Positions 1-26,601 of a stretch of 26,601 nucleotides of DNA are shown here, one piece after another (positions within the stretch are counted from its first letter, which is position 1; each line of letters starts with the position of its first letter). Location: contig JBDGTY010000005.1 in assembly GCA_042216335.1 (NCBI GenBank), positions 1 to 26,601 on the forward strand, written 5' to 3'. Origin of the DNA: Candidatus Nanohalobium sp. GTDB taxonomy: Archaea; Nanohalarchaeota; Nanosalinia; Nanosalinales; Nanosalinaceae. The notes beneath the pieces were generated by a model. The model did not search any database, was not told the DNA's origin, and saw only the letters and a list, made by a program, of their open reading frames with translations. The translations under genes and the position numbers were made by a program.

Positions 1-107
1 GCCTTCGGTGCGTCGATTGATTTGGATACCCGAGATACCGATGTTTCGCCGTTTTCCTCTAGGTATTCGTAGACTTCTCCTGCGAGCTCTCCTATGCGAC
101 TGTCCAT
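1..107 (-). CDS. Small winged helix-turn-helix protein (DUF2582-like), N-terminal part; runs off the window
   Basis: Hand translation MDSRIGELAGEVYEYLEENGETSVSRVSKSIDAPK resembles the IGE.AG.vw.yL.enGe.s pattern of DUF2582; not in the ORF track. Confidence 0.65.
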   Translation of the reverse strand, partial: MDSRIGELAGEVYEYLEENGETSVSRVSKSIDAPK

Positions 108-162
108 GAAGTTTGATTTGCATAGATGGTAAATAAATGTTATCTAAACCGGAGTCTATTGA

Positions 163-483
163 CTAAATCTCGAAAGATTCGATGATATTGCTAAGCGCCT
201 CCACCGTCTCCGGGTCGTACCTGATTTCATGACTGTCTTCTTCGTATTCCAGTGCACCCAGGTTCTCAAGATAGGATAAATCGCTGTGATGAAGTCTGGT
301 TCTGCTGACTGAAGTCTCCTCCGCAAGTTCATCAAGTGTAACGGAACCCGACTCGGTACTGTACAGAAAATCCACGACATCTCTCCTGGATTCAGACCCT
401 AGAACCCGGAAAACATCGGTGCTGTCGACATCCTTCAGGTTGCCCTGATCCAGGTACTCAGCGACACGGCCATCCTCAACCAT
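163..483 (-). CDS. Haloarchaeal-type wHTH/ArsR-like regulator (DUF7344-like)
   Basis: RRDVVDFL..VTLDELAE..LHHSDLSYLENLGALEY pattern; start moved to the ATG at 483 (MVEDG). Confidence 0.65.
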   Translation of the reverse strand: MVEDGRVAEYLDQGNLKDVDSTDVFRVLGSESRRDVVDFLYSTESGSVTLDELAEETSVSRTRLHHSDLSYLENLGALEYEEDSHEIRYDPETVEALSNIIESFEI

Positions 484-616
484 ATCAATCCATCTCATAC
501 AGAAGAACCAGGCCATGACAGATAAAAACTGTTACAACACACCACCTGTATCCACACCAGATGATTACCTCAGCGAAATCACCGAGTTTTTCAAAACACG
601 GAACCCTCCCATCAAC

Positions 617-1414
617 ATGGAAAATATACCGCAACTTGGCCTCGGCACATGGCAGAACGACAAACCCGGAGAATGCAGCAACGCAGTCAAGACCGCCCTC
701 AAGATGGGATACAACCACATCGACACAGCGCAGATATACGAGAACGAGGAACACGTAGGAAAAGGGATCGAGAAAGCCGAAGTCGACAGAGAAAAATTCT
801 TCTTGGCCTCAAAGGTCTGGATCGACCAGCTCGGCAGCGAGGAAAACGTGGTCTCCAGCACAGAGGAATCACTGGAGAAACTCGGGGTGGAAAAAGTCGA
901 CCTGATGTACGTCCACTGGCCATCCGGAGAATACCAGGCAGAAACCACGCTGAACGCTATGCAGAAACTAGTCGAAAAAGAAATGGCGGAAAACATCGGA
1001 GTCAGCAACTTTGAACCACAGCAATTAGATGAGGCCATGAAGATCGCAGGAGATGACATAATAGCCAACCAGGTCGAGATGCACCCACTGCTCCAGCAGG
1101 AAAAACTGCTTGAAAAATGCAGAGAACACGACATCACCCTCGTGGCCTACTCACCGCTTGCCCGCGGAGAAGTCTTCGACATCCCGGAAATTCAGGAAAT
1201 CGCCAATAAACACGACGTATCAGAGGCACAGGTCTCACTGGCATGGCTGATGCAGAAAGACGGCGTCGTAGCCATACCAAAGGCAACCTCCGAAGACCAC
1301 ATCAGAGACAACTTAGAGGCCCAGGAGCTCGAACTTGAAGAGGAGGACATCGAGAAGATCGAATCGATCGAAAGAGAGGAGCGCATGGTCGACCCAGGGT
1401 TCGCTCCCTGGTAA
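617..1414 (+). CDS. Aldo/keto reductase
   Basis: LGLGTW, HIDTAQIYENE, SKVW, DLMYVHWP, IGVSNF, AYSPLARG and IPKA motifs; likely start ATG at 617 (MENIPQLGLG). Confidence 0.95.
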   Translation: MENIPQLGLGTWQNDKPGECSNAVKTALKMGYNHIDTAQIYENEEHVGKGIEKAEVDREKFFLASKVWIDQLGSEENVVSSTEESLEKLGVEKVDLMYVHWPSGEYQAETTLNAMQKLVEKEMAENIGVSNFEPQQLDEAMKIAGDDIIANQVEMHPLLQQEKLLEKCREHDITLVAYSPLARGEVFDIPEIQEIANKHDVSEAQVSLAWLMQKDGVVAIPKATSEDHIRDNLEAQELELEEEDIEKIESIEREERMVDPGFAPW

Positions 1415-1415
1415 A

Positions 1416-1811
1416 TTACTGTTCTTCTATCCTGTAGAGCTCCATCCAGCCGTCTCCGAACTTTGAAGCGTTGTCCTGGTACCGGAGGTAGAGGAAGTAT
1501 GTATCTTTTCCTAATGACTTGATGTCTCTGAATGTGTGGATGACTCCGTCGTGTTTCAGGCCCTGAATTCTCTCTTCCTCTCTGGTGCCGTTGAAGTTGT
1601 AGTAATACTTTGCTTTCTTGAAGTTCTCGTACGTGAGGCCCAGCGTCTTGTTGTCGAAGTTAACTGTTTCCTCCGAGTTCTCGTCATCAACCCTGAGGCT
1701 CAGGTCGCGGCTGAACGTGTTTTCACCTGTAAACTGGCTGTGGATGGTGAATCCTGCTCCAACTGAAAGCATGAACGCAGCGACAACTACAAGAAAATCT
1801 TGATTTCTCAC
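1416..1811 (-). CDS. Hypothetical exported or membrane-anchored protein
   Basis: N-terminal hydrophobic helix (FLVVVAAFMLSVGAGF) followed by a soluble domain. Confidence 0.65.
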   Translation of the reverse strand: MRNQDFLVVVAAFMLSVGAGFTIHSQFTGENTFSRDLSLRVDDENSEETVNFDNKTLGLTYENFKKAKYYYNFNGTREEERIQGLKHDGVIHTFRDIKSLGKDTYFLYLRYQDNASKFGDGWMELYRIEEQ

Positions 1812-1863
1812 ATTTTAATTTTTCTAGTGAAGACTTTTAACCGGTTACATCAATAACTAATTT

Positions 1864-2463
1864 ATGAACTTAATCGTAGAAGCCTACTCAATAGCCACAC
1901 TTTTGATGCTTCTATTCATAATTTCAGCAATATCCGGGTCGATTCTCTATAGGTACGGGTATCTCCGTAAATGGAAGGAGATAGAGGAACTATTCCAAGA
2001 ATACTGGAAAGAGCTAAGCTTGTTAATAGCGATACTAGCGACTTTAGGGAGCCTATACCTGTCTAACATCGAGTATATGCTAGTGTTTAGGAATGGGTTT
2101 CTAGAAATAGTGAAAAGACCATTGACTGGTGGGAGCCGTGTCTGGACACCCTGCCGTCTCTGCTGGTTTCAGAGGATTCTGATGTATCCACTTGTCTTAC
2201 TGTTCGGGGTTTCCTGGCTGCTTGACACAGATGTAGCAGAATACGCTGTTCCAATGGCCACTATTGGCGGAGGAATCGCTGCTTACCATTACATGATTCA
2301 GAGAATAGAGCAGTTCCACTCAGCAGGGTGCTCAATTATGCAGGTCAGCTGCGACACCGAATACACCTTCTACATGGGAATAGTTACCATACCATTCATG
2401 GCATTCACCGCTTTCCTGGGAATACTGCTCCTCAACTGGAAGTTTGGGGACTCAGAGCTCTAA
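1864..2463 (+). CDS. dsbB: Disulfide bond formation protein B (DsbB/BdbC family)
   Basis: GSLY..PCRLCWFQRILMYP motif, second Cys pair (GCSIMQVSC), TIPFMA, several TM helices. Confidence 0.9.
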   Translation: MNLIVEAYSIATLLMLLFIISAISGSILYRYGYLRKWKEIEELFQEYWKELSLLIAILATLGSLYLSNIEYMLVFRNGFLEIVKRPLTGGSRVWTPCRLCWFQRILMYPLVLLFGVSWLLDTDVAEYAVPMATIGGGIAAYHYMIQRIEQFHSAGCSIMQVSCDTEYTFYMGIVTIPFMAFTAFLGILLLNWKFGDSEL

Positions 2464-2532
2464 ATAAGGTGAGTTAATTCAACCACAAATATTTTGTATT
2501 TTCAGCGCCCGGCTGTTGTTATGACTAACTCC

Positions 2533-2706
2533 ATGGCTTTAAGGAGGCCAGATTATCCAATCGATGAGAAAGACAGCCTGAAGAAGGATACCGGAGAGAA
2601 TTCTGAAAATGTAGAGCTTGGGGGCGTCTGGAACGATGTTTCAACCGGCGATGAAGATATTGAAGAAGCTAAAACTTCTCTGTGGAGAGGTTGTATGATA
2701 GAATAA
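2533..2706 (+). CDS. Small acidic hypothetical protein
   Basis: Acidic short ORF; start uncertain (2494, 2521 or 2533). Confidence 0.35.
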   Translation: MALRRPDYPIDEKDSLKKDTGENSENVELGGVWNDVSTGDEDIEEAKTSLWRGCMIE

Positions 2707-2718
2707 TCTGGTGATATA

Positions 2719-3318
2719 ATGGTAGAAGACAATTTTCTGGAAGATAAGGAAGTCGTTCTTGAAAGCATGGAAGTAGATCCATTTAGAGACTGGGGAGACT
2801 GGTACGGAAAAGAAGGAGAAGCCGTGGTGACATTTGAAACGATGCAGCACAAGTTGTGGAACTCGTCGAGCAACCAGTGCGTGGAGATCAGGAAGTACAA
2901 CGAGAATGGAGAGGAGATAAAGCCGGAAGACTTCGAAGGCATACAGGAATATTCCGAAGCATCCAACAATGCCGAAAAAACAGAGAGAATAGTCGAGCCT
3001 GAAAACTTCGAATATAGCAAAGTTAAGGAGCCTGGCATATACCGCGACGGCACATATTACGATGAAGAAGATTCTGTCGATGAAGGATACACGATAATAG
3101 TGCCTTACAGCTTTCTAAATCCGGAAATGTGTCGAGAATACATCCGGAAACTTAACCAGAAGTTCGACAGGAACTTCAAACTGGAAATCCAGGAAAGACA
3201 GAAACCGCCACTCTCTGAACTCAAAAGGATGAAAGCAACTATCAAGAGAAAGGAAATCAGCCAGGAAAAGAATGAAAACCTTGAGCAGATTCTTCAGGAA
3301 ATTCTTGACGAACTCTAG
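2719..3318 (+). CDS. Hypothetical protein
   Basis: 199-aa acidic ORF with a GGTGAT SD-like site upstream. Confidence 0.7.
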   Translation: MVEDNFLEDKEVVLESMEVDPFRDWGDWYGKEGEAVVTFETMQHKLWNSSSNQCVEIRKYNENGEEIKPEDFEGIQEYSEASNNAEKTERIVEPENFEYSKVKEPGIYRDGTYYDEEDSVDEGYTIIVPYSFLNPEMCREYIRKLNQKFDRNFKLEIQERQKPPLSELKRMKATIKRKEISQEKNENLEQILQEILDEL

Positions 3319-5639
3319 ACTCTGAAAACCTTCCTCTCCTCTTCCTCCTCTTCAACCTCCTCCGGGCTTTCATCGACCTCGACTTTCTCGATGTCAAGTT
3401 CTGTGAAGAAAGTCGAAGACCGGTCTTCCTCGGCCGTGATGTAAAGATACTGTTCGGCTCGGGTCATCGCGACGTACATCAGCCGGCGTTCTTCATCGTA
3501 CTCTCCTGAGAGACACTTTTCCAGTATCTCGGTCCGCCAGTTGTCGAAGCTGTACGCGTAGTCGTTTCTCAGGTATTTTTTTCTCTGGCGGAGACCGATC
3601 GGATCCTTGTAGGTTATGTTTGGCGAGAAGCTGTTTGTTGAGGGGAACTTGGACTGGTTGACGTCCGAAATGAAGACGACAGGATACTCCAGGCCCTTGG
3701 CGGCGTGGATGGTCTGTATCGTTACTGCGTTTTCGCTGCCGGTGCTGTCGACTTCGTAAATCTCTCCTTCCTCGATATTGTCCTCGATAAAGTTGATGAG
3801 CTGCCCCAGGTTCATGTAAGTCGAACTGAACGTCTCACCAAGCACCTCGATGATCTTCTCGGTAAAGCCGTTCCTGTAGCCGTATCTCTCGAAGACTTTC
3901 TCGGCGACTGCCTCGACCGAATCAGTTTTCTGGAGCTCCACCTCGAACTTCAGCATGTTCTTCGGGTAGTTTCCGTCCTTGACGATTTCCTCGGCTTCAT
4001 CCAGTTTGTAACCTGCCTCTTCCAGCACTACGGCCCAGCCCTTCCGGTTCTGACGGTTCTGGAGGATGCGGAGCCATGCCAGCAGCATAATCGCAGGATT
4101 AGTGGTGAAGAGTTCGACTCCTCCCTCGTAGGCCGCGGGGATATTATGTTTCCGGGCCTCGTTCTGCAGATCCAGGCCGAAGCTCCGCGTCCGGGCCAGA
4201 ACAGCCATGTCGCTGTAATCAAATCCTTCCGAACGCAAATCCTCCGAATTTGCTCCAGGAAGAGTCGCAGAACCTTCCGCCCTCATCTCCTGAATCTTAG
4301 CCAGCACCGCCTCTATCTCGTCCTCAGATTCAATCCTCAGTACTTCACCCACCTCGTCGACCTCGGACTCCAGAGATGTTATCTCCGGCGTCTCCGGGTT
4401 CTCCCTGTCGTTTGCGGGGAGTGAGAGAGATTGCTCAGCTTTTTCCAGTATCTCCTGAGTGGAGCGATAATTCTTCTTAAGTTCGATCCTCTCCACTTTT
4501 TCCGGCGAGAAGCTAACTCTCTCCTGACTTCCGTTAAGCTCCTCCGCGTACTTCCCCAGCCTTTCCTCGAACTCAAGTATGTTTTCGACAGCAGCGTACT
4601 GGAACGAGTAGATTGACTGTTTCCAGTCACCGACCACGCAGAAGTTAGGCTTATCGGCGAGAAGCAGCGCGAGCTTGAACTGTATCTCATTGGTGTCCTG
4701 GAACTCGTCGATCATGATATAGTCGAAGCCCTCGTCCTTCCTGACCTCAGGACGCCTGTAGAGCAGAGCGTAGGTCAGCACCATCAGAAAGCTGAAGTTA
4801 AGGTAGTTGCGGGAAAGACAGTACTCCAGATACTCGGTGTACAGGTCGTGAAGAAAACCTTTCAACTCTCCCCTGTCCTCCTGGAACGCTTTCTCGCAAA
4901 AATCCTTTCTCACCTGCTTGGTGCCGTAACCGCCACGCACATCGTCGATGGAAGGGGCCTCGGGCTCGAAGTTCTTCCACTTGTAGCTGTAGAGCCGCCT
5001 TCTCAACTCGCTCTGTTTCTGCCCTCCGTTCTCCTCGACAGGCCTGTTCTTTTCTTTGAAAAGTTCCTTGAACTCCTCGAAGTCGCCGTCAAGGTACTTC
5101 TCGGTGTCGCCGAACCACGAATCATCTTCAGGCATGATGCCCTTGGAGGCGATGGATTTCAGCAGAGACAGAAGGTTGGAGTCATCCCTGACAATCCTGA
5201 ATAGATCGCTGTATTTCTCATGTCGCTGCTTGAAGTCGCCGATGAACTCCTGGAACTCCTGGCGCTCCCTGATCTGACTCTCCATCACCTGAACGTTCTC
5301 AGTCAGGTGCTCATCGATGCCCAGCAGCTGAGGCGCCTCATGGCCGTTCCGCTCCAGTATCTTCTGGCAGTGAGCGTGGAAAGTCGAAATCGGGGAGTTG
5401 AAAATCTCCGAAGCCCTGTAATCCGACTTCTGGGAGATACGCTCCTTCATCTCATCTGCCGCGTTACGTGTAAAAGTCGCCAGAAAGATATCCTCAGGCT
5501 CCTGATCCTCCAGAATATTAATGTATCTGCGTGTAATAGTAAAAGTCTTGCCGGTCCCGGCCCCTGCATCAACCAGGTAGATTCCCTCAGTGTTCTCTAT
5601 CAGTTCCTGCTGTTGCTCGTTCGGAGAGAATTCTGTCAT
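3315..5639 (-). CDS. UvrD/REP (AddA-like) SF1 DNA helicase
   Basis: AGAGTGKT, TFTRNAA, STFHA, IDEFQDTN, VGDWKQSIYSF, NYRS, TIHAAKGLEY and EERRLMYVAMTRA motifs. Confidence 0.95.
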   Translation of the reverse strand: MTEFSPNEQQQELIENTEGIYLVDAGAGTGKTFTITRRYINILEDQEPEDIFLATFTRNAADEMKERISQKSDYRASEIFNSPISTFHAHCQKILERNGHEAPQLLGIDEHLTENVQVMESQIRERQEFQEFIGDFKQRHEKYSDLFRIVRDDSNLLSLLKSIASKGIMPEDDSWFGDTEKYLDGDFEEFKELFKEKNRPVEENGGQKQSELRRRLYSYKWKNFEPEAPSIDDVRGGYGTKQVRKDFCEKAFQEDRGELKGFLHDLYTEYLEYCLSRNYLNFSFLMVLTYALLYRRPEVRKDEGFDYIMIDEFQDTNEIQFKLALLLADKPNFCVVGDWKQSIYSFQYAAVENILEFEERLGKYAEELNGSQERVSFSPEKVERIELKKNYRSTQEILEKAEQSLSLPANDRENPETPEITSLESEVDEVGEVLRIESEDEIEAVLAKIQEMRAEGSATLPGANSEDLRSEGFDYSDMAVLARTRSFGLDLQNEARKHNIPAAYEGGVELFTTNPAIMLLAWLRILQNRQNRKGWAVVLEEAGYKLDEAEEIVKDGNYPKNMLKFEVELQKTDSVEAVAEKVFERYGYRNGFTEKIIEVLGETFSSTYMNLGQLINFIEDNIEEGEIYEVDSTGSENAVTIQTIHAAKGLEYPVVFISDVNQSKFPSTNSFSPNITYKDPIGLRQRKKYLRNDYAYSFDNWRTEILEKCLSGEYDEERRLMYVAMTRAEQYLYITAEEDRSSTFFTELDIEKVEVDESPEEVEEEEEERKVFRV
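4225..4279. repeat. 48-bp in-frame hairpin insertion flanked by the 7-bp direct repeat CCTTCCG, inside the UvrD gene
   Basis: CCTTCCG at 4225-4231 and 4273-4279; internal inverted repeat GCAAATCC-TCC-GAATTTGC (4235-4253). Confidence 0.6.
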
Positions 5640-6187
5640 CTATCTTCATCACTTCCATCTGGTATCGTGAACTGCTTCAGGTCCTCATACAGCAGGTTTT
5701 CGGGATGTTCGCTCCACCACTTTACTTCCTCGATTTCACTTTGCTGTGGCTCAGGTTCGCCTGAGACGTGCTTCCCTCTGAAGACTACGAGCAGGTTGTA
5801 GATATGTTTGTCTTCGTCATCTCTGTGCTGTAGTTTGACTTTGTCAACTGTTTCTATCCCTGTGATTTCAGCTTTGACTCCTGCTTCTTCCTCAGTTTCT
5901 CTTTTAGCGGTTTCTTCAAAACTTTCGCCATCTTCGTGATGGCCGCCAGGGTCTCCCCAAGAATCATCACTCTTGTTCTTCACGAGAAGCACCTGCCCTG
6001 TGTTATTCGTTAGCCAGATGCCTGCGCCGCCGTAACCACCGTTCCTGAAGTTCTCTAACTCGGTCTCAAATCCCTCTTCAGAAACTTCCCACGTATTCTC
6101 GCCAACCTGAAAATCCTCATACCGCTCCCTCAAGTCGTGAATAAGCTCGTCAACTTTTTCCTCAGAAAGTTTTTGCACTTCGTCCAT
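5636..6187 (-). CDS. Nudix hydrolase
   Basis: Intact Nudix box PGGHHEDGESFEETAKRETEEEAG; stop overlaps the UvrD start (ATGA); likely start MDEVQK at 6187. Confidence 0.9.
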   Translation of the reverse strand: MDEVQKLSEEKVDELIHDLRERYEDFQVGENTWEVSEEGFETELENFRNGGYGGAGIWLTNNTGQVLLVKNKSDDSWGDPGGHHEDGESFEETAKRETEEEAGVKAEITGIETVDKVKLQHRDDEDKHIYNLLVVFRGKHVSGEPEPQQSEIEEVKWWSEHPENLLYEDLKQFTIPDGSDEDR

Positions 6188-6252
6188 AAACTGGATAACT
6201 TGAGAAAAGGTTATGTTTTCTGTGGCGCAAAATTCCGGTAGAATCACTAAAG

Positions 6253-6285
6253 TTTTAAATCTTTACAACCTTTACAGTATTTACA
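6253..6285 (+). promoter_or_regulatory. TATA box plus three TTTACA direct repeats (putative antitoxin operator)
   Basis: TTTTAAAT at 6253-6260; TTTACA at 6262, 6271 and 6280 (9-bp period) directly before the ATG at 6286. Confidence 0.6.
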
Positions 6286-6477
6286 ATGGCAGCGACGAAA
6301 AGGATCCCGGTTTCGGAGGAGACGTGGAAGAAGCTGGGCGAGGACAAGGAACCAGGTCAGACCTGGGATGAACTTCTTGAGGAGATGCGGATCGAGAAGG
6401 AGAAGTCCGAACTGGCCGAGAAGATTGACAAAGCTGAGGAAGGAGAGCTAGAGACAGTGTCGCTGGATGAAGTATGA
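6286..6477 (+). CDS. Antitoxin, RHH-like DNA-binding protein
   Basis: TKRIPVSEETWKKL..K.PGQTWDELL archaeal antitoxin pattern; overlaps the downstream RelE-like gene. Confidence 0.75.
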   Translation: MAATKRIPVSEETWKKLGEDKEPGQTWDELLEEMRIEKEKSELAEKIDKAEEGELETVSLDEV

Positions 6478-6757
6478 GATAAGGATAGATCTAGATGCAC
6501 GAGACTTTCTTCAGTCGCTTGACTCCAAGAGCAAAGGCATAGTGAAGAGGAACTTGCGGAAACTTCAGGAGAATCCATATCCACGGCCTCAAAACGATAT
6601 CGGCGATGTCGAAAAAGTAACAGTAAAAGGAAGGGAAGTCTACAGAATGCATATCTCAAGGAGCTACACTGCCTTCTACACCATCAACGAAGAAAAAGAG
6701 AACGTAGTTGTCACAGAGATCGTGGACATCGACAAAGCCCACAAGATGTATGATTAA
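6467..6757 (+). CDS. RelE/ParE family toxin
   Basis: YEI.....A..FL.SLD.....V...L..L.ENPYP and YRMHISRSYTAFYTI..VVVTEI. Confidence 0.85.
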   Translation: MKYEIRIDLDARDFLQSLDSKSKGIVKRNLRKLQENPYPRPQNDIGDVEKVTVKGREVYRMHISRSYTAFYTINEEKENVVVTEIVDIDKAHKMYD

Positions 6758-7656
6758 TCAGTCTGAGCGACTGGCAGGTATTTTCCTTGGGCTATTGCGA
6801 TAGCGCCTAGTACTCCCAGTTTCTCCTTTTCTTTGGAAATTTTCATCTCTGGGACCGGGTTGATTGTTTTCTCTTCCACTTTCTGGAATGTTTTTTCCAT
6901 GAATTCAGGGTTCTCTGTTGCTACAAATCCTGTGAAAGTGATCTTTTCCGGTGCATAGGTATCGATTATGGTTGCTATACCTCGGGCGTTTAGTTCGGCC
7001 AGATGATTGATGAACTCAGATGTGTCGCCAGCCTGCGATCTTTTCAGGACCTCCCTCGCATCCATGCCGATTTCGAGACCTGTCTCTTCCTCGGTGGATT
7101 CCAGCCAATCTTCCATGTAGTCCGGCATTAGTTCTCCGCCGACGGCTTCATCCCATATAGCGTTCTCTGAGACTTGGATCCCTGCTGGTTCCGGACTACT
7201 TCCGTCTTCCCTGCTTCCGAGAAGCCAGCCAGAGTAAAACACTCCTCCACCTATCCCATCATCAAGTAGTATAGTCACCAGATTTTCTTTTTCCTGTCCC
7301 TCCCCAAACTCTTTTTCACCGATCACGGCAGCATTAGCATCATTTTCTACGTAAAATTGGGTATCAAGTTGCTTCAGTTCCGTAAACTCCAGTTCTTCAA
7401 GCGAGTAAGATTCCCTCATTTTCTTCTCTTCAGGGTTTACAAGCCCTGAGACCGCCAACCCGATAGACTTGACATCTTCCAAAGAACGGTTGAAATTCCG
7501 TAAGCTGTCCTCCAACAGTTCTATCAAGCCATCTTCAGACCAGTATTCCTTCCGATCCACACTGAAAACGTCTGAAGCCAGGCCCTTATCATCTCCTAAT
7601 CCAACTCTAACAGTTGAAGGCCGAACATCGATTCCTAGGTAAAGCTCTTCTGCCAT
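6754..7656 (-). CDS. ROK family protein (sugar-kinase fold, degenerate motifs)
   Basis: LGIDV, IGLAVSGLV, VENDANAAVIGE..FG.G, DGIGGG and GVLGA; likely start MAEELY at 7656. Confidence 0.85.
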   Translation of the reverse strand: MAEELYLGIDVRPSTVRVGLGDDKGLASDVFSVDRKEYWSEDGLIELLEDSLRNFNRSLEDVKSIGLAVSGLVNPEEKKMRESYSLEELEFTELKQLDTQFYVENDANAAVIGEKEFGEGQEKENLVTILLDDGIGGGVFYSGWLLGSREDGSSPEPAGIQVSENAIWDEAVGGELMPDYMEDWLESTEEETGLEIGMDAREVLKRSQAGDTSEFINHLAELNARGIATIIDTYAPEKITFTGFVATENPEFMEKTFQKVEEKTINPVPEMKISKEKEKLGVLGAIAIAQGKYLPVAQTD

Positions 7657-7711
7657 ATTGACAGAACCTGAACTGACGGTTAATAATTTTTGCTTCAACA
7701 TTCAACCAGAA

Positions 7712-10240
7712 TCACTTCAAAATCAAGTCCCTCTGCGGTAGTTCGTCAGGATTTGCGTCGACAGGGAATCGTGAGTCGATGTACTCGTTGATTTCATCCA
7801 GTTTTTCCTGCAGGAATTCTTCCATCTTGTCGGCGTCCTCCTTGAAATAGTTCTCCATGCGGAAGTCGACCAGTTTCTTCAATGCTTTCTTCACTCCTTT
7901 CTCGACGTACTTGTAGTCTCCCACCTCCTGCTTGGCAAAGTCCTCGAAGTCCTGGGCGAACTCGGTCTGCAGCAGCCTGTCCTTGTCGAACTTTTCCGGT
8001 AGCTCCCGGTCTTCCATGAAGTTTCTGTACTGCTGGTAGCCTAGTTTTTCTAGTGTCTTCCTTCTGTCGTTGGACTTTGCTACATCTCTTATCATGTACT
8101 CGAAAACTTCCATCGAGGCTTTCTTCTCCGCCAAAGTCTCAGGATGATAGGTTATCGTGGTTTCTACTTCTGCGTCTCCGCCGTTGACTGCGTCGCCCAG
8201 GTCGTTGAGGAAGTGGAGGAAGGTGAACTTGATCTTTCCGTCGACGTGCTGCCTGTGATAGGTTATGTAGAGAAGTGGCTGGAAGTCGGGGAAACGCTCG
8301 TCCCTATAGAGGTCGGGATGTGACTTCTTCAGCACTTTCTGCACTGACTTTTTCCGGCCAGATTTATAGTCGACTAGGTGGTTTTCGTCCAGCATCAGGT
8401 CGATCTTGCCCTTGACACCCATGTCAGTGTCCTTGAAGTATGGTTCGGTTTCCAGGTCGCCGTTGCTGCCCGGGAACTCCTGTATGAAAACGTTCTCCTC
8501 GTCCTCCGTCGCGGTGTACTCCTCGTCCAATCCGACACTTTCCAGCTCATGCTCGTCCAGAAAGTCCCGTATGTTCCTGACACCTATCCGGAACTCCGTC
8601 TCCAGATCCTCCATGTCGAGCTCGTCGGCGAACTCCTCTATCTCATCCTTCATCAACCCGACAACTTCACTCAACGATATTTCATCGGCTTTCTCCGGGT
8701 TACATGCGACGTACTCGGCGTACATGTGGAAAAAGTTGCCCTTCTCGAACTTCTCCTGATCGGCATCGCTCACAAGCCTGTCCATGTAGAATAATCTTGG
8801 AGACTGGACAAAACTGTTGAGCCCGGACTGACTGACCGTCTCGACTTTCTCAATATCCACATTATAGTTTTCTGTCTTGAAGCCGTCCTCTTCCGGTTTT
8901 TTCTCCGGCCTCACCTTCTCATTCGGCAGTTCGGAGAAAGAAGTGAACTCCTGATCGATTATCTCGTTGAAGTAGAAGCACGGCATTATCTCCCCGTTTA
9001 ACTCCTGGTCCTGGACAAGGAAGTAAGATTCTCCGGACTGGATCAGCGACTTGAAGTCTTTCAGGTGTTTCTCCTCCTCTTCCTCCCTGATGACCCATTC
9101 CCTGTCCTCTATCTCCCTCATCCAGTCGGTACTCAAGCCGACATGGAACACGTACTTCCTGTCGACCTGTGAAACCTTTGTAGGATCGGCGAGAAGCACT
9201 CCGCCATCCCTCTCCTCTGCCTGAACCTCGAAGCTGTCGAGGTAGTACCTTATTTCGTTGACCGCCTGCTGAGAAACCTGTTCTTCCTCAATTCCCAGCT
9301 CTGAGACGATCTCGTCCATGCCTGTCTCCCTCTCTGTCAGTTCATGGTACTTTTTCACGGCGTCGGCGAAGTCAAGATACTTTACCGCATTCAGGAAGTC
9401 CCTGAACTCCTCACCCTCATTGATATCCTCCAGCCTCCGGTTGTCGTGTTTCTGCGGTATCCTGATATTAAGCTGCTCGATAATAGGCCGGACATCCTTC
9501 ACCCTTACCTTGTCACGTGTCAGCCCTGTCTCAAGTAGTGAAAGGAAAGTTCTGACGTCTTCATCTTGCCTTGCGTGCTGCCTCCTCTGGAACGTGATGT
9601 CCTCGGCCTCCAGCACCGATTTTATCAGCGGCTCATACTTCGAACCCGGCTTCACCGCTACACCTACTTCCTCCGGATCCATTCTGGAGATGTTTTCCCT
9701 GAGGCTCTGTGCGATGTCCGACGCGGAGGAGAAGATACGGAACTTTCCAAGCTCCGCTTCTTCATTGGAGAAAGCCTCTATGCTGTCATATTCCTTAGGA
9801 AGGATCTCTCTGTCGATGCCCGTGAACTGGTACCCCTTCAGGACCGCCACGTTTTCGGCCTCGATCTCGAACCCTCCGATCTTCTGGTACGGCGTGTCTT
9901 TATCCCTCAGTATCTGGATTATCTTCCGGACTTCCTGAGTGTCGAACCCGTCGTAGTTCAGTATCTTTTCGAGTTCTCCGGTGTGTTTCCAGAAGCTGAG
10001 CACGCTGTTCAAGAGATAGGAGGTCTGCTTCCATGTCAGCCGGGTTTCCTCGACTATTTCCAGGAAGATCTTTTTCCGGAAGTCCCCGGCGTCGACCAGC
10101 TGCATCGGCGTGAAGACCCTATCAGTTTCCAGGCGGGTGTTGATTGCGTCGGCGAGCGAGGCCTCGACGGTCAGAACCAGGTCGTAGTCCTCAACTATAT
10201 GACTGATTTCTTCAGGGCTGTAGGCTTTCTCAACTTTCAC
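7712..10240 (-). CDS. PD-(D/E)XK nuclease family protein (AddB-like)
   Basis: C-terminal VSQSGLNSF, GNFFH, GKIDL..VDYKSG and FQPLLY; long N-terminal region without a Walker A; start GTG at 10240 assumed (the track gives 10282). Confidence 0.85.
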   Translation of the reverse strand: MKVEKAYSPEEISHIVEDYDLVLTVEASLADAINTRLETDRVFTPMQLVDAGDFRKKIFLEIVEETRLTWKQTSYLLNSVLSFWKHTGELEKILNYDGFDTQEVRKIIQILRDKDTPYQKIGGFEIEAENVAVLKGYQFTGIDREILPKEYDSIEAFSNEEAELGKFRIFSSASDIAQSLRENISRMDPEEVGVAVKPGSKYEPLIKSVLEAEDITFQRRQHARQDEDVRTFLSLLETGLTRDKVRVKDVRPIIEQLNIRIPQKHDNRRLEDINEGEEFRDFLNAVKYLDFADAVKKYHELTERETGMDEIVSELGIEEEQVSQQAVNEIRYYLDSFEVQAEERDGGVLLADPTKVSQVDRKYVFHVGLSTDWMREIEDREWVIREEEEEKHLKDFKSLIQSGESYFLVQDQELNGEIMPCFYFNEIIDQEFTSFSELPNEKVRPEKKPEEDGFKTENYNVDIEKVETVSQSGLNSFVQSPRLFYMDRLVSDADQEKFEKGNFFHMYAEYVACNPEKADEISLSEVVGLMKDEIEEFADELDMEDLETEFRIGVRNIRDFLDEHELESVGLDEEYTATEDEENVFIQEFPGSNGDLETEPYFKDTDMGVKGKIDLMLDENHLVDYKSGRKKSVQKVLKKSHPDLYRDERFPDFQPLLYITYHRQHVDGKIKFTFLHFLNDLGDAVNGGDAEVETTITYHPETLAEKKASMEVFEYMIRDVAKSNDRRKTLEKLGYQQYRNFMEDRELPEKFDKDRLLQTEFAQDFEDFAKQEVGDYKYVEKGVKKALKKLVDFRMENYFKEDADKMEEFLQEKLDEINEYIDSRFPVDANPDELPQRDLILK

Positions 10241-10291
10241 ATCGGGAACTTGTCGGCATAATTCTTTAACGATGCTGCCCAAATCCTGTGT

Positions 10292-11218
10292 ATGATAGAA
10301 CTGGTTCTCGGCGTTGCGGTGCTATTTCTGGGCGGAGGAGTGCTTTTTCTCGGAAAAGAACTGAAGGAATTGAAACAGGTGCAGGAGGATACCGAGCTTG
10401 AGGTCGACCCTGACAAGATGAGAGGTGCTATCTCCGAGTCATGGCAGAAGCTAGAGCTGGACAAGACCATCGGAAGCGTCGAATCACAGATGGAGAGCGT
10501 TCAGGAGCAGACCAAAGAACTTGAAGAACTGCACCAGGGCATCGAGACCATGCTGAAATCCAACCAGCAGAGAGGAGAGTTCGGGGAGAGAAAGCTGGAG
10601 ACGATACTTTCCGAGCATCTTCCTTCTTCCATGTACGGTTTGCAAGAGCAGGTCGTCGGGACGAAGAAGCCGGACGCATACATAGACTCCTCGGCCGGAA
10701 AGATATGCATCGACGCCAAGTTCCCCTTGGACCGCTTCAGGAAGATGAAGGAGGCAGAAGACGAGGACGAGAAACAAAGACACAGGAGGAAGTTCCGGAG
10801 CGCGGTGGAGGACACGCTGAGCCAGGTCGCGGACAAGTACGTCAAACCAGAGAAAGGCACGACCGACTTCGCATTCGAGTTCGTACCCTCCGAAGCAGTC
10901 TATTATTACTTGGTCAAGGAGGAGTACGACCTGCTGCAGAAATACGTCAAGAAAGGAGTACAGGTCTCCTCACCTTTGACACTGGGCCACAAGCTGGAAC
11001 TGGTCAAGTCCGACCTGCGGATGGAGGAACTGACCGAAAGAGCGGAGGAAGTGAGGGAGGAGCTGGATTCACTCCAGTCCGAGTTCCAGAGCTTTGAGCA
11101 GGACTGGAAGACCTTTTACGACTCGCACCTGTCACACCTGACCTCGAAGGCGGATGATTTAAATTCGGATTTCAGAAGTCTAAAACAGGGCTTTGATCAG
11201 GTCAACTTAGAGGAATGA
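10292..11218 (+). CDS. rmuC: DNA recombination protein RmuC
   Basis: N-terminal TM plus coiled coil, RGEFGE..LE.IL, PDA, IDAKFPL, KYV.P..TTDFA.EFVPSEAVY and SPLTL. Confidence 0.93.
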   Translation: MIELVLGVAVLFLGGGVLFLGKELKELKQVQEDTELEVDPDKMRGAISESWQKLELDKTIGSVESQMESVQEQTKELEELHQGIETMLKSNQQRGEFGERKLETILSEHLPSSMYGLQEQVVGTKKPDAYIDSSAGKICIDAKFPLDRFRKMKEAEDEDEKQRHRRKFRSAVEDTLSQVADKYVKPEKGTTDFAFEFVPSEAVYYYLVKEEYDLLQKYVKKGVQVSSPLTLGHKLELVKSDLRMEELTERAEEVREELDSLQSEFQSFEQDWKTFYDSHLSHLTSKADDLNSDFRSLKQGFDQVNLEE

Positions 11219-11222
11219 AAGT

Positions 11223-11558
11223 ATGAATTTAGTAGATGATGTCAGGCGGTTGAATGCTGTGATGTTGCTGTCTTCAACTTACGGCTTCTTCTCGCTGCTG
11301 GGTGCCGCGGGAGCAAACTACGTTTTCGGACCCTCTGCTGGTTTCTCAGTGAGTGTTTCAGCCGTGCCTTATATGTACGTTGGATCGTTGCTCGCCTTAG
11401 GACTCTACATTTACAGGAGAAAGATGGAGGCGGAGAAGTTCTCAAAGTACGACAAGTTTGCCCTGCTGATCTCGATACTCACTCTCGGCGTCTCAGCACT
11501 CGCCATATTCATCACTCCTGGCCTTGGACTGACAGGCTACGACACTGACACCTATTGA
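11223..11558 (+). CDS. Hypothetical membrane protein (about 3 TM)
   Basis: Three hydrophobic stretches; starts 4 bp after rmuC. Confidence 0.7.
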   Translation: MNLVDDVRRLNAVMLLSSTYGFFSLLGAAGANYVFGPSAGFSVSVSAVPYMYVGSLLALGLYIYRRKMEAEKFSKYDKFALLISILTLGVSALAIFITPGLGLTGYDTDTY

Positions 11559-11612
11559 CGCCGCAGGCAAAAACTTTAAACCAGCTTCTCCAAGTGTTCT
11601 GTGTGATTTAAG

Positions 11613-12344
11613 ATGGACTTCGAGAACAAGGTTGCAATCGTGACAGGAGGTTCTTCAGGTATCGGAAAAGCAGTAGTTGAGAGACTGGCGTGGGAGGGCG
11701 CTGACGTCGTCATAGCCGATGTGGACGAGGAGAAAGGCCGGAAACTGGCCGAGGAGACGGACTCAACTTTCCATGAGTGCGATGTATCCGAGTTCGGAGA
11801 TGTCGAGAGGGTCGTTGAGGAGACCGTGGAGCAGTTCGGAAAGCTGGATATAATGGTCAACAACGCTGGCATAGGCTCCGTAGAGGGCATCGAGGACATG
11901 GATATCGAGGACTACGAACAGATCAGGAGCGTCGACCTCGACGGAGTAGTATACGGGTGCAAGGCCGCGGCTCCGCACCTGAAGGACACCGAGGGCTGCA
12001 TCATCAACATGGCCTCCATCTACGGACTGGTCGGTGACGTGGGCTCAACAGCATATAACGCAGCCAAGGGAGGCGTCGTCAACCTGACCCGCTCCGTAGC
12101 CGATGACCTCGCACAGCACAACGTCAGGGTCAACTCGGTCTGCCCCGGATTCGTCGACACGCCGATGACAGAAGAGATTCAGGAAGACGAGGAGTTCATG
12201 GCGCACATCGAGAACATGACGCCGCTTGGAAGGATGGCGGAACCAGAGGAGATCGCCTCAGTTGTCACATTTCTGGCCTCAGAAGAAGCATCTTACGTCA
12301 CTGGTGTCAACATGCCAGTCGACGGCGGATGGACCAGTCACTGA
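11613..12344 (+). CDS. Short-chain dehydrogenase/reductase
   Basis: TGGSSGIG, NNAG, YNAAK, VNSVCPG and VDGG motifs. Confidence 0.95.
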   Translation: MDFENKVAIVTGGSSGIGKAVVERLAWEGADVVIADVDEEKGRKLAEETDSTFHECDVSEFGDVERVVEETVEQFGKLDIMVNNAGIGSVEGIEDMDIEDYEQIRSVDLDGVVYGCKAAAPHLKDTEGCIINMASIYGLVGDVGSTAYNAAKGGVVNLTRSVADDLAQHNVRVNSVCPGFVDTPMTEEIQEDEEFMAHIENMTPLGRMAEPEEIASVVTFLASEEASYVTGVNMPVDGGWTSH

Positions 12345-12380
12345 CTTAATCGTTAAACATTTTCTATCCACTTCTTTTCC

Positions 12381-13556
12381 ATGAAGCGTATCGAAGATGC
12401 CCTGCACGGATACATCAGGTTAAACGATAAGGAGGTCGAGGTTCTGGATTCTCCCGAGGTTCAGCGTCTGCGGCGTATACGGCAGCTTGCCCTTTCCTCA
12501 ATGGTTTATCCTTCCGCCAACCATACCCGTTTCGAGCACTCTCTGGGAGTGATGCATTTTGCAGGAGAGTTCGCTGAAAGCCTGGAGCTCTCCGAGGAAA
12601 TGAGGCAGAAAGTGAGGTACGCTGGACTGCTTCACGATTCGGGGCACGGCCCTTTCTCACATGCCTCTGAGGTCGTGGCGAAGAAGAAGGGCTATTCCCA
12701 CGAGGATCTCTCATGCAAGGTGATTGATGAACTGGAGGACACGATACCTGTTGAAACCGGAGAGATCAAGCAGATGATACACGGAGAACACCGGTTGAAG
12801 GTTGTGGCCGGAGATATCGACGCAGACAGGCTTGACTACCTGCTCAGGGACGCACACTCCTCGGGACTGGAGTACGGGATGATCGACCACAAGACCATAA
12901 TCTCGTCGGCTGAGAAGCGCAATGGAGAAATGGTCTTTGATGAGAGAGCAGTTCCAGCACTGGAATCGTTGTTCACTTCCCGTTTCCACATGATCAAGAC
13001 ACTATACTCCCACCACGCAGCCACGATAGCCGAGAAGATGCTGCAGAGAAGCCTGGAAGCACTGCTTGAGGAGAAAACCGTGGAAGAAGTCATGAAAATG
13101 GACGACTGGGCCGCCCATACCGAGCTACTGAACTCAGAGACAGAGGCAGCCGATATCTATTCCAGGATCAAGGACAGGAACCTCTACAAGACCGCAGTGG
13201 ACTGGGGAGAAGACAAAGTAACCAGAAACGGCCTCAAAGTCATGGAAAAAAGGATAGAAGAACCCAGAAAACTTGAAGAAAAGATAGCAGAGGAAGCAGA
13301 TGTTCCAGCGCACGAAATCATCATAGACCCGCCCAGAACACCACGCATACATGACATAAACGTGAAGATCAACTCAGGCGAATCAGTGAAAAACCTTCAG
13401 GAAGTATCTCCGATACCGGAGTCACTGAAGGATGCAGAATGGCGAACCGTGTCTATGAAAGTCTACACACCTGAAGAAAAAGTTGAAGGAGTCAGGGAAG
13501 CCTCGGAAAAAGTACTGAAAAACTACAGAAACGCGCTCGAAGACTACAAAGAGTGA
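12381..13556 (+). CDS. HD-domain phosphohydrolase (SAMHD1/dNTPase-like)
   Basis: D.LHGYI, QRLRRIRQL, HTRFEHSLG, LLHDSGHGPFSH and DADRLDYLLRD. Confidence 0.93.
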   Translation: MKRIEDALHGYIRLNDKEVEVLDSPEVQRLRRIRQLALSSMVYPSANHTRFEHSLGVMHFAGEFAESLELSEEMRQKVRYAGLLHDSGHGPFSHASEVVAKKKGYSHEDLSCKVIDELEDTIPVETGEIKQMIHGEHRLKVVAGDIDADRLDYLLRDAHSSGLEYGMIDHKTIISSAEKRNGEMVFDERAVPALESLFTSRFHMIKTLYSHHAATIAEKMLQRSLEALLEEKTVEEVMKMDDWAAHTELLNSETEAADIYSRIKDRNLYKTAVDWGEDKVTRNGLKVMEKRIEEPRKLEEKIAEEADVPAHEIIIDPPRTPRIHDINVKINSGESVKNLQEVSPIPESLKDAEWRTVSMKVYTPEEKVEGVREASEKVLKNYRNALEDYKE

Positions 13557-13969
13557 TGAAGCTGGAAGAACTCAGCGAAGGCGACAGAGTACTCTTCAAT
13601 GACAGGGCGACGCCGCTGGAGGTAGAGAAAGTTGATGAAGACGCTGTGATTGTTGCCGGGCCGAAAGGTGGAGAGTACGAGTTATACGAGGATGACGGCA
13701 CGTTGCTTGTCTGCAAGAAAGGGAGCCGACGCTACTCCAGCTACTGCGAGGATCTGAGGAAGGTCGGAGAGTGGAAGAGGGATGGAGACGAGTGGAAACA
13801 CTCCAAGACCGGTGTCAGGGTCTGGCTTGAGGAGGACGACAATGGCTTCTGGACCGTCGAGTCTGATACTTTTGAGCCAGATAATCCGATGTACGGTTTT
13901 TCCTCGAAGGAGTTTGCGGTTGAGGAGGCCGAGAGTATAGTTGAGGGTAATCCTGCTGGAGAGGCGTAG
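13553..13969 (+). CDS. Hypothetical protein (haloarchaeal-like)
   Basis: Acidic ORF overlapping the HD gene stop; GDRVLFNDR..PLEV..GPKGGEY N-terminus. Confidence 0.75.
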   Translation: MMKLEELSEGDRVLFNDRATPLEVEKVDEDAVIVAGPKGGEYELYEDDGTLLVCKKGSRRYSSYCEDLRKVGEWKRDGDEWKHSKTGVRVWLEEDDNGFWTVESDTFEPDNPMYGFSSKEFAVEEAESIVEGNPAGEA

Positions 13970-14002
13970 TGCCTTTTTATTCCAGGCCGACTAATTTAGT
14001 TT

Positions 14003-14365
14003 ATGATAGAGGATTTTTCTGGCAGCCTTATTCTACGCGGTAACAAAGTACTGATGTTTTACAACGACGAAGAGGATTTCTGGGACGTTCCCTCCGGGAA
14101 GCGTGAGAGCGGCGAGCTTTCGGCCGATGCGGCCTCCCGGGTTTCGGAGCAGTTCACGGGGTGCAGCTCGGAAGTGCTGAAGTACCAGGGAAAGTTCAAG
14201 ACTACGTTCGAGTCATCCGAGGGAGAGGCGACCTGGCAGCCGTACATGGTGGAGATCTCAGGGAATCCTGAGGAAGGTGAATGGGTGAACAAGGAGGAAA
14301 TCCCTTCAAAGCAGCTTTCCCCGCCGCTGCAGAACGTCAGCGAGAAGCTGGCTGACAAACTTTAA
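14003..14365 (+). CDS. Nudix-fold protein with a degenerate Nudix box
   Basis: WDVPSGKRESGELSADAASRVSEQFTG. Confidence 0.75.
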   Translation: MIEDFSGSLILRGNKVLMFYNDEEDFWDVPSGKRESGELSADAASRVSEQFTGCSSEVLKYQGKFKTTFESSEGEATWQPYMVEISGNPEEGEWVNKEEIPSKQLSPPLQNVSEKLADKL

Positions 14366-14426
14366 ACCCCTATCTTTTTCTTCCTGGGGCGAAAAGGTTT
14401 AGAACCTCCCTAACAGTATCTCATGT

Positions 14427-16448
14427 ATGAAGACCCGGTTTTCCATCCTCCTGGCAGTGATTTTTCTTGCACCTCTGGCATCAGGCCATGCCGGTGAAAC
14501 CCATTCCGCTCAAAATTCAGGCAGATCAAGTGGTTTTGCCACAGCAGAACAACCCTGTAACTTCCGGAAGTCGGATTGGAGAAGTCCTCAGGTTATAGGA
14601 GATGTCGATGTTTCTGCCTCGGAGAGATGCAGCCCGGACAACCCGTTTACTGTCGCTGCCTCGGTCAAGGGCACGAACAACGTCGGGAAAAAAGTTCTGA
14701 TGAGGTCCGGTCTCTCCCGTGATGCAGTGGTGAAGTCAAGTGATCTGGACGGTGACGGAGACCCTGACAGGATCAATATCAGTATCGAGGTGATGGGAAT
14801 AAACGAGTTCAACCAGAGCAGTGTAGATTATGCGATAGCTCCCGGAATTAAGCCGGCTTTCTGGGTTTTTGCACCTAAGACCCGTGGGATGGTACACGAT
14901 GGTTCCAGGGCAAGCAACCTGTTGAGGATGCCATCTCCGACGATACGTGTCGAGGAGGGCGACCGCGTCAACCTGAAGGTTCACAACACCCACTACATGC
15001 CACACACGGTTCATCTGCACGGCGTTGACCACAGGTTCAACTCCTCGAGAAGGGGAAACGACGGCGTACCTGTCTTCAGCGAGAAGCCGATCCCTCCGGG
15101 AGAGTCAAGAACCTACGAGTTCAGTCCGGACGAGGAAGGCAACATGATGTATCACTGCCACGTCGTGCCCAACGTCCACGTATTGATGGGTTTGAACGGC
15201 ATGTTCAAAGTGGTCGAAGAACAGGAAGATAACAGAGTTCAGACCCTGAACATCGGCGCGGGAAAGGTCCGGCACCAGGGATCTGTGACAGGCAACTTTT
15301 CCTCAGCCTACGACCTTGTATACACCGCCATCGACAGAAAACTCCATAGCATACCACAGAAGTTCGACGACACGCGGAAGGTGGCGAGGCAGATCAATCG
15401 CGTATACGACATAACCGATAACTCGGCAGACTACTTCCTGCTAAACGGCAAGTCCTTCCCCTACACCCTCAGGGACTCCATCATCAACGTGGAGAAGGAC
15501 AGCCGCTACAAACTGAACGTCCTTAACGTCGGCAGAGGCACACTGTCGCTCCACACCCACGGCCACAAGTTCAGGAAAGTCGCGGTCGATGGCGTGGAAC
15601 TCGAGAACCCGGTGCAGAGGGACGTCCTCTCATTGACACCAGCCCAGAGAGCCACGTTAGTTCTGAACACGACGGTTGACGGCCTGAATTCCTACGGGGA
15701 AGGAGTCTGGATCATGCACGACCACAGGGAGGAAGCGGTCACGACCGACGGAATCAGCATGGGAGGAGACATATCCGCCATAGTCTACGAGGACTACCTC
15801 GCCGAAAACAAGATGCCGGAAACCATCTCATCCCTCAAGAAATACTTCACAGCACAGTACTACGAGGGAGAGATACCGTACTTCCGGAAGATAGACGCAG
15901 GAACCTTCGGAAGCCCACCTAACCAGTCCGCACCGATAGTCCTGAAAGAAAAGGTGTCCGGAAAACCCGGAAGAGCCGACATGCGGATTAAGATGAAGAA
16001 AGGCGGAACAGTGACCAACCAGAACACGGAGAAACTCCCGTCTGGCTGCCAGAAGATACATGGAGAGAAAACGATCCGTGTGAAGGCCGGTGAACAGTTC
16101 GCAGACGCTGGAGAGACATTCAGCTACTCCAGGAAAAACTACACGATCAGTAGATGCGTCAAGACGACCGTAGTATTCAACAACACCGACGAGGTCAGGC
16201 ACCAGTGGATGGTCCACGGCCTCCCAGAGGAAACATACCCCGGCGGCATGTTCAGCATCGAAGCCTTAGGCGGAGAGACAGTCAGGGGGACATTCATAAC
16301 GCCGGGCAGAAGGAAAGAACTGAACCTTCACTGCTCGCTGCCCCAGCACCAGCAGAAAGGAATGGAAGGCAGCATAAAGATAAGCAAAGATGAAAAAGCC
16401 GGGAAAGACAGTCAGTCGTTGATCGAAAGAGTTCTCAGCCTATTCTGA
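14427..16448 (+). CDS. Secreted multicopper oxidase (two-domain MCO plus C-terminal cupredoxin)
   Basis: Signal peptide; HTVHLHG, YHCHVVPNVHVLMG, LHTHGH, MHDH; C-terminal HQW...HCSLPQHQQKGM. Confidence 0.9.
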   Translation: MKTRFSILLAVIFLAPLASGHAGETHSAQNSGRSSGFATAEQPCNFRKSDWRSPQVIGDVDVSASERCSPDNPFTVAASVKGTNNVGKKVLMRSGLSRDAVVKSSDLDGDGDPDRINISIEVMGINEFNQSSVDYAIAPGIKPAFWVFAPKTRGMVHDGSRASNLLRMPSPTIRVEEGDRVNLKVHNTHYMPHTVHLHGVDHRFNSSRRGNDGVPVFSEKPIPPGESRTYEFSPDEEGNMMYHCHVVPNVHVLMGLNGMFKVVEEQEDNRVQTLNIGAGKVRHQGSVTGNFSSAYDLVYTAIDRKLHSIPQKFDDTRKVARQINRVYDITDNSADYFLLNGKSFPYTLRDSIINVEKDSRYKLNVLNVGRGTLSLHTHGHKFRKVAVDGVELENPVQRDVLSLTPAQRATLVLNTTVDGLNSYGEGVWIMHDHREEAVTTDGISMGGDISAIVYEDYLAENKMPETISSLKKYFTAQYYEGEIPYFRKIDAGTFGSPPNQSAPIVLKEKVSGKPGRADMRIKMKKGGTVTNQNTEKLPSGCQKIHGEKTIRVKAGEQFADAGETFSYSRKNYTISRCVKTTVVFNNTDEVRHQWMVHGLPEETYPGGMFSIEALGGETVRGTFITPGRRKELNLHCSLPQHQQKGMEGSIKISKDEKAGKDSQSLIERVLSLF

Positions 16449-16450
16449 GA

Positions 16451-16900
16451 TCACGCCTTCTTCACTTCTTCCTTCAGTTTCTCCAGGTCCGGAAGGTTGT
16501 GCGGGTCGTTCATGACCTGCTTATATGCGACTTCACCATCTTTTACGAGGAAAACCGCTCTCTCCGCGATCTCGTGGCCAGTATCAGGGAAAACTGTTTT
16601 GACCCCGTACTGCTCAGCGATCTCTTTTGACGTATCGCTGGCCAGCCTGAAGTTCAAATCATTTTGTTCAGCGAACTCTTTCAGCGCAAACGGAGTGTCA
16701 ACACTGATCCCCACAACTTCCGCTCCGAGCTCATTGAAATCCTTCATCTGGTCCCTGAAACTACACATCTCCTCTCTGCACGGAGGAGTGAACGCGCCCG
16801 GGAAGAACGCAAGCACGGTCTTTCCCTCCCCTCCAAAGCTGTATTCCTCGATTTCGCCACCCTTCACAGAAGCCGTCGAAAATCCCAACCCGCTCACCAT
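16451..16900 (-). CDS. Peroxiredoxin (AhpC/TSA/redoxin family)
   Basis: FFPGAFTPPCREEMC, GISVD, LASD and RAVF; start moved to MVSGL at 16900. Confidence 0.92.
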   Translation of the reverse strand: MVSGLGFSTASVKGGEIEEYSFGGEGKTVLAFFPGAFTPPCREEMCSFRDQMKDFNELGAEVVGISVDTPFALKEFAEQNDLNFRLASDTSKEIAEQYGVKTVFPDTGHEIAERAVFLVKDGEVAYKQVMNDPHNLPDLEKLKEEVKKA

Positions 16901-17041
16901 ATACCTGTAACCGGGCCGAGCACCTTTCAACCTTGCCATAAACCACCCTTCCGACCACGACCATGCTTCCGGAAATACCTTGTCCTGGTTCAGTCGCTCA
17001 GTAAGCGCCTCTTTATTAACCAGAGCAGACAAGTAGGAAAT

Positions 17042-17311
17042 ATGACGCTTTACGAGTTCTACGGCGACGGCTGCCCGCACTGCGAAAAGATGGCTCCAAA
17101 AGTAGAGAAACTCGAAGAACAAGAAGAAGTAGAGGTCGAGCAGCTTGAGGTCTGGAACGACCAGGAAAATGCGGAGAAACAGCAGGAACTCGATGATGGG
17201 AAATGCGGTGGCGTACCGTTCTTCTACAACACAGAATCGGAGGAATGGATCTGTGGCGAGGCCGAGATGGAAGAACTGAAGACCTGGGCAACCGGCGGAG
17301 AAGTAAACTAG
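17042..17311 (+). CDS. Thioredoxin/glutaredoxin-like protein
   Basis: FYGDGCPHC, CGGVPFF and ICGE; ATG at 17042 downstream of a TTTATTAA box. Confidence 0.88.
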   Translation: MTLYEFYGDGCPHCEKMAPKVEKLEEQEEVEVEQLEVWNDQENAEKQQELDDGKCGGVPFFYNTESEEWICGEAEMEELKTWATGGEVN

Positions 17312-17357
17312 TTATCACTTACAAAATCAGGTAGACTCCAGTTAGAGGTGAACAATT

Positions 17358-17456
17358 ATGGGAGACGACGATGACAATGTATGCAAGGCCTGCGGTTCAA
17401 GCTTCGATACAGAAGAAGAACTGAAGGAGCATGCCGAAGAAGAACACGATAAGTAA
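17358..17456 (+). CDS. 32-aa C2H2 zinc-finger microprotein
   Basis: MGDDDDNVCKACGSSFDTEEELKEHAEEEHDK: C-x2-C-x3-F-x5-L-x2-H-x4-H; GAGGTGA SD at 17345-17351; below the ORF-track cutoff. Confidence 0.85.
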   Translation: MGDDDDNVCKACGSSFDTEEELKEHAEEEHDK

Positions 17457-17476
17457 GGGTAGAGAATTCTTTTTCC

Positions 17477-17983
17477 CTAATTGAAACTTCTTGCTTTTTC
17501 CTTTTTAGGCCGAGCATGCATCACGCAGTAAGCATCCTCAGGATTCCTCTCGAAGTAGTCCTGATGCTTCTCCTCCGCCCTGTAAAAACTTTCCAGCTTC
17601 TCGACCTCGGTGACAACCTCATCTTCATACTCCGACCTCTTCTTCTCGATAAACTCTTCGACAGTTTCTCTCTGCTCCTCATCCCTGTAAAGAATAATAG
17701 AGCGGTACTGGGAGCCTACGTCCGGGCCTTCCCTGTCCTCGGTGGTCGGGTCGTGGATCCTGAAGAAGAACTCAAGAACTTTTTCAAGACTGATCGCTTC
17801 TTCATCGAACTCGACTTTGACTACTTCCGCGTGTCCGGTATCGCCGTTGCAGACCTCCCTGTAGTTCGGATTCTCTGTGTGGCCTCCTGCATAACCTGAA
17901 ATGGCTTCCTTTACTCCTTCAAGCTCCTTGAACGCTGCCTCAGTGCACCAGAAGCATCCGCCACCCAAAACGATCTCATTCAT
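17477..17983 (-). CDS. msrA: Peptide methionine sulfoxide reductase A
   Basis: GGGCFWCTE, SGYAGG, TGHAEVV, HDPT, GSQYRS and AEEKHQDY. Confidence 0.97.
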   Translation of the reverse strand: MNEIVLGGGCFWCTEAAFKELEGVKEAISGYAGGHTENPNYREVCNGDTGHAEVVKVEFDEEAISLEKVLEFFFRIHDPTTEDREGPDVGSQYRSIILYRDEEQRETVEEFIEKKRSEYEDEVVTEVEKLESFYRAEEKHQDYFERNPEDAYCVMHARPKKEKARSFN

Positions 17984-18036
17984 CAGGCTACCGCCTCACA
18001 GTTGGCTGATTCCAGAAAACTTGTTTTCGTTGTCAT

Positions 18037-18405
18037 CTATTTCACCTCCGGTTCGAACTCCAGCGCCACACCATTGATACAGTACCTCTTACCTGTTTTA
18101 TCCTCCGGCCCATCGTCGAATACATGGCCTAAATGTGCCTCACAGTTAGAGCATACCACTTCGGTTCTCACCATGCCGGCCGAGGTATCCTTCCTCTTCT
18201 CGATGTTATCGCTTTCCGCGTCCCAGAAGCTCGGCCAGCCAGTACCAGAATCAAACTTTGTGTCCGAATCGAAAAGCTCCTGGCCGCACTTCTTGCAGAC
18301 AAAAGTGCCGTCCCTGTCCTCATCCAAGAGCTCGGAGGTGCCCAGCGGCTCCGTGCCGCATCTCTCAATAACTTCGGTTTCAAGTTCTGAGAATTCTTCT
18401 TTCAT
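18037..18405 (-). CDS. msrB: Peptide methionine sulfoxide reductase B
   Basis: [36 protein letters not shown] and RYCING; start MKEEF at 18405. Confidence 0.97.
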
Positions 18406-18488
18406 AGTTGATAATGATAATCTAGATGTTAAATCTCTCAAGAATGGATGAAATCAAAAATCAGTACAGCCCATATAATGCAGAATTA

Positions 18489-18593
18489 TGCGGCGTCCGT
18501 GATTTGAACACGGGTTCCTGCCAATCTGCCGCAAAGATCGGTTGACCTTTGGTTGGCAAGGCAGTGTCTTAGACCAAACTGGACCAACGCCGC
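18489..18593 (-). tRNA. tRNA-Gly(GCC) with a 30-nt BHB intron at 37/38 (intron 18524-18553)
   Basis: Acceptor GCGGCGT/ACGCCGC, anticodon stem CTGCC/GGCAG, T-arm CCGTG-TTCAAAT-CACGG; TTGC pairs with intron GCAG, followed by an AT^T bulge. Confidence 0.95.
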
Positions 18594-18825
18594 TTCAGAG
18601 ATAAGCGAAAGCTTGAACCCTCCGGATAGGTAGTTTTGCACCGGGAGGGCCTAAATCTTGTTGTTTTTTGGAGGCCGCTCCCGGTCTTTTGTGGTGTGGA
18701 GGAGTGGAGGATGGGCGGGTGTATTGAGTGTGGTTTCCTCTAAGTTTTAATAGTGTTCTCTGGACCCGGGGGGGTTCCCGACCGGTAAGGAAGAAGTTTT
18801 TGAATCTATGTAGGAAGGTGAAGTT

Positions 18826-19746
18826 ATGAGTGAAGAAGTCAGGGACCTGATCGTTGTGGGCGGTGCTTCTGCTGCGCAGAGTGCTGCTATATACGCCAAA
18901 CGCTCCGGAGTCGATGTAACTGTTATCGCGGACGAGTACGGAGGCCAGTTGAACAACACTGATTCCGTGGAGAACTACCTGGGTTTCAAGCATGAGTCGG
19001 GGCCGGAGCTGGCCGACCGGTTCCTTGAACACATGAGGGAATACGACATAGAGGAGGAGAAAGGCTTCAAGGTCACGGATATCCAGAAAAAAGATGATGT
19101 CTTTGAGGTGGAGCGTGAGGATGGAAGAGTCTTCAGGTCCTATGCTGTTATCATCGCGACGGGCGGACACAGGAGGAAGCTGGGTATCCCTGGCGAGGAG
19201 GAGTTCGCCAATAAAGGTGTCGGCTACTGTGCGGTATGCGACGGCCCGCTCTACAAGGGAGAAGAGGTCGCGGTCGTCGGAGGAGGATACGCCGGGACGG
19301 AGGCAGCCGACTACCTCTCCGACATCGCCGAAAAGGTCTACGTGCTTTCCCGATCAGGAGTACTGAAAGGAGAACAGATCACCATCGACAAGGTCGAGGA
19401 AGACGACAATGTGGAAGTCATCAGGGAAGCGACCGCAGAAGAATTCTACGGAGACAATCTGCTCGAAGGCCTGAAGTACAATCATAAAGGTGAGATGAAG
19501 GATTTAGAATTAACGGGCGCGTTTATCGAGATCGGGACAGTCCCCAACTCGGACATCTGCGACCTGGTCGACAAAACCGACTCGGGCAGGATAGAAGCCG
19601 ACGAGGCGATGGAGACTGGAGTTGACGGACTTTATGCCGCTGGAGATGTCAATGATGTAGGGGTGCAGCAGGTCCAGGTCTCGGCAGGACAGGGATGTCA
19701 GGCAGGGCTGAACGCTGCGGACTACGTGAAGAAAGTGAAAGATTAA
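18826..19746 (+). CDS. trxB: Thioredoxin reductase (FAD-dependent disulfide oxidoreductase)
   Basis: GGQL, VENYLG, IIATG, GVGYCAVCDG, VVGGG and YAAGD. Confidence 0.93.
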   Translation: MSEEVRDLIVVGGASAAQSAAIYAKRSGVDVTVIADEYGGQLNNTDSVENYLGFKHESGPELADRFLEHMREYDIEEEKGFKVTDIQKKDDVFEVEREDGRVFRSYAVIIATGGHRRKLGIPGEEEFANKGVGYCAVCDGPLYKGEEVAVVGGGYAGTEAADYLSDIAEKVYVLSRSGVLKGEQITIDKVEEDDNVEVIREATAEEFYGDNLLEGLKYNHKGEMKDLELTGAFIEIGTVPNSDICDLVDKTDSGRIEADEAMETGVDGLYAAGDVNDVGVQQVQVSAGQGCQAGLNAADYVKKVKD

Positions 19747-20390
19747 TCCGAGAGTTGGAAATCCAGTTTCTCGAAAATCTCCGGCTTAACTATCTCAAAG
19801 ATTTTTTCATGGCCGTCCGGATTCGGGTGTACGCCATCCCAGAGTTTCTCATCCCATGATTCTTCATTCAGGCGGTCGAACAGCGGTATAAACTTCGTGG
19901 ATTTTTCCTCGGCCACTTCCTCTATTATCTTCTCGTAGTCCTCTATCTCCGAGTTAAGGAATGATGCTTCCGGCTCGTCCGGCATCGGATCAGCCCTTGA
20001 TTCGTCTACCGGGGTCAGGCCGACAAGTATCAATTGGTCTGTCTCCTCTCGGCACTTCTCTATTAATTCTTCCAAGTTTTCCCTGAAGTCTCCTCTAGAT
20101 ACTCTGTTGCCGTCCTCCTCAAGTATCGAGTCGTTTATACCTATCGCGACGACAGCAGTGATATCGCGGTTGGTGTCAGACATCGCTTCTATCTCGTTGA
20201 GGATACGGTCTTTCAATCCTTCAGAAGTATCTCCGGAGACACCTCTAAGGTAAGTCAGATTGTAGTCGAAGAATGGCTCGGCTTTCTCTATCTGTTTCTG
20301 GTTTATCTCCTGTCTGATCCTGGCCGGCCAGCCGCCTTCATCGTCCCAGCAGCCCTGAGCGATAGAGTCTCCGAAGATTATCAGGTTCAT
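19743..20390 (-). CDS. SGNH/GDSL hydrolase
   Basis: FGDSI, GVSGDT, IGIND and DGVHPN. Confidence 0.92.
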   Translation of the reverse strand: MNLIIFGDSIAQGCWDDEGGWPARIRQEINQKQIEKAEPFFDYNLTYLRGVSGDTSEGLKDRILNEIEAMSDTNRDITAVVAIGINDSILEEDGNRVSRGDFRENLEELIEKCREETDQLILVGLTPVDESRADPMPDEPEASFLNSEIEDYEKIIEEVAEEKSTKFIPLFDRLNEESWDEKLWDGVHPNPDGHEKIFEIVKPEIFEKLDFQLSD

Positions 20391-20442
20391 AAAGGTGCTA
20401 ACTACTGCTCAGATTAATACATGTTGGTATTTACTGGCAGAG

Positions 20443-20880
20443 TCAGTGATTAACGGGTAGGTATTCCAGTATTTCTGTGTCTTTTTCTATATTTCCATAG
20501 CCTTTGAGGCGTATCTCTCCGGGACTTACCGGTGCGAGGTTGGTTTCCTGGAGTGCGCCGTTCAGCCTCTTCCATGTTGTGCCGTCCACGTCACCGTATA
20601 CGGCCTCTGCTACAAGCTCGTTTGCGCTGTATCTGTCCCTGTAGGTGCACTCCCATTCCTGTTCAAAGTTTCCGGTGCTTCTCTCCACCAGTCCGACGAG
20701 GCTGGAGAAGTCGTCGCCGTCAAGGAAAAACTGTCTCTCAGTGCCGGCATCCTCAGGGCTTAAACTAACTCCAACTTTGCCTTCCTTCAACAGAGCGGTA
20801 ACCGCGGAAGAAGGTATAGAGATTTCGCCGTCGGCACGCCGGTAAACCCTGTCAGGGTCGGGAAGAGACTTCGTTGCCAC
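20443..20880 (-). CDS. Hypothetical protein
   Basis: 145-aa acidic ORF, no recognisable motif. Confidence 0.6.
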   Translation of the reverse strand: MATKSLPDPDRVYRRADGEISIPSSAVTALLKEGKVGVSLSPEDAGTERQFFLDGDDFSSLVGLVERSTGNFEQEWECTYRDRYSANELVAEAVYGDVDGTTWKRLNGALQETNLAPVSPGEIRLKGYGNIEKDTEILEYLPVNH

Positions 20881-20975
20881 GATACCGTTTTCTCATATAC
20901 TATTTAGAACTTTACCAAACTTTTCCGGACTCCAGCCGAATTCAACCTAAAAATGTTCCGAAACAAAATACACCT

Positions 20976-21221
20976 ATGCCTCAGGAAACCAAGATGACCA
21001 AGTGCGTGTTCTGCGGAGAGAACGCCACCACCAAGAACCGTGAAGGTCAGCCGGTCTGCCAGGAACACAAGAAGAAGGATCCGAAGGATGTGGCGTGCCC
21101 GGAGTGCGGCATGCCGATGAAGATCAAGGAGGGAAGATACGGGTTTTTCTGGGGCTGCGAAGGTTATCCTCAGTGCCAGGAAACCTTCCAGATCGAGGCC
21201 CTGGTTGAGGATGAGGATTAA
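20976..21221 (+). CDS. Small zinc-ribbon protein (topoisomerase C4 Zn-finger type plus an extra Zn site)
   Basis: CVFC..VCQEH and CPECG.PM.IKEGRYG.FWGC.GYP.C; start ATG at 20976. Confidence 0.85.
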   Translation: MPQETKMTKCVFCGENATTKNREGQPVCQEHKKKDPKDVACPECGMPMKIKEGRYGFFWGCEGYPQCQETFQIEALVEDED

Positions 21222-21563
21222 CGCATCTCCTGAAGGTCGACGTACTCCGTAGACTGGACCAGGTTATCTCCGGACCATCTTCCATATATCGTTGCCCGTC
21301 CATCATTCTCGAAGAAACCGTACATACCATCAAGCCCCTGTTCCATATCCTCAAGGTCTTCAGCCAGTCCAAGTATATCCTGATAGGTTCCTACATGCTC
21401 TCCGGAATCCGTGCTCAACCTGTAGGACTCCTGAACCTTTTCAACCTCATAAACAGTGTCATCAAGCAGCCTGTTGGCTTCCTCAACCGTCAGATCTGAT
21501 ACAGGGTTTTCAAGACTTTCATCGACAGATTCGGAAGTATCGCGTGTTGTACTCACCTCCACA
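21218..21563 (-). CDS. Hypothetical acidic protein
   Basis: Acidic ORF; start uncertain (GTG near 21557-21563 rather than 21649). Confidence 0.55.
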
Positions 21564-21659
21564 GTTAATAACAGAGCAGTTTTTAAAACTTGCGTCCCAG
21601 AAGGGAGGCCGAAAACCATCTGCATGATTAAAGTAATTTCCGACATCACACCACTACAG

Positions 21660-21790
21660 GAGTCTGTAGCTCAGCTGGACAGAGCACTCGGTTCCTAAAT
21701 CCCTGTTCCACTGTGAAGAGGGTTCAAGAAAATCTGTGATTTTCAACTGGAGATACCGAGAGGTCGAGGGTTCAAATCCCTCCAGACTCG
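21660..21790 (+). tRNA. tRNA-Arg(CCT) with a 57-nt intron at 37/38 (intron 21698-21754)
   Basis: Acceptor GAGTCTG/CAGACTC, D-stem GCTC/GAGC, anticodon stem CTCGG/CCGAG, T-arm GAGGG-TTCAAAT-CCCTC; TTCC pairs with intron GGAG. Confidence 0.95.
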
Positions 21791-21797
21791 CAGCCAG

Positions 21798-21804
21798 TTT
21801 AAAT
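21798..21804 (+). promoter_or_regulatory. TATA box of tRNA-Leu
   Basis: TTTAAAT about 30 bp upstream of 21831. Confidence 0.55.
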
Positions 21805-21830
21805 CTTGTTATCAAACAGAGAAGATAGAT

Positions 21831-22100
21831 GCAGGGGTAGCCAAGTGGTCAAACTCCTGAGAGTTTGAAATCACAGAAAACCCTCAGCGGTTTTCGAGTG
21901 GTCAAACTCCTTACGGAGTTTTTCCTCGAACCATCTCTAACGAGAAAGTTCGATGGTCAAAGGCTAGAGGAGGACCAGAGGCGCAGCGTTCAGGAAACGA
22001 CTTTCTCCCCCGAGAGAAGGTCGTTGGAGAAGACGAATGTCTTCGATTTGAGATGCGCTGTCCCCTAGCGGGTTCGCAGGTTCAAATCCTGCCTCCTGCA
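21831..22100 (+). tRNA. tRNA-Leu(CAG) with two introns: 126 nt in the D-loop (about 21/22; 21853-21978) and 60 nt at 37/38 (21995-22054)
   Basis: The spliced product GCAGGGGTAGCCAAGTGGTCAA|AGGCGCAGCGTTCAGG|GCGCTGTCCCCTAGCGGGTTCGCAGGTTCAAATCCTGCCTCCTGCA is a typical 84-nt archaeal Leu tRNA; BHB1 is GGTC/GACC plus CTCCT/AGGAG; BHB2 is TTCA/TGAG. Confidence 0.92.
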
Positions 22101-22168
22101 CTTTCTCTACCGAACACACGCCAGGTCCAGTCCTTATGGCAAATAGATCCATGTCAAGAAATCCGATA

Positions 22169-22175
22169 TTTAAAA
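22169..22175 (+). promoter_or_regulatory. TATA box of tRNA-Arg(TCG)
   Basis: TTTAAAA about 30-35 bp upstream of 22206. Confidence 0.5.
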
Positions 22176-22205
22176 CTGGCCGAACCATTTCCCTCCATAA
22201 GGCGA

Positions 22206-22458
22206 GGGCCCGTAGCTCAGCTTGGACAGAGCATTCGGCTTCGGAGGCATGTTACGCTACGCCAACGCAACAAGCCATGCCTTATATGGCTTCCGGAAAG
22301 CTTGTGGATTCGAGGCGTAGCCGACTCGGTGAAACCAGTTTCACTCGATCGACTGAAATCTATTATTTCATCGAGGAATGGAACCCTAGTGACAGTCAGG
22401 TCGTAGGGCTCCGACCTAAGATACCGAAAGGTCCAGGGTTCAAATCCCTGCGGGCTCG
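22206..22458 (+). tRNA. tRNA-Arg(TCG) with a 178-nt intron at 37/38 (intron 22245-22422)
   Basis: Acceptor GGGCCCG/CGGGCTC, anticodon stem TTCGG/CCGAA, T-arm CAGGG-TTCAAAT-CCCTG; relaxed BHB CTTC/TAAG plus GG/CC. Confidence 0.92.
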
Positions 22459-22512
22459 TTATCAATCCGTTAATTTCTGGGAGAACTGTGGAACTGCTTC
22501 GTCTGGCAGTCC

Positions 22513-22535
22513 GTTTGAATCCCTGCGGGCTCGTT
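22513..22535 (+). repeat. Duplicated tRNA-Arg 3' end (att-like direct repeat)
   Basis: AATCCCTGCGGGCTCGTT is identical at 22443-22460 and 22518-22535; 21 of 23 bases match when extended to the GTT. Confidence 0.85.
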
Positions 22536-22671
22536 TCTGTCGTTGCTGTCTTTTCCCGAAGGAATGTTTTTGTATTTTATAAAGATGGCTGCGTTAGTTT
22601 TTGACGTGTAGATGGGATTGATTGACCGGTTGAGAGATCTGGTTTCCCGGCTTGAAGAAAAGGTGATAATT

Positions 22672-23868
22672 ATGTCGAATGAGGATAGCTCGCAGGGTTC
22701 GGAGGAGAACAAGGAAAAGCAGAAATCGGGGAAGAAGCAGAAGGTACAGTTCCCGCAGTACTTTCAGCAGCAGCGGCGTACGAAGCCGAAGAACCCGAAC
22801 AGCACCGACCTGAAAACCCCTGTCATGCGGGGTGTCGTCGTCTCGGAGTTCGACGGTGACAGGATCTGGGTAGAGGCTTCAGGCAACATGAAGGGACGTT
22901 ACGGCGTCGAGGTACCGAACGGTTACGAGCCTTCAGACTTCCAGCCTGGGACGGAGGTTGCACTCGATCCCAACAGCTTCAAGGTAACGGATATCGTTGA
23001 CAAGGGCCGGGATGCAGAGTTCCAGCCGGTAGATACCGACGTAACCTTCCAGGATATCGGAGGTCTTGACCATGTCATCCAGAGTCTTTCCTCGAATGTC
23101 GGAGCCCAGTTGAACAGCAACAAGCTGGAGAAAATCCAGTCCTGGGGGATGAACATGGACAAAAGCATACTACTTATCGGACGGCCAGGAACCGGAAAGA
23201 CACACCTTGTCAAGGCGTTGAGCAACGAGTACGACGCCAACATGTTCATGGTCAACGGCCCGCAGCTGGTCGAAAAGTTCATAGGGGAAGGAGCCAAGAA
23301 AGTCAAGCGCCTCTATGAACAGGCCCGCGCCTCGGAGAAACCAGCGATCGTGTTCATCGACGAGATAGACGCCATCGCCAAGAAACGTCTCGACGACAGG
23401 AGACACGGTGGAGAGGAAGTCGAGAGAACGATGAGCCAGCTTCTATCCGAGCTTGACGGACTGGACAGCGAGGAAGGAAACGTCATCAGCATCTTCGCCT
23501 CCAACACGCCGGACATCATCGACCCAGCACTGCTGAACAGGACTTCCGCCATCGAAGTGCCGGTACCCAACAGGGAGGCCAAGGAAGAAATCCTCAAGGT
23601 CCACACAAGGCAGATGGATCTCGACGACGGAATCGACCTCGGCATGATCGCCGAAGAACTCGACGAAGAGTTCACAGGCCGCGACATAAAACAGATCGCC
23701 AAACAGGCCGCCGTCAACGCACTCGACGCCAGCGACGACTTCTCAAACGCACAGGTCGGCATGGAAGACTTCAAAGAATCCATCCAGGACCTGAAAGACG
23801 GCAACCTCGGAGTCGAGAAAGACTTCCTCGGCACAGCCAACGAACATCCAAACGAGATGTTCGCCTAA
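22672..23868 (+). CDS. Divergent proteasome-activating nucleotidase (PAN)-like AAA+ ATPase
   Basis: PGTEVALD OB-like region, VTFQDIGGL, GRPGTGKT, KFIGEGA, IVFIDEIDAIA, EVERTM.QLL.ELDG, C-terminal MFA; AGGTGAT SD before the ATG at 22672. Confidence 0.85.
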   Translation: MSNEDSSQGSEENKEKQKSGKKQKVQFPQYFQQQRRTKPKNPNSTDLKTPVMRGVVVSEFDGDRIWVEASGNMKGRYGVEVPNGYEPSDFQPGTEVALDPNSFKVTDIVDKGRDAEFQPVDTDVTFQDIGGLDHVIQSLSSNVGAQLNSNKLEKIQSWGMNMDKSILLIGRPGTGKTHLVKALSNEYDANMFMVNGPQLVEKFIGEGAKKVKRLYEQARASEKPAIVFIDEIDAIAKKRLDDRRHGGEEVERTMSQLLSELDGLDSEEGNVISIFASNTPDIIDPALLNRTSAIEVPVPNREAKEEILKVHTRQMDLDDGIDLGMIAEELDEEFTGRDIKQIAKQAAVNALDASDDFSNAQVGMEDFKESIQDLKDGNLGVEKDFLGTANEHPNEMFA

Positions 23869-23906
23869 ATACTTCTTTCTATCCTCTTCCTACACTACCT
23901 ACTTGC

Positions 23907-23952
23907 TGTAGTAGGTACAGTAAATCAGGCAACTTTTACTGTAGCGACTACA
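23907..23952. promoter_or_regulatory. Long imperfect inverted repeat upstream of the TA-like operon
   Basis: TGTAGT-AGG-TACAGTAAA-(10 nt)-TTTACTGTA-GCG-ACTACA. Confidence 0.55.
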
Positions 23953-24002
23953 TTCTTTGAATTCTTGTTAATACCATCAGCCAATTTAATGCAGGAAATT
24001 AA

Positions 24003-24302
24003 ATGAAAAGTGTGAATCCTGAAAAACTTGGGCAGAAGCTTGAAGAATCAGGATACGACAGGATTGAGTTCACTCCGCACTTCTACCACCGCGCCAGACG
24101 CAGAAATATTGATGCAGAAACAGCGAAGAGAAAATTGGGAGAACACGAGTTTGTGGAAGTCAGGGAAAACAATCAGAGCGACCCTAAATTCGACCACTCC
24201 TACAAAGTCACTATCAAAGCAGAGGACGGCCGGTACGAGATGCCGATATACTTTAATGTTCCAGGACCCAAACTAATTGTTAAGAGCATCTGGCCGAGGT
24301 GA
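24003..24302 (+). CDS. DUF4258-like (RelE/BrnT-fold) putative toxin
   Basis: IEFTPHFYHRARRRNI N-terminus and LIVKSIWPR C-terminus; sits upstream of a DUF2283 gene. Confidence 0.65.
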   Translation: MKSVNPEKLGQKLEESGYDRIEFTPHFYHRARRRNIDAETAKRKLGEHEFVEVRENNQSDPKFDHSYKVTIKAEDGRYEMPIYFNVPGPKLIVKSIWPR

Positions 24303-24309
24303 AAAAAGA

Positions 24310-24621
24310 ATGCCGAAAGTAGAATACAACAGAGAACTGGACATACTGATTGTTGAGGAAGACGACTACGAAGACTACGGTGAGAGCCAGGAACTCGGCG
24401 GCTTCGTGCTCGACCTTGACTCCGACTCAGAGTTTCTCGGCCTGGAGATTATAGATGCGTCCCAGAAAACTCCGCTGACGCGGGAAGAACTTCAGGATAT
24501 ACAGGAAGCAGAAGTCGAACTAGAGAAACAAGAAGACTACATCAGGATAAACGTCACAGTAACCCTGAACACAGGAAAAAGCGTTATCTCCAGCCAGTAC
24601 CCGAGAACAGCCACAGCCTAA
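24310..24621 (+). CDS. DUF2283 domain protein (putative antitoxin)
   Basis: VEYNRELDILIV...FVLDLD..EFLGLEIIDAS; start MPKVE at 24310. Confidence 0.8.
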   Translation: MPKVEYNRELDILIVEEDDYEDYGESQELGGFVLDLDSDSEFLGLEIIDASQKTPLTREELQDIQEAEVELEKQEDYIRINVTVTLNTGKSVISSQYPRTATA

Positions 24622-24650
24622 AAAACTTTCAGATACTTAACCAGAAAATT

Positions 24651-24863
24651 ATGACAGAAATGCAGAAAGAGTTCAGACTCAAACAGGAAGACGCGGCAGA
24701 ACTGCTGCGGGATATCGCCGACGCACTGGAGGAAGACGAACAACTCAACATGTCTTTTGGAGAAAACCGGCTGATACAGCCGCTTGGCCAGAAAGTACCA
24801 CTGAGAATTTATCAAGATGATAATGGGACTGAGATTGGGTTTAAGCTAATGAGTGAGGATTAA
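24651..24863 (+). CDS. Amphi-Trp domain-like small protein
   Basis: EDAAELLRDIADALE amphipathic helix followed by short beta strands and EIGFKL. Confidence 0.6.
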   Translation: MTEMQKEFRLKQEDAAELLRDIADALEEDEQLNMSFGENRLIQPLGQKVPLRIYQDDNGTEIGFKLMSED

Positions 24864-25324
24864 TTTAGCAGATTCTTCAGTTCTTTATTCACTTCATCAA
24901 AGTTTTCTCCATTGTACTCCGTGTCAGGCCAGAGATCATAATCTTCACTTTCTTCACGTAGGACAACATGAAAGTGCAGATGGTTTATCGACTGCTGCGC
25001 TGAGCTACCATTAGCGCTTAACAGGTTAGCGCCGCTGTAATGAGATTTATCCCTAACCTCATTCAGAAAGCTGTGTATCTGCTTGAAGTATGACGAGACA
25101 TCTTCCTGTTCCATCTTGAAAAAGCTGTCGAAATGAGTCTTGGGAACTAAAAGCAAGTGGGCGTCTTTCAAAGCCCCGGACTTCAGAGGAGGAAAGACGG
25201 CAAAATCCTCAGTCTCATAGATAATCTTATCACTATCTTCCTCCAAGAGATGACAGAAAATACATTCTCCTTTTACCTTCTGAAGATAAGCTCCTTTCAT
25301 CTTCTCTCTGAGGCTCTCAAGCAT
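24860..25324 (-). CDS. HIT family hydrolase
   Basis: CIFC, HLLLVPK.H and NG.SAQQSINHLHFHVV. Confidence 0.92.
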   Translation of the reverse strand: MLESLREKMKGAYLQKVKGECIFCHLLEEDSDKIIYETEDFAVFPPLKSGALKDAHLLLVPKTHFDSFFKMEQEDVSSYFKQIHSFLNEVRDKSHYSGANLLSANGSSAQQSINHLHFHVVLREESEDYDLWPDTEYNGENFDEVNKELKNLLN

Positions 25325-25361
25325 TAGTTGAAAATATGGAAAGTCTTCATAAAATGATTTT

Positions 25362-25619
25362 TCAATCAGCGTACTTTCTCTCGAACCTCGCCAGTATATC
25401 TTCCATCTTCTGCTCTTTCTCGTATGTGCTTGAGGACGTCAGGAAGTCCTGCGACAATTTGTACAGATAGCCATCGAAGCCCTGCAGATCCTTGAAAGAA
25501 TCCCTGTCCAGCTCCCCCAGAATCTGGTCGAAGATGCGGAACATCTGAAATCTTTTCTCGCCGACATCATCTATTTCAGAAACTTCCTGAAATTTTTCCT
25601 CGAGGTTTTCAAGGCTCAT
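25362..25619 (-). CDS. Hypothetical protein
   Basis: 85-aa acidic helical ORF overlapping the upstream cupin gene. Confidence 0.65.
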   Translation of the reverse strand: MSLENLEEKFQEVSEIDDVGEKRFQMFRIFDQILGELDRDSFKDLQGFDGYLYKLSQDFLTSSSTYEKEQKMEDILARFERKYAD

Positions 25620-25977
25620 TCCAGTTCCTCAGTTCTTCATCTTCAGGGTTGAAGGGCGGAGAAGTGATAATCAGTGCCTTCAAACTTCCTTCCAGTGCGT
25701 GAAGCGTTTTTTCAGGGACGTAGACATAGTCTCCTTCCTCCACGTTATGCGTTTCTTCCCCGACAAAGAGTTTGCCTTCTCCTTCCAGAATGTAGTAACC
25801 TTTCTGACTTCTCTCATTGAAAATCCTCTTCCCTTTCTCTCCCTCAGGATGGTAGCCATCAACTTCAGATAGAACAGCGTCAAAGTTCGAATCCTGCGGC
25901 GCATCAAACAGATCGGTTATTTCTGTGTTGTCATCGACGAAGTAAGAGTTGGAGGGCTGGAACTTCATATCACTCAC
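25609..25977 (-). CDS. Cupin domain protein
   Basis: YYILEGEG...VEEGDYVYVP...H.L and IITSPPF. Confidence 0.85.
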   Translation of the reverse strand: MSDMKFQPSNSYFVDDNTEITDLFDAPQDSNFDAVLSEVDGYHPEGEKGKRIFNERSQKGYYILEGEGKLFVGEETHNVEEGDYVYVPEKTLHALEGSLKALIITSPPFNPEDEELRNWNEP

Positions 25978-26601
25978 CGAGTTCCTTGATTATCTTCTCT
26001 CTCGCCTCTTTTGGATCGGCCTTGCCCTGAGAGATACTCATGACCTGGCCGACAAGGAAGTTCACAGCTTCCTCATCGCCATTCCTGTAATCCTCGACAG
26101 CATCAGGATTCTCCTCAATGGCCTCCTCAACGAATTCCGAGATCTCATCTTCCTCAGCCTTGAGAAGGTCTTCCTCCTCAACAATACCTTCTGGGTTCTG
26201 CGGTTCTTCCACGATCTCTCTAAGAACCTGTTCAGCGTTCCTGTCGGAGATCTGGTCTTCCTCAAGTAGCTCTACAAGGTACTTCAGCCAGTCAATCTGG
26301 ATATCTGAGTCAGAGTAAGTTTTTTCGTTGTAGTTCAGGACCTTCTTCAGGTCTCCTGTCAGGAATGATGCAACTAGGTCAGCATCGTGTGAGTCGGCAA
26401 GAACTTCGAAATCATCTGCCAGTTCCGGCTCAGTAACTAGAGACTCGACCAGTTTATCCTTTAATCCATATTCTTCCTTGAAGCGGTCGAATTTTTCGTG
26501 CGGCAGTTCCGGTATCTCTTCCCGGGTTTTCTCTCTGAACTCTTCATCGAGTTCCTGTCTGGTGAGGTCAGGGTCGAAGATGTATCCGTAGTCTTTCTCC
26601 G
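25970..26601 (-). CDS. gatB: Asp-tRNA(Asn)/Glu-tRNA(Gln) amidotransferase subunit B, C-terminal part (starts beyond the window)
   Basis: Hand translation EKDYGYIFDPDL..IPELP..RFKEEYGL; YqeY-like tail ENPDAVEDYRNG..AVNFLVGQVM....GKADP. Confidence 0.92.
   Translation of the reverse strand, partial: EKDYGYIFDPDLTRQELDEEFREKTREEIPELPHEKFDRFKEEYGLKDKLVESLVTEPELADDFEVLADSHDADLVASFLTGDLKKVLNYNEKTYSDSDIQIDWLKYLVELLEEDQISDRNAEQVLREIVEEPQNPEGIVEEEDLLKAEEDEISEFVEEAIEENPDAVEDYRNGDEEAVNFLVGQVMSISQGKADPKEAREKIIKELGE

Follow-up and report, generated by a model that had tools for sequence, protein, structure and literature searches.

How archaeal tRNA introns arise is, to our knowledge, an open question, for which the short introns of the Thermoproteales have so far been the main material. 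Transposed tRNA introns were described in that group by Fujishima et al. (2010), as related in a review (PMC4090602) whose intron sections give a published range for archaeal tRNA introns of 11 to 129 nt, with a median of 12 to 25 nt, and an average of about 15% of archaeal tRNA genes with introns. The same review cites a box C/D guide that resides in the euryarchaeal tRNA-Trp intron. For N. equitans, PMC3491384 describes C/D box sRNAs in dicistronic tRNA-sRNA precursors that are cut by RNase Z, and one C/D sRNA inside the tRNA-Met intron; the sRNAs are there termed mobile. Closer to the genome studied here, the tRNA counts in PMC10266531 correspond to 15 of 39 and 4 of 38 interrupted tRNA genes in cultivated nanohaloarchaea, and the tRNAs of Nanohaloarchaea archaeon SG9 were predicted in PMC5829648. 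In the literature covered, the only material bearing on the families described below consists of counts of introns and one general comment about tRNA disruption in DPANN archaea, and the SG9 tRNA tables in PMC5829648 may list intron lengths.

The stretch of DNA analyzed here, which we refer to as the window, comprises 26,601 nt (contig JBDGTY010000005.1, assembly GCA_042216335.1) of a Candidatus Nanohalobium sp. genome of 1.02 Mb in 74 contigs, 96% complete, here called G000. The genome belongs to a nanohaloarchaeon (DPANN group) and not to a haloarchaeon, which corrects the haloarchaeal frame of the preliminary description. The window contained 4 tRNA genes, all of them interrupted, with 5 introns totaling 451 nt (Table 1). 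None of the 4 genes was detected by ARAGORN with default settings, and 2 were recovered by Rfam, from which it follows that the tRNA complements of such genomes are under-reported. With introns allowed, ARAGORN reported Gly-GCC c[18489,18593], Arg-CCT [21660,21791], Arg-TCG [22206,22458] and a gene at [21831,22101], which was called Arg-CCT with a 186-nt intron, a miscall that the BHB scans resolved as Leu-CAG with 2 introns. The anticodon labels given by ARAGORN are wrong for multi-intron genes, and 4 were corrected by eye (Leu-CAG, labeled Arg-CCT or Gln-TTG; Val-UAC, labeled Cys-ACA; and Ile-GAU, labeled Ser-GGA). When the exons were joined in silico, ARAGORN recognized intron-less tRNAs of 74 nt (Arg-CCT), 84 nt (Leu-CAG), 75 nt (Arg-UCG) and 75 nt (Gly-GCC). 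The 4 interrupted genes, their intron lengths and the total of about 450 nt of intron sequence had been proposed earlier and were confirmed by ARAGORN, Rfam, the BHB scans and in silico splicing.

Table 1. Features of the interrupted tRNA genes in the window (positions are those of the window).
Feature	Position	Strand	Description
tRNA-Gly(GCC)	18489..18593	-	Rfam 45.3 bits; ARAGORN
Gly-GCC intron	18524-18553	-	30 nt, one hairpin; central helix 4/4, read from sequence
tRNA-Arg(CCT)	21660..21790	+	Exons 21660-21697, 21755-21790; Rfam tRNA 56.9 bits; ARAGORN
Arg-CCT intron, position 37/38	21698-21754	+	57 nt; 4/4 central helix and 5-bp anticodon stem in BHB scan
Arg-CCT intron, Y body	21701..21744	+	Predicted minimum-free-energy fold; hairpin 1 at 21701-21722
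Arg-CCT intron, hairpin 2	21728-21744	+	GAAAAUC-ugu-GAUUUUC; flanks AA..AA; 10 nt before 3' splice site; hairpin-2 scan
tRNA-Leu(CAG)	21831..22100	+	Exons 21831-21852, 21979-21994, 22055-22100; two introns
Leu-CAG D-loop intron	21853..21978	+	126 nt; BHB with 4/4 central helix GGUC/GACC and 5-bp outer helix CUCCU/AGGAG
D-loop intron, hairpin-2-like unit	21876-21895	+	GAAAACC-cucagc-GGUUUUC-GA
D-loop intron, two copies of exon D-loop sequence	21899-21906, 21954-21961	+	UGGUCAAA
Leu-CAG 37/38 intron	21995..22054	+	60 nt; BHB central helix 4/4, its 3' strand 22049-22052
Leu-CAG 60-nt intron, hairpin 1	21996-22025	+	12 bp; Y-shaped type
Leu-CAG 60-nt intron, hairpin 2	22027-22046	+	GA-flanked; covaries
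tRNA-Arg(UCG) (= Arg-TCG)	22206..22458	+	Exons 22206-22244, 22423-22458; ARAGORN
Arg-UCG intron	22245-22422	+	178 nt; central helix 3/4 with one U.C mismatch, read from sequence
Module A, short-stem variant	22246..22270	+	Stem GGCAU/ACGCC, loop GUUACGCU, tail AACGCAA
Variable hairpin, 3' of module A	22273..22296	+	AGCCAU...AUGGCU + UCCGG; aligned with five other A-B introns
Module B core	22306..22324	+	GGAUUCGA-GGC-gua-GCC-GA; GA..GA-flanked small hairpin; pattern match 22312-22324
55-nt insert	22325..22379	+	Two hairpins; alignment A3
Module B2	22380..22422	+	Hairpin GGAACCCUA-GUGAC...GUCG-UAGGGCUCC, then GACC-UAAG-AU closing splice motif
Partial copy of Arg-UCG 3' end	22513..22535	+	21/23 nt identical to 22438-22460; exact 18-nt repeat 75 nt apart

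The splice sites displayed the two 3-nt bulges and the 4-bp helix that define a BHB motif; the central helix of the Arg-UCG intron was read from the sequence because its mismatched pair failed the 4/4 filter of the scan. The outer helix of the introns at position 37/38 amounted to only 1 to 2 bp without counting hairpin 1, and was either short or replaced by that hairpin. All 4 of the 37/38 introns began with A and ended in AGAU, as previously observed. This pattern is largely a consequence of the BHB geometry, since the G and the A form the last 2 pairs of the 4-bp central helix, with N32 and U33, and AU opens the 3' bulge; other introns in the genome also terminated in AGUU, AAAU, GGUG and other sequences. 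The copied fragment of the 3' end of Arg-UCG, downstream of the gene, looks like an attachment-site scar rather than an exon. Downstream copies of tRNA 3' ends were considered as hidden exons, both in the window and at locus L034, and rejected, as no BHB link was obtained at any offset. A 12-mer common to the window trailer and a trailer in genome G026 was found to be a chance match.

The folding stability of each intron was compared with that of 200 dinucleotide-preserving shuffles. The 126-nt and 60-nt introns of Leu-CAG had z-scores of -3.99 and -4.17, respectively, and none of the shuffled sequences folded equally well, while 1 of 200 did so for the 178-nt Arg-TCG intron (z-score -2.92). 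The z-scores of the 30-nt Gly-GCC intron (-1.95, 11 of 200 shuffles) and the 57-nt Arg-CCT intron (-1.18, 29 of 200 shuffles) were not significant on their own. The earlier view that the introns are built from hairpins was supported.

A Y shape was common to most of the introns, with a hairpin 1 followed by a GA-GAAR…YUUC-GA hairpin that ends 9 to 11 nt before the 3' splice site. Hairpin 2 was identified in 43 of 83 introns, as compared with 4.3 expected from shuffled sequences, and was flanked by GA..GA in 18 of the 83 (0.02 in shuffles); its end was located 9 to 11 nt upstream of the 3' splice site in 20 of the 43, and 5 of its 7 pairs showed compensatory changes. Both hairpins formed in all 13 Y-type introns that were folded singly, whereas hairpin 1, whose length varies too much for alignment, was lost from the MAFFT and RNAalifold consensus of the same 13 introns, which recovered hairpin 2 alone. 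Hairpin-2-like units occupied both D-loop and 37/38 introns, and the D-loop splice site was used again by a 43-nt intron in Leu-CAA of the same genome and by a 51-nt intron in Leu-CAG of genome G014. In the 57-nt and 60-nt introns, hairpin 1 would stand directly 3' of the 5' splice site and substitute for the outer BHB helix, while hairpin 2 would be placed 1 to 3 nt upstream of the 4 bases predicted to pair with anticodon-loop positions 32 to 35. The longer introns may represent this Y frame with extra hairpin modules added.

Long tRNA introns are routine in the nanohaloarchaeal lineage. As estimated with ARAGORN, 23 of 34 tRNA genes were interrupted in G000, 21 of 39 and 8 of 39 in 2 complete relatives (G003 and G004), and 12 of 25 in the 760 kb covered (80%) of the 948-kb genome G017. 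The median intron lengths in G000 and its relatives were 60 to 80 nt, and the maximum was 213 nt, in tRNA-Trp of G000. The introns are thus long by the published measure of 11 to 129 nt with a median of 12 to 25 nt (PMC4090602), as the preliminary description had stated, but this length is routine in the lineage, an outcome that the description had itself named as refuting a special status of the cluster. Likewise, every tRNA gene in the window is indeed interrupted, but this is expected with a probability of about 0.2 (0.68^4) from the rate of 23 in 34, and is therefore unremarkable.

The 178-nt Arg-UCG intron is, by its sequence, a member of a family that we refer to as A-B, in which module A is followed by a variable hairpin, the core of module B, in some members an insert of two hairpins, and module B2. 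Members of the family resided in 5 tRNA species, namely Arg-UCG (twice), Arg-GCG, Val-UAC, Thr-CGU and Thr-UGU (alignment A3), and differed by hairpin-sized insertions and deletions at fixed points. The variable-hairpin layout after module A was seen at 30 loci, and the conserved block of module B in alignment A3 was UGGAUUCGAGGCGUAGCCGA. The 55-nt insert was missing from the orthologous intron in genome G001, but was found at the same place in the Val-UAC intron of genome G012. Its BLAST match had an E-value of 5e-11 (57 nt, 87.7% identity), and further matches lay on both strands in other genomes. Module B2 was retained in all 6 family members, with 4 of 12 pairs changing on both sides, and 84.7% of its cells were paired, as compared with at most 48.6% when the partners were slid. 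A long-range pairing between module A (22256-22263) and the module B core (22314-22321) in the predicted Arg-UCG fold was not upheld, since the loop of B varies among family members and the loop of A is invariant.

Module A was not confined to introns and was also placed immediately 3' of tRNA genes. The module A pattern, which matched the window at C45:22251-22270, had 93 matches in 36 of the 70 genomes examined from the phylum (the same 70 genomes represent the class), as compared with 0 for the reversed pattern. In alignment A1, which includes the copy in the window, the stem covaried, with 92.6% of positions paired and changes on both sides in 6 of 6 pairs, values that were reached in 0 of 500 shuffles, while the loop GUUACGCU and the ACGCAA tail were invariant. 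A covariance model (R1) identified 203 copies in 45 of the 70 genomes, with 0 to 25 copies per genome. The module in the window is presumably one of the 5 R1 matches in G000, the 4 listed ones being located on other contigs. One copy of the trailer type was found in G000, at the end of contig C37, and none in the window. When the window, its intron region and 6 module A loci were searched against Rfam at E-value thresholds of up to 0.1 to 10, tRNA was the only family matched. In viral contigs, the pattern had at least 119 matches; among the 119 listed, 8 passed the stem filter and none had module context, and these appear chance-like.

To examine how the introns have diversified, we compared them between anticodons and between genomes. 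Of the 83 introns, 36 matched an intron of a different anticodon (BLAST, E<1e-3; 0 in shuffled controls), although at least 2 of the cross-anticodon rows, Leu-CAG in G000 against G014 in both directions, represent the same tRNA. It was also noted that shared splice-motif constraints may explain part of the likeness between introns, yet these concern only 4 to 6 nt. Orthologous tRNA genes contained unrelated introns or none, even inside one genus: 6 tRNA genes that are interrupted in G000 were uninterrupted in G003 of the same genus, and the Arg-CCT intron was absent from G001, also of the same genus. The Gly-GCC gene lacked an intron in G003, G004 and G017. The Arg-UCG intron measured 178, 129, 92, 60, 64, 124, 67, 51, 62 or 59 nt in different genomes, or was absent. 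The orthologous Arg-CCT intron of G004, from another genus, was 84% identical, and the 60-nt intron was 76% identical to the Leu-CAG gene of G024, from another family (locus L004, with a 67-nt intron according to ARAGORN).

The genes for the enzymes that splicing would require are present in the genome. A single EndA gene encodes a protein of 181 aa (PF01974, 92.6 bits) that could be aligned over the full length with 1a79, the homotetrameric enzyme of M. jannaschii. A 7-residue insert before its catalytic His aligned with the equivalent segment of 4fz2, the ARMAN-2 enzyme, for which PMC5829648 describes a specificity loop (ASL/L2) near that His that confers broad substrate specificity. RtcB was also encoded (PF01139, 535.6 bits). 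The introns are most likely cut by the single EndA, with the exons joined by RtcB.

Taken together, the interrupted genes are probably working tRNA genes with BHB introns, presumably spliced, that derive from mobile modular families. Since modules and whole introns are common to unrelated tRNA genes and tRNA trailers and are swapped among close relatives, their behavior is that of modular elements that are mobile or selfish. We suggest that they are shared in this manner across the phylum and would persist thanks to their clean excision by the splicing machinery. Selfishness as such is not demonstrated, because an invariant loop and tail and phylum-wide covarying stems suit a functional RNA equally well. 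In a tentative extension, which we put forward as a possibility rather than an expectation, module A and the GA-flanked hairpins may represent a novel class of tRNA-dependent RNA elements that have neither promoters nor processing signals of their own, are released by EndA or RNase Z, in the case of introns probably as circles, and spread among tRNA genes. The suggestion in the preliminary description that a hairpin element is harbored in the introns fits the matches between anticodons and the insertion or absence of modules in close relatives; its observations were confirmed, and its interpretation was partly supported.

It has to be considered whether the modules are instead functional small RNAs that mature via tRNA processing, with a 5' end made by EndA or RNase Z and the intron copies kept as stable circles, and which would bind proteins or act as guides, for example through K-turn-like L7Ae sites. 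Of 45 inspected copies of module A, 17 began directly 3' of a 5' splice site and 12 followed the discriminator of a tRNA in the sense orientation at a distance of 0 to 9 nt, with 3 more by eye, and the invariant loop and tail of the module, together with the covariation of its stem and of B2, would agree with such a role, as would the tRNA-sRNA precursors described in PMC3491384 for another DPANN archaeon, N. equitans. Furthermore, fibrillarin and Nop5 are encoded in G000, yet a strict C/D pattern identified 0 sRNAs across the genome, and the Trp and Met introns contained a C-box-like GAUGA adjoining hairpin 2, with AUGAUGA and CGAUGA motifs in the 213-nt Trp intron. A relaxed C/D pattern yielded mostly noise from coding sequences and one convincing sRNA in G000 (C10:3969-4034), and no match in 21660-22458 or 18489-18593; C, D, C' and D' boxes were absent from module A (alignment A1) and from the window introns, which do not match the C/D guide type known from the tRNA-Trp intron. 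The complement of the module A loop was found in G000 only in its own antisense and at scattered, chance-like sites, mostly coding by eye, and the regular 3-nt bulge of a standard K-turn was not evident beside the GA..GA flanks. The distribution is also patchy, in that R1 found no copy in 25 of the 70 genomes, 6 of which are at least 96% complete, and introns are swapped or lost in orthologous tRNA genes within a genus. We regard such a functional role as rather unlikely.

Alternatively, the modules could be miniature transposable elements at the DNA level, with hairpin ends like those of IS200/IS605 derivatives, that insert at tRNA boundaries and in introns and survive only where they are removed. 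Three copies of module A (L056, L062 and L147) lay directly against the 5' end of a tRNA encoded by the other strand, which is unlike what insertion at the RNA level would produce. The hairpin-sized insertions and deletions at fixed points in family members and the short tRNA 3'-end repeats that flank the module-bearing trailers L034 and L049 also agree with such elements, and hairpins of single-stranded DNA would likewise maintain covariation in the stem. Against this, 29 of 32 copies abutting tRNAs were in the sense orientation of the tRNA, the 96% complete genome had 0 matches to a Y1 transposase (PF01797) and a single TnpB fragment of 134 aa at a contig start, and the surroundings of the modules revealed neither terminal inverted repeats nor target-site duplications of a regular kind, which makes a transposable element improbable. 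It is hardly credible that the interrupted genes represent pseudogenes that are never spliced or artifacts of metagenome-bin assembly: many of the 74 contigs end in tRNA genes and the window genes were missed or miscalled by default ARAGORN and Rfam, but each is the sole gene detected for its anticodon in the 96% complete genome, the exons are near-identical to intron-less orthologues and are joined in silico into standard tRNAs, the same interrupted architecture is present in 3 closed single-contig genomes, and many interrupted tRNA genes are counted in the published genomes of PMC10266531.

The mobile, modular introns that we favor add a second, unrelated lineage of tiny genomes in which intron families differ inside a genus. 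The size of the introns, 50 to 200 nt with separable modules, makes gains, losses and swaps traceable base by base. Module A represents a new RNA motif at tRNA boundaries across much of the phylum, absent from Rfam, and gives small-RNA sequencing a defined target in the nanohaloarchaeal co-cultures now available. If the proposed scheme is true, tRNA genes would serve as a platform for both the expression and the propagation of these RNA elements.

The introns share with canonical archaeal BHB introns their positions (4 at 37/38 and one in the D-loop), the bulges and 4-bp helix, the cloverleaf of the host tRNA, and the presence of genes for EndA and RtcB. They differ in length, being 30 to 178 nt in the window and as much as 213 nt genome-wide as compared with the 11 to 129 nt given in PMC4090602, and in frequency, with 21% to 68% of the genes interrupted as compared with the average of about 15% given there, and also in the three-way junction, with its conserved second hairpin, that stands in place of the outer helix. 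The long Trp intron of G000, with its candidate AUGAUGA and CGAUGA boxes, resembles the euryarchaeal Trp intron guide as cited in that review, whereas the introns of the 4 window tRNAs lack these boxes. As in the N. equitans tRNA-sRNA units of PMC3491384, a structured unit lies directly 3' of a tRNA or in an intron, so that tRNA processing would create an end; unlike those units, module A and the window introns are devoid of C, D, C' and D' boxes. In behavior, the introns also resemble the transposed introns of the Thermoproteales, as reviewed in PMC4090602, where very similar introns also occur across anticodons, in canonical as well as non-canonical positions, and vary in presence among close relatives. 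The introns described here belong to the DPANN superphylum and to an organism with a single-unit alpha enzyme rather than an (alpha-beta)2 enzyme, and they are several times longer, composed of separable hairpin modules, and found in tRNA trailers as well.

With default settings, ARAGORN predicted no tRNA in the window; Rfam identified two, and ARAGORN with introns permitted identified four. One of these, tRNA Leu-CAG, was miscalled by ARAGORN as Arg-CCT with a 186-nt intron, and its two introns were resolved by a bulge-helix-bulge (BHB) scan with our own script, which requires two 3-nt bulges on either side of a 4-bp helix, the first bulge being cut after its second base. The central helix of the Arg-UCG intron, read from the sequence, has 3 of 4 pairs, which is below the 4/4 filter of the scan. 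When the exons were joined by script, ARAGORN called ordinary tRNAs of 74, 84, 75, and 75 nt. That these are working, probably spliced tRNA genes is the safest part of our interpretation; their splicing, circles, and stable products would be expected by analogy with the BHB introns of other archaea.

Features of the window, of the genome carrying it (G000; contigs C4 to C53) and of one related genome (G029)
Feature	Position	Strand	Details
tRNA Gly-GCC	18489-18593	-	30-nt intron; ARAGORN with introns, Rfam
tRNA Arg-CCT	21660-21790	+	57-nt intron; ARAGORN with introns, Rfam
Arg-CCT intron, 37/38	21698-21754		57 nt; central helix 4/4 (BHB scan)
tRNA Leu-CAG	21831-22101		two introns (BHB scan)
Leu-CAG D-loop intron	21853-21978		126 nt; central helix GGUC/GACC 4/4, outer helix 5 bp (BHB scan)
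Hairpin-2-like unit in D-loop intron	21876-21895
Leu-CAG intron, 37/38	21995-22054		60 nt; central helix 4/4 (BHB scan)
tRNA Arg-TCG (Arg-UCG), intron	22245-22422		178 nt; ARAGORN with introns
Insert past B core	22325-22379
ORF	22053-22406	+	117 aa
ORF	22136-22582	+	148 aa
Arg-UCG 3' end	22438-22460
Partial copy of Arg-UCG 3' end	22513-22535		75 nt downstream
Hairpin-2-like palindromes	C6:8879-8897; C35:32802-32822; C16:48135-48168; C44:5352-5372
tRNA-Trp intron	C53:22014-22300 (locus)		213 nt
Elongator tRNA-Met intron	C40:3331-3512 (locus)		109 nt
tRNA-Val(GAC)/tRNA-Met spacer	C40:3153-3330
C-box-like sequence	C32:4082-4111; C50:9165-9186
tRNA-Glu(UUC) 3' part with module A, GC hairpin, and T6	C37:11045-11092 (L058)
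tRNA-Pro(CGG) and 3' copies	G029, L034:1334-1620
Splicing endonuclease	C10, L033:1264-1809		181 aa
C/D box sRNA candidate	C10:3969-4034	+
Tyrosine recombinase	C4:19810-20301		beside tRNA-Thr(CGU) 3' fragment
Tyrosine recombinase	C43:22973-23611		beside tRNA-Ala(GGC)

The intron lengths in the preliminary description, 451 nt in total, were correct, as were the A…AGAU intron ends, which are largely due to the BHB motif, in which N32 and U33 are the pairing partners of G and A, and the 3' bulge starts with AU. All 4 tRNAs in the window are indeed interrupted, but this is nothing special at the genome rate of 23/34 (p ~0.2). Three of the introns folded better than dinucleotide shuffles, namely those of 60 nt (z -4.17, 0/200 shuffles as good), 126 nt (z -3.99, 0/200) and 178 nt (z -2.92, 1/200), and the folds of the 30-nt (z -1.95, 11/200) and 57-nt (z -1.18, 29/200) introns were not significant alone. 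The D-loop site of Leu-CAG is also occupied in Leu-CAA of G000 (43-nt intron) and Leu-CAG of G014, another genome of the phylum (51-nt intron). Two ORFs that overlap the tRNA genes and introns were treated as spurious, the longer having no Pfam match. The Arg-UCG 3' end is partially copied downstream, 18 nt of the repeat being exact, and this copy looks like the attachment-site scar of an integrated element; no BHB motif joining the 2 copies was found.

The window is contig 45 of a 74-contig, 1.02-Mb assembly that is 96% complete. The AAA ATPase gene adjoining the tRNA cluster is 73% to 82% identical to genes of Candidatus Nanohaloarchaea, Ca. Nanohalobium, strain M3_22, and SG9, which places the source organism among the nanohaloarchaea (DPANN group) rather than the haloarchaea. 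Introns were predicted in 23 of 34 tRNAs in G000 (26 to 213 nt, median 64, ~2.0 kb in total), in 21 of 39 in the closed congeneric genome G003 (30 to 184 nt), in 8 of 39 in the closed genome G004 from a different genus (44 to 119 nt), and in 12 of 25 in G017 from the same phylum, of which 760 of 948 kb were covered (37 to 163 nt). A T-arm scan of G000 revealed at least 2 more tRNAs missed by ARAGORN, Leu-CAA, with an intron in the D-loop, and Val-UAC, which carries a non-canonical insert. Contigs C46, C47, C53, C62, C63, C66, C74, C37, C4, and C49 start or stop within tRNA genes, so assembly broke off where T-arm or module sequences are repeated, and the set of 34 tRNAs called by ARAGORN is therefore incomplete. 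For two cultivated nanohaloarchaea, introns are reported as bare counts, in 15 of 39 and 4 of 38 tRNA genes (PMC10266531), and in Archaea overall about 15% of the tRNA genes are interrupted, with lengths of 11 to 129 nt and medians of 12 to 25 nt, Trp excepted (PMC4090602). The introns, previously described as unusually long, are therefore exceptionally long and frequent compared to Archaea overall, but routine in the nanohaloarchaeal lineage.

Recurrent structures were sought in a set of 83 introns, each 25 nt or longer, taken from G000, G003, G004, G017, and 17 other loci. A hairpin with a stem that begins with GAA and finishes with UUC (hairpin 2) was present in 43 of the 83 introns versus 4.3 in shuffles, with exact GA…GA flanks in 18 of the 43 hairpins versus 0.02 in shuffles, and in 20 of the 43 the stem finished 9 to 11 nt upstream of the 3' splice site. 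The 60-nt Leu intron, counted in this set as part of the miscalled 186-nt entry, has by reading the same layout, at 10 nt. RNAalifold, applied to 13 aligned introns of Arg-CCU, Arg-UCG, and Leu-CAG genes from 12 genomes, retrieved hairpin 2, with 5 of 7 pairs kept via changes on both sides, and single folds placed a hairpin 1 directly past the 5' splice site, followed by hairpin 2, in 13 of 13 introns. Thus, from the single folds and the hairpin 2 covariation, the splice motif of these Y-type introns is modeled as a three-way junction, in which anticodon-loop positions 32 to 35 would pair with four intron bases to form the central helix, hairpin 1 would take the usual place of the outer helix, and hairpin 2 would lie between the two. 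Of the window's introns, those of Arg-CCT and of Leu at 37/38 are of this type, and the D-loop intron contains a hairpin-2-like unit. Similar palindromes (GAAGAUC…GAUCUUC) were observed outside called tRNA genes in G000, in regions intergenic by eye, some with GUGAUGA and CGAUGAU flanks on the opposite strand.

The 178-nt Arg-UCG intron was alignable with introns of 5 other genomes, in Arg-UCG of the congener G001 (129 nt), Arg-GCG of G003 (184 nt), Val-UAC of G012 (197 nt, labeled Cys-ACA by ARAGORN), Thr-CGU of G002 (179 nt), and Thr-UGU of G017 (126 nt). The blocks in common are, in order, GGUUACGCU, ACGCAA, a variable hairpin, UGGAUUCGAGGCGUAGCCGA, and AAUGGAACC…GUGAC…CUCCGACCUAAGAU. Hairpin-sized inserts occur at 2 fixed points, within the heading stem-loop, module A (G003, G002), and past the core of module B, where the inserts of the window and G012 are 87.7% identical over 57 nt. 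In the last hairpin, 84.7% of the cells were paired versus at most 48.6% with partners slid, and 4 of 12 pairs were altered on both sides, which with 6 sequences lends the predicted hairpin modest support.

The Arg-CCU, Leu-CAG, Arg-UCG cluster is kept across several genera, but the introns are not, and in G015 all 3 genes are without introns. Over 18 loci, the length of the Arg-UCG intron varies between 0 and 178 nt. Among congeners, G000 and G001 have an A-B type intron in this gene and G003 has a 60-nt Y-type, with the A-B type instead in its Arg-GCG gene. The Arg-CCU introns of G000 and G004 share 84% identity, but G001 lacks one, and Gly-GCC, Leu-GAG, Leu-UAG, Ser-CGA, Ser-UGA, and Val-GAC have introns in G000 and none in G003. 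Matches between introns with different tRNA labels (E<1e-3) were found for 36 of the 83 introns and for none of the shuffled controls, although at least 2 of the 36 (G000 versus G014 Leu-CAG, both directions) represent the same tRNA because a few ARAGORN labels are miscalls. Within G000, the tRNA-Val(GAC)/tRNA-Met spacer contains stretches of 27 and 18 nt identical to parts of the Arg-GCG intron, one more module common to an intron and a tRNA flank. The tRNA-Trp intron, which begins with module A, and the elongator tRNA-Met intron have GAUGAGG, hairpin 2, and CCGAUGAUUA in common, and a related C-box-like sequence, AUGAUGAUCAAACUUUCAGAAG, was seen in the tRNA-Leu(UAA) trailer on C32 and also on C50.

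The module A pattern, GGTTACGCT-N4-12-ACGCAA, had 93 matches in 36 of 70 genomes of the phylum and its reversed control none in the 70; the matches listed in viral contigs looked like chance, and no Rfam family matched. Across 45 aligned copies, pairing in the 6-bp stem was 92.6%; two-sided changes affected all 6 pairs (62 cells), the observed values were reached in 0 of 500 shuffles, and the 8-nt loop and tail were invariant or almost so. A covariance model derived from this alignment identified 203 copies in 45 of the 70 genomes, with 0 to 25 per genome, and none in 6 genomes of 96% to 99% completeness. Among 45 inspected copies, 17 were located directly past the 37/38 splice site, 12 (plus 3 by eye) were 0 to 9 nt past the 3' end of a sense tRNA, 3 touched the 5' end of an opposite-strand tRNA, and the remainder were upstream of tRNA-Ile or had no tRNA in sight. 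Module A is common across the phylum, at positions linked to tRNA boundaries. According to the main rival explanation, the modules are functional RNAs matured through tRNA processing, a reading with which the invariant loop of module A and its fixed place at tRNA boundaries also agree. Contig C37 finishes with the 3' part of a tRNA-Glu(UUC) gene, directly followed by module A, a GC hairpin, and T6, a unit that looks like a putative tRNA-trailer small RNA with its own terminator. At locus L034 of G029, a complete tRNA-Pro(CGG) is followed by 2 exact copies of its last 20 nt, with module A and hairpin 2 between them, and by a fourth, degenerate copy farther along; no splice motif joining the copies was found.

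G000 has one splicing endonuclease gene, the product of which is alignable over its full length with the homotetrameric Methanocaldococcus jannaschii enzyme (1a79) and has a 7-residue insert (NPYKQGD…) directly before the catalytic His. The insert aligns with the equivalent segment of the ARMAN-2 enzyme (4fz2), at a place where the M. jannaschii enzyme has a gap. The specificity loop (ASL/L2) of the ARMAN-2 enzyme, the source of its broad substrate specificity, is near the catalytic histidine, and tRNA gene disruption is markedly increased in DPANN lineages with an extra loop in this enzyme, in a paper that also predicted tRNAs for Nanohaloarchaea archaeon SG9 (PMC5829648). By analogy, the loop may matter in G000 as well. 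RtcB, fibrillarin, and Nop5 are also encoded; notwithstanding the latter two, a strict C/D pattern retrieved no sRNA in G000, where the sole convincing canonical candidate is a locus on C10 (UGAUGA, guide, CUGA, hairpin, UGAUGA, guide, CUGA). No Y1 transposase was found in G000, which contains one TnpB fragment and four tyrosine recombinases, two of them beside tRNA genes in what are likely integrated elements.

Our further claim, that the introns belong to modular families that probably move among tRNA genes, is based on the cross-tRNA homologies, the swaps within the genus, and the patchy occurrence of module A in multiple copies. Full-text literature searches turned up counts of introns and one broad comment on DPANN, with no account of these intron families or of module A; supplementary tables, which may list SG9 intron lengths, were outside the search. 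The closest precedents are the transposed introns of Thermoproteales (PMC4090602) and, in N. equitans, C/D box sRNAs that are linked to tRNAs and called "mobile" (PMC3491384).

Follow-up and report, generated by a model that had tools for sequence, protein, structure and literature searches.

The arrival mechanism of bulge-helix-bulge (BHB) introns in archaeal tRNA genes is stated to be unknown in the accessible text of two reports (PMC4090602; bioRxiv 10.64898/2026.10.13.758758), and several described systems offer points of comparison. Transposition of tRNA introns has been described in the Thermoproteales (Fujishima et al., 2010, as cited in excerpts of PMC4090602 and PMC3239211), and in Asgard archaea the same tRNA positions have gained introns repeatedly (bioRxiv 10.64898/2026.10.13.758758, in part). 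For Caldiarchaeum subterraneum, a model in which a mobile element brings about tRNA gene disruption has been put forward (PMC3293823, excerpts), and introns within introns, known as twintrons or stwintrons, are described for group II/III and spliceosomal introns (PMC11782384, excerpts). As to the processing enzyme, the available portion of a tRNA census links those alpha4 EndA enzymes of DPANN archaea that have a C-terminal loop to more disrupted tRNA genes and, as a separate point, associates a broad range of substrates with loops close to the catalytic His (PMC5829648). Among the papers listed by our literature searches, none dealt with stacked, nested or tandem BHB introns, and the tRNA introns of Nanohaloarchaea were covered there only by that census.

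Here we describe a tRNA-Leu(CAG) gene of a salt-lake archaeon with a 126-nt BHB intron in its D-loop, placed after G18-G19-U-C-A-A and built as a stack of modules that also occur separately. Like other archaeal BHB introns outside position 37/38, it has two 3-nt bulges around a 4-bp helix, is presumed to be cut by EndA, and is accompanied by a second intron at 37/38 of the same gene; unlike them, it places several modules at one insertion point with one 3' half-site, the 5' half-site being present two or three times. The likeness to the Thermoproteales, as far as the excerpts describe them, lies in near-identical introns in genes of different anticodon and in gain or loss among close relatives. 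The setting differs: the host, a halophile among the DPANN archaea whose EndA is small and single-unit, falls into another phylum-level group, every copy occupies one D-loop site in one isotype, and one module sits atop another intron and is kin to a dispersed non-intron element. With the Asgard introns the locus shares D-arm insertions that are overlooked by standard tRNA finders and positions that are repeatedly gained and lost, but the accessible part of that study contains neither stacking nor a source element, whereas here there are presence/absence pairs in two genera and a dispersed relative. In Caldiarchaeum, too, intron content varies in the population at one tRNA locus, which is explained by DNA-level insertion and recombination, although the element in the excerpts is 1.8 kb long and bears a recombinase, whereas the unit here is 53 nt and has no recombinase linked to it.

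A tRNA-Leu(CAG) gene with two introns

The window analysed is a stretch of 26,601 nt from an archaeal metagenome bin (1.02 Mb, 74 contigs, 96% complete), and all features described lie on its forward strand. The tRNA-Leu(CAG) gene (21831-22100) has one intron in the D-loop, of 126 nt (21853-21978), and another in the anticodon loop, of 60 nt (21995-22054). With both removed by a scripted join of 21831-21852, 21979-21994 and 22055-22101, ARAGORN reads the 85-nt product as a tRNA-Leu(cag) cloverleaf. The gene is intact. Exon 1 (21831-21852; predicted BHB cut after 21852) holds the 5' strands of the acceptor and D-stems and the D-loop up to GGTCAA, and matches uninterrupted paralogs and orthologs, which read ...GCCAAGTGGTCAAAGGCG. 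Exon 2 (21979-21994) comprises the 3' strand of the D-stem, the 5' strand of the anticodon stem and the loop TTCAGG, which reads TTCAGGG, uninterrupted, in the Leu(CAG) genes of G014 and G050; exon 3 (22055-22100) supplies the 3' strand of the anticodon stem, the variable arm, the T arm, the 3' strand of the acceptor and the discriminator A. The canonical 37/38 intron has a strict bulge-helix-bulge according to the BHB scan (TTCA/TGAG, bulges GGA and ATG, outer helix of 6 bp), and a DNA contig from run X1 skips precisely its 60 nt, joining 21994 to 22055.

ARAGORN in default mode finds no tRNA in the window and, when long introns are allowed, mislabels the gene as tRNA-Arg(cct) with a 186-nt intron; Rfam at the gathering threshold reports both neighbouring tRNAs and not this one. 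The gene is thus overlooked or called tRNA-Arg by these tools as run, in a genome whose commonest Leu codon is CTG (36.8%, from 12,526 Leu codons counted in a roughly assembled set of ATG-initiated ORFs of at least 300 codons). No other Leu(CAG) gene was found in this 96% complete genome.

Modular architecture of the D-loop intron

The first-pass annotation of this DNA had noted that a 15-mer spanning the exon/intron junction recurs exactly within the intron, and this holds: AGTGGTCAAACTCCT is present exactly twice, at 21844-21858 and 21897-21911, in identical form whether read directly or located by script. A window-wide search allowing up to two mismatches returns the same two places only, whereas 0.08 matches are expected per shuffled sequence and two or more were obtained in 1 of 100 shuffles. 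In a repeat search the pair extends to 27 nt at 81% identity (21832-21858 against 21885-21911), and a third, partial copy of the core TGGTCAAA begins at 21954.

These repeats delimit three modules of 53 nt (I1), 55 nt (I2) and 18 nt (I3), all of which start directly after GGTCAA. Copy 1 of the 15-mer consists of the exon end AGTGGTCAA and ACTCCT, the first 6 nt of I1, and forms the outer 5' half-motif. I1 itself (21853-21905), which is homologous to D-loop introns of relatives, contributes to two hairpins: SL1 (TCAAACTC-CTGA-GAGTTTGA, 21849-21868), which covers the outer 5' splice site, and the conserved second stem-loop SL2 (TCAC-A-GAAAACC-loop-GGTTTTC-GA-GTGG, 21872-21902), the 3' strand of which continues into the GG of copy 2. 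Copy 2 joins the 3' end of I1, again AGTGGTCAA, to the ACTCCT of the resident intron and so provides an inner 5' half. Because I1 ends in ...CGAGTGGTCAA and ACTCCT starts both I1 and the resident intron, the exon/I1 and I1/resident junctions are alike over 15 nt.

The resident intron comprises I2 and I3 (73 nt in total) and carries the only good 3' half, AGGAG-GACC-AG|A; I1 precedes it at exactly the same exon/intron junction. I2 (21906-21960) has hairpins at 21904-21921 and 21926-21951 and ends in GATGGTCAA. Copy 3 (TGGTCAAAGGC, 21954-21964) matches the uninterrupted D-loop/D-stem across the splice junction, and the corresponding place in the related gene G007:C1 reads GGCCCAAAGGC. The innermost module, I3 (21961-21978), has an 18-nt counterpart in G007:C1 and carries the shared 3' half (21968-21979), which is composed of AGGAG (helix h'), GACC (central helix) and the bulge AGA, with the predicted cut after 21978.

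Splice motif and choice of site

Both full copies of the 15-mer can pair with 21968-21978, as the annotation had proposed, and the BHB scan gives the same cuts, with predicted 5' cleavage at 21852/21853 or 21905/21906 and 3' cleavage at 21978/21979. Copy 1 pairs GGTC (21847-50) with GACC (21973-76) and CTCCT (21854-58) with AGGAG (21968-72); copy 2 offers 21900-03 and 21907-11 to the same 3' half. In either case the central helix has 4 of 4 Watson-Crick pairs and the 3-nt bulges are AAA and AGA, while h' comprises 5 bp with the outer copy and 6 bp with the inner one, which also lies nearer to the 3' half. Lying opposite the 3' bulge, 4 unpaired nt separate the 3-bp D-stem from the central motif and so interrupt the helix on the exon side (hout = 1); the D-loop motif therefore departs from the strict hBHBh' form and is of the relaxed kind. 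The cut rule applied, cleavage after the second bulge nucleotide, was checked by reasoning on the Leu(TAG) paralog and, for the canonical intron, against the DNA variant that lacks exactly 21995-22054.

To each motif we assigned a cost in kcal/mol, the price of forcing it relative to the free ensemble, computed by nearest-neighbour folding for 37 °C, with neither high salt nor protein taken into account. In the full precursor the outer 5' site with the shared 3' site costs 4.2 (4.4 in G069, the only other composite gene), inner copy 2 with that 3' site 5.1 (6.8 in G069) and copy 3 with it 4.0, values about 1 kcal/mol apart here and thus within method error. The resident intron alone costs 2.3 and the canonical intron 2.8. 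The predicted minimum fold contains no BHB conformer, and the bulge 21851-53 is paired there with 21919-21.

The genome encodes one EndA of 181 aa (PF01974+PF02778; G000:C10:9491-10033), and no second subunit was detected in it at E≤10. From its catalytic Tyr to its catalytic His this protein is 7 residues longer than the M. jannaschii enzyme (1A79), and the broad-specificity ARMAN-2 enzyme (4FZ2) also has extra residues at this site. The small single-unit EndA would have to cut a relaxed motif in the D-loop. In the model that folding favours, EndA would remove all 126 nt at once, using the outer 5' site (21852/53) and the shared 3' site (21978/79), and the inner copies (cuts at 21905/06 and 21960/61) would be decoys, the use of which would leave I1 in place. 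I1 would be unable to build a splice motif by itself, and stacking would be tolerated since a complete 5' half-site, that of the outer copy, would still stand beside exon 1.

Modules in related genomes

When the 126-nt intron was searched against a comparison set of 70 genomes of the order, G069 matched I1 (query 1-59, 90%), G007 matched I2+I3 (query 48-125, 78%) and G067 matched part of I1. The I1-type intron stands alone in Leu(CAG) (G014:C36) and Leu(TAA) (G014:C7) of one genome, in Leu(CAG) of G050 and in Leu(CAA) of G067; altogether, I1-type introns occur in six genes of five genomes, covering Leu(CAG), Leu(CAA) and Leu(TAA) genes in three genera. The I2+I3 type likewise stands alone, in G007:C1 Leu(CAA), where identity is 78% over window positions 21900-21977/83, and in G007:C15 Leu(TAA), with which I2 also aligns. 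No splice motif emerged for the G007:C1 intron, in which pairing of GGCC with GACC leaves a C-A mismatch and the top-scoring candidates restore no D-arm.

In the Leu(CAA) gene of G069, I1 precedes a different resident intron, of 40 nt, and the identical 15-mer again occurs twice; I1 and the G069 module agree in 47 of 54 aligned columns. G068, of the same genus as G069 and with the same 3' flank, has the 40-nt intron only, without I1, and two further members of that genus with this flank (G013 and G066) carry yet another intron. G002, which belongs to the genus of the host and has the same order of Arg(CCT) then Leu(CAG), shows no D-loop intron whatever in Leu(CAG). I1 is seen alone, atop two unrelated resident introns and once with a further insert. 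As in the transposed introns of the type described by Fujishima et al. (2010), a highly similar intron is found in non-orthologous genes (Leu(CAG) here, Leu(CAA) in G069), and presence and absence are seen at orthologous sites, between G069 and G068 (same genus and flanks) and between the host and G002 (same genus, synteny).

We found 15 D-loop-interrupted tRNA-Leu genes, in 11 of the 70 genomes, in a survey covering introns other than those starting with AGGD and D-loops of the form GCCAAG...GGYCAAA; in one pattern scan of 28 places, 16 were read in context and 12 were judged by their matched letters alone. A scan of metagenome contigs (113 stretches) and genome contigs (87) with an 18-mer from the 3' end of I1 (two degenerate positions) revealed no new I1 carriers: filtered for tRNA-Leu context, it left seven sequences, four of them known (G014 twice, G067 and G069) and three unrelated and bacterial.

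Of the two explanations that the first-pass annotation had offered for the repeat, repeated insertion at one site agrees with these comparisons. I1 behaves as a discrete unit: other tRNA-Leu genes have it by itself, in G069 it precedes a different resident intron, the G068 ortholog lacks it, and the syntenic Leu(CAG) gene of G002 has no D-loop intron of any kind. The sequence comparisons support the view that the repeat would be a record of such insertion; gain and loss of I1 both fit.

A dispersed two-hairpin element

I1 belongs to a dispersed family of two-hairpin elements. A covariance model built from four I1 sequences has full-length matches in 44 of the 70 genomes at E≤0.1. The element (model R1) consists of a variable SL1, a conserved SL2 of the form CAGAAAAYC-loop-GRTTTTCGA and then GTG, a layout that I1 shares, and full-length matches of R1 in other contexts score 30-47 bits. 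SL2 is the best-conserved part of the family. In an alignment of 28 element sequences 96.2% of cells pair, compared with 74.0% in shuffles, and 16 of 19 pairs have changed on both sides. Rfam gave no match at I1 at the gathering threshold and none in six element loci at E≤1, and a search of the host genome for a second copy of I1 that could have been the donor found none. We also note that the rps4 leader of G049 ends in ...TTTTCGAGTGGTCAAG, like I1; the rps4 start of the host genome reads differently.

Two possible properties of the element were considered and set aside. A promoter function of SL2 was dropped since the gene has a putative promoter box of its own, TTTAAAT at 21798-21804, about 30 nt upstream. 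Target-site duplication as a general property was rejected, as only 3 of 16 inspected copies have flanking direct repeats of at least 6 nt (11, 14 and 6 nt; control frequency for at least 6 nt, 0.086); two of the three are at tRNA genes, and the one with the 11-nt repeat is at a protein gene start.

The reading that we favour, and consider rather probable, is that of stacked modules removed in one step from the outer site, with the inner copies as decoys and I1 as a lodged copy of the dispersed element, which would have entered the D-loop at the DNA level. A more far-reaching proposal, which we advance tentatively and regard as possible but on the unlikely side, is that BHB introns of this lineage were born and stacked by the landing of this pre-existing element, I1 being one copy. 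The 3' end of the element (...UUUUCGA-GUGG) resembles D-loop A14-G15-U16-G18-G19, and the D-loop tetramer G18-G19-Y-Y could pair with its own second copy (GGCC/GGCC, GGUC/GGUC or GGCU/GGCU). By virtue of this self-pairing, an insertion that repeats the D-loop half-site would make a bulge-helix-bulge at once, and the host endonuclease would erase it from the RNA. Were the element to land again, on an intron already present, this would be tolerated for the same reason and would leave decoy splice sites.

Alternative explanations

Several other accounts of the locus must be set against one-step removal of stacked modules. Ordered, twintron-like splicing, in which one unit leaves first, be it I1 by means of GGUC/GGUC or the resident intron by means of copy 2, and the rest later, seems unlikely to us. 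Since the junctions are all GGTCAA|A, any order would yield the same mature tRNA, and solo I1-type introns in G014 and G050 can use self-complementary GGCC/GGCC or GGCC/GGTT central helices at 1.5-7.5 kcal/mol; such a route would need a perfectly conserved copy 2, which is indeed letter-perfect in both composite genes, a state that would fit constraint (from two-step splicing or another function) as well as recency. Here, though, forcing I1 into a motif of its own takes 19.2 kcal/mol within the full precursor (17.6 in G069) and still 12.8-13.4 when I1 is retained alone after loss of the resident intron, its h' would need a 2-nt bulge, and the outer motif is complete before any cut, unlike the logic of twintrons. 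The annotation's other proposal was a sequester/anti-sequester switch, with the outer 5' site trapped in 21849-21868 and freed when GAGTTTGA pairs with copy 2, so that conditions would tune the yield of tRNA-Leu(CAG). The alternative pairings that it named all exist (hairpins 21849-21868 and 21904-21921, cross-pairing 21861-68/21902-09), growing 5' fragments fold into the local hairpin before the cross-paired form, copy 2 is identical in both composite genes, and SL1 is conserved over the splice site, 4 of its 8 pairs having changed on both sides among four I1 sequences. Yet one arrangement dominates in silico: the cross-paired fold (-33.1 kcal/mol) lies 9 kcal/mol below the three local hairpins (-24.1), with pair probabilities in the full precursor of ~0.96 as against 0.02-0.035 for the hairpins (0.02 for SL1), which leaves no balanced pair of states. 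Moreover, the splice-site bulge stays paired with 21919-21 in the cross-paired form, the hairpin at 21904-21921 is absent from G069, the SL1 covariation comes from two lineages only, the same-genus ortholog does without any D-loop intron and no sensor or trigger is evident. We therefore give the switch little credence. Cross-pairing is an automatic consequence of the repeat, and in our preferred reading the alternative pairings would arise from stacking two modules that each open with an AAACUC...GAGUUU hairpin, with no dedicated switch and with the conservation of SL1 over the splice site treated as a trait of the I1 family.

It is similarly improbable that I1 has crippled splicing and that the gene is heading for loss, tRNA-Leu(UAG) reading CUG by wobble. 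The genome has a Leu(TAG) gene, and with I1 in place the cost of the productive motif rises from 2.3 to 4.2 kcal/mol and two decoys are added; against this, the exons and both motifs are all intact, CTG is the most used Leu codon, and G069 keeps the same architecture with an intact tRNA. Local tandem duplication, by which one ancestral D-loop intron doubled in place and diverged into I1 and I2, would account for their near-equal lengths (53 and 55 nt) and shared layout of a 5' AAACUC hairpin, a second hairpin and ...TTCGA-N-GGTCAA. TRF, however, reports no tandem array at score 30, I1 is nearer to the introns of G069 and G014 than to I2, I2 matches those of G007, and G069 carries I1 on an unrelated 40-nt resident intron; as both are more closely related to introns of other genomes than to each other, the modules do not represent a simple tandem duplication, and we judge this origin to have a slim chance. 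That the repeat is an assembly artefact, a suspicion that could attach to a metagenome bin of 74 contigs, is scarcely conceivable, since the repeat is merely 15 nt long, the unrelated assembly G069 has the same architecture, and Logan unitigs of run X1 cover 21754-21926, 21897-21973 and 21944-22099 without a difference, X1 being probably the sample of origin of the genome and hence a second assembly rather than a second sample. At 15 nt, the repeat falls below the 31-letter word length of the Logan run index. A look-up of runs for the stretch listed no RNA run, and the contigs compared with the locus came from DNA runs; those of X3 and X6 contain conserved tRNA parts only, and a relative in run X2 departs from the sequence exactly at 21853 and meets it again at 21975.

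Discussion

Stacked modules spliced out in one step from the outer site would set this gene apart from nested introns as described in the available parts of the twintron literature (PMC11782384). As there, a single position in the gene houses more than one intron unit, with competition between alternative 5' sites. A twintron depends on its inner intron leaving first, which rebuilds the outer signals, whereas the present gene already has a full outer motif in its primary transcript, and the module added to it lacks a workable one (13-19 kcal/mol). The locus offers a natural substrate with which to test how an archaeal endonuclease selects among identical 5' half-sites.

For the question of how BHB introns originate, the family offers three things: a self-contained unit of 53 nt that is cleanly present or absent in paired relatives within two genera; a range of settings for this unit, which stands alone, on two unrelated residents and once with an extra insert; and a dispersed genomic element of which it is a member. 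If only the ordinary reading is true, the gene is another multi-intron archaeal tRNA with an unusual, harmless repeat; if the landing model is true, it would explain in concrete terms, open to test, by what route archaeal tRNA introns arrive.

Organization of the tRNA-Leu(CAG) gene

Three intron-bearing tRNA genes, Arg(CCT), Leu(CAG) and Arg(TCG) in that order, occupy positions 21660-22458 of the window (contig C45), whose sequence is found in runs from salt-lake and hypersaline metagenomes; the genome itself comprises 1.02 Mb in 74 contigs (96% complete, 49% G+C). The tRNA-Leu(CAG) gene (21831-22100, + strand) begins with GCAGGGGTAGCCAAGTGGTCAA..., the 5' start common to every tRNA-Leu of this genome, and its T arm and acceptor strand are normal. 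When the D-loop intron (126 nt, 21853-21978) and the intron at the canonical position 37/38 (60 nt, 21995-22054) were cut out by script, ARAGORN recognized the 85-nt product as tRNA-Leu(cag) with a regular class II cloverleaf. This is the one Leu(CAG) gene found in the 96% complete genome, and CTG is the top leucine codon (36.8% in a crude ORF set). A TTTAAAT box lies ~30 nt upstream of the 5' end (21798-21804), at what we take to be the place expected for an archaeal TATA box.

The best-scoring bulge-helix-bulge (BHB) motif of the canonical intron predicts cuts after 21994 and 22054, and these are independently confirmed by a DNA contig from one metagenome run (X1) that skips exactly 21995-22054. 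Because this contig joins 21994 directly to 22055 (depth 34 versus ~50 for the main form), X1 contains a co-occurring variant that lacks precisely the 60-nt intron but retains the 3' portion of the D-loop intron.

A duplicated 5' half-site divides the D-loop intron into modules

The exact 15-nt repeat claimed in the first-pass annotation is present: AGTGGTCAAACTCCT occurs at 21844-21858 (copy 1, the outer site) and at 21897-21911 (copy 2), and nowhere else in the window is there a match with two or fewer mismatches (expectation 0.08). TGGTCAAA marks a third, partial occurrence at 21954 (copy 3). The caveat that the repeat might be an assembly artefact did not apply, as unitigs from X1 span 21754-21926 with 0 differences. 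After every one of these copies come an A and a new stretch, which divides the 126 nt into three modules, I1 (21853-21905), I2 (21906-21960) and I3 (21961-21978). I1 and I2 are laid out alike: an AAACUC...GAGUUU hairpin on the 5' side precedes a second hairpin, which is followed by ...TTCGA-N(N)-GGTC-AA; the end of I2, TGGTCAA, together with the AGGC that follows it, resembles an uninterrupted D-loop and D-stem. TRF detected no tandem array.

In a BHB scan of 3-4-3 geometry anchored on the canonical intron, copies 1 and 2 both fit the single 3' half at 21968-21979 (central helix GGTC/GACC, bulges AAA and AGA, h' of 5 or 6 bp), as in the proposal that two 5' halves can pair with one 3' half. 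The D-loop motif is relaxed, with an exon-side helix that is not contiguous, so that broad specificity of the splicing endonuclease, EndA, would be needed. We found one EndA gene (contig C10:9491-10033; L038:1264-1806), encoding 181 aa with both Pfam domains, and detected no second subunit in this genome. Compared with the strict M. jannaschii enzyme (1A79), the protein is longer by 7 residues (the NPYKQGD region) in the segment from the catalytic Tyr to the catalytic His, where the broad-specificity ARMAN-2 enzyme (4FZ2) has extra residues as well. Loop inserts near the catalytic His confer broad specificity, and DPANN alpha4-type EndA with a C-terminal loop is associated with more disrupted tRNA genes, according to one study (PMC5829648).

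Predicted splicing route and alternative pairings

Each candidate motif was forced in ViennaRNA and its cost expressed relative to the free ensemble, these being equilibrium, low-salt, protein-free values. The canonical intron motif costs 2.8 kcal/mol and the resident intron alone (I2+I3, 73 nt) 2.3 kcal/mol. In the full precursor, pairing of the shared 3' half with the outer site costs 4.2 kcal/mol (4.4 in G069, another genome of the order), with copy 2 5.1 kcal/mol (6.8 in G069) and with copy 3 4.0 kcal/mol, and thus the three motifs lie within ~1 kcal/mol of one another in the gene studied here. I1's own motif, GGUC/GGUC, costs 19.2 kcal/mol in the full precursor (17.6 in G069), and 12.8-13.4 kcal/mol when I1 is retained once the resident intron is gone. 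On these costs, a cut at copy 2 or 3 would strand I1 in the D-loop of the tRNA, and the forced folds point to one excision from the outer site as the most likely productive route.

The duplicated half-site had also been read as a sequester/anti-sequester switch, in which alternative pairings would control splicing of tRNA-Leu(CAG). The pairings named for it exist, and the hairpin over the outer site (SL1, 21849-21868) does span the 5' splice site, two exon nucleotides included; its pairing is kept through four double changes between the forms of I1 in this genome and G069 and that in a third genome, G014 (76/76 cells paired, from two lineages only), which speaks for some role of structure. However, the predicted ensemble shows no balance between hairpins and cross-paired fold: in silico, the cross-paired fold dominates the full precursor with a pair probability of ~0.96 versus 0.02-0.035 for the hairpins, and its local folding energy is -33.1 kcal/mol versus -24.1 kcal/mol for three separate hairpins. 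Moreover, the cross-paired arrangement is predicted to leave the outer-site bulge still paired, and G069 lacks an equivalent of the 21904-21921 hairpin. As modelled, the switch is unsupported; the other reading of the repeat, as the trace of several insertions at the same site, is supported by comparison with relatives.

I1 is present alone, stacked or absent among relatives

We searched the 70 genomes of the order in three ways, with the complete gene, with its D-loop intron by itself and with a pair of D-loop patterns, and read the hits. Insertions after GGYCAA are found in 15 tRNA-Leu genes from 11 of the 70 genomes. In G002, a genome of the same genus in which Leu(CAG) likewise follows Arg(CCT), the Leu gene is without a D-loop intron. 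An intron of I1 type stands alone in G014 (Leu-CAG and Leu-TAA), G050 (Leu-CAG) and G067 (Leu-CAA), and one of I2+I3 type stands alone in G007 (Leu-CAA and Leu-TAA; 78% identity to the Leu(CAG) intron). In Leu(CAA) of G069, I1 precedes an unrelated 40-nt intron and the 15-mer, identical to that of Leu(CAG), is again present twice; 47 of 54 aligned columns of the two I1 sequences are identical, with all differences in the two hairpin loops. G068, from the genus of G069 and with the same downstream flank, has the 40-nt intron only, and G013 and G066, which share genus and flank, have a different intron 2 nt further on. The D-loop site is thus one of fast intron turnover, where I1 comes and goes as one unit, in keeping with the prediction of repeated insertion.

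In another study's run (X2), contigs ~95% identical to the window cease matching exactly at 21853, and one resumes at 21975 with other letters between; they represent a close relative whose D-loop intron at this site is a different one. The I1-type intron of G067 (L081, G067:C19, ~1520-1620) holds a further insert of ~53 nt containing GGCGCAGCGTTC, 12 nt identical to the D-stem/anticodon-stem of tRNA-Leu(CAG/GAG) genes, which hints at recombination among tRNA-Leu genes.

The likeness of the junctions has a structural basis. Where an I1-type intron stands alone, the D-loop tetramer makes the central helix by pairing with an identical tetramer located at the intron 3' end (GGCC/GGCC in G014, GGCC/GGTC in G067, GGCC/GGTT in G050), and both bulges are AAA. 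G18-G19 followed by two pyrimidines is self-complementary when G-U pairs are allowed, and therefore the 3' half of a solo intron resembles a direct repeat of the exon end. The exon-like 3' end of I1, AGTGGTCAA, is followed by ACTCCT, the start of the intron behind it; I1 also starts with ACTCCT, hence the 15 identical letters. The principle also holds for a tRNA-His gene of G032, in which the tetramer is GGCT and the direct repeat is 13 nt long. In this gene (anticodon GTG; L044, G032:C31:4380-4680, - strand), from another family of the order, the repeat AGTGGCTTAAACT bounds a D-loop intron holding an 18-nt hairpin identical to window 21904-21921, a hairpin present also at G034:C40:581-601.

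I1 resembles a dispersed two-hairpin element

A covariance model built from four I1 sequences, with SL1 and the second I1 stem-loop (SL2, 21872-21902) as its structure, recovers the five expected I1 introns at 47-84 bits and gives further full-length matches at ~30-45 bits in many other places; 44/70 genomes have a match at E<=0.1. The element consists of a variable SL1, a conserved CAGAAAAYC-loop-GRTTTTCGA and then a GTG/ATG start codon. Many copies are placed after a stop codon and run up to the following gene, ending exactly at its GTG or ATG start, and the downstream genes, judged by eye from their first residues, are often translation-related (S4, S4e, S11, aIF2-gamma, Spt4). Copies include loci L290-L305 and, in this genome, C19:40232-40295(-), which by the same reading precedes an ATP-synthase proteolipid gene, C16:49656-49726(+) and C50:11290-11352(-). 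Further copies are found ahead of tRNA genes or within tRNA 3' trailers; after those in trailers comes a duplicate of the tRNA's last 14-21 nt. When 28 sequences were aligned, 96.2% of cells were paired versus 74.0% in shuffles, a figure favoured by fitting to the model. Covariation is strong: 16/19 pairs show changes on both sides, a level that none of the shuffles or slid registers approaches. The element has no match in Rfam, and a flanking direct repeat of at least 6 nt is present at only 3/16 copies. These matches indicate that I1 is one copy of an element that also occurs apart from tRNA introns.

In a Planctomycetaceae MAG (L098, L205, L209, L273 and others), a repeat containing GGTTTTCGAGTGGCCAAAGGCCA is present in many copies, some of them spaced by 123 nt; these probably belong to an unrelated family that matched the search pattern by chance.

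Repeats and long introns in other tRNA genes

Three tRNA genes of this genome have a trailer of 59-86 nt followed by a duplicate of at least their own last 16 nt: Arg-TCG (window 22443-22533), where AATCCCTGCGGGCTCG at the 3' end of the gene is repeated 59 nt downstream, and Leu-TAA and Arg-TCT, at C32 (~4007-4124, - strand) and C48:2071-2159. The layout also occurs in G014:C7, G033, G039, G050, G064 and G067, often with an SL2-like hairpin immediately preceding the duplicate. In tRNA-Arg(CCT), the 57-nt intron contains an exact 10-nt copy, GAGGGTTCAA, of the gene's own T arm (window 21718-21727 and 21766-21775) and then a GAAAATC-TGT-GATTTTC hairpin, in a region 88% complementary over 16 nt to 21862-21877 in I1. 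tRNA-Leu(CAA) (C10:5244-5369, - strand), missed by ARAGORN, has a D-loop intron at the same site starting with ACTCCA; the 5' CTCCA has two possible partners, each a TGGAG stretch, and the 3' half would thus be duplicated. By ARAGORN estimates very long introns are common in this genome (Trp 213 nt, Arg-TCG 178, Lys-TTT 156, Arg-GCG 137, Ser-TGA 120, Met 109), several long introns containing an AAACTCC...GGAGTTTCTGG hairpin. Among its long-intron tRNA genes, none but Leu(CAG) has a junction repeat of at least 9 nt.

Relationship to known introns

Multiple and non-canonical BHB introns are already known. Earlier reports describe similar introns spread between tRNA genes in Thermoproteales, called intron transposition, with the mechanism unknown (PMC4090602, PMC3239211), and, in Asgard archaea, repeated gains at the same positions, the arrival route being left open (10.64898/2026.10.13.758758). 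In the literature searched we found no report of introns stacked on one insertion point with a duplicated 5' half-site, nor any that derives a BHB intron module from a structured, dispersed element. The D-loop intron differs from a twintron in the strict sense because its outer signals are complete without prior splicing. The stacked tRNA-Leu intron bears on how BHB introns arrive.

Follow-up and report, generated by a model that had tools for sequence, protein, structure and literature searches.

The tRNA-Arg(TCG) gene at 22206–22458 raises the question of what a 178-nt intron with many hairpins and a mispaired splice site is made of, and where its mismatch comes from. By the window we mean the whole analysed stretch of DNA, 26,601 nucleotides; the tRNA and intron features described below lie on its forward (+) strand. 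Our answer is that this is a genuine 37/38 intron of a single-copy tRNA-Arg(UCG) gene, predicted to be spliceable, and a composite of structured modules that probably act as small mobile DNA elements. The source contig (C45) is part of a 74-contig, 1.02-Mb genome with completeness of 96%. The AAA-ATPase gene near the tRNA gene (22612–23868) shows 73–82% identity to Candidatus Nanohalobium / Nanohaloarchaea records, and, judging by sequence, the source organism is a nanohaloarchaeon (DPANN).

The gene, with its 178-nt intron, was called by ARAGORN with introns allowed; the default ARAGORN run and the Rfam gathering scan did not detect tRNA-Arg(TCG) at this locus. Since default tRNA finders miss such genes, DPANN tRNA sets are under-called. 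The 5' exon (nucleotides 1–37, 22206..22244) and the 3' exon (nucleotides 38–73, 22423..22458) follow from the ARAGORN call, the sequence and the intron-less orthologs. The anticodon TCG is at 22241–22243, G37 is 22244 and A38 is 22423; the acceptor stem is GGGCCCG/CGGGCTC and the anticodon stem is TTCGG/CCGAA. The joined exons are the sequence of the intron-less Arg-TCG genes of five relatives, hence the boundaries of the intron (22245..22422) are fixed to within one ambiguous A. Thus the intron lies between nucleotides 37 and 38, and the exons join into a complete tRNA. Further, a metagenome DNA contig from run X1 spans 22216–22451 with 0 differences, which excludes misassembly as the source of the intron. 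A contig from run X3, produced in a different study, contains a full-length copy that is about 90% identical (24 substitutions and 8 gaps over 255 nt). Nucleotides 1–40 of the tRNA are 100% identical to those of the congeners, and no second Arg-TCG gene was found by ARAGORN in the source genome, at its completeness of 96%. The original prediction of a 178-nt multi-domain intron is therefore correct: the ARAGORN call, the intron-less orthologs and the DNA contig agree.

The source genome is rich in introns, which are present in 22 of the 34 tRNA genes found by ARAGORN. Other long introns have lengths of 213 nt (Trp), 156 nt (Lys-TTT), 137 nt (Arg-GCG), 120 nt and 109 nt. The Trp intron contains TGATGA-type motifs and may be of the C/D-bearing kind. 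The Arg-TCG intron is indeed, as was suggested, at the long end for archaeal tRNA introns and too short for a homing endonuclease. Downstream of the gene (22490..22534), a hairpin (22490–22512) precedes a repeat of the tRNA 3' end, AATCCCTGCGGGCTCGT, at 22518–22534, the first copy being at 22443–22459. This hairpin and the duplicated 3' end are missing in the congener G001, and an equivalent layout with the module R1 (see below) is seen in G002.

In the bulge-helix-bulge (BHB) motif at the splice site, the 5' strand of the central helix is formed by nucleotides 32–35 (CTTC, 22239..22242) and its partner is TAAG (22417–22420). C32 pairs with G, and U33 and U34 with A, and C35 (22242) is opposite U (22417), so that the predicted mismatched BHB, CTTC/TAAG with C-U at anticodon position 35, can be read directly from the sequence. 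The bulges G36-G37-A and A-U-A38 can be drawn, and the h' helix is GG/CC, 2 bp. Hence the site is not a strict hBHBh' motif with two 3-nt bulges and a 4-bp helix, being a relaxed form with 3 bp plus C35.U and h' of 2 bp. Among the 16 introns compared in the source genome (19 canonical-intron rows minus three ARAGORN miscalls), 15 have a perfect 4-bp central helix, and the Arg-TCG intron is the sole mismatched one. In the precursor ensemble, under the nearest-neighbour model, the pairing probability of the central helix is about 0. Since the same model yields less than 0.25 for 6 of the 15 other introns of this genome, we regard this as weak evidence against the BHB.

The splicing endonuclease is encoded by one gene, C10:9728-10009, 181 aa, with matches to PF02778 and PF01974 (the N-terminal and catalytic domains). 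As both domains are carried by this single gene, the architecture is alpha4. Kaneta et al. (2018, PMC5829648) state that alpha4 endonucleases were formerly considered strict for the BHB, and that DPANN alpha4 enzymes with an 'L3' loop accompany more disrupted tRNA genes. We predict that the single alpha4-type endonuclease processes relaxed BHB substrates.

The intron itself can be divided into alignable parts. Its first module, R1 (22245..22270; alignment A1, model R1), consists of the hairpin P1 (22246–50 with 22259–63, one A.C mismatch), the loop GTTACGCT (22251–58) and the linker ACGCAA (22265–70). All 6 stem pairs of P1 covary, with 90.7% of cells paired, and the 8-nt loop is invariant in 9/9 copies of the alignment. 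The R1 covariance model scores the Arg-TCG copy at 36.2 bits. At E≤0.01 it detects R1 in 45 of the 70 genomes searched; a single genome may have as many as 24 matches, and the source genome has five. The 70 genomes form the order-level set, and the phylum-level search covers the identical 70.

We considered the positions of 31 R1 copies in 30 fetched loci. Eight are at the 5' ends of tRNA introns just after nucleotide 37, nine start on the discriminator base of a called, complete tRNA, and the remaining 14 occupy other sites, four of them after an uncalled tRNA-like 3' end. The tRNA-linked copies are all on the tRNA strand (17/17). One copy in the source genome, on contig C37, follows a tRNA 3' end and is itself followed by a hairpin and a T-run. 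In nine of 38 R1 copies, an exact direct repeat (12–40 nt) of the sequence just upstream recurs 37–114 nt downstream. Examples of such flanking repeats are a second tRNA 3' end, a 17-nt tRNA 5' end, and the ribosome-binding site with the start of an L32e-like gene. The R1 motif also occurs in 10 IMG/VR contigs, and these were treated as chance matches, as none has the P1 stem or a tRNA nearby.

The second module, R2 (22306..22422), includes the S1 stem, the S2/S3 hairpin and a tail, and scores 71.7 bits with model R2 (alignment A4). The S1 stem is ATTC/GAAT (22308–11 with 22376–79) with tandem GA and the apical sequence GGCGTAGCC; the S2/S3 hairpin (22380–22412) reads GGAACCCTA-GTGAC-loop-GGTC-TAGGGCTCC, and the tail is GACC-TAAG-AT (22413–22422). 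The covariance model built from nine copies finds R2 in 25/70 genomes from three of the five families. In the alignment of 33 copies, 88.5% of cells are paired and 6/12 pairs covary, an alignment fitted to the model and hence leaning that way.

The arrangement of R2 relative to the exons is conserved. Out of the 33 aligned copies, 25 are intronic, and in all 25, whichever the orientation, the TAAGAT end adjoins a splice site. In nineteen of these, R2 has the strand of the tRNA and its TAAGAT end lies 0–18 nt away from the 3' splice site (0 nt in 11 copies; the value of 18 nt reflects an ARAGORN boundary error). The other six are on the opposite strand, with the same end at 1–2 nt from the 5' splice site. 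The introns L105 and L108 have both, an inverted R2 at the 5' end and a direct R2 at the 3' end. The remaining eight copies do not lie within called tRNA genes. Two of these, from genomes of different families (G038 and G052), separate an scpA-like from an scpB-like ORF, the AT of the module being within the ATG; TAAG flanks these two copies. In G032 the module is between two co-oriented ORFs. Other copies are situated immediately 5' of the GTG of an rpl3-like ORF, immediately 5' of nucleotide 1 of tRNA-Ile and tRNA-Ala, ahead of a repeated tRNA-Phe 3' segment, and between repeats of about 50 nt of a gene's 3' end. Both modules, R1 and R2, are conserved structured elements at the RNA or DNA level.

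The behavior of the TAAG end explains the mismatch. For 12 family introns ending in TAAG or TAGG, pairing with nucleotides 32–35 is full in four (all Thr-TGT), has one mismatch in seven (three Arg-TCG, three Arg-TCT, one Thr-CGT) and two mismatches in one (Lys-CTT). In Val-TAC of G012, as read by hand, the TAAG end pairs fully with the anticodon loop. In Arg-GCG of G003 and Trp-CCA of G042, CTAAG is internal and followed by an adaptor matched to the host, GCAA-AT or GGAG-AG. Since TAAG(AT) is kept before start codons and tRNA 5' ends, and an adaptor is added in Arg-GCG and Trp-CCA, it is R2's own fixed terminus. Hence the C35.U mismatch: the end is not tuned to the anticodon of the host. TAAG fits U34-R35 anticodons best, and R2 occurs in hosts regardless of the fit. 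It had been suggested that the mismatch hints at transfer from another tRNA, with a UAN or UGN anticodon. In substance this is supported: the intron architecture is shared by Arg-GCG, Thr-TGT, Thr-CGT, Thr-GGT and Val-TAC genes of relatives, and TAAG pairs perfectly in Val-UAC and Thr-UGU. However, being the terminus of a module, TAAG need not derive from a single previous tRNA host.

The additional length of the intron comes from a third part, a near-palindromic double hairpin at 22325..22375 (the CTCG..CGAG frame with the hairpins 22329–44 and 22354–70; alignment A2), nested in S1. It makes 51 extra bases compared to the 129-nt intron of G001, situated between the second GA of S1 and GAAT. 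We aligned 10 copies from seven genomes: 87% of cells are paired, 5/13 pairs covary, and the central palindrome TTTCACTCGA-TCGAGTGAAA is nearly invariant. The double hairpin is at the equivalent place of S1 in the source genome, G012, G032 and G038. Elsewhere it is found in a different Val-TAC backbone (G039), in the Thr-GGT intron of G007, where it is inserted in P1, and at sites with no called tRNA. Thus it spans three intron backbones as well as non-tRNA spacers.

The intron at the orthologous Arg-TCG site turns over. Within the genus, it is 129 nt in G001, 72 nt in G002 and 60 nt in G003; in other genera the lengths are 124, 92, 70, 67, 63, 61 and about 70 nt, and five genomes have no intron. 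The greater length in the source genome (178 nt vs 129 nt in the congener and 0–124 nt elsewhere) results from module gain. In G002 and G003 the Arg-TCG gene has an unrelated two-hairpin intron with a GAAG end that pairs perfectly. As the family of the source genome and G001 differs from this intron, two unrelated intron families occupy one site within the genus.

Conversely, one order of parts recurs in different tRNA genes. It is common to the introns of Arg-TCG (G001), Arg-GCG (G003, 184 nt), Thr-TGT (G017, 126 nt), Thr-CGT (G002, 179 nt), Thr-GGT (G007, 190 nt) and Val-TAC (G012, about 199 nt), the latter miscalled as Cys by ARAGORN. The Thr-CGT intron of G002 is 82% identical to the Arg-TCG intron over the last 82 nt, and the mismatched TAAG end is also kept in Arg-TCG of G001 and G017 and in three Arg-TCT genes. 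Thus homologous introns are present across different isoacceptors, as expected for transposed introns. The modules also have the features of MITE-like elements, as they are multi-copy and non-coding, reside at unrelated loci, and are present or absent among relatives. R1 and R2 occupy opposite ends of the Arg-TCG intron, which is not flanked by a clean target-site duplication.

Sequence similarity searches give little of this picture. By blastn-short at E≤1, no second copy of the intron was found in the source genome, apart from one 14-nt word; its relatedness to other introns emerges only from covariance models. Among 50,697 phage records, blastn with the intron as query yielded no virus match. 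The BLASTN comparisons proposed originally, with this genome and with viruses, thus provide neither another copy nor a phage relative. The intron had also been put forward as a candidate encoded ncRNA, and it matches no known ncRNA family: the gathering and E≤10 Rfam scans of the window region, as well as the E≤0.01 scans of ten other R1/R2 loci, give only tRNA or chance-level rows. An IS200/IS605-type transposase was considered as the mobiliser and rejected: Y1_Tnp (PF01797), the one family searched, has 0 matches in the source genome. The modules could be linked to no transposase or recombinase.

The intron folds more stably than expected by chance, and different data favor different parts of its structure. 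Its minimum free energy (MFE) is -57.7 kcal/mol (z = -2.6), a value reached by 5 of 300 dinucleotide shuffles. The helices listed in the original prediction are all found, with the coordinates exact or within 1 nt. Their probabilities in the unconstrained ensemble of the precursor are 0.96 for GCTACGCC/GGCGTAGC (22256–63/22314–21), about 0.41 for ACAAGC/GCTTGT (22270–75/22300–05), about 0.29 for the two small hairpins GTGAAAC/GTTTCAC (22329–44) and TGAAAT/ATTTCA (22354–70), and 0.94–0.98 for GGAACCCTA/TAGGGCTCC with one A.C mismatch (22380–88/22404–12). The alternative helix AGGCATG/CATGCCT over the 5' splice site (22245–51/22276–82) is present in the sequence, but its probability is about 0 and it is not conserved in the homologs compared. 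The comparative data back the two small hairpins, GGAACCCTA/TAGGGCTCC and the hairpin P2 (AAGCCAT/ATGGCTT, 22272..22292), which overlaps its rival ACAAGC/GCTTGT. P2 is obtained by RNAalifold on alignment A2, has the probability of about 0.55, and in this alignment contains 8 pairs, 4 of them changed on both sides.

Covariation in the family favors P1 and S1, whereas the folding model favors 22256–63/22314–21 in this particular sequence. For the precursor, the comparative fold has -77.2 kcal/mol vs the MFE of -94.5 kcal/mol, that is, they are about 17 kcal/mol apart. RNAalifold on seven aligned introns pairs the P1 loop with the apical GGCGTAGCC of S1. There may be a kissing contact between the P1 and S1 loops, or a folding switch. 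However, the central base of the S1-loop partner varies (T, C or G) with no compensation, and only one sub-lineage of composite introns has the GCGTAGC form.

Based on these observations, we propose the following scheme. From 5' to 3', the intron consists of R1 (P1, the loop GUUACGCU, ACGCAA), P2, a spacer, R2 with the nested palindromic double hairpin, the second hairpin, and the end ..TAAG-AU. The pre-tRNA would be cut at the relaxed bulge-helix-bulge by the single 181-aa alpha4-type endonuclease. In the suggested fold, the anticodon stem is followed by the A-U-A38 bulge, the C32-U33-U34/A-A-G helix with C35.U, and the G36-G37-A bulge; beyond the latter there may be either the 2-bp GG/CC helix or P1, whose start is 1 nt past the splice site. 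The modules presumably spread at the DNA level. Most likely they have been retained because they are selfish or tolerated and still spliceable, rather than for an encoded RNA needed by the host. The phylum-wide invariance of the 8-nt loop and the position of R2 before the same scpB-like gene in two families exceed the needs of a purely selfish element.

The main alternative, which we consider unlikely, is that the intron, or its R1 part, encodes a small RNA with a function of its own or acts on processing in cis. The 5' end of R1 would then be set by the splicing endonuclease in introns or by RNase Z in tRNA trailers, and R1 would act via the loop GUUACGCU and the ACACGCAA linker, the target being, for example, the S1 loop GGCGUAGCC in cis, tRNA nucleotides 7–11 (G-U-R-G-Y), or a protein. 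The contrast between the loop, the same in 9/9 copies, and the 6/6 covarying stem pairs agrees with such a function, as does the presence of R1 in 45/70 genomes. The 17/17 tRNA-linked copies not only keep the tRNA strand but start at an RNA cleavage site; trailer R1 may be followed by a hairpin and a T-run, as on C37; the P1 loop–S1 loop pairing is obtained by RNAalifold in seven aligned introns, with the probability of 0.96 here; and R2 precedes an scpB-like start codon in two families. However, the intron belongs to no Rfam family and lacks the C box RUGAUGA, the center of the S1-loop partner (T, C or G) changes uncompensated with GCGTAGC restricted to one sub-lineage, and many orthologs have no intron at all. 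Moreover, R2 may lie either way round, whereas a function at the RNA level would require one orientation. As for the GA-flanked hairpins, a K-turn or C/D reading was rejected by eye: S1 does have tandem G.A, but neither a 3-nt bulge nor a C box. Nor is the intron a box C/D RNA in general, as 22245–22422 contains no TGATGA, only one CTGA, and no paired D box.

It is very improbable that the intron is there to protect the tRNA gene by breaking the attachment sequence of integrating viruses or plasmids, the Randau-Soll idea; in this model, as outlined in PMC3293823, an intron interrupting a tRNA gene removes the integration target. Repeated duplication of tRNA 3' ends with elements between the copies (22443–59/22518–34 here, and also G002, L059, L062 and L071) does demonstrate that tRNA genes are insertion targets in this phylum. 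However, the duplications cover the region from the T-loop to the 3' end, so a 37/38 intron would not disrupt them, the Arg-TCG locus has the intron and the 3' duplication together, and the conserved modules are left unexplained. We give still less credence to a decaying pseudogene in which insertions have made the intron unspliceable, with CGA/CGG codons read otherwise: the weak BHB (3 bp plus a mismatch, h' of only 2 bp), the canonical helix probability of about 0 and the A.C mismatch in P1 of the Arg-TCG copy would agree with it, but the exons are intact and 100% identical to the congeners over nucleotides 1–40, this is the sole Arg-TCG gene found in a 96% complete genome, the mismatched TAAG end is kept in Arg-TCG of G001 and G017 plus three Arg-TCT genes, and a full-length copy with about 90% identity exists in the metagenome of another study.

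The preferred reading, a composite of mobile modules, should be compared with known systems. Like canonical BHB introns, the Arg-TCG intron is situated one nucleotide 3' of the anticodon, nucleotides 32–35 form a helix with the intron 3' end, the bulges are of 3 nt, and an endonuclease of the tRNA_int_endo family is encoded. Unlike them, it has 178 nt and about ten helices, a central helix of three pairs plus C.U, and h' of two pairs competing with a local hairpin, and it is built from modules that are also found outside introns. The intron of the euryarchaeal pre-tRNA-Trp encodes a box C/D guide RNA and is unusually long, with conserved internal structure. The Arg-TCG intron is similar in its unusual length and conserved structure, but has no C box, no paired D box and no Rfam match.

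Rickettsia palindromic elements, Correia/ERIC-type elements and MITEs are multi-copy, hairpin-forming, non-coding sequences of 50–130 nt, which may be nested and occur in both orientations. The modules resemble them in insertion both into RNA genes and into spacers and in presence or absence between close relatives, and we know of no sequence relation between the two. The differences are that the flanking repeats of the modules, where present, are 12–50 nt copies of the target, as opposed to 2–10-nt duplications, and that the copies in tRNA genes are predicted to be removable at the RNA level by the splicing endonuclease. The split tRNA genes of Nanoarchaeum equitans carry leader and trailer sequences. 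By analogy, R1 is trailer-like, following a 5' half or a whole tRNA, and R2 is leader-like, preceding a 3' half or a tRNA 5' end, and their loops are complementary here. However, the halves are contiguous in our case, and no separate half-genes were seen.

The closest parallel is provided by the Thermoproteales, where, according to Fujishima et al. 2010 as summarized in a review (PMC4090602), very similar introns reside in different isoacceptor tRNA genes, implying DNA-level transfer with the mechanism unknown. Homologous introns across isoacceptors are common to both systems. As far as that summary goes, the differences here are the host (DPANN, with a single alpha4-type endonuclease rather than the (alpha-beta)2 type), the modular and nested structure, the presence of modules beside tRNAs (on the 3' and the 5' side) and in mRNA leaders, their use of either orientation while one end stays next to the exon, and one module with a phylum-wide invariant loop. 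For Caldiarchaeum, it has been proposed (PMC3293823) that mobile elements integrate at tRNA ends, with direct repeats and a possible gain of introns. An Asgard preprint reports no general route of arrival. Our search of the literature on nanohaloarchaeal tRNA introns or MITE-like repeats, which covered main texts, yielded no description of R1/R2 elements. The best reading is that these elements are a new variant of archaeal intron transposition.

More tentatively, and with the balance somewhat against it, R1 and R2 may be two end types of an undescribed class of archaeal mobile elements, which settles at tRNA anticodon loops, at tRNA 5' and 3' ends and before start codons, and whose ends supply what the endonuclease needs. 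If so, the ends of the element would provide a hairpin adjoining the 5' bulge as well as TAAG as the strand that pairs with C32-U33-N34, thus allowing survival in tRNA genes. The invariant loop GUUACGCU would be a recognition site for a factor of the host or of the element, and the element itself would be a vehicle for the gain, exchange and enlargement of BHB introns in the Nanohaloarchaeota.

Tracking of the modules bears on how archaeal tRNA introns are gained and move between genes. Pieces of the intron can be followed as alignable modules in and outside tRNA genes and in both orientations, with the splice junction always at one end and with presence or absence at a given site varying among congeners, making this a tractable comparative and biochemical problem. 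Hence the modules described here may show how archaeal tRNA introns spread.

The last 17 nt of tRNA-Arg(TCG), AATCCCTGCGGGCTCGT (22443-59), occur again at 22518-34, with a hairpin (22490-22512) upstream of this second copy. The congener G001 has neither the repeated 3' end nor the hairpin; in another congener, G002, the same place holds the recurring module R1, a hairpin and a second 3'-end copy. The segment 22459-22534 looks like what is left of an element that once inserted at the 3' end of the tRNA. Repeated tRNA 3' ends are preceded by a hairpin that resembles an additional intron 5'-end module, AACTGC-CGTA-GCAGTT-GGCAATAC, seen in the own-genome introns of Arg-TCT (contig C48) and Ser-CGA (contig C58) and in the loci L075 and L110. 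The stem of this module is identical to that of many copies of P1, the R1 hairpin, but the loop differs (CCGTAG).

Two further tRNA genes of the window, Gly-GCC (18489-18593, reverse strand) and Arg-CCT (21660-21791, forward strand), have introns of 30 and 57 nt, respectively, both with a perfect 4-bp central helix; in G001 the neighbouring Arg-CCT gene is intron-less. The short introns of the own genome mostly feature a recurrent hairpin, R-A-GAAR-stem-loop-stem-YTTC-G-A, which has GA on either side and, in many introns of 57–70 nt, stands immediately upstream of the 3' end. One form of it is GAGAAGATC..GATCTTCGA, and one instance lies at 21713-21740 in tRNA-Arg(CCT). This group (H1 and H2) is a second intron family, unrelated to the first.

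ARAGORN reports 21831-22100 as 'tRNA-Arg(cct)' carrying an intron of 186 nt. Set against L014, a Leu-CAG gene that lacks introns, this gene is instead a tRNA-Leu(CAG) interrupted twice: its exons lie at 21831-21853, 21980-21994 and 22055-22100, the D-loop holds an intron of 126 nt, and the other intron, of 60 nt, sits at 37/38. The exon junction GTGGTCAAAC recurs within the D-loop intron, and a metagenome contig lacks exactly 21995-22054.

The tRNA-Trp(CCA) gene of the own genome (L038, C53:22014-22300) contains an intron of 213 nt with R1 at its 5' end. Motifs of the TGATGA and CTGA types inside it suggest that it may contain a box C/D guide, similar to euryarchaeal pre-tRNA-Trp, whose intron carries such a guide. 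The Rfam scan of this locus yielded zero matches at E<=0.01.

Exact direct repeats of the target, 14–50 nt long, flank R1 or R2 copies on both sides in L058 (G030), L054/L064 and L099 (G039), far exceeding usual target-site duplications. The repeated targets are the start of an L32e-like gene together with its ribosome-binding site, the start of a different gene, and the 3' end of a gene. R2, the module with the fixed TAAGAT end, is also found in the scpA-like/scpB-like spacer of two different families (L009 286-410 in G038; L113 1501-1563 in G052). In both, its terminal AT doubles as positions 1 and 2 of the scpB start codon, and TAAG also closes the left flank. R2 at this spacer is either an old, retained insertion or the mark of a hot spot.
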